Source of the DNA: a virus | Lineage: Duplodnaviria > Caudoviricetes | Reading direction: 5' to 3' (one strand) | IMG/VR virus record: IMGVR_UViG_3300027777_000045 | Span: 1-56,201 of that record | DNA: 56,201 nucleotides | Shown here: positions 1-56,201 of the stretch, one piece after another | Position numbering within the stretch: position 1 is the stretch's first letter | How the letters are laid out: each line of letters opens with the position of its first letter | Notes under the pieces: model-generated | Seen by the model: the letters and a program-made list of their open reading frames with translations, nothing else | Told to the model about the DNA's origin: nothing | The model's database searches: none | Program-made: the position numbers and the translations under genes

Positions 1-2462
1 GAAGTTCCCCAGTGACTGATAGTTGGCGAGAACTGAGGAACATGCGAGTAAACCGCAATCGGAGCAGTGTTAGTGATATTGTGCGTATTTGCTGGCAGCG
101 ACATCTGAGTGAACGAGAATGTCAGACCAGACGAAGTAGCGGTAGCAGCCTGTGTTAGAAGAAGCGAACCAGCACCAGTATTGATAGAAACAACGTAGGT
201 ATCTCTTGGTAGGTTGGCGTTTGTTACAAGCATGCCTACCTGAACACCAGTAAGAGCAGAAGCAGTTGTTACGGTCGCGCTACCAGATACAGTGCTCATA
301 CCTGAAACTGTATTTGATGCCTTCGCTCTTGTTAGACCAGTGAACGAAGTACCAGTTGTTCCGGTATAAGTTGCATACTCGAAGCTTGATGGGTTAGCAA
401 TAAGGATTGTACCGTTTGATGGGAAGCCGAAAGTATTAGCAACCACCAGAGTTGTATCAGTTGACAATGCATTCGTTGTCATTGTAGTCTTAGGAGCAAT
501 GGTGTTTGTTTCATAACGGGCTGGAAGGTTACCAGAACGCATCCAGGCTTCCAGGTTTTGGTTGTTGTTTACGAAACGGTGGCAGTAGATGATCTTGCCC
601 TGCGTATCACGGAAACCGTAACGGATCGGACCTGAACCATACCAGCTATAATCCATGTAGAACATCTGAGACTTAGCAAGATCAAGAACAGTACCAGAAG
701 GACCATTTCCATCAAGAGTATCAATATTGAATTGGCTTTGTGGTACGCGAATGTCAACTGTCTTAGAGATCGTTACATAATTTGGAGAAGTAACAGTCGA
801 ACCACGATATGCAGGAGAAATCTGCATAGAAGTATCAGATACAATGTCCATAACGCGATAAGACATACCACGGATAACAATGAAGTCGCCAGGAACTAGC
901 TGTTTGCTGAACTTAGTAGAAGAGTTGTTATATGTCAAGCCAGTAACTGTAGTAGAACCGTTGGTTACGGTAGCACCACCAGCTAGCTGGTCGGTTGACT
1001 TACGACGAACTGCCCATAGTGTTTGACCATCAAACTCGAAGAAAACGCCGTTCTGTGCATCGAACATGCCAATACGAGAAGAAGAACCATACCAGTTAGT
1101 TACAGCCAGAGAAGGAAGACCGGTAGCTGGTGAAGCCGAAGGAGTTGTAAGAGCAGTGTATGTGAAACGGAAAGCGTCGATTACTGATGCTACAGTAAAG
1201 GTTCCGTTATATGCAGATTCGTTACATCCGGCAACAACAATCGTAACACCAGTCTGTAGAGCGTGACCGACCTTTGTTGTTACAGTGATTGTGCTAGAAG
1301 CTGAACCTGTAGCAGTTGTAGAGTCAATCTGATCGATATTGATATTTGGCTTCAGAATAGTACCAGTTGAGATCTGAATACCTTTACCAGACTGATAACG
1401 GAAGAAACGGCGTGTTTGACGAATTGTCTGAATATTGTGAGCTGGTGTACCAGTGTTGAATGTAACACCACCATCAAACGGACGGTGCAAATAAACACCA
1501 TCTGGACGAGGATAGATTACACCGTTTGTTACAGTAGCACCAGAAGTTGGTGAGTTTGGCGCGATAACAGAGAATACAGTCGAGTTTGAAACACTGGCAA
1601 CGCTATACGAACTGCTGATGTTATTACCAGATGAAACCGTTGTATTGGCAATGTAAATACCATCACCAACCTGAAGACCGTGCGAACCAGTTGTTGTAAT
1701 AGTAACAAGACCAGCTGCACCAATTACCGGCTGAGAAGGAATGGCATATGCCGAACCGGTATAGAACGAACCAGTGAATGCAAGAGTAAGAGCAGAGTTG
1801 TAAACCGAGCCAGTAGTACCAGTGAACGGATAACGAGCAGTGTAGGTAAAACTCACACCAGCAGATACAGTTTCAACTAGGAATGCTCCGTTACCACCAG
1901 CAAAGATACAATCCTGAATAAGAATAGGAGTACCGACAGCAGGAGGAGTTGTTGTTGCGACAGTAACTGTTAAGGAAGCATTTACGACTGTAATATCAGT
2001 AATTGTGAAAGGAGTCTGAGTATTCACAAAGAAAGAAGGACGATTATTCAGAAGAGTAAGTGTTTCCCACTTTGTTGGCTGTAGACCATACTCGAAGTCA
2101 GTATCGATAAGAGCCTGTGGAGTCGATACACGCATTTTTCCGACAGGGTCAAGATAAGCTTCGTCAGGAGCAAACAGCTCAGCTGCTTCATCAACAACAA
2201 TCTGGAGCTTATCTGTCGAGCTCATAGAAGTTGTATTGTATGCCAGCGTAATCGTAGTTACAGCGTTTGTGCTGGTAGTTGGCTGAGCCAAGCTATAAGC
2301 AGTAGCAGTCAGCGTCGAATCACTGAAGTTATAGATCACTCGGTTTGTTGTTACGTTTGTGATCAGCAGCAGACGCTCGCGAGGCAGAGCTCTCGGAATC
2401 GTGATTGTTCTTGAAGCTGGGTTAAACGTATACTGAGTGTCTAGAATTACTCTTCTTGCCAT
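1..2462 (-). CDS. Large T4-like virion structural protein, 3' end outside the window; absent from the ORF track
   Basis: ATG at 2462. Hand translation gives MARRVILDTQYTFNPASRTITIPRALPRERLLLITNVTT...DPVGKMRVSTPQALIDTDFEYGLQPTKWE...RQTRRFFRYQSGKG, motifs typical of large structural proteins of T4-like cyano/pelagiphages. A late promoter lies upstream. Confidence 0.8.
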   Translation of the reverse strand, partial: MARRVILDTQYTFNPASRTITIPRALPRERLLLITNVTTNRVIYNFSDSTLTATAYSLAQPTTSTNAVTTITLAYNTTSMSSTDKLQIVVDEAAELFAPDEAYLDPVGKMRVSTPQALIDTDFEYGLQPTKWETLTLLNNRPSFFVNTQTPFTITDITVVNASLTVTVATTTPPAVGTPILIQDCIFAGGNGAFLVETVSAGVSFTYTARYPFTGTTGSVYNSALTLAFTGSFYTGSAYAIPSQPVIGAAGLVTITTTGSHGLQVGDGIYIANTTVSSGNNISSSYSVASVSNSTVFSVIAPNSPTSGATVTNGVIYPRPDGVYLHRPFDGGVTFNTGTPAHNIQTIRQTRRFFRYQSGKGIQISTGTILKPNINIDQIDSTTATGSASSTITVTTKVGHALQTGVTIVVAGCNESAYNGTFTVASVIDAFRFTYTALTTPSASPATGLPSLAVTNWYGSSSRIGMFDAQNGVFFEFDGQTLWAVRRKSTDQLAGGATVTNGSTTVTGLTYNNSSTKFSKQLVPGDFIVIRGMSYRVMDIVSDTSMQISPAYRGSTVTSPNYVTISKTVDIRVPQSQFNIDTLDGNGPSGTVLDLAKSQMFYMDYSWYGSGPIRYGFRDTQGKIIYCHRFVNNNQNLEAWMRSGNLPARYETNTIAPKTTMTTNALSTDTTLVVANTFGFPSNGTILIANPSSFEYATYTGTTGTSFTGLTRAKASNTVSGMSTVSGSATVTTASALTGVQVGMLVTNANLPRDTYVVSINTGAGSLLLTQAATATSSGLTFSFTQMSLPANTHNITNTAPIAVYSHVPQFSPTISHWGT

Positions 2463-2498
2463 TGTGAAAAACCTTTCTAAGTGAAACCTTATTTTGTT

Positions 2499-2506
2499 TA
2501 TTTATA
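2499..2506 (-). promoter_or_regulatory. T4-type late promoter TATAAATA
   Basis: Exact gp55 consensus in the intergenic gap about 36 nt before the ATG at 2462. Confidence 0.8.
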
Positions 2507-2530
2507 TATCTATAATTCTTACTTTGAGGA

Positions 2531-5500
2531 TTATGCCCCAAACGCAATATTTAATGGTGTGAAATAAGTCGAACTGTTTGTTGAATACGTAACATCTTTA
2601 TCAATACCAATTCCAGATCTCCAGAAACCATCAAATGACATTCCTGATAGTGGCGGAGTTGCGAAGTTGATAATGTTGTTTGACGTTCCAGACAAATACC
2701 AACCGGAATTGAACGTACCATTTACATATGTATTTGATGTTCCGAATTCAGTCAGATTTACATAATCGTATCTGTAAAAATTTGGATTGTAATCTACAAG
2801 AACGCTACCAATGTAAATCTGTAATTTATTAGGATCTACTGGTGATGCATTTGCGCTTGTTACAGTGGTGTTGCTATAAGTCAACGAAAAGGCGGTTTGA
2901 GCGCCATTGAACAGAGGTGAAATGTCATCAAGTGTAAAGACCTGAGCAGCTTTATTATCAACATAGGTCTTTACAGCTTGCTGTGTTGGAACTTTTGCAT
3001 CGCTGTTTGCACTTAGGGTTCCATCGGTGGAGAATTCACTGATCAGAGCGCCGACCTGCGCGCCAATAGAACCAAGACGTAGAGATGTAAGACCAGATAG
3101 ATTGAACGCAGAGGCATTCAGTGTAGCAGCACCGGTCGCCTGATTAACGGCAAAATATGAACCTACACGAAAATTACCGTCTTGGTCAGTAGAGGTATAG
3201 TAAACACGACCAACATTTGCAGCTGAAGTTTCCTGAGCCTGAATCGTCAAAGCATTATTGACATTCGGGTATCCACTGGTTGTAGTATTACCAGTTCCTA
3301 CACTCAAGAAGTCGTGACCTGTTAGACGAATGTTACTGAAGTTACTTCTGATTTGTATAGCAGCACCATTCGAAGATGGTGTTGTTTTTTGAGCAGTAAG
3401 AACGAGCTGAAGCACGCTGCTTGAATTGATATATGTACCAGAATAATTCTGAATGATGTATGACTGAGTATCACCACTCGTAAAATTCAAGCTCTGACCG
3501 ATACCAGGAGCCTGTGGAAGACCGCTGACAACTAGAATAAATCCAGCCTGACCAGTTACACTGTTTGAAGAAAGAGTATTGGCAGCATACGTACTGCTCA
3601 GACCAGTTACTGTTTCATTTGTTGTGAACGTATTCGCATTAGACTTATAATAGTAAACAGTTCCAGCGGTACCCTGCACCGCAGTTACAGTACCTCTTGC
3701 GCCTGTTACGCTACCAACGATTGTTTCACCAACACTATAGTTTACAGCATTGGAGTTGAGGGTAAGCATATTACCATAAACAACACCGTTTGATGAAACT
3801 TCGGTTGTGTCATAACCTCTAGCGAACGAACCATAATTACCATAAGAATGGTTACCGTTCAGGCTTCGAATAATACCACCACCAGAAGCAGCGTAACCGA
3901 AATAAGCAAAGTAAGTAAAGCAGGAAACAACTTCCGATTTACCTTTATCCTTTGCATAGATACCTACACCGTTATCAGCGATGTTTGTAAATGAGTGGAA
4001 CAGCATACTTCTATTACCAGAAGCGTGAACCGAACCATCAACCAATGCACCAATACCACTAGTGAAGAGCGCCGAGCAATATACAATATATGGACTCTTT
4101 GTAGTTATTGGACTCGAAGGGTTAAAAGCAATACCTATACCCTTGAGAGTGGCGCCAGTGATATCATTACCAGAAGGAACGAATCCAGTCATTCCTCTCA
4201 TTGAAATACTATTCAACGATGTTCCATCAGACATCTGGAACATCGTTGAGTTTTCGTTATTATTTACACCATCATTACTCAGAACGCCAGTTATTGGCTG
4301 AACAATAGTCGTACGCATTGTTTCACCAACGATCGAAACGTTCGGTGGAACAACGATAGGAAGCTGTTCAGTATATGTACCGGTTTTTACAAAGATTGTA
4401 GATAGACCACTGGTTTGCTGAGTAGCATATTGAATTGTTTTGAATGGTTTCTGAATAGTAGAACCATAACCGGCAGCGTCAACACCGTTTGGCGAAACAT
4501 AATAAGCATTTGCGGAAACGCCTGGATTGCCCCAAGATAATGTTGTTCCATTCGAAGTCATAATGGTGTTATTAGAGCCGATCGGAAGACGATCTAGACC
4601 ACTGACGTTATAGAACAGAGTGTCACCAAGGGTAGTCAACCCAAGATTAGCAGTTGTGCCTTGAGCAACTAGCTGCCAGTAGACGTTAGAGCTTGGTGTT
4701 GGCGCGTTATTGACATTGTTATAACCAGCAGACACATAAGAAGAACCACCATAGCTTACAACGTCGCCAGTCTGGTATGACGTTGCATTTGCCCAAGCAT
4801 TGTTCCACTTGAATCCAGAATTTAATGCAGTCCAGTAAGTGCCATTCGAAGGAGCAGTACCAGATGAAGCATCCTGAATACAGATATATGAATAACCGCT
4901 ATACGTTACAACCTGTCCAACTTTGTAAGCTGTAGCGCCTGACCACGCACCTTGAAAAGAGAAGCCAGAAACCAGAGCAGTCCAGTAAGTTGCATTTGTT
5001 GGTGTGTTACCAATAGTATCCTGAATGGCAATGTATGAGTTACCACCATACGTTACGATATCACCTTTATTATAGGTGGTACCAGCAGAGTATGTTGATC
5101 TGAACTGATTGCCGGGATTTAGTTGTTGCCAATAAGAACCAGCCGTTGAAGGATTTTGATTGGTTCCGTCCTGTAGAGCAACGTAGCTATAAGCACCATA
5201 AGTTACAATATCTCCAAGTTTATAGCCAGTTCCGCTAGACCAAGTACCAATAAACTTAGTACCAGCAGCAACTTGAGTCCAGTAAGAAGAAGCTGGAGCT
5301 GGAACTTGTCCAGTGCTATCCTGAGATGCTACGTAGCTGTAAGCACCATAGATTACCGTATCACCGATTTTATATGCAGTACCACTAGACCATGCACCAC
5401 GAGGATTATAACCGGTAGTTACAACGCTCCAGTAAGTAGCATTTGTTGGTAGGTTACCTAGAGTGTCTGTCTTAGCTGCATAAACATAACCACCGTATGT

Positions 5501-5905
5501 TACTACGTCGCCGATGGTATACTGAGTGGAATTATTGTAGCTGTTTAGGAACTCAAGACCGTTGACGAATACAGTGAAGTTTGATTCTGTGCTTTGGAAT
5601 GTTGAACCAGAAGTGTGACCAGCAGTACAAATCCAGATGTCAGGTCCATACTTTACAAGGTCGTTTACCTTATAGTATACTCCGTTCGACCAGGCACCCT
5701 TGTACTGAATACCGTCAGAGATCAGATTCCAGTTAGCGGAATCAGAATAAAAACCACCCGAAGCAGAAGCATTTGATGTGTGATTGGTGACACAAACATA
5801 CGTACGTCCACCGTAAGTTACGATGTCGTCTTTGATGTAGGCAAATGTGGTTGTCCAGTTACCTTGGTAAGTAAATTTTAGTCTGCCTAGTACAAAATCG
5901 ACCAT
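2531..5905 (-). CDS. Tail fibre/spike-like adhesin with 8 N-terminal CBM5/12-like repeats and a pectin-lyase-like beta-helix
   Basis: Repeats W/Y-x5-Y-xx-(G)D-xV-xY-xG-xxY; beta-helix entry motif YYVSPNGVDAAGYGSTIQKPFKTIQYA...IFVKTGTYTEQLPIVVP; C-terminal STDQDGNFRVG motif. Confidence 0.75.
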   Translation of the reverse strand: MVDFVLGRLKFTYQGNWTTTFAYIKDDIVTYGGRTYVCVTNHTSNASASGGFYSDSANWNLISDGIQYKGAWSNGVYYKVNDLVKYGPDIWICTAGHTSGSTFQSTESNFTVFVNGLEFLNSYNNSTQYTIGDVVTYGGYVYAAKTDTLGNLPTNATYWSVVTTGYNPRGAWSSGTAYKIGDTVIYGAYSYVASQDSTGQVPAPASSYWTQVAAGTKFIGTWSSGTGYKLGDIVTYGAYSYVALQDGTNQNPSTAGSYWQQLNPGNQFRSTYSAGTTYNKGDIVTYGGNSYIAIQDTIGNTPTNATYWTALVSGFSFQGAWSGATAYKVGQVVTYSGYSYICIQDASSGTAPSNGTYWTALNSGFKWNNAWANATSYQTGDVVSYGGSSYVSAGYNNVNNAPTPSSNVYWQLVAQGTTANLGLTTLGDTLFYNVSGLDRLPIGSNNTIMTSNGTTLSWGNPGVSANAYYVSPNGVDAAGYGSTIQKPFKTIQYATQQTSGLSTIFVKTGTYTEQLPIVVPPNVSIVGETMRTTIVQPITGVLSNDGVNNNENSTMFQMSDGTSLNSISMRGMTGFVPSGNDITGATLKGIGIAFNPSSPITTKSPYIVYCSALFTSGIGALVDGSVHASGNRSMLFHSFTNIADNGVGIYAKDKGKSEVVSCFTYFAYFGYAASGGGIIRSLNGNHSYGNYGSFARGYDTTEVSSNGVVYGNMLTLNSNAVNYSVGETIVGSVTGARGTVTAVQGTAGTVYYYKSNANTFTTNETVTGLSSTYAANTLSSNSVTGQAGFILVVSGLPQAPGIGQSLNFTSGDTQSYIIQNYSGTYINSSSVLQLVLTAQKTTPSSNGAAIQIRSNFSNIRLTGHDFLSVGTGNTTTSGYPNVNNALTIQAQETSAANVGRVYYTSTDQDGNFRVGSYFAVNQATGAATLNASAFNLSGLTSLRLGSIGAQVGALISEFSTDGTLSANSDAKVPTQQAVKTYVDNKAAQVFTLDDISPLFNGAQTAFSLTYSNTTVTSANASPVDPNKLQIYIGSVLVDYNPNFYRYDYVNLTEFGTSNTYVNGTFNSGWYLSGTSNNIINFATPPLSGMSFDGFWRSGIGIDKDVTYSTNSSTYFTPLNIAFGA
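4667..5878 (-). repeat. Eight tandem ~50-aa aromatic-rich carbohydrate-binding-like repeats (coding)
   Basis: Examples: GAWSSGTAYKIGDTVIYGAYSYVA, GTWSSGTGYKLGDIVTYGAYSYVA, GAWSGATAYKVGQVVTYSGYSYIC; boundaries approximate. Confidence 0.85.
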
Positions 5906-5939
5906 TTAATGTCCCCGAATCTTTATTATTTTTTATTAT

Positions 5940-6713
5940 TTAGGAATAAGAATAATCAGCGCCGTAGCGAGCAACCAAAAATCCTCGAGAATTTAAATAA
6001 TAATTCAGTTGTTGATTATCAAATCTAACTTGCTCATATTTTCTATTCACTGTGTTTGTCAATGCTTCTTCCATACGAATAATTCCGAAACACCCAATAT
6101 CATTTCCAGAAGCATAGTAAAGCTGTTTCGGCGCATCAACAGGAACTGTAAAAATCAAAGGATTTGATGTTGATGTATTTGCATCTGGAGTTTGAGCGCT
6201 AACATTTGCCGATCTAGAAAATTCCACGCCATACAAATATTCGTTCGTATAAGAATTGCCGCTCGGAACGGTTGAGATGAAAATTGGATGACCGATAGTA
6301 GAACTGTCTTCCGTTACGAACTTATAGGTGGAACCTTTAGTCAAATACAATACCGGACTTGTATCACCATTAATAGTATACTGAGTATTGCCGCCAACTG
6401 AAGTTACTCTAACAAGAAAAGTATTTGTAATAACATTTTTTTCACCGACTTGATCACTTGTAATCTTGTCTAGATTATGCATAGCATTGCTTAAAGTGTA
6501 ACCGTTAATGAATTCTTCCATACCATTATATGCAAAACCTTTACCAGTCATATTTGTCATATTGACTGTTTCAGCGGTATTAGACCACAAAACCTTTGTA
6601 TATGTTAGTAAACCATTTGCATCGCGCGAAAGAGCATGCATAGCAAACTCTGATGGTGCAGCAGCCGCGGCTATAGCAGAAGTATTTTGGTATAAATTTG
6701 AAAGCTTTAACAT
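5940..6713 (-). CDS. Putative virion protein with a beta-sandwich (cupredoxin-like) module
   Basis: PVLYLTKGSTYKFVTEDSSTIGHPIFIST...FTVPVDAPKQLYY resembles a module of T4-like cyanophage virion proteins; has its own late promoter. Confidence 0.55.
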   Translation of the reverse strand: MLKLSNLYQNTSAIAAAAAPSEFAMHALSRDANGLLTYTKVLWSNTAETVNMTNMTGKGFAYNGMEEFINGYTLSNAMHNLDKITSDQVGEKNVITNTFLVRVTSVGGNTQYTINGDTSPVLYLTKGSTYKFVTEDSSTIGHPIFISTVPSGNSYTNEYLYGVEFSRSANVSAQTPDANTSTSNPLIFTVPVDAPKQLYYASGNDIGCFGIIRMEEALTNTVNRKYEQVRFDNQQLNYYLNSRGFLVARYGADYSYS

Positions 6714-6742
6714 TTACATTAATTCCGTAAATATATCCATTC

Positions 6743-6750
6743 TATTTATA
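6743..6750 (-). promoter_or_regulatory. T4-type late promoter TATAAATA
   Basis: Exact match about 30 nt upstream of the ATG at 6713. Confidence 0.8.
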
Positions 6751-6758
6751 CTTTTTTA

Positions 6759-7709
6759 TCATACAGTAAACACTTTCCATGTCGACCCGGTATAAACGAA
6801 TTCAGCAATTGTATCTGTCATATCAAATGATAAATCGTTTGAAGTATCACCAATTGTCGACCCGTTTCTTAAAATTACAGCCGGATTTGTTAGTTTACTC
6901 CCACCACCATCGGCAATTGACAATCTTTGTCCTACACTAGGAGATGCAGGCAAAGTAAGATAAATTGAACCATTACTTGTATCCGCAAGAAATGATCTAT
7001 ACGGAGTCAATGTTGTATTTGATGTTAATTTAACATATGGACCACCACCACCATAACCCCAGTACATACCAGAACCATTGCTGGTGAGGACTTGACCATT
7101 CGAACCAAAGCTACCATTAGCAACAATAACAGACGTATTACCTAGAACAATATTTGCGGTGTTGGTACTGATTGAAGTTGAATTGATCGTTACATTACTA
7201 ACAGACAATGTTCCTGTTGTCTTATTATAGGTAAAGTTATTTGAACCGCCAAGTAAGGACGAATCATTGAACTGTATGTTTGTATTGGATCCGCCATTGG
7301 CTATAGCAACAACCCACTGGAAGTTTCTGTAAATGTAAAGAGTTAAAGTATTACTATTCCACCAAAGGTCGCCGTCATTTGGGGGAGGTGATGATGGAGC
7401 TATACTGCTTATTTGTACCGAGGCTTTTGCAGCAGAAGTTGCCCAATAAACCGAACTTCCATTACTGGTAAGAACCTGACCAGCAGCACCAGAATCACCG
7501 TTTGCATAAAAACCACCGGAACCAAAAGTCAGATTCCCGGTTATTGAAATATTTGATACATTAGAACTAAGTTCAAATACAGAACTGCCGTTGGAAGTGT
7601 ATACTTTCTTATCAGCTAGATTGACACCTAGTTCACCTAGATCAAGATCTAGGGTTGTGGGTATTACACCACTTATTAAACTTCGTTTGACTTTAAACTT
7701 GGTTGCCAT
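6759..7709 (-). CDS. Tail fibre-associated protein
   Basis: N-terminus KVKRS...P..L..GELGVNLADKKVY (Mtd_N/hyaluronidase-like fibre anchor), two GQVLTSNGS..YW modules, C-terminal LTLPASPSVGQ domain. Confidence 0.7.
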   Translation of the reverse strand: MATKFKVKRSLISGVIPTTLDLDLGELGVNLADKKVYTSNGSSVFELSSNVSNISITGNLTFGSGGFYANGDSGAAGQVLTSNGSSVYWATSAAKASVQISSIAPSSPPPNDGDLWWNSNTLTLYIYRNFQWVVAIANGGSNTNIQFNDSSLLGGSNNFTYNKTTGTLSVSNVTINSTSISTNTANIVLGNTSVIVANGSFGSNGQVLTSNGSGMYWGYGGGGPYVKLTSNTTLTPYRSFLADTSNGSIYLTLPASPSVGQRLSIADGGGSKLTNPAVILRNGSTIGDTSNDLSFDMTDTIAEFVYTGSTWKVFTV

Positions 7710-8223
7710 CAGTCCACTCTGAGTCGCTAGGCGTCAGTTTCTTTTTATTGTTTTTAATAGTGCTGAGTTTTGATAGTTTACTATTAGCTTCTTCCAAAGC
7801 TCCACTTACTTTATTGTAGTTTTCTTTCATTTGATCCATATCTTTTTGATAAGTTTCAACTTTGGTACTAAGCTTGTTTACTGTTACAGATTTATTTGCA
7901 AGTTCATTTTCTACTGTTTTATATTTGTTTTGAAAATCTGTTAGATACACTATTCTTTCTTCAGCTTCGTCAAGTTTTTTCTTTAATCCATCTCTATCAT
8001 TGGTAATCGACTGCAAACCATTTACAGCTTGATTAATTGCAGTATTCAGTTGTCTTACTTGTTCTTCCAATTCTGAAATGGTGGCATTACGTTCGTTAAG
8101 AGCCATTTCCAATACAGTTGATTTTGTATCAGCCTGTAGTAGTCTACGCATTTGTTCAAGAAAAAGTGATTCTTGTTTCTTTATATACGTTTCAACAAAA
8201 AAGTCATTATCAGTTTCACTCAT
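7693..8223 (-). CDS. Coiled-coil hypothetical protein, possibly a fibre chaperone
   Basis: Charged heptad-rich sequence with a GGAG RBS, lying between fibre genes. Confidence 0.6.
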   Translation of the reverse strand: MSETDNDFFVETYIKKQESLFLEQMRRLLQADTKSTVLEMALNERNATISELEEQVRQLNTAINQAVNGLQSITNDRDGLKKKLDEAEERIVYLTDFQNKYKTVENELANKSVTVNKLSTKVETYQKDMDQMKENYNKVSGALEEANSKLSKLSTIKNNKKKLTPSDSEWTDGNQV

Positions 8224-8238
8224 AATATAAATTCTCCT

Positions 8239-9945
8239 TTAGAATGTTCCACCATCAAGTATGTTATAAACTAGAGCAGTTCCATTTGACTGTAATACAT
8301 AACCTGAAGTTCCTAGAGCCAATTGAGTAAATCCATTAGTGGAATTACCAACCAGAATAGCATTATTTGTAACTGTGTTTATTCCAGTACCACCACTATT
8401 TGCCATCAGCGGTGATGATATTGAAATTGAGTTAGCGATGATTGCTACATTAACCGTAGAGTTTGCAGTTACAACAACTGATGTTGCATTTGTTGTTATA
8501 CCACTGGAATTCAGATATGCCCATACTGAAGACAGTTTGAAAGATGGGTCGTTGATATCAACAACATTGCTGCCAGGTTCTGTTGTATAGTTTTTAAACA
8601 GATAATAAGCATCCGTAGCAGCATGTCTAATAACACCAGTATGTCTATCTGTAGTTCCATCATAATAGTGACCGACGAAACCAATGTCTACTAGATCTGA
8701 AGTATGATTATTAGAAGCTAGAATAATCAGAGGATCCGAAATGATTACCGAGCTAACGTTTGTGGTTACAAGGTTACCAGTGACAAAAATATCACCACCG
8801 ACTTCTAGATTACCTTCAATATAACCGCGAGTGGCATGAACGTTTGCAGCCCAAACATAATTCCAGCGCTGACCTGATTGACCGATATCGTAGGCAACGT
8901 TCGCCGCTGGATTAAAATTTGTATTGGCTCTACCAATAAAACTTATATTGTCAACAATATTATTACCAAGAACAACGTTACCTGTGGCACTGATTGAATC
9001 AAATGTAACACTATCGGTAACAGCAACAGGCTGACCAATATAAACACCGGAAGAGTTAACAGTGACACCAGTCCCTGGATTTACAAATACACCGCTTGAA
9101 TTGGCAATAATACCATTGTTTGCAAGAACTGATAGGGTACCGGTTGTGGTGATGGTACCACCAATAAGACCATTACCTGTAGCAACCGAAGAAACTCTAT
9201 CACCCCAATAAGCAGAAGAAGCATTAGAAAGCAGTACCTGACCAGCTGTTCCGATACTACCATTAGCTTGCAACCCAACACTTGAACCGATTACGACTTT
9301 GGTTGAATTTGCAACAAAATTTGAACCGACAGAGAATGATGAAGCATTTACACTATTAGCAACAAAAACACCTGTGGCATTAACAACAAAATTACTACCA
9401 AGAGATACTGAAGAAGCATTGACAGTACCAGTCAGGAATGCGCCAGTGCTGTTGGCTACAAAACTTGAACCGACGGTATAAACAGCTGCGTTTACAGTAT
9501 TAGAATTGATATTAACTGTTGCTAGGGTAGCAGTTGCTTGGTCAAATGTCAGATTTGCGTTAGCCCCAAGAGCACCGCTATTATTAAACTGAACTTGTGT
9601 ATTCGAACCGACAACACCGGGTAGAGGAGTATTCCAGTAAATTCCACCAGTTGAATTGGATGTTATAACTTGTCCGTTAGTACCAAAAGCACCGTTAGCA
9701 TAAACTTTGGTTGCAACAAGATTTGCCGCTCTGATTTCGTTAAGATATCCAGTTGTATTTGCTACAAGTGCCTGATTTGCAGTTAGGAATCCAGGAACCC
9801 TTACGCCACCAATCGCAACAATACTACCATTTGGACTACCAATATAAAGAACATCACCATTCGATGTATAGGCGAGCTCGCCATTAGCTAAAGATCCTGG
9901 AGTACTAGCGGTGGTACTACGTTTGATCTGAATTAAATTTGCCAC
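8239..9945 (-). CDS. Tail fibre protein
   Basis: IQIKRS...PGSLANGELAY anchor, G/S/T/N-rich beta repeats, DPLI.L...DIGFVGHY motif, terminal LDGGTF; GTG start. Confidence 0.75.
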   Translation of the reverse strand: MANLIQIKRSTTASTPGSLANGELAYTSNGDVLYIGSPNGSIVAIGGVRVPGFLTANQALVANTTGYLNEIRAANLVATKVYANGAFGTNGQVITSNSTGGIYWNTPLPGVVGSNTQVQFNNSGALGANANLTFDQATATLATVNINSNTVNAAVYTVGSSFVANSTGAFLTGTVNASSVSLGSNFVVNATGVFVANSVNASSFSVGSNFVANSTKVVIGSSVGLQANGSIGTAGQVLLSNASSAYWGDRVSSVATGNGLIGGTITTTGTLSVLANNGIIANSSGVFVNPGTGVTVNSSGVYIGQPVAVTDSVTFDSISATGNVVLGNNIVDNISFIGRANTNFNPAANVAYDIGQSGQRWNYVWAANVHATRGYIEGNLEVGGDIFVTGNLVTTNVSSVIISDPLIILASNNHTSDLVDIGFVGHYYDGTTDRHTGVIRHAATDAYYLFKNYTTEPGSNVVDINDPSFKLSSVWAYLNSSGITTNATSVVVTANSTVNVAIIANSISISSPLMANSGGTGINTVTNNAILVGNSTNGFTQLALGTSGYVLQSNGTALVYNILDGGTF

Positions 9946-10293
9946 TTAAAAATTTCCCCCGTCTAGATCCATTTGTCTAACGACATATTTATTATTTGTT
10001 GTATTGAACACCAGCGTGCTATTATTTGCCGGAGGAACTTGTGAAAGCTGAACATCAGTAATAGAAGCCACGGTAACATTGGATACAAGATTTGATGCGT
10101 AGGCTATTGCATTTGCATACGTTGTGGCGTCATTCGCCAGCATAGCAGAAGTATTTGAAAACTTTGTAAGGTCGGAAATAGCCGAAGCAGTAACAACAGG
10201 GACACTAGCCGGCATCGTCAGAAGTGAGCCGTTCTGATTGACTACTTTAACCTTATATTGATTGGTAGTTACAGATTTGACTACGAAAGACAT
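9946..10293 (-). CDS. Small fibre-associated protein
   Basis: ITDV...NNSTLVFN...KYV motif; ends LDGGNF like the neighbouring gene. Confidence 0.6.
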   Translation of the reverse strand: MSFVVKSVTTNQYKVKVVNQNGSLLTMPASVPVVTASAISDLTKFSNTSAMLANDATTYANAIAYASNLVSNVTVASITDVQLSQVPPANNSTLVFNTTNNKYVVRQMDLDGGNF

Positions 10294-10294
10294 A

Positions 10295-10621
10295 TTACCT
10301 CGTCACTTGTGGAGTAACAGTTACAATTCCTTCAACGATACGAGAACGAATGCCGGATTGACTTTCGACCTCAACATCATAAACATAACGACCGGCAACA
10401 ATACTACTAGTTGTTGCTGCATTCATGGAAAGAGTGACTAAACCAGTATTATTTAAAATTACATCAAACGTATAAGAATTTGAAGAAGAATACGATTTTC
10501 TAATTTGTGAGTTGGCTGTAAACCCAGTAAAGTCAATTGGTTCATCAATTGCATCATGAATTGTATACGTTGTATTGAACGTAGCACCTTGATCAATTAC
10601 AATGTTTACTTTGGCTGCCAT
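10295..10621 (-). CDS. Fibre/baseplate adaptor-like Ig-fold protein (LtfC/BppU-N-like)
   Basis: NIVIDQGATF...DFTGFTANSQIRKSY...GRYVYDVEV...RIVEGIVTVTPQVT. Confidence 0.7.
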   Translation of the reverse strand: MAAKVNIVIDQGATFNTTYTIHDAIDEPIDFTGFTANSQIRKSYSSSNSYTFDVILNNTGLVTLSMNAATTSSIVAGRYVYDVEVESQSGIRSRIVEGIVTVTPQVTR

Positions 10622-10630
10622 TTTAACCTC

Positions 10631-11806
10631 TTATGGAACGATGGAAGTTCTGATGAATTTAGCCACAACGTTTGCTGTCGTTGGAGTTAGCTGTAAAGCA
10701 ATATTACCACCACTAATAACTGCATCAAAAGTACCAAGAGAAACACTATTGAATAAGGTCTGATATTCTGTTATGTATGGTGTTGTTCCATCATGAAGAA
10801 TAATAAGTTTTGTCATATGATAATATGGTGTCGGCGTTACAGTCGTATCCGAAAGTTGAACCGTATATTCAAAAGAACGATATGATGAAGTCAAGACGAC
10901 ATCTATATTTGCGGCCGCAGTACTATTATTAAATGTATAAGTATTTGCATATTTATGCGCTATCGAATTAAGTAATAATATTCCAGTTGTAGAAATATTT
11001 GAGGATATCACATAGTTAAAATAACCGTAAAGCCAGGATGAACTAGAATTACCAATATTATAATAATTACTTGATGCCGGAACTATATTACCTGCGGCTG
11101 TTCCGGAATAAGTTAAACTCCCTGAAACCGCAAGACTTCCACCAACCGCCATATTACCGATTACGTTTGCATTACCACCAACACCTAAATTTCCTGTCAC
11201 GTTTGCCGTTGACTGAAGATTTACTGCTCCTACAACGCTTAAAGTATTAGAAAGATATACATTTCCAACGATTGTGGTATTCGAAGTATTTGCAACTATT
11301 TGTGTACCGTTAACAGCAAAAACATTATAAACACTATTTGCTTTTAATATTGTATTACCTGTAATAGTTGTATTACCAGTGGCATTTAATGTACCAGAAG
11401 TTACATTTGTAACACTTGCATTAATATTTAAGTAATTGCCACCGATAGTCGTATTACCACCGGTGGCTATAATATAAATTGAATTGGTTGTAATTACTAC
11501 GTTTGAATATATTGAATTTGCATTAAATGATACTAAATTTGAACTTGCATAAGTAAAAGCAGTATTTGTAATTAAATTAAGTGTATTGCCGGTAGCTAAA
11601 GTCCCACCAGCAATACCCGTATAAGCAACTAGGGTGTTTGCGCCAAAATAACCATTTACATATGCGTTTCCGGTTGATAAAGATCCGGCTGAAGAAGTGT
11701 CAACAGTAACTGTATTCTGAGATACAATAGTGGCAAGTGTATTTGTTTTCGATAACCAAGAACCGAAGGTATCGGTATTTGATACGTTAGCTACTGCAAT
11801 AGTCAT
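10631..11806 (-). CDS. Tail fibre-like virion protein
   Basis: N-terminal TDTFGSWLSKTN; beta-repeat shaft; C-terminal YRSFEYTVQ...LHDGTTPYITEY...LGTFDA domain seen in T4-like fibres. Confidence 0.65.
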   Translation of the reverse strand: MTIAVANVSNTDTFGSWLSKTNTLATIVSQNTVTVDTSSAGSLSTGNAYVNGYFGANTLVAYTGIAGGTLATGNTLNLITNTAFTYASSNLVSFNANSIYSNVVITTNSIYIIATGGNTTIGGNYLNINASVTNVTSGTLNATGNTTITGNTILKANSVYNVFAVNGTQIVANTSNTTIVGNVYLSNTLSVVGAVNLQSTANVTGNLGVGGNANVIGNMAVGGSLAVSGSLTYSGTAAGNIVPASSNYYNIGNSSSSWLYGYFNYVISSNISTTGILLLNSIAHKYANTYTFNNSTAAANIDVVLTSSYRSFEYTVQLSDTTVTPTPYYHMTKLIILHDGTTPYITEYQTLFNSVSLGTFDAVISGGNIALQLTPTTANVVAKFIRTSIVP

Positions 11807-11809
11807 ATT

Positions 11810-12025
11810 TTATTTCTGCCCTATCAGTTGTCTTAATAAAGACTTAATTTCTTCTACATCATTCTTAAGCTGATCATTTTCTTTAAATAACTTTTGCAAT
11901 TTAATTTTCTCTTCGCGATCCTGCTTGTATTTATCAAGCTCTTTTGAGTTAGTATTTAAAACCGCTTTGCTGTCTTTTAACCTAACAAGATCCTTATTAT
12001 CTTTTACTTTTAAAATTTCAGTCAT
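11810..12025 (-). CDS. Small conserved T4-like coiled-coil protein
   Basis: KVKDNKDLVR...SKAVLNTN...LKNDVEEIKSLL, the type usually found after DUF4815 genes. Confidence 0.65.
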   Translation of the reverse strand: MTEILKVKDNKDLVRLKDSKAVLNTNSKELDKYKQDREEKIKLQKLFKENDQLKNDVEEIKSLLRQLIGQK

Positions 12026-12029
12026 AAGT

Positions 12030-14525
12030 TTATACTTGTAAAGCCAGACAACGCATATCTGCCATTCTAGGAATAATCTGAGTTGTATTGGAAATCAGAA
12101 CAATCTTAGTCGCAAAAGTTTTAAATGTTTCATATACACCATCATTCAAAGTAGTATATCGAATGATGTTGTTATTATTAGCATATTTAAACGCACCGTA
12201 TTGAGACTCAAGACCTGGGATCACTCCAACCGTAGCATTAGCAGACGCTATTGACAAGTTAGAAGATACGGTCAATACAGTGGAATTAGGTATTGCTACA
12301 ACTTGTCTAACATTAAATCCAATTGTATTGGAAGAAGTATTAGCAGCCACATAAACAAATCCACCGGCGGTAAATGCGGCAGTTGAACTTACCGTAATAT
12401 TTGCCGAAGTTGTATTCACCGAGGCACTATTGGCAATAATCATAAGTGAAGTTGGTAGATCATAAATCAACTCGACGAAGTCATCTTTATTTACAAGACT
12501 GCTGGTAAGGGTAGGATCCGACAATTCAGCCATAGCGGACCAATCTTTACTTGTAATGCTATCTGCATCAGCACCAGCCAAGAATTTACCATAGACTTTA
12601 AAGTTACTGCCAGTAGGTCTATATGCGGTGATATAACAAATCATATCTTCCGCGTCTTGTTGATCCGCAAGAATAACGTTTTTTGAAACATATCTAGAAG
12701 CATATTTTTGAGCATAACCACTGACTTCACCAAACGCAGTCACACCAGTAATATTAGCTGATATTGATTGTGTTGTGTTGTATACTGTGGTATTTGATGA
12801 AACAAATTTAGCCACCGAAGAAACATTAGAAGAAGTTACATTGACTACATAAATTGTGCTTGAATTAGATGAGAACACAGTGGCACTAGCAGTAACAGTT
12901 GAATTGGCTTGCTGAATATTATCACCGGCATAAAAATTACCGTTTGTATTACTGTAAGCAATTCTGTATCCAGATAGATCAGATTGCTTACAAATAACAT
13001 TATCAGTTAATGTTGCAAGATTACGAATCGTATCAATATATGGGCTAATCTTTGTATTAGAACTACTTAAGGATGCAGAAACAGACAGTGATCTATTGCC
13101 GCTCAAATATGCATATTCATTACTTCTGGACACCAGCATTCTAGGTTTATCAATGAATTCATATGGTATATCACTATCAACAGTTATGTAAGAAGAATCC
13201 ACATTTCTGCTGGTATCAGTCCCTTCAAATCCCCAAGCTATATCGGTTTGATTTGGGTATATATTTGAAATTTGACTTGTTATACTTTGGTAATTCGTAT
13301 CAACAATTTTGTTAATCTGTGCGGAAGCACCTGATGAAACACCAATAAGAATTTGACCATTACTGTTAGTAAAATTTTGCGATGAATTGGCAGAAACAGC
13401 ATAGATACTTAGAATACCATTATAACCAGGTGTAATCGCACTGAAATATCCTCTCAGATTTGCATCGGCTCTCACTCTACCAATGATAGCACTTGTATCT
13501 GAAAAGTTAATATTTGAATCTAAAGTCAAGGTTCTAGAAGTAGGTGAAATGGATGTAATTCTTTTAACATTTACATTAGCACCTGTATTAGTCCCGACAT
13601 AGATGTAATTGTTTACCGTAAAGTCCGTAATTGTAGTTGAATTTGCATTCGGTACAGTGATAACGTTACAAGCGGAGGTTGTAACAACAGTTTGATTTGC
13701 AAATGACGGGGCGGTAGCAACAAGATTTGATGTATAACTTCTTAATGTATTGATTGTATCAAAAGCTCCGTAAGTATTACTCATAACAACCGCTGTTGTA
13801 TTTGCAAATATAACATTTCCGTATGCCGTGGCTTGTGAAAGATTAGCAGTAACAGTTCCGGCAGGCTGAAATACAGTTTCCCCAACGGTAAAAGTATTAG
13901 AACCACTTATTGTCAACGAAGATATTTGTAAAGAGTTGTTGGAAACAACAATTTGTTCACCTCTAGAAAATATACCAATATGTTTGTTGGTAGAGAATCT
14001 ATCAATTGCAGAGTTTTTAAATACTGCAGTTGCTGAAGAAGCGGTAAACAATGCTGTATAAAGATTATATTTCATACTTTCGCTTTGAATCGGAGTAAAA
14101 TTTAAATCATTTGATGATATAAACAAAGAACCGAGCTGATTATTAGTAAAAATTGGAGTATTAGTTACAATATCAGTTCCGTTAAGTGCACCAATCCAAA
14201 CATTGTAATCTGGATTACCCCCGATAGGAACAACAACCAAAGCGTATTGTTCATTGGTTCTTAAAACTACAGGTGTATCAAAAGTAAACGTTGTACTTAC
14301 CGAAGAGTCTTGGCTTGTATTAACTTGTGATGTATAAAGAGTTTTGGAACCATATGGCACCACTTTGCTTGAAGGAAAACCGTTAACAGTTTCTCTTATT
14401 TGTAGCTCAACACCAAAAGTAGACGATTTGCTTTGGAAAAACAAATCTACTTTTGTTAAGAAAACAGCATCAACACCTTTGTCAGGTTCATTTACAATAA
14501 AAGTTTGAGCAATTGGCTTCGTCAT
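12030..14525 (-). CDS. C-terminal part of a DUF4815/VrlC-like virion protein, encoded as a separate gene
   Basis: Begins KPIAQTFIV..GVDAVFLTKVDLFFQSK; later SRYVSKNVILA and FKTFATKIVL...PRMADMRCLAL. Confidence 0.75.
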   Translation of the reverse strand: MTKPIAQTFIVNEPDKGVDAVFLTKVDLFFQSKSSTFGVELQIRETVNGFPSSKVVPYGSKTLYTSQVNTSQDSSVSTTFTFDTPVVLRTNEQYALVVVPIGGNPDYNVWIGALNGTDIVTNTPIFTNNQLGSLFISSNDLNFTPIQSESMKYNLYTALFTASSATAVFKNSAIDRFSTNKHIGIFSRGEQIVVSNNSLQISSLTISGSNTFTVGETVFQPAGTVTANLSQATAYGNVIFANTTAVVMSNTYGAFDTINTLRSYTSNLVATAPSFANQTVVTTSACNVITVPNANSTTITDFTVNNYIYVGTNTGANVNVKRITSISPTSRTLTLDSNINFSDTSAIIGRVRADANLRGYFSAITPGYNGILSIYAVSANSSQNFTNSNGQILIGVSSGASAQINKIVDTNYQSITSQISNIYPNQTDIAWGFEGTDTSRNVDSSYITVDSDIPYEFIDKPRMLVSRSNEYAYLSGNRSLSVSASLSSSNTKISPYIDTIRNLATLTDNVICKQSDLSGYRIAYSNTNGNFYAGDNIQQANSTVTASATVFSSNSSTIYVVNVTSSNVSSVAKFVSSNTTVYNTTQSISANITGVTAFGEVSGYAQKYASRYVSKNVILADQQDAEDMICYITAYRPTGSNFKVYGKFLAGADADSITSKDWSAMAELSDPTLTSSLVNKDDFVELIYDLPTSLMIIANSASVNTTSANITVSSTAAFTAGGFVYVAANTSSNTIGFNVRQVVAIPNSTVLTVSSNLSIASANATVGVIPGLESQYGAFKYANNNNIIRYTTLNDGVYETFKTFATKIVLISNTTQIIPRMADMRCLALQV

Positions 14526-14547
14526 TTACTTTTTGTTCCGTTTTAAA

Positions 14548-14555
14548 TATTTATA
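14548..14555 (-). promoter_or_regulatory. T4-type late promoter between the two DUF4815-like halves
   Basis: Exact TATAAATA in the 48-nt gap. Confidence 0.75.
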
Positions 14556-14573
14556 TATACATACAAATTTTGA

Positions 14574-17500
14574 TTAATCGGTACCACCACTACTACCACC
14601 ATCACCACCAGCATCTCCTCCAGCGCCATCACTAGAATCACCGTCAGAACTACTAGCGGCCGCATCCGCTCCTGGACCAGGTCCGGCCGCGCCAGAGTCA
14701 CTTTCACCACCGTTACCAGGTGAACCCATATCAACGGTTCCGCCAGTATAGTCATTTGGTGGTGCATAATAACCAATATCCGGTACAGTATTATCTATGG
14801 GAGTAGTTGGCGGTTGAGTGGTATCGGTTGATGCTATTGAAGTATTACCTGTTGGTGGCTGCGACCCGCCACCCGGCGGGGTTTGGGCTGTCAGCACTGG
14901 CAACGCCACTTTCCATTCATTTGTGGTTGTAGAATTCTGATATATTGTTTGAGTATCTGAAACTTCTTGTGTAACAATTTGAGCCGATCTTATTGTCAAC
15001 AATGATTTTTGTTTTTGCACAGAAAGAGCAGAACAAAATAAACTATATGTAGCTTGAGTAGTTACGGCACTTTCGCCTTGAGCTAGATTTGAAATATCAG
15101 TTAGTTTAAATTCTAATTGACCACTTTTAAATACATTAGCCGGCACTTTAAAGATACCATAGACATTACCGTAACTATCACTAGTTATTTGTCCACCCCA
15201 GTTATTAGTGTGTGAATAAACAGTTCCATCATAAGCAATATAAGTATAAGCACCGGCTGTTGTTATATAATTACCGCCCGTTTGTGCCCAAGATCCAGCA
15301 TACGGAATCAGATTTAGACAATAATTACTTACGTTAACACTATCAAAATATACATAAAGATTTGTATTTGGTTTCATACCTTTAGCGGTAAAATATACAT
15401 CTCTAGATGGTACAAATGTTTGTATTGAAACATCTGTGACATAATCACCATTATCAATTGTAGTTTCAGTAGGCTGTGTCGTAAAAGTTCTACCGACACG
15501 AGTTTGTTGTTGAGCCAATGTTGACGTGGTTGTGGTTGCAAAAGTTCGCGAATCCTGAGAACTGGCAGTTAAATTTGTTTGACTGTTTTGACCAACAAGA
15601 GAAGGATTTCCAGCATCGGTCCAATTGCCCCATTCAGTCCCAAGTCTACTACTTGATCCTCCGCCAACAAAGTTGGTATAATTATCAATAGTTGAATTAA
15701 TTAACGGACGCTGTAAAAGATCCGGAGCTGTAATGCCGGGGGGATTTAAAATAAGTGTTCCGCGATAATTATATATATTGCCTTCGATACAGTTTCTATA
15801 CTTGGAAGCAAATTTTTGACTCTGATTTAAGTTATTTGCGGTATAAGGTAGAAGAATTAAGTCGCCAGTTTTAACAGCTGTTGATGATACCGAATCAAAC
15901 TGAAGATCGGCTGTCATCTGATTAAATACTGGTCTGGCTTCCGTGGTATTTCTGTCGATTGAAATATTATAGCTTTTATCATTTGTATTACCGATCGAAT
16001 GATCTCTGAAAGGATCAACCAAAATACCGTTTTTAAAACGATTTTGTCCTGTCGCATCACTACGAACCAATAAGGAATTTGTCGATTGTTCCAAGAGTGT
16101 TAAAGAAGTATAATACTCAAGTCTTTCAATTCTCTTTGAAAGTTTATTAATATCCGCCATAGTGTAGCGTTTTGTCTGAAGCAGACTAGTTTGAATAGAA
16201 TAATCATAACGATTATATGTTTTAGCTTCAGTTGGAGTGAGAGAAGGATACGGTGTCACTGTAGCAAAACCAATAGTCATGGTACCAGGAATTTCGTTCG
16301 GCGGAACAAGCGCCAACAAAGATTCACCCTCAGTCACAAGAATTTCACCGGCTGTTGTTAAAGCAATTCTGTCTTTTCTCGGTAAGTAATATTGAACAAC
16401 GGACTGATAATTTGTATCAGGTGAGACAAGATAAGCTCCACCGGATCCATATGTTTGCAGAGTAAGAGTATTTGAAGGATTAACTGTTGCGGATACAATT
16501 GTAGCATTAGCTACGGCTGTATTTACAGCGTATGGTCTAAAGTCAATACTATCTCTAAGATCAACCGCAGTACCAATCGTTGAAGTATATTGTGGTATCT
16601 GATATGTCTGAATTGCGGAAGTGTTTGATGTATTAGCATCGTCGATCGGATACGAAGCGGCTGTAAAGAATCCAACACCTTGAGAAGGAGATGCAACAAA
16701 ATTATCTACTGAAACAAGCAGTGTTGCATTTGGTGCGATTGGTCTTCCAGAAGAAATATATGCAAGACCGTAATATGAATCTTGTTGACCATTATTTAAA
16801 CCAAAAGAACCCGTAATATTAAGATTTGTATTGGCATAAGTTCCACCAGTTTCATCAATATAAACGGCATTTAATCTGCGAACATCTGGAATACCAAGAC
16901 ACCAAGGCCCTGTAACTCCACCAGCGTTGGTATTTGCTTGAATCTTGATATAGGTTGACTTTTTTATTTGCTTAGCGATAGGTACTGTACTTGATCGTAA
17001 AGTATTGAAATATACTGATGCCGTAAAATCAGCATTACTTGACTCACCTAAAGCAACATTGGCTGTGGTGCCTGAAGTAATATTAATTGTTCTTGAAAGA
17101 GAAGCAAAATTAATAGGAACACCGGCCGGCCAGGTCTTTTGATGCGTAAGACCGGAAGATGTGAAAGCAAATACGGAATCAACAGTCATTGAAATATCAC
17201 TTGTAACAGCTACAATTCTTTTTGTAGCTGTATTACAATAAAAATAATCACCGACTTGATATTGTGATACGAATAAAGTAGAGGATCCCACAACATTTGT
17301 AGATGATGTATTGACCGATACAGTCCCTGCTTTAGTTGTGCTATATCCATTTGCAGAAGGTATTATAATAAATGATGTTTCGGCAGATTGTGATAAGGTT
17401 CCAGTACCATAATTAAATGACTCGGTACCTGTACCTACAACGGCGGGTATTGTAAGAGCCAAAGATCCACTTACAGCAACAAAACTTGAATTGACTCTAT

Positions 17501-19067
17501 TTCTATAAACGTATTGAGCTGTTGTTGAGAATCCTTCAGGTCTAATAGCATTTTGTCCGAATGGATAAACCATCAATTCTGCATTTGAAGCTTGTATTTT
17601 AGCAACGTTAACACCGTTGAAGTCTTTATCGAGAATAATATCAGCTACTGCCAATAAACTACCATTTGAATAAATTATGCTTCGTACATCGGAAATCTTT
17701 TGACCTGGTAGCATTTGAATATTGAATACGTAGATTTCATATACAGCATCAACACCTGGAGTGCCTGATGCATAACCAACACCACGAATATAAGCAGTAC
17801 CGATTTTTGTAGTGGCGGAATATGAAGTATTTAGAAATGTTTTTCCTGAAATAGCTGTTTTTGCCACACTATGTAGATCGACTTGGGTCGCATTTTTGTT
17901 GTTAAAATCCCCACAAAATTCATTTACATTTAGATAATAACCAAATGTGGCTGTTACAATCTGATTGTTAACAGTTGCATAGTCAAGACCTTTTCTCAGA
18001 TCAGCGGTATTATTATTGATAAACTCAACTCTGTATCCCTTTACATAACCAATACCTGGTGATGCAACAATACTATTATATGTGGTATTTGCAGCACCAT
18101 TTGAAATTTTCTTGGTTGTGCTCAGTAGAAACGGATTGACAATGTAATCGCCGTTTGTTTCATACGTTCTGCGGGCTGTATCTTTAGACAAGGCCGCATA
18201 TTGCGGATCATTCTTAATTGAAACCGGCAGACCATTCTTGAAGTCACAAAGTGAAAAGAATGAAGTGGTATTTGATACGGTATTAGATGCTCTTGTAACC
18301 AGAGTAGGAACAAGTTTCAAACGATGTGCACCAGGAGCATCATAATTTGGAGAACCGGCAGCATTATCAAGAAGTGATGTATCAATCTCAGGAGTAACAA
18401 TTTCTTCTACTGCATCGAACCCAACGGAAATATTATCGGGGACATTATTGTATTTTGATACAACCAAAGTTTGAGGCTGAACTCTAATAAAGAAACCTTT
18501 CTTGAAGATTACACCTTCAGTTGTGGTAAATCCATATCCTTGACCTGTTGAATTGGAAACTGTAGCAACAACAACATTTCCAATATTCACATTTGAAGAA
18601 GTTTGAATTTGAATTACTTCACTATTTGCAAATACACTTTGCTGAGAACCATTTGCAAATGTACTAGAATTCAAATACTTTAAATAAAGAGTGTTTAAAT
18701 CTGGATCAGAAGATTCATAACCACCTAATGCATTTACAACTTTTGCTTGTAACCCGTTATTATTAATAGCAATTTTACCAACAAAATCATTTATATTTGA
18801 AATAGCAGAATTATTAGCATAATTATCTTTAATCTTTACATAGTTGTAAGCATTATCAAACGTAAATCCACAACCCTCAACAACAGAACCTTCTTTAAAA
18901 ATATGACGGCCAAATTTATCAATCTGATCTTGCAAAATAGTTTGCATCTGATTGAGTTCTCGTGCTTGAACGGCAGCCGCTGGGCGATATAATACACGAT
19001 AAAAATTCTTCGTTACATCATAATCATCGAAGTAAGGCTTACGTGAAAGGTCTGTATCTAGTGCCAT
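14574..19067 (-). CDS. DUF4815/VrlC-like large virion protein, N-terminal part
   Basis: PYFDDYD..KNFYRVLYRP..AVQARELNQMQTILQDQI; APGAHRLK; ARRTYETNGDY; RYTMADI..L.KRIERLEYYTSL; RFKNGILVDPF. Confidence 0.85.
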   Translation of the reverse strand: MALDTDLSRKPYFDDYDVTKNFYRVLYRPAAAVQARELNQMQTILQDQIDKFGRHIFKEGSVVEGCGFTFDNAYNYVKIKDNYANNSAISNINDFVGKIAINNNGLQAKVVNALGGYESSDPDLNTLYLKYLNSSTFANGSQQSVFANSEVIQIQTSSNVNIGNVVVATVSNSTGQGYGFTTTEGVIFKKGFFIRVQPQTLVVSKYNNVPDNISVGFDAVEEIVTPEIDTSLLDNAAGSPNYDAPGAHRLKLVPTLVTRASNTVSNTTSFFSLCDFKNGLPVSIKNDPQYAALSKDTARRTYETNGDYIVNPFLLSTTKKISNGAANTTYNSIVASPGIGYVKGYRVEFINNNTADLRKGLDYATVNNQIVTATFGYYLNVNEFCGDFNNKNATQVDLHSVAKTAISGKTFLNTSYSATTKIGTAYIRGVGYASGTPGVDAVYEIYVFNIQMLPGQKISDVRSIIYSNGSLLAVADIILDKDFNGVNVAKIQASNAELMVYPFGQNAIRPEGFSTTAQYVYRNRVNSSFVAVSGSLALTIPAVVGTGTESFNYGTGTLSQSAETSFIIIPSANGYSTTKAGTVSVNTSSTNVVGSSTLFVSQYQVGDYFYCNTATKRIVAVTSDISMTVDSVFAFTSSGLTHQKTWPAGVPINFASLSRTINITSGTTANVALGESSNADFTASVYFNTLRSSTVPIAKQIKKSTYIKIQANTNAGGVTGPWCLGIPDVRRLNAVYIDETGGTYANTNLNITGSFGLNNGQQDSYYGLAYISSGRPIAPNATLLVSVDNFVASPSQGVGFFTAASYPIDDANTSNTSAIQTYQIPQYTSTIGTAVDLRDSIDFRPYAVNTAVANATIVSATVNPSNTLTLQTYGSGGAYLVSPDTNYQSVVQYYLPRKDRIALTTAGEILVTEGESLLALVPPNEIPGTMTIGFATVTPYPSLTPTEAKTYNRYDYSIQTSLLQTKRYTMADINKLSKRIERLEYYTSLTLLEQSTNSLLVRSDATGQNRFKNGILVDPFRDHSIGNTNDKSYNISIDRNTTEARPVFNQMTADLQFDSVSSTAVKTGDLILLPYTANNLNQSQKFASKYRNCIEGNIYNYRGTLILNPPGITAPDLLQRPLINSTIDNYTNFVGGGSSSRLGTEWGNWTDAGNPSLVGQNSQTNLTASSQDSRTFATTTTSTLAQQQTRVGRTFTTQPTETTIDNGDYVTDVSIQTFVPSRDVYFTAKGMKPNTNLYVYFDSVNVSNYCLNLIPYAGSWAQTGGNYITTAGAYTYIAYDGTVYSHTNNWGGQITSDSYGNVYGIFKVPANVFKSGQLEFKLTDISNLAQGESAVTTQATYSLFCSALSVQKQKSLLTIRSAQIVTQEVSDTQTIYQNSTTTNEWKVALPVLTAQTPPGGGSQPPTGNTSIASTDTTQPPTTPIDNTVPDIGYYAPPNDYTGGTVDMGSPGNGGESDSGAAGPGPGADAAASSSDGDSSDGAGGDAGGDGGSSGGTD

Positions 19068-19076
19068 TCTATCCTC

Positions 19077-22000
19077 TTAAAACTTTATAATCAGTTTGAC
19101 TTCTTCTTTAGAAGTTGTTGAACGAGTAACTGGTGTAAAACTTTCCACGTAAATCATTTTTCCTGAATCTCTAACCAAATCGGGATTTGTAATTAACAGA
19201 TAATTATTACAAGTACCTGAAGCCCCTGAAGTCTGACCAATGATAGCATTTGAACCAGCTTGAAAATTATTTACGTCTGAAACATCGCTCAAAATTAAAA
19301 CAGGATAAACAGAAGAAATAGTTGCTGTAGATCCTAATCCATTATTTATAGTGTGGGTTGGACCGAAAGATAAACTTTGACTTACAGCGGTCAATTTTAT
19401 ATAAGTAGAGTTTGCAAAAATACAAATACCATTAGCACCTGTTGTAGTATCGGTTACAGTCTGCCCAATTGCAACTGTTCCACTCATAGAGGAAACCAAT
19501 AGATCTTTTTCATCGCTATTTGAAATAATTCTACCGCTTGCAAGTGAAATCTCTTGTTGAACATATTCATTATTGGAAAATGCTCCGGTATTAGCCGTGA
19601 GAGTAATTCTTCCGGTTTGATTAAAATGAATACCAAAACTAGAAGATACATCGGTTGTACCGTTAGCAGTATAGATACTGGAAACAGTAGCATAAGCATT
19701 TACAACACTATCATACATAATATCTCCGGCGACAAACTGACCGACAACATTACTCATGAAATATACACTATTGTTTACTATTGAGGTTACTATGCCGATC
19801 GACCCTGAATTGGACTCAGTAATAATTTCTGCAGAATTACCTACAGGAAAATAAATTGTATTGGCCGCATTTACATTTGCTGTTGAATTAGAATAATATC
19901 CATAGATTGTATTTGAGATATTAAATGTTCCCTTAACACTTTTTAGTTGAAGGAACGAAGAGTTACCATAAACAACAACGCCAGCAGCATTGGTTGATGA
20001 TTGTAGAACAACTTCGCCTGCTGTCCATCCACCACCTGTAGAAGAATAACTTGAAGTATTAAGAGTAAAGTTTGTCCTATCAAAATTTGTAAGAGTTACT
20101 TTAATGTCTTTAAATTGTGGATCTTGAAGAATACCAACTTTTCTATAAGAACCATAACCTAGTATTTTATAACTTTCATTTGTTATGGTATCAAATACAG
20201 CATCAACACCAACATATCTACCACCAAGTTCAGTTACGGCATCATATCCATGACCATATACAGGAGATATAATTGCTCTGGCTTGCGCACCAATACCATA
20301 ATTTGTATTTGCATAAATTGAAACATTTGCTTGTGTAAACCCCGTACCTGGATTTACTATATTAATACCAACAATATTATAACTTGAATTAGCCGATGTA
20401 TTGACAACAGCAATTGCAACAACGTTGGAGCCGTCACCTGTCACTTTTACAGTAGGTCCAATCTGATATTCTGTTTGATCATTTGGTAATGATATTTTAG
20501 CAATCAAAGTTGCATTACCACTTGAAGTACCGTTTGCTGTAGTTCTAAATGTTACAGGATAACCAAGTTTAAATTCACCGTAAGGATTACTAATGGTAAT
20601 ATTAGGATTACTTTGAACCGACATAATTTGGGATTTTTGTAAAGAAGATTCACCACTTACATAAAACTGATTCCCGCCACTATTAGCTTGCCATGTTCCG
20701 GCCACACTCGATAAGATAACAGTTGAAGAATTGGAAAAAGCTACAACAGCATTTGCGCCTTGGTTTACCAAACTGACATCTGTCATATCAACTTTCTCAC
20801 CTACAGAGAAGTAAATTCCAGATAATGATGAATTTGTAATTGCTATCTGAACAGATGTTAGATTGGTATTCGATATATATCCGTTTGATCCAGAAATCAC
20901 AATTGATGTAGGTTCGGCGACAACCGGCATTTTATAATGAGAGTTTGCAGAAGCTGAGAAAGAATTATTAAAAGGCTGGCTGACGATAAGAGCAGTCGTG
21001 TTTACAGTGTTAACAACTCTACGGATATTACTAGTAGTGTTTGCACCGATACGAATGTATTCATTATTAGAATAACCATTGGCTGAGTCGTTAAGTTGTG
21101 TTCCAGAACCAAAGATGATCTGATTATCACAGTACATAACAGCCGAAGCTGTTTGTCCTCGAAAGCTGTGACCTGTTTGGTTCGCACCTTTTGTTAGAGC
21201 AATACGTGAACCGACAGCAGTTGCTTTCAAAGCAATAACTGTGGAATTAGCAAAGTCAACATAATAAGTTGTACCAGATGTAAGCCCACCAATAGCAGTA
21301 TTACCAGTTGCTACTGTATAAGTTATCAGATCGTTGGCGGTATAAAAAGCTGTCGCAGAAGTTACGTTTGCGACCAAATAAGTTACGTTCGTATTACCAG
21401 CAGCTGTTCCGCCGGTTGCGTTAGTGATAGCTATATTTGATACTGGAATAGTTCCAGATAAAGCAAAACCTGCGCCAGTATTCGCGATTGTAAACGTGAG
21501 ACTACCACCTGTTGAGTTTGTCGTAAAAGTGACGGTGGCGTTGGTTGTTGCCGATTTAACTGTTATGATATCGTTATTGTTATACCCAAGAGCGGTTCCT
21601 CCGGACAAAGAAATATTGTCCAAACGAGTAAGATTGATAACGTTATTTGAACCACTGCCAGTTCCAGCAGTCACTGCAGTATTAGAGTTGAATGTCTGTG
21701 CAGTAGGAGCCGATATTGTAAGCAAAGGAGCTACAAAATAAGAATTACCTGCTGTGGTAATATTGATAGCTGAAATCTTACCAGTGCTATTGGCTTGAGC
21801 ATTAGCAACAGCACCGGTTCCAGTTCCATTTGCTGTAATCGTCACTGTAGCATTTGCTGTATAACCGGAACCATTTGATGTAATAAAAGCAATATTACAA
21901 GCCCCGACATTACCCACAGATACAGTACCAGTTTTTAAAGTTCCGGAATATGCTGTATCGACGATAGGTAGACCATTCTGAAAAATTGTATTTGCTACGT

Positions 22001-22991
22001 ATCTTGTTATTTGTATAACAGAGGTATTCACCGCCAATACTTTACCAGAAGCACCAGTATCGGACTGTGTTACAGTTCCACCAGTATTAAAATAACCTTG
22101 AGTATACAGATAGTTTATAATATCATAAGGTTGTTCTACATAATAGCCGGTAGTAACAGTTCCTGATATATTAGCAAGATCTAGTCTTGTATAAGTGTCG
22201 AACGGTTCATTAACAACAATTTGTTTGGAAGTTCCGTTTGATCCAGCAATCTCTCGAATCTGACCAGCACCAAATCCTGATTTCAGATAGATGGAAGAGT
22301 TTACATAATAGTCATCTGTATTTGATGCTGTTAATGGAAGCTGAACGACATATTTGTTAACCATCCCACCAATGTAACCTGTTTCATAAACAAAATAACT
22401 ATTTCCACCATCGATGATTTTAATGACATCGATGGAACCTGGAGTCGTGTTACCTTGAACAGCAGCATTAGTACTAACAGGGATATAATTTGCTGTAGTA
22501 AACTTAGTATTGGAAGCGGAGTCAATAGTATACATATACCTCCAAACGTAACCGTCTCCAGTTTTAAACGTACCAGAAGTAGAAGTTAGCGTTGGTTTGA
22601 CGTAAGAAACCACACCGCCGTTATTATCAATACACTTATATACTTCATATTTGTCTGTGACAACATAAAATTGTTTGTTATAAAGATCACCATCGTCCTG
22701 GTCATATATACTATATACAGTATTACCTGTCCAGTTATATCTGGGTATTAAATTATTAACATCCGAGTATGTTAAAAGCTTACCATAAAGCATATCTTTA
22801 TATAAGTATTGTTGAACTTGAGCAACGGAATTATTTGTGCTCAATATAGCTGTATCGTCATCACCTCCGGAACTATTAGCCCACGATTGAGGTTTGGAAG
22901 CAAACATATAATAGCCATTTCTTTTATTACGAATATCAGTAATAAAACCGTTTGCCTGATTTACATAATGATTAATTGTAAGTGTTGCCAT
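19077..22991 (-). CDS. gp8: Baseplate wedge protein gp8-like with a very large internal insertion
   Basis: IPRYNWT...FYVVTDKYEVYKCIDN...TGDGYVWRYMYTI at the N-terminus; SGKMIYVESFTPVTRS...EEVKLIIKF at the C-terminus; follows gp7. Confidence 0.8.
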   Translation of the reverse strand: MATLTINHYVNQANGFITDIRNKRNGYYMFASKPQSWANSSGGDDDTAILSTNNSVAQVQQYLYKDMLYGKLLTYSDVNNLIPRYNWTGNTVYSIYDQDDGDLYNKQFYVVTDKYEVYKCIDNNGGVVSYVKPTLTSTSGTFKTGDGYVWRYMYTIDSASNTKFTTANYIPVSTNAAVQGNTTPGSIDVIKIIDGGNSYFVYETGYIGGMVNKYVVQLPLTASNTDDYYVNSSIYLKSGFGAGQIREIAGSNGTSKQIVVNEPFDTYTRLDLANISGTVTTGYYVEQPYDIINYLYTQGYFNTGGTVTQSDTGASGKVLAVNTSVIQITRYVANTIFQNGLPIVDTAYSGTLKTGTVSVGNVGACNIAFITSNGSGYTANATVTITANGTGTGAVANAQANSTGKISAINITTAGNSYFVAPLLTISAPTAQTFNSNTAVTAGTGSGSNNVINLTRLDNISLSGGTALGYNNNDIITVKSATTNATVTFTTNSTGGSLTFTIANTGAGFALSGTIPVSNIAITNATGGTAAGNTNVTYLVANVTSATAFYTANDLITYTVATGNTAIGGLTSGTTYYVDFANSTVIALKATAVGSRIALTKGANQTGHSFRGQTASAVMYCDNQIIFGSGTQLNDSANGYSNNEYIRIGANTTSNIRRVVNTVNTTALIVSQPFNNSFSASANSHYKMPVVAEPTSIVISGSNGYISNTNLTSVQIAITNSSLSGIYFSVGEKVDMTDVSLVNQGANAVVAFSNSSTVILSSVAGTWQANSGGNQFYVSGESSLQKSQIMSVQSNPNITISNPYGEFKLGYPVTFRTTANGTSSGNATLIAKISLPNDQTEYQIGPTVKVTGDGSNVVAIAVVNTSANSSYNIVGINIVNPGTGFTQANVSIYANTNYGIGAQARAIISPVYGHGYDAVTELGGRYVGVDAVFDTITNESYKILGYGSYRKVGILQDPQFKDIKVTLTNFDRTNFTLNTSSYSSTGGGWTAGEVVLQSSTNAAGVVVYGNSSFLQLKSVKGTFNISNTIYGYYSNSTANVNAANTIYFPVGNSAEIITESNSGSIGIVTSIVNNSVYFMSNVVGQFVAGDIMYDSVVNAYATVSSIYTANGTTDVSSSFGIHFNQTGRITLTANTGAFSNNEYVQQEISLASGRIISNSDEKDLLVSSMSGTVAIGQTVTDTTTGANGICIFANSTYIKLTAVSQSLSFGPTHTINNGLGSTATISSVYPVLILSDVSDVNNFQAGSNAIIGQTSGASGTCNNYLLITNPDLVRDSGKMIYVESFTPVTRSTTSKEEVKLIIKF

Positions 22992-23016
22992 CAGTTCGCC
23001 CAGATACCTTTTTTAT

Positions 23017-23024
23017 TATTTATA
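23017..23024 (-). promoter_or_regulatory. T4-type late promoter TATAAATA
   Basis: Exact match between gp7 and gp8. Confidence 0.75.
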
Positions 23025-23030
23025 TAATTT

Positions 23031-24809
23031 TTACGATTGTGTCAGAGAGAAAAACTCCGGTTCTGATTCCTCGGTCGTAAGTTCATTTTTTAATCTAAAG
23101 CGACCGAATAAGGCAATCCCGGATGGATGAATTAAATCTTCCACAATTCCTTTATATACATTTAACATTCTATTGACCAAAATTTCATATGAAAAGTTTT
23201 GATAATAATAACTATCTTGAATTTTCATAATATCACTAACAAAGCCTTTATTGCTTTTCCAATAACCAGTGCCCTTGCCATCCGTATCGACTACAGCAGC
23301 ACCCGTGACAACAACACCCTTATTTATTGGTGTTGTCAAGAAAACAGTATCACCAGGAGAGAATCCAAACCCTGAATCAATAAGTTCAACAGCTGTAGCA
23401 ACACCTTGTGCATTAGCCACGGCAGAAGTTACAACAGCATTGTGTCCTTTAAACCCGCCAAATCCATCTGGAAATCCTTGACCTAAAACATTGGGTTCAA
23501 TGATGTCTATATATGGGTTAGAAGAATAACCAACACCAGGATTAATTTGTGAAAGAAATGCAATTGTTCCAGCCTCAATTGTAACAAAAGATAAAGTATC
23601 TGATATTCTAGAATTTAAATTTGCCACAGGATTCTTAGGAAAATTCCAATTAACGCTTAAATTTGCATTTAAATAATTTGTTATGTAATCAGTATTAATA
23701 TAAAGAATTTCTTTATTAACTAGACCGCCGATCTTAAATGTAGCATTAGCTCCACCGCCACCGATTACACTAAGAACAGTACCTGAAACACCATTTCCAT
23801 TTGTTACACTATCACCCACATAAAAATTTAAATTATTGCTAAAATTAATCATTTGAACAAATGAACTATTTGAAAATGTAATAGTTCCGTTTGCAGTTGT
23901 ATTGGAACTAGTTAATGTATCGCCTACAGAAAAAGCCCCAATGGTGCCTGAAACTACTAGATCCAAAGAGGTTGCAACTGTTATTACAGCGTTTAAACTG
24001 TAACCGCTACCGCCGTTAACAAGATTAAACTGAACTTTACCATTCTCATCTCTAATACCAGCAATTCTAGCTTTACCGGTAACGCCCGATCCTGAAATAT
24101 CAACGATATCGCCTTTTTTAAATCCCAAACCACCATTTTCAATTGCTACCGCAGTCAATGATCCAAGAATAACAGGGGCGTTACTTAAAGTTATTTCTGG
24201 AACTGATTCTGAAAGAATTCTTTCACCATATTTGAATCTACCTTCTATTGACGATAGATAAAGAATATGCATAAAACGATTATTAACAATTTTCTGATTT
24301 ACAGATTCAACAACAGCTTTTGCATTACGACTGCTATTATAAATTCGTTTACCAATTAATTTTTCTAAATACAAACTATCGGAAACTTCTATGTATCTAG
24401 GAACAGTCCAATCGCCATCAGAAGGTTTTAAAATAAATTCACCGGGAATATACAATTCAATTGATTCGTTAAAAACCATTCTGAATAATAATTCGTATGC
24501 ACGCGGAGTTCCTTTCGATCTATAAAGATCAAGTATATGTTTAACCAATAATTTTTTATCGGCTAAAACTGTTTCTGGTATTGAGTTTAAATATGTGTTT
24601 CTGAAATACTGAATAAAGTTTGCTTCAGTTGTGTCAATATCACCATAATCAAGTAATGATCTAGAATGATATAATACTTGATCTGTGGATTCAAGCCACT
24701 CATAATATGCTTTTACAAAAGCAATAAAATTTGGGCCCTCATCTTTATAAAATAAAGGGAATTGCTGAGGTACAAAAGATGATACAAATTTTTCTATTCT
24801 AGACATCAA
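23031..24809 (-). CDS. gp7: Baseplate wedge initiator gp7-like
   Basis: FIAFVKAYYEWLE, LYRSKGT..AYELLFR, KIQDSYYYQNFSYEI and HPSGIALFG motifs; lies between gp6 and gp8. Confidence 0.8.
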   Translation of the reverse strand: MMSRIEKFVSSFVPQQFPLFYKDEGPNFIAFVKAYYEWLESTDQVLYHSRSLLDYGDIDTTEANFIQYFRNTYLNSIPETVLADKKLLVKHILDLYRSKGTPRAYELLFRMVFNESIELYIPGEFILKPSDGDWTVPRYIEVSDSLYLEKLIGKRIYNSSRNAKAVVESVNQKIVNNRFMHILYLSSIEGRFKYGERILSESVPEITLSNAPVILGSLTAVAIENGGLGFKKGDIVDISGSGVTGKARIAGIRDENGKVQFNLVNGGSGYSLNAVITVATSLDLVVSGTIGAFSVGDTLTSSNTTANGTITFSNSSFVQMINFSNNLNFYVGDSVTNGNGVSGTVLSVIGGGGANATFKIGGLVNKEILYINTDYITNYLNANLSVNWNFPKNPVANLNSRISDTLSFVTIEAGTIAFLSQINPGVGYSSNPYIDIIEPNVLGQGFPDGFGGFKGHNAVVTSAVANAQGVATAVELIDSGFGFSPGDTVFLTTPINKGVVVTGAAVVDTDGKGTGYWKSNKGFVSDIMKIQDSYYYQNFSYEILVNRMLNVYKGIVEDLIHPSGIALFGRFRLKNELTTEESEPEFFSLTQS

Positions 24810-26617
24810 ATTGGATTTACCTGGATCGAAAGATTTTGTAAATCAACTTGTATTAAATCGTTTCCTTTGGTTATAATATCTAGATTGTTAGGTGTAGCAA
24901 AAAACTGTATTGATGATGAATCAACAAAACCATTTACGGTAATTTTGTTTAAAGCAATTTTTCCTGTTGCATAATCTATCTGCCCTGCAACGCTATAGGT
25001 TTCTGTTTTGGATATGTTTTTTAAATATACATTTTTTGATTTGTTTACAGCATTTACTTGACCATTTGTAGATTGTACTGGGACTATAGTAATATTTAAT
25101 GGGTTAAAATCGGTATATTGATAATTTTGGCCGTTACTGATAAACACAGTTGATGAAAAAGACCCTGGGGTAATTTCATTACGAAAATCAATATCAATAT
25201 AGGAATCAGTATTAAGCTGAGGATTTATATTTTTTCTCAGTGAAACGTAAGTTTCGTTACTGCTAATACTTTTATCGGAATCGTTAATTGCCGCTTCCAA
25301 TCTGGATAATTTAAATGTTGTATCAAAATTAATTAAGTTGTTTGAATTATAATTACTAATTGCGTTTGTTACTATATTCTTTATATCTGTTGGAGAATTA
25401 ACGGTTACTTTTGGATTATAGTAAACATAAGAAGTTATAAGCAAATAAAGATAATCGGGATCAATCATTTTTGGTACTATACCTAGAGTACATTTATCCG
25501 CCAGAAAAGTTTCTATGTCTTGTTTTTCAAAATTTGATAAAGGTGCGCCTGAATATGTTGCGGCTGCAATATAAACTCTGCCATAATTAACTGACGTATT
25601 AATCGTTTCACCGCCATAAACATTTACTGCTTTAACATCTCTGTAATTCATCATTACAAGATTTTTAAAATCATTGGTTGTAATTGCTCTATCTTGTGTC
25701 TGATAATGTCTAGGAGCATTAAATCTAATTGACTCAATATCTTCTGCAGTAGATCCGCTTGATGCAACTTGAGTTATACTAATTGATGATGTTATTGAAC
25801 CAATACCATTAATTGGACCAAGATTATCATCAAGAATAAAATTGGTGGAACCATCGGCACCGCCCGCGGAACTGATTCTATATGTTGAATATATGACGGA
25901 ACCATTGAGAGGGTAGTTACCAAAAACTCTATCACCGAATACCAATTCATATTTGGTATCTTCTGTTGCTTGTATAAAATACACATTTGATGTTGGTGTC
26001 AGTCCGTATAGGTTTGTAGCTTGTGTATATAAAGTATTTGTTTGTCCACCATCTTGTGAAACAACGATCGTAAGACTGTCCGTATCTATATTATCGTTAC
26101 TCATAATAAACCGTTGAGCTTCAACAGAAGTATCAACAACAAACGTATCTGTAATATAACTGCCGTCATATAAGTCAATTGCTGATGTAAATTTACCTGC
26201 TGATGGGTATAAAATATAAGACTGATTTGTAGTAAAAGTAAATGTATTACTACCACTTTTACCTGTAAATCTAGTACCAAATGGTATTTGGAATATTGAT
26301 AAATTTGACTGAGGGAACGAAATGTTTATTGTTGCTTTAGATGATTTTGCTGATCTTGGAACATAATTCAATTCTTTTGACTTACTGATAACACTATTTC
26401 TCAATTGGGCAGAATCAAGAAATGATTCAGATACAGCCATGTTAGTATAAAAAGCATTCATGTGTGTATTATATGTCAGAATATCAAGCAATACAGACAT
26501 ATTTGAGCCGTCAAAATCATAATCAGCAAATTGTGATTGATTTTTGAGATAAGACTTTAATGTGGATTTTAATGTATCAAAGTCAAGATTTACAAGACTG
26601 ATTGAATTATTTGCCAT
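24806..26617 (-). CDS. gp6: Baseplate wedge protein gp6
   Basis: LDFDTLKSTLKSYL...DYDFDGSNMSVLLDILTYNTH; ESFLDSAQLRNSV; EDIESIRFNAP..YQTQDRAITTNDF. Confidence 0.93.
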   Translation of the reverse strand: MANNSISLVNLDFDTLKSTLKSYLKNQSQFADYDFDGSNMSVLLDILTYNTHMNAFYTNMAVSESFLDSAQLRNSVISKSKELNYVPRSAKSSKATINISFPQSNLSIFQIPFGTRFTGKSGSNTFTFTTNQSYILYPSAGKFTSAIDLYDGSYITDTFVVDTSVEAQRFIMSNDNIDTDSLTIVVSQDGGQTNTLYTQATNLYGLTPTSNVYFIQATEDTKYELVFGDRVFGNYPLNGSVIYSTYRISSAGGADGSTNFILDDNLGPINGIGSITSSISITQVASSGSTAEDIESIRFNAPRHYQTQDRAITTNDFKNLVMMNYRDVKAVNVYGGETINTSVNYGRVYIAAATYSGAPLSNFEKQDIETFLADKCTLGIVPKMIDPDYLYLLITSYVYYNPKVTVNSPTDIKNIVTNAISNYNSNNLINFDTTFKLSRLEAAINDSDKSISSNETYVSLRKNINPQLNTDSYIDIDFRNEITPGSFSSTVFISNGQNYQYTDFNPLNITIVPVQSTNGQVNAVNKSKNVYLKNISKTETYSVAGQIDYATGKIALNKITVNGFVDSSSIQFFATPNNLDIITKGNDLIQVDLQNLSIQVNPI

Positions 26618-26619
26618 TC

Positions 26620-27042
26620 TTAACGTACTCGTCTAAGGATCAGATTTAAATTTTGTGGTGTAATGCTATTTATTATGGAAAAAATAAGATTTACCGCTAA
26701 ACGATCTTCCTCTGGATAATTGTAAATTTGCACCGAAAGTAAATTTACTCTTGGTTCATGAAATCGTATAGAATTTGTTATTGCATTTCTTAAATTTTCT
26801 TGAAGAATAATATCATTTGGTTCAAAAAGGGCATGATTGACATCAGAACCAAAATTAGGATTAAATCTTCTTTCACCAAGATTTGTAAGAAGTATGTTTC
26901 TCAATGCTTGTTTTATTGACTGTTCATTCTTCAATCGAACCACATCTTTTGTGATTGGATGTGGTGTAAGATCATCAAGGAAATCTGAAAAGAGATCCGG
27001 TATTAATTTTGTTTGTGTAAAATTATCGGCTCTTGTTGACAT
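26620..27042 (-). CDS. gp25: Baseplate wedge subunit gp25
   Basis: SIKQALRNILLTNLGERRFNPNFGS...HEPRV. Confidence 0.92.
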   Translation of the reverse strand: MSTRADNFTQTKLIPDLFSDFLDDLTPHPITKDVVRLKNEQSIKQALRNILLTNLGERRFNPNFGSDVNHALFEPNDIILQENLRNAITNSIRFHEPRVNLLSVQIYNYPEEDRLAVNLIFSIINSITPQNLNLILRRVR

Positions 27043-27045
27043 TTT

Positions 27046-28140
27046 TTATCCTGATATGTTTGCTGGTGGTGTTATTTGTTCTTGAGTTACAGGTAATGTA
27101 GCTGGTATTAATCCAGCAAACGATAAAGGAAAGCCAATTAATTGAAGAAAACTACAAAATGTAAATGGTATATACGTCAATAGTGCACCGAGACCAATTC
27201 GATTGAAAAACTCTTTTACAAGTTTCATCCAATTCTCTATTAAGTATAGTGGCCACTTAACAACAAAATCTTTGGCAGCAGAGATCAATCTATTTATTGT
27301 AAGTTCAGCAGATTCCGTCACATCCTCATATGCACCACCTAATAAATCCAAAAGTGTAAATCCAAAAATATTTATTGACTTTAAAGTAGCAATTATCATT
27401 TTGTAATATTGTTCAATTGGTAAAAGTTTTGAAACAGATGCAATTGCATCTTCAATAATTGTTTCAATATCTAAAGTAACCAGGGCCACAAGTGAAGGCA
27501 AACCAAGAGATCTCCAAATTGAATTAAACATTCCGATTAATGTATTGAACGCCGCGTGTAATATGCCGGTAGCAATGTTTGTCATTTCCATCACAAACCA
27601 AGACCAAATTTCTTGTACTTGCATTTCTGGGGCTTCAAGACCGAATTCACCACTAAATGATTTCCCAAGTCTACCAACTACTGCAAGAGCACCATTTAGA
27701 TTTTTTGTTATTCTTGATTTCACTTCCGCTCTATATTCGGCGTCTGTAAATAATTGCAGAATATTTACATTACCAAGAAATGGTACAGGGATTGTAACTA
27801 ATCCATTGATAATTGATCCAATAATTTCCAAACATTTTGCTAGAACATAAAGTTTAAACTCATATACAATAGCTCTAGCTTTAATTTCCCATTCATATTC
27901 GGGCATTGATAAAGCACCAAAAACAGGTTTTGTTACTGAAATAGGAAAATTACCAAGTAAATCATCAATTGACTTTAATGTGATTCTAATTTGATCTGCT
28001 ATTTCTTTATAACCAATTACGGTCAATATTGCTGGCAATGAAGCCATCTTTTTTAATGCTATAGCAAGATCGCCTGGCTTCGGTAAAAGAGTGTCTGGAC
28101 AACCGACATCCTTAATTATATCAGAAGTGTTTATTGTCAT
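27046..28140 (-). CDS. Hydrophobic alpha-helical hypothetical protein between the gp5 needle and gp25
   Basis: 364-aa ORF co-oriented in the operon; internal repeat (IPVPFLGNVNILQL / INIFGFTLLDL); no recognisable family. Confidence 0.7.
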   Translation of the reverse strand: MTINTSDIIKDVGCPDTLLPKPGDLAIALKKMASLPAILTVIGYKEIADQIRITLKSIDDLLGNFPISVTKPVFGALSMPEYEWEIKARAIVYEFKLYVLAKCLEIIGSIINGLVTIPVPFLGNVNILQLFTDAEYRAEVKSRITKNLNGALAVVGRLGKSFSGEFGLEAPEMQVQEIWSWFVMEMTNIATGILHAAFNTLIGMFNSIWRSLGLPSLVALVTLDIETIIEDAIASVSKLLPIEQYYKMIIATLKSINIFGFTLLDLLGGAYEDVTESAELTINRLISAAKDFVVKWPLYLIENWMKLVKEFFNRIGLGALLTYIPFTFCSFLQLIGFPLSFAGLIPATLPVTQEQITPPANISG

Positions 28141-28146
28141 AATTTA

Positions 28147-28884
28147 TTATCCATTTAGAATAATCTTACTTGCGGTAACAATAGTTTTACCAACAGACGT
28201 TGAATTAACTTGGCCTTTAGAGTTGATAGTGACATCACCGGAAGATGGTTTTGTATCTCCAGCCGTTGTAAACGTAATTGATTCAGCATCAATAATGAAA
28301 TTTTTACATTGGAATCTTATACTACCATCACTGACAATCTCAATATCACCATTGGAAGTTACAAACCAATTCCCAGATATTATTTCGGTTTTTGTATCTC
28401 CAATTCTTGTTACGGATTTACCAGTTATATCCTTAAATTCATTACCTTTGATTGTTGATGTATGTTTACCGCCGACTAAATCAGTCCTATCACCAACTAC
28501 TTTTTCTATTAAATTGCCACCGGCTCCCAAAACAAAATTACCACCAGCTGCTGTATATCTATTGCCTGCAGTTTCTTCGCTTACGGAACCGTCTACATTG
28601 ACATTCATTACACCTTTTACTTTTAAATCATAATGACCATCAACTGTAGTCGAAAAACCATCGCACATATAATAATATGATTTACCGACAGAGTTAACTA
28701 CAGTTCTTCCATCTTTATCAATCTCTACATAAGATCCTTTGGTGTGTGAAATTCGTAAACTTTCCTTGCCTGGGGTATCATTAATATGAATTTCATGACC
28801 ACTACGTGTAATCGTTGCTTGATTATACGGATATTCGGCTTCGAAAGTAGATGGAGGGTGACGACGGTTATTTGTATCCGACAT
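28147..28884 (-). CDS. gp5: gp5 C-terminal needle (beta-helix) as a stand-alone gene
   Basis: YPYNQ..TRSGHEIHINDTPGKESLRISHTKGSYVEI followed by 8-residue V.G repeats, ending KIILNG; own AGGA RBS. Confidence 0.8.
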   Translation of the reverse strand: MSDTNNRRHPPSTFEAEYPYNQATITRSGHEIHINDTPGKESLRISHTKGSYVEIDKDGRTVVNSVGKSYYYMCDGFSTTVDGHYDLKVKGVMNVNVDGSVSEETAGNRYTAAGGNFVLGAGGNLIEKVVGDRTDLVGGKHTSTIKGNEFKDITGKSVTRIGDTKTEIISGNWFVTSNGDIEIVSDGSIRFQCKNFIIDAESITFTTAGDTKPSSGDVTINSKGQVNSTSVGKTIVTASKIILNG

Positions 28885-28916
28885 AATTTATCCTATAATT
28901 TAAAATATTTTTCAAT

Positions 28917-30851
28917 TTAACCACCGGGTCTTGTTAAAGGAGGTAATCCAAGTTCAGCTCTTGTTATATTATTTTGCTCAAAAACACGTCTTGCTCGTTC
29001 CGCTGCATATATATCAGGATAATTTTCACGCATGTAATTTTCAACATCACCGCTTGTTCTGCTATATACACCTTCTCTTGCCCCGGCAAGTTGATATTGA
29101 GTTGCTAATCTATCATATTCCGAGGCATAAACAGATTGTGCTTGAGCAGCAGGAGCAGAATTTGTTGCTGCAGGAGTTTCAGCAGGTGCGGTATTATTTT
29201 CACTACTTCCTTGAGCTGGTCGACCAGCAAGACCTGCATTTAAATTTTGATCTTGTCTGGCTGCTACAGCTTGTGCTTCAGCAAATTCATCAACATCTGA
29301 TGATACTTGTGAAGATACCAATCTTGCTTTTTTGATATTTGTTTGAAATATTGATTGTAGACCCGAAGCAATTGTTGGGATAAGAGCGGCAACGGTTGCA
29401 ATTTTATTAGCTCCACCAAATCCTGCACCAAGAATTCTTGATAAACCAAATGTCTGTGTAAAATTAAGACTACTGGATACAGCTTGTGATAATGTATTAA
29501 ATGTAAGAGATCCACCACTTAATAATGTATTGCCGATTACACTTGTGAAATGATTTTGTGTTGCAAAAGAAGTATGTTCTTGTGCGTTTGCATAATTAGG
29601 TTGACCGTTTCTTAAAGTATAAACAGATAAACCAGTGGCTGGATCATTCCATTCAATATACCCGGGATGTGGATCATTTTCAACGGTATAATATTGCTGA
29701 ATATAATTATCAGGTGGTGTTTGTAAAATACTAGCTGAAGCAGGTCTTGATGATGTTGCGGTAGCTACTGCGGCTATAGGAATGGTAGGTACAGAATTTA
29801 GTAGTGTTTTAATTCCTAAATTTGCCGCACCTGAAACGGCATTACCTGCTGCAGTAACAGCACCTGTTGTCAAGTTAATTACATTATTAAGACCACCGGT
29901 AATTGTACCGACAATATTATTTAATCCACCAATTACAGATGCCATAGTAAAATCTGCGGCTTTAAATAATCCTTGATTAATAGGATTGACACCACAGACA
30001 CTAATATTTAATGCTTTAATAAGATCTTGTATTGCTTTTACACCAGAGACAGCTTTATTTAGCATCCCCATCAATTTGAATAAACCTATTTTATTAGCAA
30101 ACGATAAAATAGCATTACGGATAGCCCCAACCGCGGTTCTAACAATACCTGAAACAATTCCTTGGACAGTATTGCCAAGAAAATTAAATATCGAATTAAC
30201 GGAAATAAGACTATTATTTAAACATGGTAATGATGATAATGTTCCGAGTGGGTCAACCGCTTTTTTAATGTCTAAAACATCGCTGGTATTATCTTTACTA
30301 GCAGAAGCTGTTGTTGGTAATCCTGCATTTGCCATATTTCTTTGAACAGCGGTTGTAACATTAGCACCTTGGCTACTGTTTACAGAAGAAATACTTGCGG
30401 TACCAGAATCAATATTTGAAATTGAAACTCTATTATCATTTAATGAAGAATATGGGTTATTAGGATTGCCTTGGGAAGATTGAGGAATACTACCAGTATT
30501 TGTATTAATTCTTGGTGCACCATTAAGAATTTCATGGTCTATAGGATCACCTGCTTTGCCAATTGATCCTATGACTAATGGATATTGAAGATCATTACCG
30601 TCGGCCCAGAATCCTACAACACGAGAACCAACCACCAATCCAACAGGCGCGGATCCTATTCTACCGATAGCAGCTGAAGTTACAGATTGTGTTACTTGTG
30701 CCCATGGTAAAGCGGAATCAGGTATATTGGTTCTATCATCGTGTCGACCATATACTCTAATTTTAACTCTTCCAGATTGATGAGGATCATTTACATCGAC
30801 AACTTCACCAATCCAATATATCATATTTTGACCAAGATTTCTCTCAACCAT
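28917..30851 (-). CDS. gp5: gp5 N-terminal OB-fold protein with a long non-lysozyme extension
   Basis: WIGEVVDVNDPHQSGRVKIRVYGRH...LPWA...GSRVVGFWADG..LQYPLVIGSI. Confidence 0.8.
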   Translation of the reverse strand: MVERNLGQNMIYWIGEVVDVNDPHQSGRVKIRVYGRHDDRTNIPDSALPWAQVTQSVTSAAIGRIGSAPVGLVVGSRVVGFWADGNDLQYPLVIGSIGKAGDPIDHEILNGAPRINTNTGSIPQSSQGNPNNPYSSLNDNRVSISNIDSGTASISSVNSSQGANVTTAVQRNMANAGLPTTASASKDNTSDVLDIKKAVDPLGTLSSLPCLNNSLISVNSIFNFLGNTVQGIVSGIVRTAVGAIRNAILSFANKIGLFKLMGMLNKAVSGVKAIQDLIKALNISVCGVNPINQGLFKAADFTMASVIGGLNNIVGTITGGLNNVINLTTGAVTAAGNAVSGAANLGIKTLLNSVPTIPIAAVATATSSRPASASILQTPPDNYIQQYYTVENDPHPGYIEWNDPATGLSVYTLRNGQPNYANAQEHTSFATQNHFTSVIGNTLLSGGSLTFNTLSQAVSSSLNFTQTFGLSRILGAGFGGANKIATVAALIPTIASGLQSIFQTNIKKARLVSSQVSSDVDEFAEAQAVAARQDQNLNAGLAGRPAQGSSENNTAPAETPAATNSAPAAQAQSVYASEYDRLATQYQLAGAREGVYSRTSGDVENYMRENYPDIYAAERARRVFEQNNITRAELGLPPLTRPGG

Positions 30852-30854
30852 AAT

Positions 30855-32090
30855 TTAACCCTCTCGATAGCGACCTTTTAGACATTCTACAATACACGTA
30901 TATCTAGGTTTTTCTGCGACAAGACCTATTTTATGATGAATTCTTGAAATAAGAAATTTACCGGATAATAATGGATCTTCCGTAACAGTACCAGTTGTAG
31001 CTGAATTATTTGGGAAAGTACAATTAATAGTAGAACCTGGTGTTAATACAAAATCTCCTGGTACTCTTATCTTTAATGCATTTTGTAATAGTAATGCTAT
31101 ATATGCTTCTAAATTAGGAGTGCCTTCAGGAATATTGGTTACAGGTCTTTGTGAATTATCGATGGGTATAAATGATTGTGGTGGTATTCTTGGTTTTAAG
31201 TATCTGTTAGAAAATGCCCCTGAAACATCTGACCCGGTACCACCGTCTTTGAATTTAGTATCATTTGTTGGAACATCTATAATATTATATTCACAAGTGG
31301 TAAAATTAAATGTTGCTATCCTTCTTGGGCCACCATAAGTTACTCGATCAAGTGATGATAATGCTGTAGGTACTTGATATGATAATATATTTCTATCCAG
31401 ATCGGGACTTAGTACATTAACATTTATAGCACTAGATTGTACAAAACTTTTAACCGGGCTTGTAGCAAATAAATTTTCAATTGTAACAAATTTGAATATT
31501 TGATTATCCCCATTTCTAGTTTCAAAAAATACATAAGATGATGATTGATTTTCAACTGATATGGATCTTGATTTTACAAGATTAATTGCTTTATATGGAC
31601 TTAAATTACTTACAGGTAATATTTGTGGTCCTTTGGTTTGTTCCGTAATTATTTGTTTATCAGTATGAAGATATGTTTTTGCTATATCTTCAACTATCTG
31701 TGAATTTAATACGTTCTCATAACCTTTTTGTACGTATTCATTTTGTGCATACATGGCTTCAATACTGACACACTTCAGTACATACATTTTTGCTCTTTGA
31801 TTTGGTAGTTGTTGACCTTCGCCACGTTCATAAAGAGCAAATTTATAATGTGCTTTAACATCACTTGGACTTACTAGATTAAATTCAACTAATTCATCAC
31901 CAAGCAAACGCAAATTGCCGACAATATCTTGTGAGTCAAGAACTGTTATATCACAAACTATTCCTGGTGTAAAGATACTTTCGTAAATTGATGCTGATAC
32001 AAATGATGTTGTAAGTGTCAAAGAACCACGAGGAGAAGTTATAAGTAATTTCTCTACCCGTACATCACCAATCGAAATATTATTTCCCAT
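30855..32090 (-). CDS. Baseplate hub protein (gp27-like)
   Basis: SIYESIFTP; YVFFET...FKFVTIENL; IRVPGDF.L.PG; LSGKFLISRIHH; lies between gp53 and gp5. Confidence 0.7.
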   Translation of the reverse strand: MGNNISIGDVRVEKLLITSPRGSLTLTTSFVSASIYESIFTPGIVCDITVLDSQDIVGNLRLLGDELVEFNLVSPSDVKAHYKFALYERGEGQQLPNQRAKMYVLKCVSIEAMYAQNEYVQKGYENVLNSQIVEDIAKTYLHTDKQIITEQTKGPQILPVSNLSPYKAINLVKSRSISVENQSSSYVFFETRNGDNQIFKFVTIENLFATSPVKSFVQSSAINVNVLSPDLDRNILSYQVPTALSSLDRVTYGGPRRIATFNFTTCEYNIIDVPTNDTKFKDGGTGSDVSGAFSNRYLKPRIPPQSFIPIDNSQRPVTNIPEGTPNLEAYIALLLQNALKIRVPGDFVLTPGSTINCTFPNNSATTGTVTEDPLLSGKFLISRIHHKIGLVAEKPRYTCIVECLKGRYREG

Positions 32091-32993
32091 TTATTTTAAC
32101 AAAGCCTTTAGTTCACCTGCAATTTGAGTTGAATATTGTTTCTTTAAAACTTGAATTGACTTATTTTTCTCATTAATTTCAGCTTCATATTCATAATAAT
32201 AAACTGGACTCCAATAAGTTGTTTCATTTACAGGAATATTATTTGTTATAAGAGTTGCATTGGTATAAAGTGTTTTAACTCGAGTTTCTCTACCCATAAT
32301 ATAATGTGTGGAACCATTTTCAGTTACATTACCAGATGTGTGCTGAATTAAAAGTGGTGAAACACTTGTTTGTCCATTTGTTGTTATATACTCAACACTT
32401 TTTCCACAAACTTGACCACTTCCTATAATTGTATTACCATTATATACATCAACTATTTCATCCGTAACAAATGCAGGAGCTTCGACTGTATATTGAACAA
32501 CCGCGTTTGTTGTTAGTTTCCAGTCAATCTGTTTACGTTTATAACCAAGTGGAGTCATGGAATAAAGAATATCACCATAAACTGGTTCATAAAATCGTTT
32601 CAGTGATGGATACAAACTTTGGAAAGTTATTTCAGAAATCGTACCCTCATTAATATACCAATTATTTCTATAGTACTTTATTTTTGAAGTAGCATTTGAT
32701 AAACTACCATATTTCTTGGTAATAAAATCATTAAAACTTGCTTGGTCTAGATACCAATCATAATACGGGTCAATTACTTTATTCGTTATATGAAGAATCC
32801 AACCCATATATTCATCTTGATAATAACGATTTGCTATTTCATCCGGATGTTCATTTTGTTGAATATCATATGGATAATAAAAGATAGGATTATTATAAAC
32901 AGAATTAAGCGTTTTTACTCGTTCCGTAATGTTACGAACTGGAGCACCATTATATCTAATAATAGGAAATTTTTCGAAATATTTTTCAGCCAT
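32091..32993 (-). CDS. gp53: Baseplate wedge protein gp53
   Basis: YFEKFPIIRY; YDIQQNEHPDEIANRYY...WILHITNKVIDPYYDW; YEYEAEINEKNKSIQVLK. Confidence 0.88.
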   Translation of the reverse strand: MAEKYFEKFPIIRYNGAPVRNITERVKTLNSVYNNPIFYYPYDIQQNEHPDEIANRYYQDEYMGWILHITNKVIDPYYDWYLDQASFNDFITKKYGSLSNATSKIKYYRNNWYINEGTISEITFQSLYPSLKRFYEPVYGDILYSMTPLGYKRKQIDWKLTTNAVVQYTVEAPAFVTDEIVDVYNGNTIIGSGQVCGKSVEYITTNGQTSVSPLLIQHTSGNVTENGSTHYIMGRETRVKTLYTNATLITNNIPVNETTYWSPVYYYEYEAEINEKNKSIQVLKKQYSTQIAGELKALLK

Positions 32994-33011
32994 TCTTTAA
33001 ATTCCTAATTA

Positions 33012-34064
33012 TTAACCTGGTAATTGTACTGTGGAAAATTGTGCGGCTTGATTAATTGCTTCACTGTTGGTTTGTACATCACGAATAAGTTGACTTGCGG
33101 GTATTGGCGCCGCATTTTCAGCAACTGTATCATTTGATCTTGTTGATGTGTAATCTCTATTAGTCCAGTATTCAATCTCTTTTAATTGTATAGTAATTGT
33201 AACTGCAGTTGGTGCATCAGTTCTTCTGTAAAAGGAAGGAGCAGAACCAGGTGCATAATTTACTGAAATACTTTCAACAACTGCAGGTTTGAATCTATAC
33301 AAAAATTCACTTGAAGGATGTAAACTAACTGTTACCATACTTGGGAATGAAAATATTAAACCTATACCATCACTTATACCAGGTAATGAATGATATTGAA
33401 AAGTGGTAATGATATCTCTAACAATACCACTCTCGATTTCATTTTTAGGTATTAATTTCCAAGTAAATGTATGTGATTTAAAATTTGGTCGTTCAAATAA
33501 AACCGTTTGGTACGGATTAACTGTTAATCCGAGGTATGATCTAATTCCTTTACCTGCATTAGTATCTTGTAAACCCTGTACAAATTCCGCAGCAACTCCT
33601 TTTAAGGCTGACGTTCCAATATCTGCTACGGATTGAAGTGAAGAAATAGCACTACCTGTTTGTTCTCGATTTATTGCTGCTTGTTCCAAAGCGGCACCAA
33701 CTAAAGGATCCATATCAGGTGTTGAATAACTAACTGATGTATTATCTTTTAAATTATCGGGTATAGGTAATCTAATTGTACTTTTTGATCTTAAAAATGG
33801 TGAATTATTAATTGATCTTTTTACATATTCTTGAAAAAGAAATGACATATAAAATTTGGTGGTTGTGGTTAAATCACTGGGAAATTCACTTTGTTGTTGG
33901 AATTGATTTGCCATTTCAGATCTAGAATTATAAAGATTTTGAGCATCACCATAAGCTAAATAAGCACCAGCGCCAACAGCAACACCGGTTGCAACCGCAC
34001 CGACAGTTTGTACTGTAGCACTGACGACACTAGCACCTCCAGCAGCAGTAGTAAGTATACCCAT
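33012..34064 (-). CDS. gp48: Baseplate tail-tube cap gp48-like
   Basis: IRLPIPDNLKD; VNPYQTVLFERPNFKSHTFTWKLIPKNE.ES; ISVNYAP; ITIQLKEIE. Confidence 0.8.
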   Translation of the reverse strand: MGILTTAAGGASVVSATVQTVGAVATGVAVGAGAYLAYGDAQNLYNSRSEMANQFQQQSEFPSDLTTTTKFYMSFLFQEYVKRSINNSPFLRSKSTIRLPIPDNLKDNTSVSYSTPDMDPLVGAALEQAAINREQTGSAISSLQSVADIGTSALKGVAAEFVQGLQDTNAGKGIRSYLGLTVNPYQTVLFERPNFKSHTFTWKLIPKNEIESGIVRDIITTFQYHSLPGISDGIGLIFSFPSMVTVSLHPSSEFLYRFKPAVVESISVNYAPGSAPSFYRRTDAPTAVTITIQLKEIEYWTNRDYTSTRSNDTVAENAAPIPASQLIRDVQTNSEAINQAAQFSTVQLPG

Positions 34065-34077
34065 TTTCCAGTCCTAG

Positions 34078-34103
34078 AATAAATATGATTATTCTTATTT
34101 ATA
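34078..34103. promoter_or_regulatory. Face-to-face late promoters for the two divergent structural operons
   Basis: TATAAATA on minus at 34096-34103 (gp48 operon); one-mismatch AATAAATA on plus at 34078-34085 (gp4 operon). Confidence 0.65.
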
Positions 34104-34116
34104 CTGATAATTCAAA

Positions 34117-34548
34117 ATGGCAAAATATCTACAAGGCTTTTTCAAACCTTTAAACCCTCATAAATATAAAGGGAATCCAACTAATATCGTATATCGTTCT
34201 AGTTGGGAATTACGACTCATGTCTCACTTTGATGAGCATCAAAATGTGGTATGGTGGTCATCAGAAGAACATGTGGTTCAATATCGTTCACCAATTGATG
34301 GAAAAATTCATCGTTACTTTCCCGACTTTATTATAAATACAAGGAATAAAGAAACGATTATGATCGAAGTAAAACCTTTGGCGCAAACAATTGAACCCAA
34401 GAAACAAAAGACTCCAACTAAAAGATATATTAACGAAGTATATACATGGGGTGTAAATTCTGCAAAATGGCATGCGGCGGAAGAATATTGCAAAAATCGA
34501 GGATGGAAATTCCAAATAATGACCGAAAAAGATATTTACGGTAAATGA
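34117..34548 (+). CDS. gp4: Head completion nuclease gp4 (TnsA-like)
   Basis: FKPLNPHKYKGNPTNIVYRSSWE; WSSEE; HRYFPDF; IEVKP; NSAKWHAA. Confidence 0.93.
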   Translation: MAKYLQGFFKPLNPHKYKGNPTNIVYRSSWELRLMSHFDEHQNVVWWSSEEHVVQYRSPIDGKIHRYFPDFIINTRNKETIMIEVKPLAQTIEPKKQKTPTKRYINEVYTWGVNSAKWHAAEEYCKNRGWKFQIMTEKDIYGK

Positions 34549-35144
34549 CAGCTTATATTTTTCAACAATTATCAGAAAGAGGCCGTGCTGAAGGTATTAA
34601 TGAAACCACAAAACGCAGAGATGCTAGAAGATGGTTTCAGAATGCAGCACAGAAAGTACAAAGAGTCAATAAAAATTTGATGTTGGATGATCGTGAAAAT
34701 TTGGTTAATTCAATTGATGCCGAATCAATTGGTAAAATGTATATGTTTTCGTATTTGCCAAAACATAAAGAAACACTTCCTTATTATGATATGTTTCCTT
34801 TAGTGTTTCCGATCGATTTAAAAAAAGATGGATTTTTAGGTATTAATCTTCATTACTTACCACCCGTTCTAAGAGCAAAGTTAATGAATGCTATATATCA
34901 AACAATCAATAACAATGCTTATAATGATACCACAAAACTTAAAATATCATACAGTATTCTAAGCAATGCTTCTCGTTATCGATATTTTAGTCCATGTATT
35001 AAACATTATCTTGGTGCTTATGTTCAAAGCAGCTACCTAAATATTGAACCTACAAATTGGGATTCAGCATTAATGTTACCGACAGAGCAATTCAAAAAAG
35101 CAACTAAAGAACAAGTCTGGAAAGATTCAAGAGGTATGATCTAA
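34545..35144 (+). CDS. gp2: DNA end protector gp2
   Basis: GKMYMFSYLPKHKETLPYYDMFPLVFP; GFLGINLHYLPP..RA; PCIKHYL; VWKDSR. Confidence 0.92.
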   Translation: MTAYIFQQLSERGRAEGINETTKRRDARRWFQNAAQKVQRVNKNLMLDDRENLVNSIDAESIGKMYMFSYLPKHKETLPYYDMFPLVFPIDLKKDGFLGINLHYLPPVLRAKLMNAIYQTINNNAYNDTTKLKISYSILSNASRYRYFSPCIKHYLGAYVQSSYLNIEPTNWDSALMLPTEQFKKATKEQVWKDSRGMI

Positions 35145-35959
35145 TGGCTGGATTTAACATAGCTGAATTTTCCACAAAAATTAATGAACGTGGTACGCTA
35201 CAGAATAACAAATTTATTGTCAGTATAACAAAACCGAGAATATTCTCTGATGATGATTTCAACAGAATATTAGAATTTAGAGCTTCCAATGTAAGAATAC
35301 CTAGTATTAATTTTGATGTACTTAGTACATATCGTTATGGTGTAGGACCTCAACAAAAAAATCCAACAAATGTAAATTTCAATGATATTACTATATCGTT
35401 TATTGAAACCGAAAGTAATTTTATTTGGAAAAGTTTTGCTTGGTGGATTAATGAAATTTTTGATTTCAGTGATCGTGGAAATGGAACCATAAAATATACA
35501 TCGGAATATAAGCAATACTATACATCACCAACCATTAAAATTACTGTATATAATAATAAAGGTGAAAATGTTAATGTGGTAGTTCTTAAGGAAGCTTATC
35601 CTATTTCATTAAATGATGTTGATTTGTCTTGGTCTAATAGAAATAATTTAATGATGATTAATGTAGGCTTTACTTTCAGAGAATGGTATTTTGAAGGATT
35701 TGAAACAATTCCTGCGTATGAATCTGGTAACATACCTGGTGATAGAATATTTGCATCAAGTCAAGTTGCACCAGCAGCAGCACCCGAAAGACCAGTTACA
35801 ATATTGCCTACACCACAACCTGTTATAAATCAAGGTGGTTTTGATAAAGGTGCACAACGAATTCGTTCAAATAACTGGGCGATTCGTGGTGGAAGTGCTT
35901 TTAATAATTATTCCCCCGAGCTTCAAGAACAACTGAGAGCATTAGAAAATGAACGATAA
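35144..35959 (+). CDS. Tail tube initiator / tube-fold protein (gp54/gp19-like)
   Basis: FNIAEFS..I...G....NKF; LKEAYPISLNDVDLSWS; VGFTFREW. Confidence 0.7.
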   Translation: MAGFNIAEFSTKINERGTLQNNKFIVSITKPRIFSDDDFNRILEFRASNVRIPSINFDVLSTYRYGVGPQQKNPTNVNFNDITISFIETESNFIWKSFAWWINEIFDFSDRGNGTIKYTSEYKQYYTSPTIKITVYNNKGENVNVVVLKEAYPISLNDVDLSWSNRNNLMMINVGFTFREWYFEGFETIPAYESGNIPGDRIFASSQVAPAAAPERPVTILPTPQPVINQGGFDKGAQRIRSNNWAIRGGSAFNNYSPELQEQLRALENER

Positions 35960-35981
35960 TCTTTAACAATGGAGTTATATT

Positions 35982-36692
35982 ATGCCACTACCTAAAATCA
36001 AACACCCAATCCATGAATTCACAATCCCATCAATAAGAAAAAAGGAATTGTTCAGACCTTTTCTTGTTCGCGAGGAGAAAATTCTTTTAATGGCAAAAGC
36101 ATCAGGTGATCAAGGCGATATTCTAAGAGCAGTTAAGCAAGTAGTCAATAACTGTGCTATTAATAAATCATTTGATATTGATAAGATTGCCATCTTTGAT
36201 GTTGAATATTTGTTCCTACGATTAAGAGCTGTTTCAATCAACAATATGGTAAAGGTTTCATATATTGATAATGAAGATACAGAAGTATATGATTTTGAAA
36301 TTGATCTTTTAAAAATAGAAGTTAAGTTTCCAGAAAAAGTGGATCAAATTATCAAGGTTGATGACAAGATCACCATTGTTATGAAACACCCACCTGCATC
36401 ACTATTTGATGACAAGGATTTTGCAAATTCAGGCGAAGATGTTTTTTATGAACTTATTCTCCGTTGTATTGATAAGATTTATGAAGGTGATGATGTTTAT
36501 GATCCTTCCGAATACAGCAGAGAAGAGATAGAAGAATTTTTAAATGATTTAGATGTTGATGTATTTGAAAAGATTCAAACATTCATGTCCAACATGCCAA
36601 AACTCTATCATCGGATCGAATATAAAAATAAAAATCAAAAAGATAGGGTAATTGAGCTGACTTCGCTCGCCGATTTTTTTATGTTGGGCTAA
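35982..36692 (+). CDS. gp26: Baseplate hub assembly protein gp26
   Basis: MPLPKI..P; FRPFLVREEKILLMA; FDVEYLFLRLRAVS; KIQTFMSNMPKL; ends LADFF-MLG. Confidence 0.9.
   Translation: MPLPKIKHPIHEFTIPSIRKKELFRPFLVREEKILLMAKASGDQGDILRAVKQVVNNCAINKSFDIDKIAIFDVEYLFLRLRAVSINNMVKVSYIDNEDTEVYDFEIDLLKIEVKFPEKVDQIIKVDDKITIVMKHPPASLFDDKDFANSGEDVFYELILRCIDKIYEGDDVYDPSEYSREEIEEFLNDLDVDVFEKIQTFMSNMPKLYHRIEYKNKNQKDRVIELTSLADFFMLG
36674..36680 (+). other. Candidate -1 programmed frameshift slippery site T TTT TTT
   Basis: GAT TTT TTT ATG TTG GGC TAA at the end of gp26; the -1 frame is open from 36656 to 36862. Confidence 0.65.
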
Positions 36693-36862
36693 ATCATAAT
36701 ACACTAGAAAATTACTATACTTCATTATTTTCATTGGTTCAACACCATAAATATTCAATTGCAGATGTTGAAAATTTAATACCTTTTGAACGTGATATCT
36801 TTGTTGAAATGCTCCTGCAATATCTGAAGGAACTTGAAGAACAAAGGAATCGTAATGTCTGA
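36674..36862 (+). CDS. gp51: gp51-like baseplate assembly ORF in the -1 frame with no usable start codon; absent from the ORF track
   Basis: FFYVGLNHNTLENYYTSLFSLVQHHKYSIADVENLIPFERDIFVEMLLQYLKELEEQRNRNV matches the short gp51 family pattern (LENYY..F.L.QHHKYS...EN..P.ER). Confidence 0.75.
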   Translation, partial: FFYVGLNHNTLENYYTSLFSLVQHHKYSIADVENLIPFERDIFVEMLLQYLKELEEQRNRNV

Positions 36863-37154
36863 TAGTAATATTGATAATAGTGTTTTAAATCAACAGCTGG
36901 AAATACAAAATGAGCACTGGGTTAAACAGTATTGGCGTCCAGCAATGGGTTGGCTATACATGGCGATGTGTGCATTTGATTTCATAATCTTTCCTTTAAT
37001 TATGATGTTTCTACCTGTTTTTACTCATGCACCATATGCTAAATGGGAAAGTCTGACCCTTTCAAATGGCGGACTAATTCATTTATCATTTGGTGCTATT
37101 CTTGGTGTTTATGCTTTTAGCAGAAGTCAAGAAAAAATGTCGACAAGTAAATAA
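36855..37154 (+). CDS. Holin-like membrane protein (GTA 3TM holin-like)
   Basis: WRPAMGWLYMAMCAFDFIIFP...HLSFGAILGV.A..R..EK; likely start is ATG 36855 after an AAGGA RBS, not TTG 36834. Confidence 0.7.
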   Translation: MSDSNIDNSVLNQQLEIQNEHWVKQYWRPAMGWLYMAMCAFDFIIFPLIMMFLPVFTHAPYAKWESLTLSNGGLIHLSFGAILGVYAFSRSQEKMSTSK

Positions 37155-37156
37155 TA

Positions 37157-40100
37157 ATGGCAAAAAGATCTTTACCTAGAGCCACAAGACTAGCTAATAT
37201 AGCAGCAAAAAAACCTAAAGCGGCTGCACGTATAAATGCAAAAAGCGAGGGTGGCAAAAAAGTATTAAGAATAGGTAGTAAAGCATTCAATAAAATGTTC
37301 CCACAGTTGGGGAGATTATTGGGTGGTGTATATCGTGGTGGATCAAATGAAAATCAATCGTTGACTTCAGGGACACCTACCGCACAAATAACAAATAATT
37401 TGTATGGACAAATATTAGAAAATCAGAATAGACAAAACGATATATTAAATCAAATTTTACAGCAAGTAAAAAATTCAAATAATACTTTTCTTGGACCATC
37501 ATTATTAAATAATAATCCATCGAATAATAATCAAGGTGGTGGAACTGGTAATGGTCCATCAAATAATAATAGAAACAATAATAGTGTATTGGATGATTTA
37601 CTTACTATAGCAGGATTAGGTGCAACTGGTTATTCTACATGGGATGCAATTAGAAAACTATCGAGATCAGGCCCAACTGTAAGACCACCGACTAATGTAC
37701 CAAGACCTGGTGCACCACCAGAAGCACCACCAAGACCGGGTGCTCCACCAAGACCAAGTGCACCACCAACACCAGAAGCACCACCAAGACCTGGTGCACC
37801 TGGATCGAGACCCGGCACGGCACCTGGAGCAGTGGAAACACCAAGACCTGCACCGCCTGGATCAAGACCAGGTGCACCACCAACACCTGAAGCACCACCA
37901 AGACCTGGTGCACCTGGATCAAGACCCGGTGCGCCGCCAACACCAGAAGCACCACCAAGACCCGGCGCTCCACCAAGACCTGGTGCGCCATCTGGAGCAG
38001 TAGAAACACCAGCGCCTACAGAACCAAGAACAAGACCATCAGTACTTTCGGAACCGTCAGGAACAGCAAGACCTGCACCACCTGGATCAAGACCAGGTGT
38101 TCCATCAGCACCGACAGGAACACCAGCGCTTACAGAACCAAGAACAAGATCATCAGTACTTTCTGAACCATCGGGGACAGCAAGGCCTGCATCGCCTAGA
38201 TCAAGACCAGGTGCACCACCAGAGGCAGGAAGAACACCAACTGCGGTAGAACCAGGAACAAGACCAGGCGCTCCACCGGAAGCAGGAGGATCCTCGGCAA
38301 GACCAACAACACCAGGAAATATACCACCGAGACCGGCGACACCCCCAGTTTCAGCAAGACCAGCAGCACCACCTGGGACAGCAACTACTATACCACGACC
38401 GGTTAATTCACTCAGTATTAGTCAAAGAATTGCACAGGCTAGTACAATTGAAGAACTACGTGCTATACAAAATCTTGAATTTGAAAGATTAGGAACTACA
38501 CAAAGGCAAGCACTTGAAAATATAAGATCTGTTGAAAGAGCTCGGGTAATTCAAAGACAAACATCCCAACAAGTTGATCAACTTCAAAGATTAGTGAGTC
38601 GCCGGGCTGAACAATTAATCCCACCAACGGTAAGTGCTGTGCCATCTTCCGCTGTGAGCGTAGTACCGGGGAGAGGTATACCAACTCCTAATGTAGGAAC
38701 TAGTAGTTTACCACCACTATCATCTTCTTCTGCACCAATACCTAGAATCCCACCAACAGTAACTGCTGTGCCACCCCCAGCTGCTATACCTAGACCCCCA
38801 GGACCAATAAATCTTGTAGCACCACCACCGCCTCCGGCTGCAGGTCCTGCTACACCTGTTGTAAGACAAAGAATATCAACATTATCAGAATCGAGAGTAC
38901 CAAGATCAACTCCTTACAGATCAATTAGACTTGGTCTAAGAGGTTTAAGAATTTTAGGATCGCTTGGACTTAGAGTATTAGGGATAGCTAGTGGAGTATA
39001 TTTAGTTTATGACGTATATGTTGGGTTAGTTGAACTTAAAGCTAGAACAGTATCAATAAGTGTCAGAAATAGACAGACATTTTTTACCACATTAAATAAT
39101 CTAATAAGAAGACTAGAAGCATATAATGGTCTTTTAGATCAATTTGATAATGAAACAGATCAGACAAAAATACAAGACTTAGAAAATACAATCAAAGAAG
39201 AAAATGCAGAAATATCTTCTCAATATGATCGTATTATCGAAATGGCCGAAAATTTAGATAAAGAATATAATGAAGATGTTGCTCGTAGACTACGTAACGG
39301 ACAAAATATTCCCGAAAATCAAAGACAAGCGCCATATTTAAATATTTTGGCAAATATTGGCATATCCGGAGTTCAGCAACCATCTGATGCTACACCTGCA
39401 ACTCAAAATAAAGATGAAAGTGATGGATCTGGTGGTGGTGATGAAAATGGTGGTTCTGGTGGTGATGCAACTCCAGTTAATAATAGTTCGGTTAGTGCTA
39501 AACAAGTAGAAAATATACCAGCACCACAACAGCGTCAAAATAATAGTTCATCAACTGTTGATACAACTTCACAAATATTGTATACATTAAGAACTAGAGA
39601 ATCAGGTAATAATTATCGCGCTCAAAATCCTGTAGGATCTGCATCTGGTGCATATCAATTTATTGATAGAACATGGAGGGGAGTCACTAGACAATTTGGT
39701 ATAGGTACTGAATATCGTAGAGCTATTGATGCGCCTCCAGAAATTCAAGATGCTGTAGCAGCTGCTTATGTTAATTCGATATTAGCAGCAAATAACAACG
39801 ATATATCTGTTGTGCCTTTGGTTTGGTATACCGGTAATGCACAAGGTCGAATGACGGCAGAGGCTTTAGCTGTTAATCGTGGTTTAACAAGTGCTCAGTA
39901 TCAAGCAAATTGGATGAGAACATTTCAGAGACAACATGGAAATGTACCATTACCGCAAAATGTACAAAGAAGTTCAACACCACAAAGTTTAACATCACGA
40001 TCAGAATCAGTTCCACAAACTGGATCAAGATTAACTCAAGCTGGTACAAATATGGTTGCTGCAGATCAACGTCGTGCAAAAACTTTTCAAGAGATATTAA

Positions 40101-40246
40101 GCAGTATACTAAGAATACCAGGACAGCAAAATCAAATGGGATCAGCATCATCTAATAATATTAGAACAAATAATGTATCTGCTACTGAGGTACCTTTACG
40201 TAATAGATTAGAATCCGCGTTTGGTTTAAAAAAGAATATAAAGTAA
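37157..40246 (+). CDS. Tape-measure/ejection-like protein with Pro-Arg repeats and a lysozyme-fold (lytic transglycosylase-like) domain
   Basis: Position after gp26/gp51; hydrophobic segment ILGSLGLRVLGIASGVYLVYDVYVGL; RESGNNYRAQNPVGSASGAYQFIDRTW...APPEIQD motif. Confidence 0.65.
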   Translation: MAKRSLPRATRLANIAAKKPKAAARINAKSEGGKKVLRIGSKAFNKMFPQLGRLLGGVYRGGSNENQSLTSGTPTAQITNNLYGQILENQNRQNDILNQILQQVKNSNNTFLGPSLLNNNPSNNNQGGGTGNGPSNNNRNNNSVLDDLLTIAGLGATGYSTWDAIRKLSRSGPTVRPPTNVPRPGAPPEAPPRPGAPPRPSAPPTPEAPPRPGAPGSRPGTAPGAVETPRPAPPGSRPGAPPTPEAPPRPGAPGSRPGAPPTPEAPPRPGAPPRPGAPSGAVETPAPTEPRTRPSVLSEPSGTARPAPPGSRPGVPSAPTGTPALTEPRTRSSVLSEPSGTARPASPRSRPGAPPEAGRTPTAVEPGTRPGAPPEAGGSSARPTTPGNIPPRPATPPVSARPAAPPGTATTIPRPVNSLSISQRIAQASTIEELRAIQNLEFERLGTTQRQALENIRSVERARVIQRQTSQQVDQLQRLVSRRAEQLIPPTVSAVPSSAVSVVPGRGIPTPNVGTSSLPPLSSSSAPIPRIPPTVTAVPPPAAIPRPPGPINLVAPPPPPAAGPATPVVRQRISTLSESRVPRSTPYRSIRLGLRGLRILGSLGLRVLGIASGVYLVYDVYVGLVELKARTVSISVRNRQTFFTTLNNLIRRLEAYNGLLDQFDNETDQTKIQDLENTIKEENAEISSQYDRIIEMAENLDKEYNEDVARRLRNGQNIPENQRQAPYLNILANIGISGVQQPSDATPATQNKDESDGSGGGDENGGSGGDATPVNNSSVSAKQVENIPAPQQRQNNSSSTVDTTSQILYTLRTRESGNNYRAQNPVGSASGAYQFIDRTWRGVTRQFGIGTEYRRAIDAPPEIQDAVAAAYVNSILAANNNDISVVPLVWYTGNAQGRMTAEALAVNRGLTSAQYQANWMRTFQRQHGNVPLPQNVQRSSTPQSLTSRSESVPQTGSRLTQAGTNMVAADQRRAKTFQEILSSILRIPGQQNQMGSASSNNIRTNNVSATEVPLRNRLESAFGLKKNIK
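37680..38400 (+). repeat. Imperfect tandem coding repeats (PEAPPRPGAPGSRPGAP; EPRTRxSVLSEPSGTARPA x2)
   Basis: Recurring DNA units gaagcaccaccaagacc and ggtgcacctggatc(a/g)agacc; boundaries approximate. Confidence 0.9.
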
Positions 40247-40257
40247 GAGTATAAAAT

Positions 40258-42426
40258 ATGGCAAAGAAACCAACAACTACAACTCTAGCTGATTTAGTTA
40301 ACAGTCCCGAGTATAAAGGAATGAGTGATATAGTAAAAGCTCAGATTGAATCAGCTTTGGCGGAAAGTAAAGGAAAGCCAGCGCCATTACCAAAAAAAAG
40401 TAAAACTGCTATTTCTACAGATGAAGTTCTTGCAAATCCCGCAATGGTTAAAGCAATTAAAGAAAAAATTGGTGAGAAAGCCACAGAAGAATTTTTAAAA
40501 AAAGCAGATGAAAAATCTGCTATCGATGACACGGATAAACCGATCGTTATAGATAAACAAAATAAAGTCAAAAAAACAAAACAGAAAACTAAAAAACAAC
40601 GAGACCTTGAACAACAAGAAAATACACAAAAATCTTTTAAGGATTTTATTTTAGGTAAAGGCAGTAAAGCATTTAATAAAATGTTTCCATTATTGGGAGC
40701 ATTATTAGGTGGTGTGTATCGTGGTGGTGATAAAAATAAAAGTAATGATACATCACAATCAAATACACGTTCATCGGATAGCGGTGTAACTGCAATTTTA
40801 TCCAGTATTGTTAGTAGTCAAAGAACTACCAATTCTATTTTAACAGAAATACTTAATGGTATAATAGGTAATCGAAATAATAATCCATTAGCACCGGGTA
40901 ATAATAATCCAAATACAAACATCGGTGGCGGTGGTGGACTTTTTGATGGTTTAAAAAGTTTATTAAGACTGGTGGGTTTTGCGATAGGTGGAGTTGGTTT
41001 AGGAATAGCCGGAGCGGCAGGTGTTTCAGCTTTACGAAATTCTGGGAATGATCAACAGCAAAGTTCCGACCAAAATACACCACCAAAAACTGTGACAACA
41101 CCAGCAAATACAAGTACTGCTCCTAGATTAATAAGTCCGAATGTTAATAATTATAGCCCTGAACCAACCCCTATGTCAGTTGATGCATCAAGGGCAAATG
41201 CATCACGTGTAAGACTTGCAGGCACAACCGCGGCTCAATTGATGGGTAGAGGTGCACCACCGGCAGGAAGAATTAATAGTGATACCGAAAGGGCTTTTAA
41301 TAGTTTACCACCGGCTCAACGAGGACTTATTAGTCCAAATGTTAATAATTATAATCCCGAACCAGAGCCTATGCGTTTAGGTGCTGCTGGACGAACATTT
41401 GCTGGTGAAGAAAATCCATTAAATCAACAGAAACTAAGTGAAGCAGCACAACTCACAAGACCTATTGAAAATTATATACGATCACTTAATGAATTGGATG
41501 CATCAGAGAACGCTAGTAATAATGTAGAAGGAATTTCCATTCCGCATGATTTGACACAAAGAAATGCATTAGAAAACGGTTTTATACAAAGTTTATCAAC
41601 ATTAAATAATGTTCCTATTTCCGAGCGCCCATCACCCCCAGAAGGTACTTTTGAACGTCTACGTTTAATTAGACAAAGAAGAGGTGAATCAGAACTACCG
41701 CCGATTCCAGGACCACAAGGAGGTGTATTTGCCGGAGAGCAAGATAATAGAAGTCCATCATTAATATCAGTAAATTCTGTCGGTAATTATAATCCCGAAC
41801 CAGCACCATCTGAAACAACCATACCTGGTATACAACAAGCTCAAAGAGCACGTATTGAATTGGCTGGTACCACAGCGGCTCAATTGATGGGTAGAGGTGC
41901 ACCGCCAGCCGGGAGAATTAATAGTGATACCGAAAGGGCTTTTAATAGTATAACACCGGCAACAATTCGTCGCCCAAGGAGTTCAGATCCACTTAATTGG
42001 CAAGGTGGGGGATCAACGCGTTCAAGGGTAAATCAGGGAAATACGTCAAACCCACAATCATCTCAAACTGCAAGACCTATACCATCATCTTCATCATCAA
42101 GCCCACAATCATCTCAAACTGCAAGACCTGTACCATCATCTTCATCATCAAGCCCACAATCATCTCAAACTGCAGGACCTGTACCACAAGCACCATCTGT
42201 AAGTGTAGGGAGAACATTATCCGATGTTTCCACACAAAATGCCATTGCTGAAAGAGCAGTACCTGCAGCACCAACAGCACCGCCAGCGACAGCTGTAGAC
42301 ACACCTGCAACGCCGGCACCAAGAACTGAGCGTTCTGCAAACCCTATTGATCCTGATAACCCAGGGCCATTAGAACCATCTGATGCTAGTATTAGATATA
42401 ATAGATTATTTAGTATGGTTGCATAA
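40258..42426 (+). CDS. Second low-complexity tape-measure/ejection-like protein, a partial paralogue of the upstream gene
   Basis: Shares GSKAFNKMFPxLGxLLGGVYRGG with the upstream gene; one hydrophobic segment LVGFAIGGVGLGIAGAAGV; internal repeats. Confidence 0.6.
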   Translation: MAKKPTTTTLADLVNSPEYKGMSDIVKAQIESALAESKGKPAPLPKKSKTAISTDEVLANPAMVKAIKEKIGEKATEEFLKKADEKSAIDDTDKPIVIDKQNKVKKTKQKTKKQRDLEQQENTQKSFKDFILGKGSKAFNKMFPLLGALLGGVYRGGDKNKSNDTSQSNTRSSDSGVTAILSSIVSSQRTTNSILTEILNGIIGNRNNNPLAPGNNNPNTNIGGGGGLFDGLKSLLRLVGFAIGGVGLGIAGAAGVSALRNSGNDQQQSSDQNTPPKTVTTPANTSTAPRLISPNVNNYSPEPTPMSVDASRANASRVRLAGTTAAQLMGRGAPPAGRINSDTERAFNSLPPAQRGLISPNVNNYNPEPEPMRLGAAGRTFAGEENPLNQQKLSEAAQLTRPIENYIRSLNELDASENASNNVEGISIPHDLTQRNALENGFIQSLSTLNNVPISERPSPPEGTFERLRLIRQRRGESELPPIPGPQGGVFAGEQDNRSPSLISVNSVGNYNPEPAPSETTIPGIQQAQRARIELAGTTAAQLMGRGAPPAGRINSDTERAFNSITPATIRRPRSSDPLNWQGGGSTRSRVNQGNTSNPQSSQTARPIPSSSSSSPQSSQTARPVPSSSSSSPQSSQTAGPVPQAPSVSVGRTLSDVSTQNAIAERAVPAAPTAPPATAVDTPATPAPRTERSANPIDPDNPGPLEPSDASIRYNRLFSMVA
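41215..41949 (+). repeat. 90-bp dispersed direct repeat (41215-41304 and 41860-41949)
   Basis: Both copies encode LAGTTAAQLMGRGAPPAGRINSDTERAFNS with only synonymous differences. Confidence 0.9.
42051..42180 (+). repeat. 51-bp tandem repeat, about 2.5 copies
   Basis: cccacaatcatctcaaactgca(a/g)gacct occurs three times, encoding PQSSQTARP.PSSSSSS. Confidence 0.9.
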
Positions 42427-42453
42427 AAAAAGGGAGACTTTCGTCTCCCTTTT
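42425..42453. terminator. Bidirectional intrinsic terminator
   Basis: AAAAAA-AGGGAGAC-TTTC-GTCTCCCT-TTT between convergent genes. Confidence 0.88.
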
Positions 42454-42458
42454 CAGTA

Positions 42459-43394
42459 TTAACTTGCAAGTCGCTTAAAGAATTCTAAATCTTCACCATC
42501 GTCATCATCATCTGTATTAGTGGATGGTGCAGAGCGCGCAGGCGCCTCACGTTGAGGCGCCGATTCCTTCCAAGGAAGTTCATCCTCATCATTCTGCTTC
42601 CGATTGGCTGCAGCCTGGCGAGAACCAGCAGGGGTACTTTCATCAAGATTAAGAACCTTGTTCAACTTAGCCTTAAGTTCATCATAGGTCTTAAAGTTAG
42701 ATGGAGAAAGGAATGCCTGTAGTGAATGTTCCTGCTTCCAAATAGCCTCAATTTGATTGTCATTTTCAAAAAGAGGAGCAGCAGAGGCAAATTCAGACTT
42801 ATCGTAGTTGCGGTAACCCTCAACATTACGAATCTTAAGCTTGAAATTAGCACCAGACCATGGATCAAAAGGATTCATAGGCTCTTCATCCGCAAACTGA
42901 GGATTCATAGCTTCGTTGAGCTTATCATAAATCTTCTTGCCAAACTTGAACAGCTTAACCTTACCGTTATTTTCAGGATTGGCCTGGTCTTGAATGATAT
43001 AGATATTGCTGATAAAAGTCAACTTACGCTTTTGAGCGCGTGCCTGTTTACGAGTAGGTGAATTATCATCCTCGGAAATATTCCAAAGCTTGGAATTCAA
43101 TTCACCAACTGGGTCGGTCTTACCAATAGTTGTAAGAGAGTTTTCGATATACCAAAGACCGGTAGGGCCCTTGAAACCATGCTCGAACATGCGAATGAAA
43201 GGAACATCTTCATCACTGGGAGCTGGGAGGAATCGAATGACTGCAAAGCCATTACCGGCCTTGTCTACATTAGGATACCAGAAGCGGTCATCGCCCTTGC
43301 TGGATTCACCTTGTGTATTGAGTTTGGCAAGTTCTGCGGTAAGCTTTTCAAGTGAGTTCTTACCAGAATTGCGCTTAAGTTGTGAAAAGTCCAT
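42459..43394 (-). CDS. gp32: Single-stranded DNA-binding protein gp32
   Basis: DDRFWYP..DKAGNGFAVIRFLP; WYIENSLTT; FKFGKKIYDK; GANFKLKIR.VEGYRNYDKSEF; acidic tail. Start is ATG 43394 after GGAG. Confidence 0.96.
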   Translation of the reverse strand: MDFSQLKRNSGKNSLEKLTAELAKLNTQGESSKGDDRFWYPNVDKAGNGFAVIRFLPAPSDEDVPFIRMFEHGFKGPTGLWYIENSLTTIGKTDPVGELNSKLWNISEDDNSPTRKQARAQKRKLTFISNIYIIQDQANPENNGKVKLFKFGKKIYDKLNEAMNPQFADEEPMNPFDPWSGANFKLKIRNVEGYRNYDKSEFASAAPLFENDNQIEAIWKQEHSLQAFLSPSNFKTYDELKAKLNKVLNLDESTPAGSRQAAANRKQNDEDELPWKESAPQREAPARSAPSTNTDDDDDGEDLEFFKRLAS

Positions 43395-43471
43395 GTATAG
43401 TCTCCGTATGTTTTGTATATTTGTATGATCGTATATTTGTATATGAGAGTAAACCCTCATAACTATTTATA
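43395..43471 (-). promoter_or_regulatory. gp32 leader: late promoter, hairpin and repetitive unstructured A/C-rich tract
   Basis: TATAAATA at 43464-43471, then ATGAGGG-TTTA-CTCTCAT, then ATACAAATATAC twice and further ATAC units up to the RBS. Confidence 0.65.
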
Positions 43472-43477
43472 ATATCA

Positions 43478-44056
43478 CTAGACAGAGAAAAAGTCAACCA
43501 ATAGTTTTTTGATTTTCTCTCTATCATACTTAATGAATGGTATATATTTCTTGATAAGAAGTTTAATCTCATTCCATACAACATCATCATTAAGTTCTTT
43601 ATCCCAGTGCTTTAAACATCTGGAAATATCCACCAATACACATAAAGTTTCTGGTGATATGGAATCACTACAGAAAAGCTTAATTAGTATTGGGTGTTGG
43701 TTATCTCTTACTATAAAATTTTCATTGAATGTTTTATTTAGTTTCTTAAGGTCACCAGCAATCATATAAGTCAATGATTGACTTCGTTTCAACCAGTCAA
43801 GATATATTTGTTCAGCTGATTCATCATAAGCTATTTCACGGATAAAACATTTAGGATTTTGTATAAAATTAGCAAGCATAAGATTATGTGCGTCTCTATG
43901 CTTTGCAACTTTTTCAAAAAGAAATTTATCTTTACGCTTATTAAAAGATTCTAAATTTGCAGTTATTTTGCTGTTATATCTAAAGTAGTTATACCCAAGT
44001 AAATTAAAATGATTTTTTAAAGCAAGATAATCTTTATACACCTCAAATGATGTCAT
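43478..44056 (-). CDS. gp59: Helicase loader gp59
   Basis: FEVYKDYLALKNHF...YNYFRYN..SFNKRKDKFLFEK; HPILIK; ISPETL; adjacent to gp32 and gp33. Confidence 0.9.
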   Translation of the reverse strand: MTSFEVYKDYLALKNHFNLLGYNYFRYNSKITANLESFNKRKDKFLFEKVAKHRDAHNLMLANFIQNPKCFIREIAYDESAEQIYLDWLKRSQSLTYMIAGDLKKLNKTFNENFIVRDNQHPILIKLFCSDSISPETLCVLVDISRCLKHWDKELNDDVVWNEIKLLIKKYIPFIKYDREKIKKLLVDFFSV

Positions 44057-44271
44057 ATAGGTAGTCGTGCAGTCTTCTTGAGGATATTCAGATTTTCGGC
44101 TTCACACGTGATATTAGAAAGAATTGTAGGATCTTTCTTGATCAGTGATGCTGCATATTCTGGTTCGAGACTATTTACATCACACCAATGAATTACAGCA
44201 TCAATAAATTCCATTCCTTTCTCTTCACATAATTGACGAATATCGGTTGAGAAATTAACATTCTTAATCAT
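44053..44271 (-). CDS. gp33: Late transcription co-activator gp33
   Basis: MEFIDAVIHWCDVNSLEPE..ASLI...EAENLNILKKTARLP; synteny 33-59-32. Confidence 0.88.
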   Translation of the reverse strand: MIKNVNFSTDIRQLCEEKGMEFIDAVIHWCDVNSLEPEYAASLIKKDPTILSNITCEAENLNILKKTARLPI

Positions 44272-44488
44272 TAGATAGTAACTCCGGAAAAAATTTAATT
44301 AATGCTTTTCCTAAAAAATGAACAAATGCATAGTAGCACCATATCCATATAAAAAACATGTACATATAACCAGCAAGATAAGGATATGCTGTATTATAAA
44401 TTGCACCTACAAAAAGCAAACTGAATAACAGATATGCTAGACCACCAAGTCTATTGCGCTTTGGAATTTCTTTTGCCATCAGTCCCAA
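44264..44488 (-). CDS. Small two-TM membrane protein
   Basis: Two hydrophobic stretches; overlaps both neighbours. Confidence 0.6.
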   Translation of the reverse strand: MGLMAKEIPKRNRLGGLAYLLFSLLFVGAIYNTAYPYLAGYMYMFFIWIWCYYAFVHFLGKALIKFFPELLSND

Positions 44489-45114
44489 AGTGCCTCGTAA
44501 TACTTAGCAAAAAGACGGCGACCGTTCTTCATTCTTTCACGATGTGCTGCAACACCCTTTTCATCAACCGTAAAAGTATCCTTAGGGCCCTTCTTCATAA
44601 CACCATCTTCAAAAATAAGATCAGACTCACCACTGTAATACTGCTCTTCCCAATTTGACATATGCTGTTCAAATGCCCAGATCATTTCACCGAGAACCCA
44701 TTCCCAACGAGGAAACCAATTTTCGTCTGTGTCACCTGAGTTCTTTTGATCTTCAGACAAAACAGGAGCAGAAATGGTCTGAAGTTCCAAAGGAACATCC
44801 TCATCATCAATGAAAGGCGCGCCATACTTATTTTTACTGAGTTCTCTGAGCATAGGAACAATAATCATTGCTAGTGTGTGATCCATCGACCAGACATCGT
44901 AATCATCAATGTGGATATTCAGCTTGCGTTCCTTAAAGGTATCTACCCAACGACAGAAACGATAAAGAGCTGAATCAGTACCATCCTTATTCGTTGCCAA
45001 CCAGTCGCCAAGTTTTTCCACTATATCAGAATTCTTATCTTTCCAAAAAAGAATACCTTCAGCAATCTGATATGGACCAATAAAGTTCTTGTAGGGCCCA
45101 AAATAGATCTTCAT
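44479..45114 (-). CDS. Conserved phage hypothetical protein
   Basis: IHIDDYDVWSMDHTLAMIIVPML...WEWVLGEMIWAF...GRRLFAKYYEALWD; GGAG RBS. Confidence 0.75.
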   Translation of the reverse strand: MKIYFGPYKNFIGPYQIAEGILFWKDKNSDIVEKLGDWLATNKDGTDSALYRFCRWVDTFKERKLNIHIDDYDVWSMDHTLAMIIVPMLRELSKNKYGAPFIDDEDVPLELQTISAPVLSEDQKNSGDTDENWFPRWEWVLGEMIWAFEQHMSNWEEQYYSGESDLIFEDGVMKKGPKDTFTVDEKGVAAHRERMKNGRRLFAKYYEALWD

Positions 45115-45290
45115 TCAAATTCTCCTTCAAAAGCACAAAAAGCACTAATGACTGTAGCACCTACATTATCCAAAACCGTCAATGCTGATACAGCATCACC
45201 AATACATTGACTGGGAGTGGTTGAAGCCAAATGAATATTTCTAACTTCTCCATTAAAAAGAAAAGTAATAAAAAGAATTGTGGTAAGCAA
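45111..45290 (-). CDS. 59-aa hypothetical with a hydrophobic N-terminus (TTG start); absent from the track
   Basis: LLTTILFITFLFNGEVRNIHLASTTPSQCIGDAVSALTVLDNVGATVISAFCAFEGEFE fills the gap, with an ATGA overlap and a GGAG upstream. Confidence 0.5.
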   Translation of the reverse strand: MLTTILFITFLFNGEVRNIHLASTTPSQCIGDAVSALTVLDNVGATVISAFCAFEGEFE

Positions 45291-45292
45291 TT

Positions 45293-45703
45293 TTATGTCT
45301 CCGACTTATTTGTTTTAAAATCACTGTGATCATGGCAGGTTCTACGATAACCATCATCATCTGTAGGGAAACCGCAACTTGCATAATTATAACAGCCAGG
45401 TTCGTCACAGATCAAAAGAGCAGACTTGAGTTCTTTGTTATCAATCTTTTGTTCTTTGACAACATCGGCAAGATTTTCACGATATGAATAATCCAACTCA
45501 TTTGAGATATTCATACCACCTGCTGAATATAGCGGTACGTATGCATCAAGATCAAAGCCAAGACGATCATAAATCAAATATCGGAATGATCCAGGATCTC
45601 TTCCGTGTTCATCAATCTTGCTGATAACCCATGCAGCAATATCTAGCCTGGTTTGATAATCATATTTTGAGACTAATTCATCATAGTCAATCTTTTCGAA
45701 CAT
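45293..45703 (-). CDS. Hypothetical protein with a C-terminal Cys/His cluster
   Basis: GSFRYLIYDRLGF..DAY; CDEPGC...C...YRRTCHDH; AAGGTG RBS. Confidence 0.7.
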   Translation of the reverse strand: MFEKIDYDELVSKYDYQTRLDIAAWVISKIDEHGRDPGSFRYLIYDRLGFDLDAYVPLYSAGGMNISNELDYSYRENLADVVKEQKIDNKELKSALLICDEPGCYNYASCGFPTDDDGYRRTCHDHSDFKTNKSET

Positions 45704-45718
45704 ATATCACCTTTGAAA

Positions 45719-45796
45719 TGGTGGACCCGGTAGGACTCGAACCTACGACCAAACCGTTATGAGCGGTCCGCTACTAACCAACTGAGCTACAGGTCC
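45719..45796 (-). tRNA. tRNA with CAT anticodon, Ile2 (lysidine)-like
   Basis: GGACCTGTAGCTCAGTTGGTTAGTAGCGGACCGCTCATAACGGTTTGGTCGTAGGTTCGAGTCCTACCGGGTCCACCA; encoded CCA; body resembles bacterial tRNA-Ile2 rather than Met. Confidence 0.88.
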
Positions 45797-45802
45797 AAAT
45801 AT

Positions 45803-45878
45803 TGGCGGTCCCGAGAGGATTCGAACCCCTATCGTACGGCTTAGAAGGCCGATGCCTTATCCCTTAGACCACGGAACC
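45803..45878 (-). tRNA. tRNA-Arg(TCT)
   Basis: GGTTCCGTGGTCTAAGGGATAAGGCATCGGCCTTCTAAGCCGTACGATAGGGGTTCGAATCCTCTCGGGACCGCCA; anticodon loop CTTCTAA; encoded CCA. Confidence 0.9.
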
Positions 45879-45887
45879 AATATAGTT

Positions 45888-45916
45888 ATTATATCATACT
45901 TTTGAATGGCTGTCAA
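45888..45916 (-). promoter_or_regulatory. Sigma70 early promoter for the tRNAs
   Basis: TTGACA-17-TATAAT with TG extension. Confidence 0.85.
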
Positions 45917-45919
45917 CCA

Positions 45920-46207
45920 TTAATTATAAGATTCCTGCAACTGAAATACCGACCAACGAACTCCAGGATTACTGACTGGCTTAAAGACACTAGCATAAGA
46001 ATCTTTACCACCAGCAAGACTTGGAACAGTTACAATGAAGCATTTTTCCATAGCACCCCAGGGTGTCTTAACTCTCTTATAATAACCATAAGAAGGTTCT
46101 AGACCATCCTTCTCGCCTTTCTTATTATAGCGATACCCTGGGACTTGTACTCGTTCACCATCAATAATAACATAGTCAAAGTTGTTGGTTTTGTTTTGTT
46201 TTGCCAT
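45920..46207 (-). CDS. Hypothetical protein
   Basis: 95-aa ORF co-oriented with its neighbours. Confidence 0.6.
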   Translation of the reverse strand: MAKQNKTNNFDYVIIDGERVQVPGYRYNKKGEKDGLEPSYGYYKRVKTPWGAMEKCFIVTVPSLAGGKDSYASVFKPVSNPGVRWSVFQLQESYN

Positions 46208-46211
46208 AATC

Positions 46212-47336
46212 TTATGCTTTCAAAAGGATGGTATTTTCGTTAATGCGATGTTGCAATGTTGCTGTTTTTAACTTTTCCAAATTCTTAAGAAATGCCCTAC
46301 GACCACTGCGGAAGACCATTTCAATATTTACCTCTACATTTCTGCCGAGTTTATAAGTTTTACTTTTTTCTTCATCATAGTTTAAGATAGTAGTTCCTTT
46401 GACATCCAGACCTGACTCGGTTGAAGCAATGAACTGTGTGAGTGTCTTGTACTTAGTATTAAATGTAAGTAATTCACCAGAGCCTAAGATCTTTTCGGGA
46501 TTGATGGATACCACCTTAAAGTCCTTACTTTCAGTTTGGAACTTTAGATCCTTGAGTTTCTTATCGGATGAAATTACTTTCTTCTTACGGACGATTTGTT
46601 TCTTATTTGCACCATGGCGCTGACAGTCAGCCACAATACTCGAGTAAAATGCCGCTCTCTTCTTCAACTCGGCACTGGTGTAATGGTTATACCCTTCTTT
46701 GACATTAGTGCTGGTGAGAGACAGATTAGCCTCTTCGGCGATTGGTGCGTAAAATTCCTGAACAATCTTTGCTTGGTTCGAGGGAATCTGTTTATTCTGC
46801 AGCCATTCATACATGGATAATGTCCAACCTGACTTATCTATGGCTTCCTCAAACTCACCGATAAAGTCAGATATCTTGGCACTTGGTTTACGAACTTTAA
46901 CAGTCACTTCTTCGGAGACTGGTTCATCAGAAACTTCTAATGCTTTATTCAAAGTCGACTTGGAAAACATCTCCGTCAACCTAAACCTAAACTTTTTTAC
47001 ATGAGGCATTTCAAGAATACCACCACGATTCAGAATACGTGCATACCAAGCAGCCGTAACACTAATCCAAATGTCTGGCACTGTTGCCAACATTTCCAGA
47101 TTAGTATCCTCACCTTGAATTTTAAAAAAATCTTGAAGATACTGACGAGCATCTGATCTGGTACACATGTAATTATACCAACCAAAGATCTTCGTTATAG
47201 TCATATCGTCAAGTTCAACAATACCCTTGACTACCGGTTCTTCACCCATGAACTTTAAATCAGCAATGTATTGTGCAGTTTTACCTACACGTTCATTCTT
47301 TTTAGGTTTGGGTTTAGTCAACCGGGCCATCGGCAT
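46212..47336 (-). CDS. Conserved T4-like hypothetical protein
   Basis: KFMGEEP; WYNYM; VSINPEKILGS.EL..FNTKYK.L; GLDVKGTTI; RINENTILLK; has its own promoter and RBS. Confidence 0.75.
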   Translation of the reverse strand: MPMARLTKPKPKKNERVGKTAQYIADLKFMGEEPVVKGIVELDDMTITKIFGWYNYMCTRSDARQYLQDFFKIQGEDTNLEMLATVPDIWISVTAAWYARILNRGGILEMPHVKKFRFRLTEMFSKSTLNKALEVSDEPVSEEVTVKVRKPSAKISDFIGEFEEAIDKSGWTLSMYEWLQNKQIPSNQAKIVQEFYAPIAEEANLSLTSTNVKEGYNHYTSAELKKRAAFYSSIVADCQRHGANKKQIVRKKKVISSDKKLKDLKFQTESKDFKVVSINPEKILGSGELLTFNTKYKTLTQFIASTESGLDVKGTTILNYDEEKSKTYKLGRNVEVNIEMVFRSGRRAFLKNLEKLKTATLQHRINENTILLKA

Positions 47337-47357
47337 ATCCTTTTCGATTTATAAGTT

Positions 47358-47386
47358 ATAATATCATAAACTATGAGAGTTGTCAA
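47358..47386 (-). promoter_or_regulatory. Sigma70 early promoter
   Basis: TTGACA-17-TATTAT with TG extension. Confidence 0.75.
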
Positions 47387-47699
47387 TCACTTTTTTATCA
47401 ACCCTCTTCATGCTCTTAGCGCTCTCGGGGATGATAAACGCTTCGAAGTCACGACCTTTGGTAACATATCCCATTCCATATGCCATCTTCTCAGTTGAAT
47501 CACCACTCAATCTCTGAGCAATGATAGCAGCGGTGAATGAATGGTTGGCAAAACCGATCTTGATACAAGGTCCCCAAATTTCAGCATTCAAATCATCAAC
47601 ATACCTACCACCGGACACGCCACATTCACAAGTCCTATCCGCGTTTTTTCTGAGTGTCACTAGATCATGACACTTTTCACAGAAAATAAGCTTCATCAA
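47364..47699 (-). CDS. Putative Zn-binding hypothetical protein
   Basis: CEKCHD...TCECG. Confidence 0.65.
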   Translation of the reverse strand: MMKLIFCEKCHDLVTLRKNADRTCECGVSGGRYVDDLNAEIWGPCIKIGFANHSFTAAIIAQRLSGDSTEKMAYGMGYVTKGRDFEAFIIPESAKSMKRVDKKVIDNSHSL

Positions 47700-48004
47700 A
47701 CCTCCTTTGATACAGTGCTATATGAAATAGTATTATCCCAACGATCAGCATTATGCTTATTCCGAAGGGCAGTAATATTTTGATCATGAGCAAGACTTTG
47801 TGCACTTATATTAGTAAGAGCCCAAACTTCCTGTTCAATCTTATCCACAACGGTTGTCTTCTTCATAATTGTTGTAACAAGGAACTTCTTATTATTCTTG
47901 TTCTTCTTGTGACGCTTGATATATTCCTTCATGAATCCATAAGGTCTATTCTCCCAAATGTCATCAAGATCAGTACGAGAAACTTTCATATAATAAACCT
48001 CCAA
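47696..48004 (-). CDS. Hypothetical protein
   Basis: Likely start is MKVSRTD (ATG 47989) after GGAGG. Confidence 0.6.
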   Translation of the reverse strand: MEVYYMKVSRTDLDDIWENRPYGFMKEYIKRHKKNKNNKKFLVTTIMKKTTVVDKIEQEVWALTNISAQSLAHDQNITALRNKHNADRWDNTISYSTVSKEV

Positions 48005-48027
48005 AAGAGGGGGGGTTTCCCCTCCCC
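48003..48027 (-). terminator. Intrinsic terminator after the DUF932 gene
   Basis: GGGGAGGG-GAAA-CCCCCCCTC-TTTT. Confidence 0.75.
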
Positions 48028-48034
48028 AGTTGAT

Positions 48035-48988
48035 TTAGGCCGCTTCCGCCATTTCGATAGCGGTCTCAAGAGCACGAACCTTGAGGTTCTTGTTTGAACC
48101 ATACCAGGCTGAAGTCATCCGGGTATCGGTAGAGCGACCGATGAGGTGATCGGTCATATAGGTAGTGGCATTAAACGCCTGCCACCAGGATCCAGCAGCA
48201 TATTCGGCACCAGGCTGAGTCTCAAGAATACCAAGAGCGGTCCGAGCATTCTTGGTGATTTCAGAGCGCTTGGCATTTTCCGAGGCAGGAAACACACGCT
48301 TGAAGTACTCAACCACGTTTTCATCACTGTAGCGCTTAGAACCGAGGAACTGAGCCATTTCCTTGTACTGGGCAAGCTTTTCGGCTGCAACACCGAGCAT
48401 CAACTTAGTCTGGTCACCGTTAAACTCACGACGGTGGCTGATCTTGACCATACGCTCGACCTTGGTATTGAGCGACAAAGTCAAAGTGTTGTTACACACC
48501 ACACGGATCGGAGTGAACCGAACATCGGTGCTGCAGCCATACTTATGGAAGTTGGTGAAGTGCAGGTAAGAGTCAACCTTATCACCACCAAATAACTCGA
48601 ATGAATCCTTCACCTTAGCCAGAGCCCAGACAATCTTGCCGTCACAGAGACTACCAGCGGTGTGCATTTCCATGTCACCCTCAGCAATGAAGTCGTTAAA
48701 GAACTCGAAAGCCTCAGAGTTCTGCACCGGATTCCAGTCATCCGAAACCACATCAACGATCTTGCTATCGCTAGAGCGAACCAGAGCAGACCAACCGACA
48801 TTAACATTCTTGCCGGCAACCTTAGCAAAGGCAGGGACCTTATTGACCTCCCAATTCAGACCAGCTGCATCGAGCATCTGTTCGGGGGTAAGATCGCCGG
48901 GTACCCGAGTACCCAGACCGTGCCAAGGCACATCACCGGCATATGCCATCTGAGCCTTACCGTCAACCATTTCGATATTATGAGCCAT
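48035..48988 (-). CDS. DUF932 (phage/plasmid-like TIGR03299) family protein
   Basis: MAH.IE...MAY.G.VPWHGLG; AGLNWEV; PVQNSEAFEFF; HTAGSL.DGK.VW.LA; FTPIRVVCNNTL. Confidence 0.9.
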   Translation of the reverse strand: MAHNIEMVDGKAQMAYAGDVPWHGLGTRVPGDLTPEQMLDAAGLNWEVNKVPAFAKVAGKNVNVGWSALVRSSDSKIVDVVSDDWNPVQNSEAFEFFNDFIAEGDMEMHTAGSLCDGKIVWALAKVKDSFELFGGDKVDSYLHFTNFHKYGCSTDVRFTPIRVVCNNTLTLSLNTKVERMVKISHRREFNGDQTKLMLGVAAEKLAQYKEMAQFLGSKRYSDENVVEYFKRVFPASENAKRSEITKNARTALGILETQPGAEYAAGSWWQAFNATTYMTDHLIGRSTDTRMTSAWYGSNKNLKVRALETAIEMAEAA

Positions 48989-49035
48989 TATATAAACCTT
49001 TCATATGATGGGCGATATGCCCTGTTAATAAAGTT

Positions 49036-49064
49036 ATTATAACAAACTTTGGGGGTAATGTCAA
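49036..49064 (-). promoter_or_regulatory. Sigma70 early promoter
   Basis: TTGACA-17-TATAAT; near-duplicate of the 52212 promoter. Confidence 0.85.
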
Positions 49065-49105
49065 CCAAAATTTTGCGGTTTTCAAAACTTTTTTGTTAAC
49101 ATTTT

Positions 49106-49294
49106 TTAATCTTCAAGATCGTCTCTGAGTTGATGAGTAACTTCCACCCATGCCGCAACTCTCACTTTTGAAAATACTTCTACATCGAGTAGTCCATTTC
49201 TTACTTTTTCTGAAATAAGATATTTTACTTCTTTATTGGTTTTAAATTCACATTCTTTTCTCGAATAAACACGGTAAGCGCATAAACTAATCAT
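49106..49294 (-). CDS. Small QxxEDL-family ORF
   Basis: Ends HQLRDDLED. Confidence 0.6.
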   Translation of the reverse strand: MISLCAYRVYSRKECEFKTNKEVKYLISEKVRNGLLDVEVFSKVRVAAWVEVTHQLRDDLED

Positions 49295-49451
49295 CTAAAT
49301 CGTCTCTAAGTTGTTCATGAATATGTGGAACATACAACATAATATCATATAATACTTGGTTATGATCATAGACATCGCATTTAATTAGATTATGAGCAGG
49401 AATTCCAATATTCCATATCGATGGTGGAAAGATAATATCTTTAACTTTCAT
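49287..49451 (-). CDS. Small QxxEDL-family ORF
   Basis: Likely start MKVKDII overlapping the upstream stop; ends EQLRDDLDD. Confidence 0.6.
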   Translation of the reverse strand: MKVKDIIFPPSIWNIGIPAHNLIKCDVYDHNQVLYDIMLYVPHIHEQLRDDLDD

Positions 49452-49632
49452 TTTCTGCATCTTCCACAAATTGTTCTCTAATATGAAATTCACAATCAAG
49501 TATCTGACCAATATGTTTAAGTTCAAAAACTTCCATAAAGTTATGATATACTACATATTTCCTAACCTTTATCCTAATAGTATCCTCAACATCATCCATT
49601 ATTTGAGTTATGGTTTGACTATACATTTTCAT
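49441..49632 (-). CDS. Small QxxEDL-family ORF
   Basis: AAAGGA RBS; ends EQFVEDAENES. Confidence 0.65.
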   Translation of the reverse strand: MKMYSQTITQIMDDVEDTIRIKVRKYVVYHNFMEVFELKHIGQILDCEFHIREQFVEDAENES

Positions 49633-49667
49633 ATTCCTTTTATATTATCCATATTATGTCATTACTG

Positions 49668-49696
49668 ATTATAACACAATCATATATCACTGTCAA
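49668..49696 (-). promoter_or_regulatory. Sigma70 early promoter
   Basis: TTGACA-17-TATAAT. Confidence 0.85.
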
Positions 49697-49709
49697 CAAA
49701 AAAATGCAC

Positions 49710-49742
49710 AAAAAAAGAGGGTGATAACTTAATACCACCCTC
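49710..49742 (-). terminator. Intrinsic terminator
   Basis: GAGGGTGGTA-TTAAGT-TATCACCCTC-TTTTTTT. Confidence 0.85.
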
Positions 49743-49769
49743 CGAGTTAAACCAAATATGTTTTAAAAA

Positions 49770-50636
49770 TTAAGTACGGAATTCCAAGTCTCGAAGCACC
49801 TCGGGGTCAACACCATAAGTCCAGGCATTTGCTTCCAACGCGGTCTTGACAGTAGGCGGCACAGGAATAGCAAACTCACGACCAGTACCACAAACAACAC
49901 GCAGGAACTGTTCTTTACCAATATCAGGAATATTCACCTGCAGAAGAGTACCAATCTGCGGATCCTCATCCTGGTCAATAACCTTGGACTTCAATTCCTT
50001 TAGAATATGAACCCAACCAAGGATTTCACAAGCAACTCGACGGAGTTCCAGGTTGTCTTCCTTGAGAGCGGCCTTAGCGGTCAACTCTTGCTTATTGGTG
50101 ATCCAGAACCACTTATCACGGCTCAGACGAACACCGTGCCAGGCAAACACCATGGTACCGTCCTGATATTCAATGGCGGGACCATCCTCACAATGCAGAC
50201 GGTTCTGGTCATCGAATCGGATATACATCGGGAACTCTTGAATAATAGCAAAGTCCTTGTCGACATAAGTCCAGCAAGCAACTTGCGCATATTCAATCAG
50301 CGGTTGGACAATCTCCAGATCCAGACCGCAGACTTCCTTGAAGTAAGCATAGAAACTCAACCAAGAACTATCATGAGCACCATAGATCATAGAGTTCATG
50401 AATTCAGTAGAAGTACCGTTAGGCTTTACAGACTTATAGATCTTATAGGCATCCATAGGTCCAGTAGCATAATAAACACTAGAAGGTGCTTCAAGATCAC
50501 GAGACGTGTAGCACTTTGCAAGAGCAGTCTTAGCTGCAGCAAAGTCAAGAACTTCAGTACGAAGACCGATTTCCAACCAGCGGTCCCGATAGACGGGAAT
50601 TTGCGCCAGTTGGTCTTCATTCAAACTAGTAATCAC
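49770..50636 (-). CDS. DUF6745-like protein
   Basis: RLHCEDGPAIEYQDG..VFAWHGV; EDNLELRRVACEILGW; VVCGTGREFAIPVPP..KTALEA.AWTYG. Confidence 0.75.
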   Translation of the reverse strand: MITSLNEDQLAQIPVYRDRWLEIGLRTEVLDFAAAKTALAKCYTSRDLEAPSSVYYATGPMDAYKIYKSVKPNGTSTEFMNSMIYGAHDSSWLSFYAYFKEVCGLDLEIVQPLIEYAQVACWTYVDKDFAIIQEFPMYIRFDDQNRLHCEDGPAIEYQDGTMVFAWHGVRLSRDKWFWITNKQELTAKAALKEDNLELRRVACEILGWVHILKELKSKVIDQDEDPQIGTLLQVNIPDIGKEQFLRVVCGTGREFAIPVPPTVKTALEANAWTYGVDPEVLRDLEFRT

Positions 50637-50696
50637 ATTATCACCTTTACATTATATAAGTGGAAAGCTTCTAAAAATGAAACCTAAGATCAAAGA

Positions 50697-51059
50697 TCAG
50701 TCGGCAGCCTTACGGAAACCTTCGGCAGTATATTCACGTTGACGGCGAATCTCGTAGGTACCGGGTGGGACCATAATAGCCTCGTGAGTATCGAAAGATC
50801 GAAGATGGTCAATCCGAGTGTCTTCCTTGACAAGAAGGAACATCTTGTACAAGTCAACATTCTGAGAGTTAGACTTATCGGCAGGAATTTCGAATGCCTC
50901 GACTCGAGTTGCTTCCATCACGTGATTGTGCCCAGTTTCACTGTGAGCAACAATTACCTTGCCATTCTCAGGAGCAACGGGAACAACACCCTCGGGGATA
51001 TTCTGAATACGCAGGATAATGAAGTCACCCTGAGCAGCCATGTTACGCATAATCTTCAT
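50697..51059 (-). CDS. Conserved partner of DUF6745-like proteins
   Basis: AQGD.I; AHSETGHNH; HEAIMVPPGTYEIRRQREY. Confidence 0.7.
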   Translation of the reverse strand: MKIMRNMAAQGDFIILRIQNIPEGVVPVAPENGKVIVAHSETGHNHVMEATRVEAFEIPADKSNSQNVDLYKMFLLVKEDTRIDHLRSFDTHEAIMVPPGTYEIRRQREYTAEGFRKAAD

Positions 51060-51088
51060 GATATAGTCTCCTTGTTGGTTATAATGAT

Positions 51089-51116
51089 ATTATATATGGT
51101 TTTAGTAAAAAGTCAA
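51089..51116 (-). promoter_or_regulatory. Sigma70 early promoter
   Basis: TTGACT-16-TATAAT upstream of an AAGGAG RBS. Confidence 0.65.
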
Positions 51117-51361
51117 GGGTTATTTTTGAACAAAATGTTTTTGGCTCTAGTGAGAGCATTACCTGTGTCTGTAATATGGCCTTTTGAAACAAAATGGCCA
51201 ACTTGATGTGCACAGTCTGTTACAGTGAATAGTGCTGTAAGAGCCTCACGTAGTTCATCTCGTTCGTCTAACAAGGCCAACATATGTGTCTTTTCGACCA
51301 TAATAACAGTTGGACCTTGAGAGACGAGGGCACGAAATGTTTCGGTATCTGTAATAGCCAT
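51113..51361 (-). CDS. Hypothetical protein
   Basis: Likely start MAITDTE (ATG 51361) after GGAGG, overlapping the upstream stop (TAATG). Confidence 0.6.
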   Translation of the reverse strand: MAITDTETFRALVSQGPTVIMVEKTHMLALLDERDELREALTALFTVTDCAHQVGHFVSKGHITDTGNALTRAKNILFKNNP

Positions 51362-51777
51362 TATTGATCCTCCATCGCTTTTGTTACATGTCGGCACTTC
51401 TTATGGAATTGAAATCCAATACAAGTACACGACCAACGTTTAGTGCGGCCATCCTGTCGCACGGTATAGACTTCACCGGTTTTAGATGAAGTCACATTTA
51501 AGACCTTGTCGACAGTGACCTTCGGTTGTTTTACCGTAACACCACCAATCGACAAGACTTTATGCATAGGGATATAATTGAAGCCCTTGGTCTCACTATT
51601 TAGAATAGTAAGATCTGCAATAGAAGTCATCCACTTAGGAGTAGGTACAACAACCCCACGAAGAGTCAATGTAGGCTGTACCCTATGTACTGAACATGGA
51701 GCCATAGCATAACGTGCTGCAGCATTGTCCAATACGACCTCTACGACTGAACCTTCGGTGGGGAGTTGCATTTTCAT
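51361..51777 (-). CDS. SWIM-type zinc-finger protein
   Basis: YTVRQ...WSCTCIGFQFHKKCRHV. Confidence 0.75.
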   Translation of the reverse strand: MKMQLPTEGSVVEVVLDNAAARYAMAPCSVHRVQPTLTLRGVVVPTPKWMTSIADLTILNSETKGFNYIPMHKVLSIGGVTVKQPKVTVDKVLNVTSSKTGEVYTVRQDGRTKRWSCTCIGFQFHKKCRHVTKAMEDQ

Positions 51778-52160
51778 TATGCCTTTACGGTAATCCGTGC
51801 AAGAATTGCCCGCACGGCATTGTCTACAAGAGCATTCAGTTCAGTCTTGAGTGCGGTCTCAAGAGTATTTGTTACAGGAACACTATTTTGTTCCACATTA
51901 ATCCGAGTCGACATTTCAGCAGGCATACCACGCAGCGCTTGTTGAGTACCCCGCGAACCCAAATCCCAACCATAATAATCCTTCCACTGCCTAAGCCATG
52001 CTGTGTACTTATGCACAGCGGCAGTTGTTGTCTTATGATCGTCGGTATTTAAAAGTAGACCGGCCTTAATAAGGGCCTCCGGTCGCGACAGATGTGTTTG
52101 CTTAAGAACAAACATGTACAAATTATAGTTTGTGCTCATAGACGGTGTAATATTCTTCAT
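51777..52160 (-). CDS. Hypothetical early protein
   Basis: AAAGGA RBS; first gene after the 52212 promoter. Confidence 0.65.
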   Translation of the reverse strand: MKNITPSMSTNYNLYMFVLKQTHLSRPEALIKAGLLLNTDDHKTTTAAVHKYTAWLRQWKDYYGWDLGSRGTQQALRGMPAEMSTRINVEQNSVPVTNTLETALKTELNALVDNAVRAILARITVKA

Positions 52161-52211
52161 AATATAATGTCCTTTTCAATTTTGACCATCATTGGTCTGG
52201 CTAACATAGTT

Positions 52212-52240
52212 ATTATAACAAACTTTTGGGGTCGTGTCAA
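52212..52240 (-). promoter_or_regulatory. Sigma70 early promoter
   Basis: TTGACA-17-TATAAT. Confidence 0.85.
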
Positions 52241-52261
52241 CAAAAGATTTGTTAACTTTTG

Positions 52262-52597
52262 TTAATCTTCTAGCTGAGCACAACCACCATGCTTTTCAAC
52301 TGTTTCCAATATCTTAGCGACTGGAACCCAGCCAAAAACACAGTCCTCATCTGAGGGGTCATCACCCATGTCCTCGCGCCATTGACGAAGTTCTGGCACT
52401 GGCTTGGTAGGAAAACCTACCTCCATGGAAGACCACGGGCCGACATGAGACCTCGGTGAAGAATAATGATAGGAACTGGCCTGGACGGACATCTTGAATC
52501 CATCACGACATATCAGAGGCGGCATCACCTCGTGACTCAGATTACCGAGCACGGCTTTGTCTCGCATACGGGTTATGTAGGCTGATAGAACATCCAT
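52262..52597 (-). CDS. Conserved phage hypothetical protein
   Basis: CRDGFKMSVQASSYHYSSPR...EVGFP...VFGWVP....KHGG. Confidence 0.75.
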   Translation of the reverse strand: MDVLSAYITRMRDKAVLGNLSHEVMPPLICRDGFKMSVQASSYHYSSPRSHVGPWSSMEVGFPTKPVPELRQWREDMGDDPSDEDCVFGWVPVAKILETVEKHGGCAQLED

Positions 52598-52621
52598 AGT
52601 AAATCTCCTGTTTATAAAAAG

Positions 52622-52650
52622 ATTATATCAAACACCGATGGTCATGTCAA
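52622..52650 (-). promoter_or_regulatory. Sigma70 early promoter
   Basis: TTGACA-17-TATAAT with TG extension. Confidence 0.85.
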
Positions 52651-52661
52651 CAACAGTTTTG

Positions 52662-52841
52662 TTAACTTTCGTTAATATCCTCAGCGACTTGGTTCTCTAG
52701 ACTTATATTGAACGATCTATCATAAATTGGCATTTGTAGCCCAGCATATGTCTTAAACCGAACGTTTTTTCGAACAGATTTATGCAATTCGCGCATAGAA
52801 TCATCCAATACATGACTCAAAAGCACATCAATAGTCTTCAT
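52662..52841 (-). CDS. Small QxxEDL-family ORF (59 aa); absent from the track
   Basis: MKTIDVLLSHVLDDSMRELHKSVRKNVRFKTYAGLQMPIYDRSFNISLENQVAEDINES. Confidence 0.65.
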   Translation of the reverse strand: MKTIDVLLSHVLDDSMRELHKSVRKNVRFKTYAGLQMPIYDRSFNISLENQVAEDINES

Positions 52842-53025
52842 AGTTTAGATTTTCCTTGATTTGTTCATCGAGTAACGTATAAATGTCATCTATAAATGCT
52901 GGTTCAACCCATCGAATCACATAACTACGAATACCATCAGCAAATACACCCTGAGATTTGTGCCAAATAGCATCTGATACATCATCCGCCATGATATTAC
53001 GTGCTGTTTCATTCATTCTAAGCAT
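52828..53025 (-). CDS. Small QxxEDL-family ORF
   Basis: Ends EQIKENLNYEDY. Confidence 0.65.
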   Translation of the reverse strand: MLRMNETARNIMADDVSDAIWHKSQGVFADGIRSYVIRWVEPAFIDDIYTLLDEQIKENLNYEDY

Positions 53026-53176
53026 TATCTAGATCTTCTTTTATTTGTACTTTTAATGGGACCAAAACAAGCATAATTTCATGCAATAATTTATCACCGA
53101 CAGCAAATTGTAAACGAGGACAAATTTCAGATGTATCAATATGTCGCATGGTTTGGATTTTATTGACTATATTCAT
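53018..53176 (-). CDS. Small QxxEDL-family ORF (52 aa); absent from the track
   Basis: MNIVNKIQTMRHIDTSEICPRLQFAVGDKLLHEIMLVLVPLKVQIKEDLDNA. Confidence 0.65.
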   Translation of the reverse strand: MNIVNKIQTMRHIDTSEICPRLQFAVGDKLLHEIMLVLVPLKVQIKEDLDNA

Positions 53177-53319
53177 TGATATAACAATCTCATTATTGTA
53201 ATAAATTCGTGTACTCCAAAAATACCTACAGCAATCAATGCAAAGCCTGTTATAGTCATAGCAATTGCTACAATTGTAAGAGTAACAACGTCAATATAAG
53301 CATTTAACTTTTCAAGCAT
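53173..53319 (-). CDS. 48-aa single-TM protein inside the array; absent from the track
   Basis: MLEKLNAYIDVVTLTIVAIAMTITGFALIAVGIFGVHEFITIMRLLYQ; overlaps both neighbours. Confidence 0.6.
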   Translation of the reverse strand: MLEKLNAYIDVVTLTIVAIAMTITGFALIAVGIFGVHEFITIMRLLYQ

Positions 53320-53491
53320 CGTCTAAATCCTCCCAAACTTGACTGATCATATAATCTTCAATTATAGCTTCAATTACAACAAAATGATTAAGCCAAATTT
53401 TATTACGAACCTCCAATCCACTCGACATTGCCGTTTGTTTCCAGGCAGTATCCGATGTATCAGTATGTATCCGTTCAACAATTCTAGACAT
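53312..53491 (-). CDS. Small QxxEDL-family ORF
   Basis: Likely start MSRIVER; ends SQVWEDLDDA. Confidence 0.65.
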   Translation of the reverse strand: MSRIVERIHTDTSDTAWKQTAMSSGLEVRNKIWLNHFVVIEAIIEDYMISQVWEDLDDA

Positions 53492-53678
53492 CACGTAAAT
53501 CCTCATCCACTTGTATAAACACATTATCCAATATCGGTCTATGAATACGACCATTCAAATCCATACGTATATTCAATGCTATATGGCGCATGGTACCATC
53601 ATCTGTAGTATCCCATGTTCTACCCGAGGCTTCTTCTGCACACTGGCTTTTTATTATATATCGTATATTCTTAGACAA
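53484..53678 (-). CDS. Small QxxEDL-family ORF
   Basis: TTG start; ends IQVDEDLRDV. Confidence 0.65.
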   Translation of the reverse strand: MSKNIRYIIKSQCAEEASGRTWDTTDDGTMRHIALNIRMDLNGRIHRPILDNVFIQVDEDLRDV

Positions 53679-53856
53679 GATCTAGATCCTCTTCCATTTG
53701 ATCTTGAATTATACCGCGCATAATAAGTAAGGGCTCAGCATAATCTTGAATAATACGTGCATCACACCAAACCTCCAAGGAAACACTTTCGTGTTCATGG
53801 AGCTTATGACCGGCTTGAATTCTAACCTGATATTTGATTTCATTTATAATTGACAT
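53671..53856 (-). CDS. Small QxxEDL-family ORF
   Basis: Ends DQMEEDLDLV. Confidence 0.65.
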   Translation of the reverse strand: MSIINEIKYQVRIQAGHKLHEHESVSLEVWCDARIIQDYAEPLLIMRGIIQDQMEEDLDLV

Positions 53857-54025
53857 CTAGATCCTCATCTATCTGATCTTGAAGGTTATATCGTAATTCA
53901 AGTCCAATTTTAGCACTAACATCACCTAGAGTCACACCTACAAGTACTTCCTCGGATAATGCATCAAGATACAAATCGAGTGAATCTTGAATTGATCCTT
54001 TAATACATCCAGTAATTTCAGACAT
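53840..54025 (-). CDS. Small QxxEDL-family ORF
   Basis: Ends DQIDEDLDVNYK. Confidence 0.65.
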   Translation of the reverse strand: MSEITGCIKGSIQDSLDLYLDALSEEVLVGVTLGDVSAKIGLELRYNLQDQIDEDLDVNYK

Positions 54026-54182
54026 TTTCTAGATCTTCTTCAATTTGGGAATAAATCGATTTCGAATAATCATCATGCCAAAGTTCGTCTTCAATCTCAC
54101 ATACCATATCAAATCCGACATTCTCATATACAATATGAAAAAGATTACCTTCACCCATGATTTTACTCTCTGTATCAGACAT
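54018..54182 (-). CDS. Small QxxEDL-family ORF (54 aa); absent from the track
   Basis: MSDTESKIMGEGNLFHIVYENVGFDMVCEIEDELWHDDYSKSIYSQIEEDLENV. Confidence 0.65.
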   Translation of the reverse strand: MSDTESKIMGEGNLFHIVYENVGFDMVCEIEDELWHDDYSKSIYSQIEEDLENV

Positions 54183-54363
54183 CATCTAGATCTTCGGCAA
54201 ATTGATCCAATAGAGGTTCGCGAACTTGATCTAATACTTGATATCCTGTTTCATTATTGACGTAAAATCCTATATGATAATCAGCATTTTTGACACGTAC
54301 TGCTTTCCATATTATATCGCCGGCCATGTCTGATGCAGAACTGATTTTTTCACCAATTGTCAT
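54175..54363 (-). CDS. Small QxxEDL-family ORF, first of the main array
   Basis: Ends DQFAEDLDDV. Confidence 0.65.
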   Translation of the reverse strand: MTIGEKISSASDMAGDIIWKAVRVKNADYHIGFYVNNETGYQVLDQVREPLLDQFAEDLDDV

Positions 54364-54397
54364 ATTATATACATCATCTAATGTCTCCTATAGTCTT

Positions 54398-54426
54398 ATT
54401 ATAACAAAAAACCCGGTACTTGTCAA
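54398..54426 (-). promoter_or_regulatory. Sigma70 early promoter driving the small-ORF array
   Basis: TTGACA-17-TATAAT, overlapped by the inverted repeat AAACCCGGTA...TACCGGGTTT. Confidence 0.8.
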
Positions 54427-54474
54427 CGATTAAGTCAACAATACCGGGTTTCTTTAACATATCATAAATTTATG

Positions 54475-54732
54475 TTAACGTTCTAGGGCTTTTTGTACTT
54501 CTGGTGTATAAACCCACGCTTCCATGGCATTATCCCATTCATATACTGAATTCCACCAATCCAATAGCTCTTCATGTGTGAAATAGTACCTAGGTTGCAT
54601 CCATGCCGTACCAAGATCAATATATGCGGCCGTGCATTCCGCGTATAGATCCCTATGAGAGAATAAAGTTATATCACTAGAAGCTTGAATTGCAGTTACC
54701 ATCCCTTTTTGTCTCCGTATTCCTCGTTCCAA
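54475..54732 (-). CDS. Hypothetical protein
   Basis: Likely start MVTAIQ overlapping the upstream stop. Confidence 0.55.
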   Translation of the reverse strand: MERGIRRQKGMVTAIQASSDITLFSHRDLYAECTAAYIDLGTAWMQPRYYFTHEELLDWWNSVYEWDNAMEAWVYTPEVQKALER

Positions 54733-55151
54733 TCGTATCCAGCCATATATTCGGCAATCTCTTCTTCAGTTACAGCAAGAACACAGTCACCATTATAAGT
54801 ACCATTTGGATACCAATGAGGATACCGTGCCCTATCATAATAACTATCAGCACTGCCTCGATCATAGAGACTACCATGGCGATTACGATCAAATGCTAAA
54901 ACCTTCGGATCTACAACGGTTTCCTCAGGAGCCTTCTCGGATCGGTTATATTGTGGCTGACCTAGTGCAATAGTATCCTTTGCCATATGGACAACATTAT
55001 CCAATGCAACGTTGGAGCCAGGATTTACCTTAGCAATAGTATGTAGTGCATCATCATAGAGTTCAATCAGCCGAATAGCATCCTGGATAGTGACAATTTC
55101 ACTATCCCTGGCGCGAGCATATAGTTCTTCGAGTCGTTCAATGATGTTCAT
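54696..55151 (-). CDS. Conserved phage hypothetical protein
   Basis: RHGSLYDRGSADSYYDR..YPHWY...EIAEYMAGY; AGGAG RBS. Confidence 0.7.
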   Translation of the reverse strand: MNIIERLEELYARARDSEIVTIQDAIRLIELYDDALHTIAKVNPGSNVALDNVVHMAKDTIALGQPQYNRSEKAPEETVVDPKVLAFDRNRHGSLYDRGSADSYYDRARYPHWYPNGTYNGDCVLAVTEEEIAEYMAGYDWNEEYGDKKGW

Positions 55152-55198
55152 AATAATGTCTCCTGAAAGGCCCTATGCCTTTCCTTCCTTATATGGCT

Positions 55199-55227
55199 AT
55201 TATACCAAAAGAATACGTCAATGTCAA
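55199..55227 (-). promoter_or_regulatory. Sigma70 early promoter
   Basis: TTGACA-17-TATAAT with TG extension. Confidence 0.85.
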
Positions 55228-55254
55228 CAATTATTTTATTACAAAATGTTAATA

Positions 55255-55467
55255 CTAAGGATTCTGCCAAGGCGGCGGTCGATCAGGACCACGTGCCTGA
55301 TTGCCAATAGCCTCAATCCTCTTCATGACATCTTCATATGCACTCAGATAACCTTCTCCCCACATCAGATGCAGACTCAAGTCAGTGTCATGGTTATAAG
55401 GATTATCTGCAAAATGCCGACCACGCTTATAGTCATCATAACCAGACCAATAAGGATCAGCTGACAT
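55255..55467 (-). CDS. Rmf-like small protein
   Basis: YWSGYDDYKRG....NPY.......LMWGEGY resembles the ribosome modulation factor pattern. Confidence 0.5.
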   Translation of the reverse strand: MSADPYWSGYDDYKRGRHFADNPYNHDTDLSLHLMWGEGYLSAYEDVMKRIEAIGNQARGPDRPPPWQNP

Positions 55468-55639
55468 TACACAAATCCTCCATCAATTGAAGTTTAGTCA
55501 TAGGCCCAATAGATAGAGGCGCAAGCTGATTCATATATCCAAGTGCTTGGATGGCGCCATACTGATACATAAGTTTAACTACAATGGAAGTACGCATATG
55601 ATATACAACATCTGGAATGTTAGTCATATCTAACATCAT
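55457..55639 (-). CDS. Small QxxEDL-family ORF, outlying copy
   Basis: Ends LQLMEDLCNVS, overlapping the next ATG. Confidence 0.55.
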   Translation of the reverse strand: MMLDMTNIPDVVYHMRTSIVVKLMYQYGAIQALGYMNQLAPLSIGPMTKLQLMEDLCNVS

Positions 55640-55800
55640 TGTGCTTTACCAATAGGCTTCCTAGGGCACACAGGATTCATACATGTCTGTTCACTAGTAG
55701 GTGGACAAATACATCCTATGGGCTGTTGTGGGGTCGGACCACTAGTCCAGACGGTACGGATAGGTTGATATACAGGATAGTTTGGATAGCGATCGCTCAT
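55636..55800 (-). CDS. 54-aa Pro/Cys-rich protein; absent from the track
   Basis: MSDRYPNYPVYQPIRTVWTSGPTPQQPIGCICPPTSEQTCMNPVCPRKPIGKAQ; ATGA overlaps at both ends. Confidence 0.55.
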   Translation of the reverse strand: MSDRYPNYPVYQPIRTVWTSGPTPQQPIGCICPPTSEQTCMNPVCPRKPIGKAQ

Positions 55801-56036
55801 GGCTTCATCTCCAAAGCTGCGCGGGCTTGTTTCAGTCGATCTTCAAACCATTCGCCGAAATCCCGAACCCAACTATCATCCAGCAAATCCTCCAAAGCCT
55901 CCCGCAGCCGTGTGTTCTCGGCACGCAATCGTGTGATCTCGATGCACGCCTCACCGGCAGAGGCGTTTCGCCAGCTGCCATCCATCGCACGGACCCAGAA
56001 TATCTCGCCGTAAGTGTCTCCGCGATCAGTCATCAC
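55797..56036 (-). CDS. Hypothetical protein
   Basis: EITRLRAENTRLREALE...QARAALE, a common phage small-protein pattern. Confidence 0.6.
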   Translation of the reverse strand: MMTDRGDTYGEIFWVRAMDGSWRNASAGEACIEITRLRAENTRLREALEDLLDDSWVRDFGEWFEDRLKQARAALEMKP

Positions 56037-56201
56037 TTATCATTCTCTTTTAAAAACTGTTCAATACTATTCTGCGGATAGTTCACGTCGGGATAATCAA
56101 TTCTACCTAACTCTTCTGCAGCATCACGCAATAGCCAACAAGCCGTTCGGAACTTCTCTTGAAGTTCTTCAAATTGCTTTTGCAAGACTTCCAATTCATC
56201 C
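56033..56201 (-). CDS. Partial hypothetical protein, 5' end outside the window
   Basis: Open frame ...DELEVLQKQFEELQEKFRTACWLLRDAAEELGRIDYPDVNYPQNSIEQFLKENDK. Confidence 0.55.
   Translation of the reverse strand, partial: DELEVLQKQFEELQEKFRTACWLLRDAAEELGRIDYPDVNYPQNSIEQFLKENDK

Follow-up and report, generated by a model that had tools for sequence, protein, structure and literature searches.

Overlapping micro-genes with a shared tail in an uncultured T4-like lake phage: probable detached repeat mini-genes of the DUF6745 family

The window analysed here, the whole 56,201-nucleotide stretch of viral DNA in IMG/VR record IMGVR_UViG_3300027777_000045, comes from an uncultured T4-like lake phage and carries an array of very small genes within an early, promoter-bracketed hyperplastic region (Table 1). 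An initial annotation made from the sequence alone had described nine overlapping ORFs of 52-65 aa and one TM peptide, and re-reading the ORFs bears this out, tails included: 9 of 9 main-array ORFs have Q-h-x-E-[DN]-[LI] as their C-terminal ending. Consecutive ORFs of the main array overlap by 11, 8, 17, 8, 8, 8, 4, 8 and 14 nt, and at the TM/G junction the overlap is simply ATGA. The earlier count of 13 members also holds: among 1121 stop-to-stop frames, a family HMM picks out 13 at E <= 1.5e-8, the best of the others having E 0.43. Four of the 13 (U1, J, K and M) lie outside 52662-54363. By regular expression, 12 ORFs with the C-terminal motif were found among 438 ORFs of at least 30 aa, every one on the minus strand, and the same expression matched two internal sites inside long proteins encoded in the window. 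The cassette products are mostly acidic, with net charges as low as -13.

Table 1. Genes and predicted transcription signals of the array region, with positions in the window.
Feature	Position	Strand	Description
Solitary cassette U1	55457-55639	-	60 aa, tail QLMEDLCNVS, overlaps a 70-aa non-member gene
PeSL-type composite	54398-54454	-	upstream border of the array; hairpin plus perfect predicted sigma-70 promoter
Cassette A	54175-54363	-	62 aa, tail QFAEDLDDV, HMM E 5.9e-15
Cassette B	54018-54185	-	55 aa, tail QIEEDLENV
Cassette C	53840-54025	-	61 aa, tail QIDEDLDVNYK
Cassette D	53671-53856	-	61 aa, tail QMEEDLDLV
Cassette E	53484-53678	-	64 aa, TTG start, tail QVDEDLRDV
Cassette F	53312-53491	-	59 aa, tail QVWEDLDDA
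TM-like peptide	53173-53319	-	48 aa, hydrophobic, without the motif
Cassette G	53018-53176	-	52 aa, tail QIKEDLDNA
Cassette H	52828-53025	-	65 aa, tail QIKENLNYEDY
Cassette I	52662-52841	-	59 aa, terminal, tail QVAEDINES, no overlapping gene downstream
Second perfect predicted sigma-70 promoter	52622-52650	-	closes the main-array unit; sequence match
Repeat-less DUF6745 protein	49770-50636	-	288 aa, N-domain plus DUF6745, no central tetrapeptide tract
Terminator hairpin and perfect promoter	49668-49743	-	hairpin 49743-49716 (z -3.66), promoter 49696-49668
Satellite cassette J	49441-49632	-	63 aa, tail QFVEDAENES, overlaps the start of K
Satellite cassette K	49287-49451	-	54 aa from ATG at 49451, tail QLRDDLDD
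Satellite cassette M	49106-49294	-	62 aa, terminal, tail QLRDDLED

The single strong promoter proposed for the array is upheld as a prediction: at 54426-54398 (minus strand) lies a predicted sigma-70 promoter that matches TTGACA-17-TATAAT at 12 of 12 positions and has an extended -10 TG. It forms part of a composite in which the 3' arm and U-tract of a hairpin sit between the -35 (54426-54421) and the -10 (54403-54398); this hairpin folds at -27.6 kcal/mol (z -5.46), and 0 of 200 shuffles were equally stable. The promoter at 52650 is without a significant hairpin (folding z -1.34), a terminator hairpin and promoter together separate the DUF6745 gene from the satellite array, and neither promoter nor hairpin was found at the internal cassette junctions. 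RNA cover of the array comes to three short contigs in two libraries, possibly DNA carry-over.

The shared tail stands where one gene ends and the next begins, and it had been suggested that one stretch of DNA serves there as both protein motif and ribosome-binding site. In the extreme, the peptide might be functionless, the tail being merely a by-product of overlap in which a Shine-Dalgarno (SD) sequence (GAGGA) and a start codon force E-D-L-D-x-V. GAG is indeed over-used at the tail E position (24/57 versus 19.7% in long genes), the rare Leu codon CTA is restricted to internal junctions (27 of 48 internal cassettes versus 0 of 9 terminal ones), and in L005, a relative that has lost G, a junction relic is the only sequence ahead of H. 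GATCTAGA is present in five of the nine main-array tails (A, B, C, D and G). The exact junction pattern has matches in IMG/VR in the window's clade and in one unrelated phage only (L015), whose identical 21-nt junction ends a 398-aa head protein; we take this identity to be chance or convergent. However, none of 27 other overlapping or abutting junctions outside the family carries the motif, while 13 of the 27 have an SD-like sequence, and nine terminal cassettes with no overlapping gene downstream retain Q-h-x-[ED]-D-[LI], so the motif does not look like a by-product of the ribosome-binding site. The tail Q, whose codon precedes the following start by about 20 nt, is invariant in 57 of 57 members with both synonymous codons in use (CAA 45, CAG 12), and the TM/G junction couples its genes with the motif absent. 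We consider a functionless by-product extremely improbable, and the suggested dual use is supported by a protein-level constraint on Q together with the CTA codon found at internal junctions alone.

The bodies ahead of these tails appear to be degenerate tetrapeptide repeats (x-Q-V-[W/R]), a feature missed in the initial annotation and carried by a significant in-register signal. The family HMM consensus reads 'lddV sddI wkeV rikV rknI ryqV sarI rqpI .. kdQI kEDL'. In motif-free bodies, lag-4 hydrophobic autocorrelation is 0.078 versus -0.019 +/- 0.033 after shuffling (2 of 2000 shuffles reach 0.078), period 4.0 carries a spectral power of 0.57 (0.25 in neighbouring genes), and bodies and motif keep one common register (0.56 versus 0.33-0.44, chi2 p 4e-6). 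The signal is uneven, with lag-4 autocorrelation at or below 0.03 in 7 of 17 subfamily representatives (A, X, K, M, N1, N2 and U1). The window's cassette bodies hold no pure x-Q-V-x repeats, and no 12-nt DNA repeat survives in the window. The window's cassettes have diverged into no fewer than 13 separate subfamilies whose orthologs are stable, and the clade as a whole has 17. Once the motif is cut away, only 11 of 136 subfamily pairs outscore the best reversed control, and the bodies of B, C, D, G and K have no detectable similarity to other subfamilies. Calling the cassettes hypervariable is apt for paralogs, whose bodies are 18% identical versus 60% for the motif, but not for orthologous bodies, which at 63-86% behave like neighbouring small genes. 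AF2 modelling of cassette A, with an input of 57 relatives, predicts helices at low confidence and, at pLDDT 55.6, is too poor for a fold search; ESM Atlas returned unnamed viral clusters for cassette H at 0.86, which is chance level.

Against 1.84 billion proteins the family profile gave 70 matches, namely 13 short relatives and 57 proteins of at least 250 aa, in which up to 7 aligned stretches fall within (QVxx)n tracts; DUF6745 is present in 8 of the 12 long matches scanned. These long proteins, a set picked by the forward profile itself, score 42.8 bits with that profile and 2.2 with its reverse, forward being higher in 57 of 57, and 70 regex-selected pure-QV micro-ORFs score 25.4 versus 4.0 bits (69 of 70 higher forward); with the motif cut off, the same control gives 19.3 versus 1.6 bits. 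As these are matches of one low-complexity repeat to another, homology and convergence are not fully separable by them, and in a search for the cap at the tract end the relaxed cap pattern matched the repeat of the fused tracts itself. A search for DUF6745 relatives in public data from phages, prophages and metagenomes gave 819 matches, and most phage and prophage proteins of the family carry a tetrapeptide module between an N-terminal domain and the DUF6745 domain. The window has a DUF6745 protein of its own, of 288 aa, which matches PF20530 at 9.7e-29 (model pLDDT 94.5) and aligns with tract-bearing DUF6745 proteins (hhalign prob 100, E 3.7e-44) such that its residues 2-74 and 78-279 fall either side of the tract and the tract is skipped. 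The satellite array J-K-M begins 138 nt downstream of this gene and is directly 3' of it in the window and in six of six clade relatives; the main array lies 2 kb upstream, with five other genes intervening. Against PDB sequences the family profile had no matches and the long-protein profile had 3, of low complexity. The DUF6745 model had no Foldseek match in PDB at E <= 0.001, reached at most Z 4.4, across 54 residues, in a wide structure comparison (VIA wide), and in BFVD matched DUF6745 proteins only. These searches turned up no solved structure for the DUF6745 family, and a literature search on it found no paper.

Similar arrays are found beyond the clade. QV micro-ORFs occur at 11 of 31 DUF6745 phage loci outside it (70 ORFs in 302 kb), with none in 111 kb of control sequence and none, within the flanks examined, at the other 20 loci; since several positive loci are near-identical contigs, they represent about 7 independent lineages. 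At L104, whose DUF6745 is 77% identical, pure QV ORFs ending in DQVFEDLTT stand on both sides of the gene, and the tail QVKENL of L123 corresponds to the QIKENL of cassette H. In a DUF6745 tree with a midpoint root only, from which loci with partial DUF6745 matches were omitted, L104 is the closest sister of the degenerate clade (100/100), with L105/L106 branching next (91/82); on this midpoint-rooted tree the window's clade appears to descend from lineages with pure QV arrays. We found no paper on a detached DUF6745 repeat mini-gene arrangement.

An expandable array with breaks at the junction motif had been predicted, and close relatives agree on both points: they carry 5-9 motif cassettes of differing content between the same flanking genes, and all mapped gains and losses fall at cassette boundaries, 4 of 5 inside the junction motif. 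The indels of B, X, D and F break within it, with HSP overlaps of 18-38 nt. Cassette A has orthologs in all six array-bearing phages (the window and 5 relatives) and B was found in the window alone among the six arrays compared; F is missing from L005 and from a contig of run X7 (an F-less joint), G was lost in L003-L005, the TM peptide is exchanged for an unrelated 75-96 aa ORF in L002-L004, and D and cassette X of L002 have exactly the same tail DNA. Recombination between short homologies may be the mechanism of exchange, and because off-junction indels would wreck ORFs and coupling, selection alone could enrich breakpoints at junctions. One might also suppose that the cassettes are drifting, decaying relics of a pure QV array, kept open only since frameshifts break downstream coupling: the DNA repeat is gone, paralog bodies share so little identity, cassette C has a dN/dS of 0.93, and whole cassettes are dispensable in relatives, L007 and L011 having none between matching flanks. 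But dN/dS, which spans 0.28-0.93 across subfamilies, is at most 0.71 in 10 of 11 and lowest in H, the best-conserved cassette (0.28); ORFs are intact in the window and five compared relatives save for one truncated E in L006, the bodies still keep a period-4 register, and the tail Q has not varied. Decay strikes us as very unlikely.

It is also conceivable that the cassettes are small early effectors, a commonplace gene family that has expanded, acting alone on host targets in host takeover or anti-defence, a role the initial annotation had suggested. The resemblance to DUF6745 tracts would then be old ancestry or convergence, and the tail a helix docking on a host protein. Early-type promoters and the hyperplastic setting fit this, as do selection that is relaxed or in part diversifying (dN/dS reaching 0.93), the varying presence of cassettes among close relatives, the acidity of most products and the five genes that separate the main array from the DUF6745 gene. 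Yet the suggested role found no supporting evidence: Pfam and PHROG scans of ten array products gave nothing significant (best E 0.0028, all under curated cut-offs), the satellite array keeps its place directly 3' of the DUF6745 gene throughout the clade relatives, and synteny of QV micro-ORFs with DUF6745 recurs in those distant lineages and never in controls. We judge independent effectors, and a tail that docks on host protein, to be unlikely. At the DNA level the array found no match among GenBank phages, and tblastn with cassette H likewise found none. RegB-type GGAG cleavage sites, gp21-type L-x-E cleavage, a clamp-binding QL-type motif and a RiPP-precursor reading were weighed as candidates and set aside without testable support.

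Taken as a whole, the locus is probably best explained as a set of detached DUF6745 repeat mini-genes whose tail is at once cap, start region and exchange site. The 13 micro-ORFs would be diverged, free-standing copies of the (x-Q-V-[W/R/..])n module of DUF6745 proteins; the tract is absent from this lineage's DUF6745 protein, and the module would instead take the form of chains of separately translated genes of ~60 residues. The C-terminal Q-h-x-E-[DN]-[LI] would represent the two final units of the repeat, which keep the period-4 phase of the body and have turned into a fixed cap. Three roles then fall to the cap DNA: it codes for the cap under protein-level constraint, supplies a purine-rich SD-like GA(R)GA and overlaps the next start, in a likely translational coupling, and offers 8-13 nt of exact and ~20-30 nt of imperfect homology, where comparison with relatives shows cassette deletion, insertion and swap. 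Judging from sequence, the products would most likely work together with the DUF6745 protein, a core that lacks the repeat, and serve it as variable inserts that can be exchanged. We speculate, more tentatively and with some doubt, that the arrays form a shuffled library of inserts acting in trans, in which caps dock on the repeat-less DUF6745 protein at the tract site and junction recombination adds, drops and re-tails cassettes; if so, one core could field many alternative surfaces, and diversification would proceed via gene content, not point mutation. If the explanation by detached mini-genes is true, a repeat internal to a protein has been set free as a string of small genes, each translated on its own and each using a single short stretch as peptide cap, as region of translation start and as place of recombination, and a large phage would have a compact route to vary a protein surface through gene swapping. 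For DUF6745, a family without known function, this would be a first point of entry. The window's close relatives resolve cassette gains and losses base by base. Since cassettes can diverge down to a statistical period-4 trace and a cap, repeat finders will miss such arrays.

Pentapeptide-repeat and other short-period repeat proteins likewise repeat at a constant short interval, each unit having a single hydrophobic position; unlike pentapeptide-repeat proteins, the cassettes have a period of 4, not 5, and low-confidence helices in the AF2 prediction, and they gave no match in sequence or fold. The promoter-early stem-loop cassettes (PeSLs) of T4-type phages are described as a short conserved regulatory motif repeated across a hyperplastic region and used as an exchange point for small ORFs (Arbiol et al. 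2010, PMC2839356; Comeau et al. 2014, PMC4122927). The likeness lies in a short repeated motif as exchange point, and a PeSL-like element stands at the upstream border of the window's array; unlike PeSLs so described, the window's breakpoints are inside coding junctions and not at a promoter or stem-loop, and its junctions unite a peptide cap with a translation-initiation region, with exchange occurring within a single transcription unit. The pure QV arrays beside repeat-less DUF6745 genes (L104, L108, L120 and L123) share with the window tandem 50-80 aa ORFs with stop/start overlap, synteny with DUF6745 and a clade-specific fixed tail (QVKENLK, QVFEDLTT); they remain a 12-nt DNA repeat (236 copies in L123), whereas the window's cassettes have lost it. 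Tract-bearing DUF6745 proteins (PF20530, phrog_31813) appear to resemble the cassettes in repeat unit, order and register (x-Q-V-[W/R/G..]), have the N-domain and DUF6745 domain in common with the window's 288-aa protein, and also occur in early-region contexts of phages and prophages. Unlike them, the window would encode the tract outside its DUF6745 protein, in 13 genes that stand apart, have diverged strongly and end in a fixed acidic cap.

Rereading the ORFs and their tails, we recovered the nine overlapping cassettes A-I and the hydrophobic TM peptide (tm) between F and G exactly as the initial annotation had described them. Successive ORFs overlap by 4-17 nt, and the junction DNA follows a consensus block (CAR-nTn-nnn-GAR-GAT-YTA-GAn-nAT-GYY-TRA) that codes doubly, for the '..Q-h-x-E-D-L-D-x-V*' tail, or cap, of one cassette and for the 'M-S..' start of the next. 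Of the window's 1121 stop-to-stop frames, a family HMM recognises 13 as members (E <= 1.5e-8), cleanly set apart from the next frame (E 0.43). The motif is not generic to overlapping genes with SD-like sequence: elsewhere in the window 27 junctions overlap or abut and none carries it, though 13 of them have such sequence. The closest non-member is a His-rich tandem-repeat frame (KLQDLYHHLHHQAHNHL three times; 42032-42202, +) within the region of a 722-aa ORF (40258-42426). An identical 21-nt junction, ..GEDLDNV* overlapping MSN.., is found in an unrelated phage (L015:2001-2021), where it joins a 398-aa head-maturation or scaffold-like protein to the next gene, without the Q and without micro-ORFs.

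The proposal that selection acts on the motif as protein is borne out by a curated set of 57 members, drawn from the window and from five relatives. Q is invariant throughout (CAA in 45, CAG in 12; subfamilies I and D each use both codons), and the hydrophobic position is filled by 14 different codons. Q-h-x-[ED]-D-[LI] is also retained in the nine terminal cassettes (I and M types), where no downstream gene overlaps the end. The codon CTA, which accounts for 10.9% of 790 Leu codons in long genes, occurs in 27 of the 48 internal cassettes and in none of the 9 terminal ones. Because CTA is confined to internal cassettes and the cap is kept in terminal ones, the cap is selected as a peptide, and the GATCTAGA-type sequence is an extra feature of internal junctions only.

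In support of the proposed expandable array, cassette content differs between the same flanking genes in the five relatives compared (Table), and every indel boundary in pairwise DNA alignments lies at a cassette junction. At the B, X, D and F indels, neighbouring HSPs share 18-38 nt of the shorter genome (X, like N1 and N2, is a cassette of relatives only). At base level, the A/C junction of L002 joins the left half of the window's A/B junction to the right half of its B/C junction, and from the Q codon on, the tail of the window's D is that of L002's X. Crossovers fall inside GAGGAT..ATG at the C/E junction of L003 and the E/tm junction of L005, and a relic, AAAGATCTAAAAAATG, remains in L005 at the site of the lost G. 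Exact identity from junction to junction is only 4-13 nt, so exchange probably relies on short homology. Single contigs at a 90% likeness threshold include a joint deleting 53301-53485, cassette F, in an independent lake metagenome run and, in two runs, another cassette's tail joined directly before A's start. The satellite chain also varies across the clade, as J-K-M, J-K or J alone. In three relatives the place of tm (53173-53319) is taken by an unrelated ORF of 75-96 aa, and L007 and L011 have one 72-aa ORF and zero cassettes between homologs of the flanking genes.

Table. Positions of features and cassette content of arrays in the window and related phages.
Feature	Genome	Position	Strand	Remark
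Nine main-array cassettes	window	52662-54363	-	members by family HMM
Solitary cassette U1	window	55457-55639		member by family HMM
Satellite cassettes J-K-M	window	49632-49106		members by family HMM
Array content	window			A B C D E F tm G H I
Array content	L002			A C D X E F (other ORF) G H I
Array content	L003, L004			A C E F (other ORF) H I
Array content	L005			A C E tm H I
Array content	L006			N1 A N2 C E(truncated) G H I
Array content	L007, L011			none between same flanks
ORF replacing tm	L002	6763-7053
ORF replacing tm	L003	7539-7781
ORF replacing tm	L004	2105-2332
138-aa SWIM zinc-finger protein	window	51361-51777		conserved DUF6745 neighbour
317-aa DUF932 protein	window	48035-48988		conserved DUF6745 neighbour
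120-aa protein	window	50697-51059		DUF6745 neighbour, 97% identical across clade
gp32-type SSB	window	42459-43460
gp59-type helicase loader	window	43478-44056
Promoters bracketing main array	window	54426-54398, 52650-52622	-	perfect TTGACA-17-TATAAT match
Promoters with common upstream block	window	52198-52303, 49022-49127, 52608-52713, 55185-55290	-

The cassette bodies, compared with the motif removed, also appear not to be unrelated to one another. In hhalign, the top score of the reversed-profile controls is exceeded by 11 of 136 subfamily pairs, which link E-I-N2-X-A-M and F-H-J. Hydrophobic autocorrelation at lag 4 is 0.078 versus -0.019 +/- 0.033 (2 of 2000 shuffles reach 0.078) and negative at lags 3 and 7; spectral power at period 4.0 is 0.57 in the bodies versus 0.25 in 36 control pieces from neighbouring genes. 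This signal is in register with the cap, and the family HMM consensus is itself a tetrapeptide repeat. At the DNA level, we found no tandem repeat in the window's array. Orthologous bodies have dN/dS of 0.28-0.93 versus 0.05-0.30 in flanking genes, as would be expected of genuine coding sequence under relaxed or partly diversifying selection. In L006, of the window's clade, a 68-aa ORF consists almost purely of N-Q-V-Y repeats, ends in QLKEDLLYHD and is followed by a 34-aa QV ORF (976-1279), so pure repeats and degenerate cassettes coexist in one genome.

Searching 1.84 billion representatives with the family profile (E <= 0.001) gave 70 matches, 13 of them short relatives and 57 proteins of at least 250 aa. 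The short relatives P0056 and P0039 are QVW repeats with the ends HQVKEDLGHG and KVEDQLNEDV, and the long proteins have up to seven matched stretches within long (x-Q-V-[W/R/G])n tracts. Behind the tract, 8 of 12 scanned proteins carry the Pfam family DUF6745. Such tract-bearing proteins occupy at least 78 loci in very diverse bacterial phyla; both loci inspected are prophage-like, one with a RecE-like exonuclease, SSB and excisionase, the other with a DNA methyltransferase. The window's own 288-aa protein is a DUF6745 (9.7e-29) that matches phrog_31813, as does the C-terminal domain of the long proteins, and aligns with them on either side of the tract, skipping it (hhalign prob 100, E 3.7e-44). 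Repeat-less forms of ~288 aa are abundant in metagenomes (819 matches, contigs up to ~160 kb). A reversed control profile, unchanged in composition and period and opposite in residue order, stays close to zero on sequences to which the forward profile gives 25-43 bits; the gap persists with the cap cut from the profile, and holds for 70 micro-ORFs picked by a profile-independent regex. In a spring-water siphovirus (L135:3347-4624; GenBank MW202476), the tract of a 425-aa DUF6745 protein is (S-S-L-[W/R/E/G])n and not QV; what is conserved in the tract is therefore its period and hydrophobic-then-variable pair, not Gln-Val. The 120-aa neighbour also adjoins DUF6745 in L104.

Free-standing QV micro-ORFs, built of x-Q-V-x repeats, accompany DUF6745 outside the window's clade in 11 of 31 IMG/VR loci (70 ORFs in 302 kb), and none occurs in 111 kb of controls (seven other phage loci and window 1-47000). 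Near-identical contigs among the positive loci reduce these to about seven independent lineages, and with flanks of at most 6 kb, little weight attaches to absence from the other 20 loci. L123 has 17-18 overlapping ORFs of the pattern 'MKQV..(QVxx)n..RQVKENLK', and its array DNA is a 12-nt repeat of 236 copies with a higher-order period of 182 nt. The unit (L123:9300-9960) combines CAAGTC with two variable codons; T-N-T (Ser, Phe, Tyr, Cys) or CGT/TGG predominates at the first of these, and variation is thereby concentrated in a few bases per unit. L104, whose DUF6745 is 77% identical to the window's, has pure QV ORFs on both sides of that gene, ending in DQVFEDLTT and NQVFEDLMT. On a midpoint-rooted DUF6745 tree of 24 rows, with partially matching loci left out, the seven phages with degenerate cassettes form one group, with L104 as sister (100/100), then L105/L106 (91/82). 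Most economically, pure QV micro-genes would be the ancestors of the window's cassettes, which have since diverged into stable subfamilies while retaining the cap, the junction and some remnant of the period. The array is best understood as a degenerate representative of an arrangement not yet published, in which copies of the DUF6745 tetrapeptide tract stand free, chained by a junction serving at once as cap, start signal and recombination site.

The DUF6745 core is modelled with high confidence (pLDDT 94.5, pTM 0.83); Foldseek gave no solved relative and nothing at E <= 0.001, VIA wide at best Z 4.4 over 54 residues, and BFVD DUF6745 proteins only. Cassette A is modelled poorly, as two helices (pLDDT 55.6). 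Parts of the array are matched by three 100%-identical contigs from two lake metatranscriptome libraries, a faint sign of transcription at best. The effector roles suggested initially, in anti-defence or host takeover, found no support. DUF6745 is mentioned in no paper of the literature searched, and a search for tetrapeptide repeats and small ORFs in bacteriophage had nothing relevant among the matches listed, by title and abstract start.

The 56.2-kb fragment of an uncultured virus (~35% complete by CheckV) encodes T4-type baseplate wedge and hub proteins and a tail fibre, and its SSB has a top GenBank match of ~53% identity. Six perfect TTGACA-17-TATAAT promoters with extended -10 are interspersed in the run of small - strand genes from ~44 kb to the window's end. 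Four of these six early promoters share a conserved block 5' of the -35 box, '..GAAGATTAACAAAAGTTAAC..TTGTTGACA', which in at least three includes the preceding gene's E-D-stop; junction-like sequence is therefore present at promoter-linked gene ends too. A non-member 111-aa gene also ends in ..AQLED*. A strong hairpin (-27.6 kcal/mol, z -5.46) surrounds the promoter at the array's upstream border, forming a promoter and stem-loop composite of the PeSL type known from T4-type phages (PMC2839356). Among mechanisms of modular exchange, the one in the PeSL papers comes nearest.
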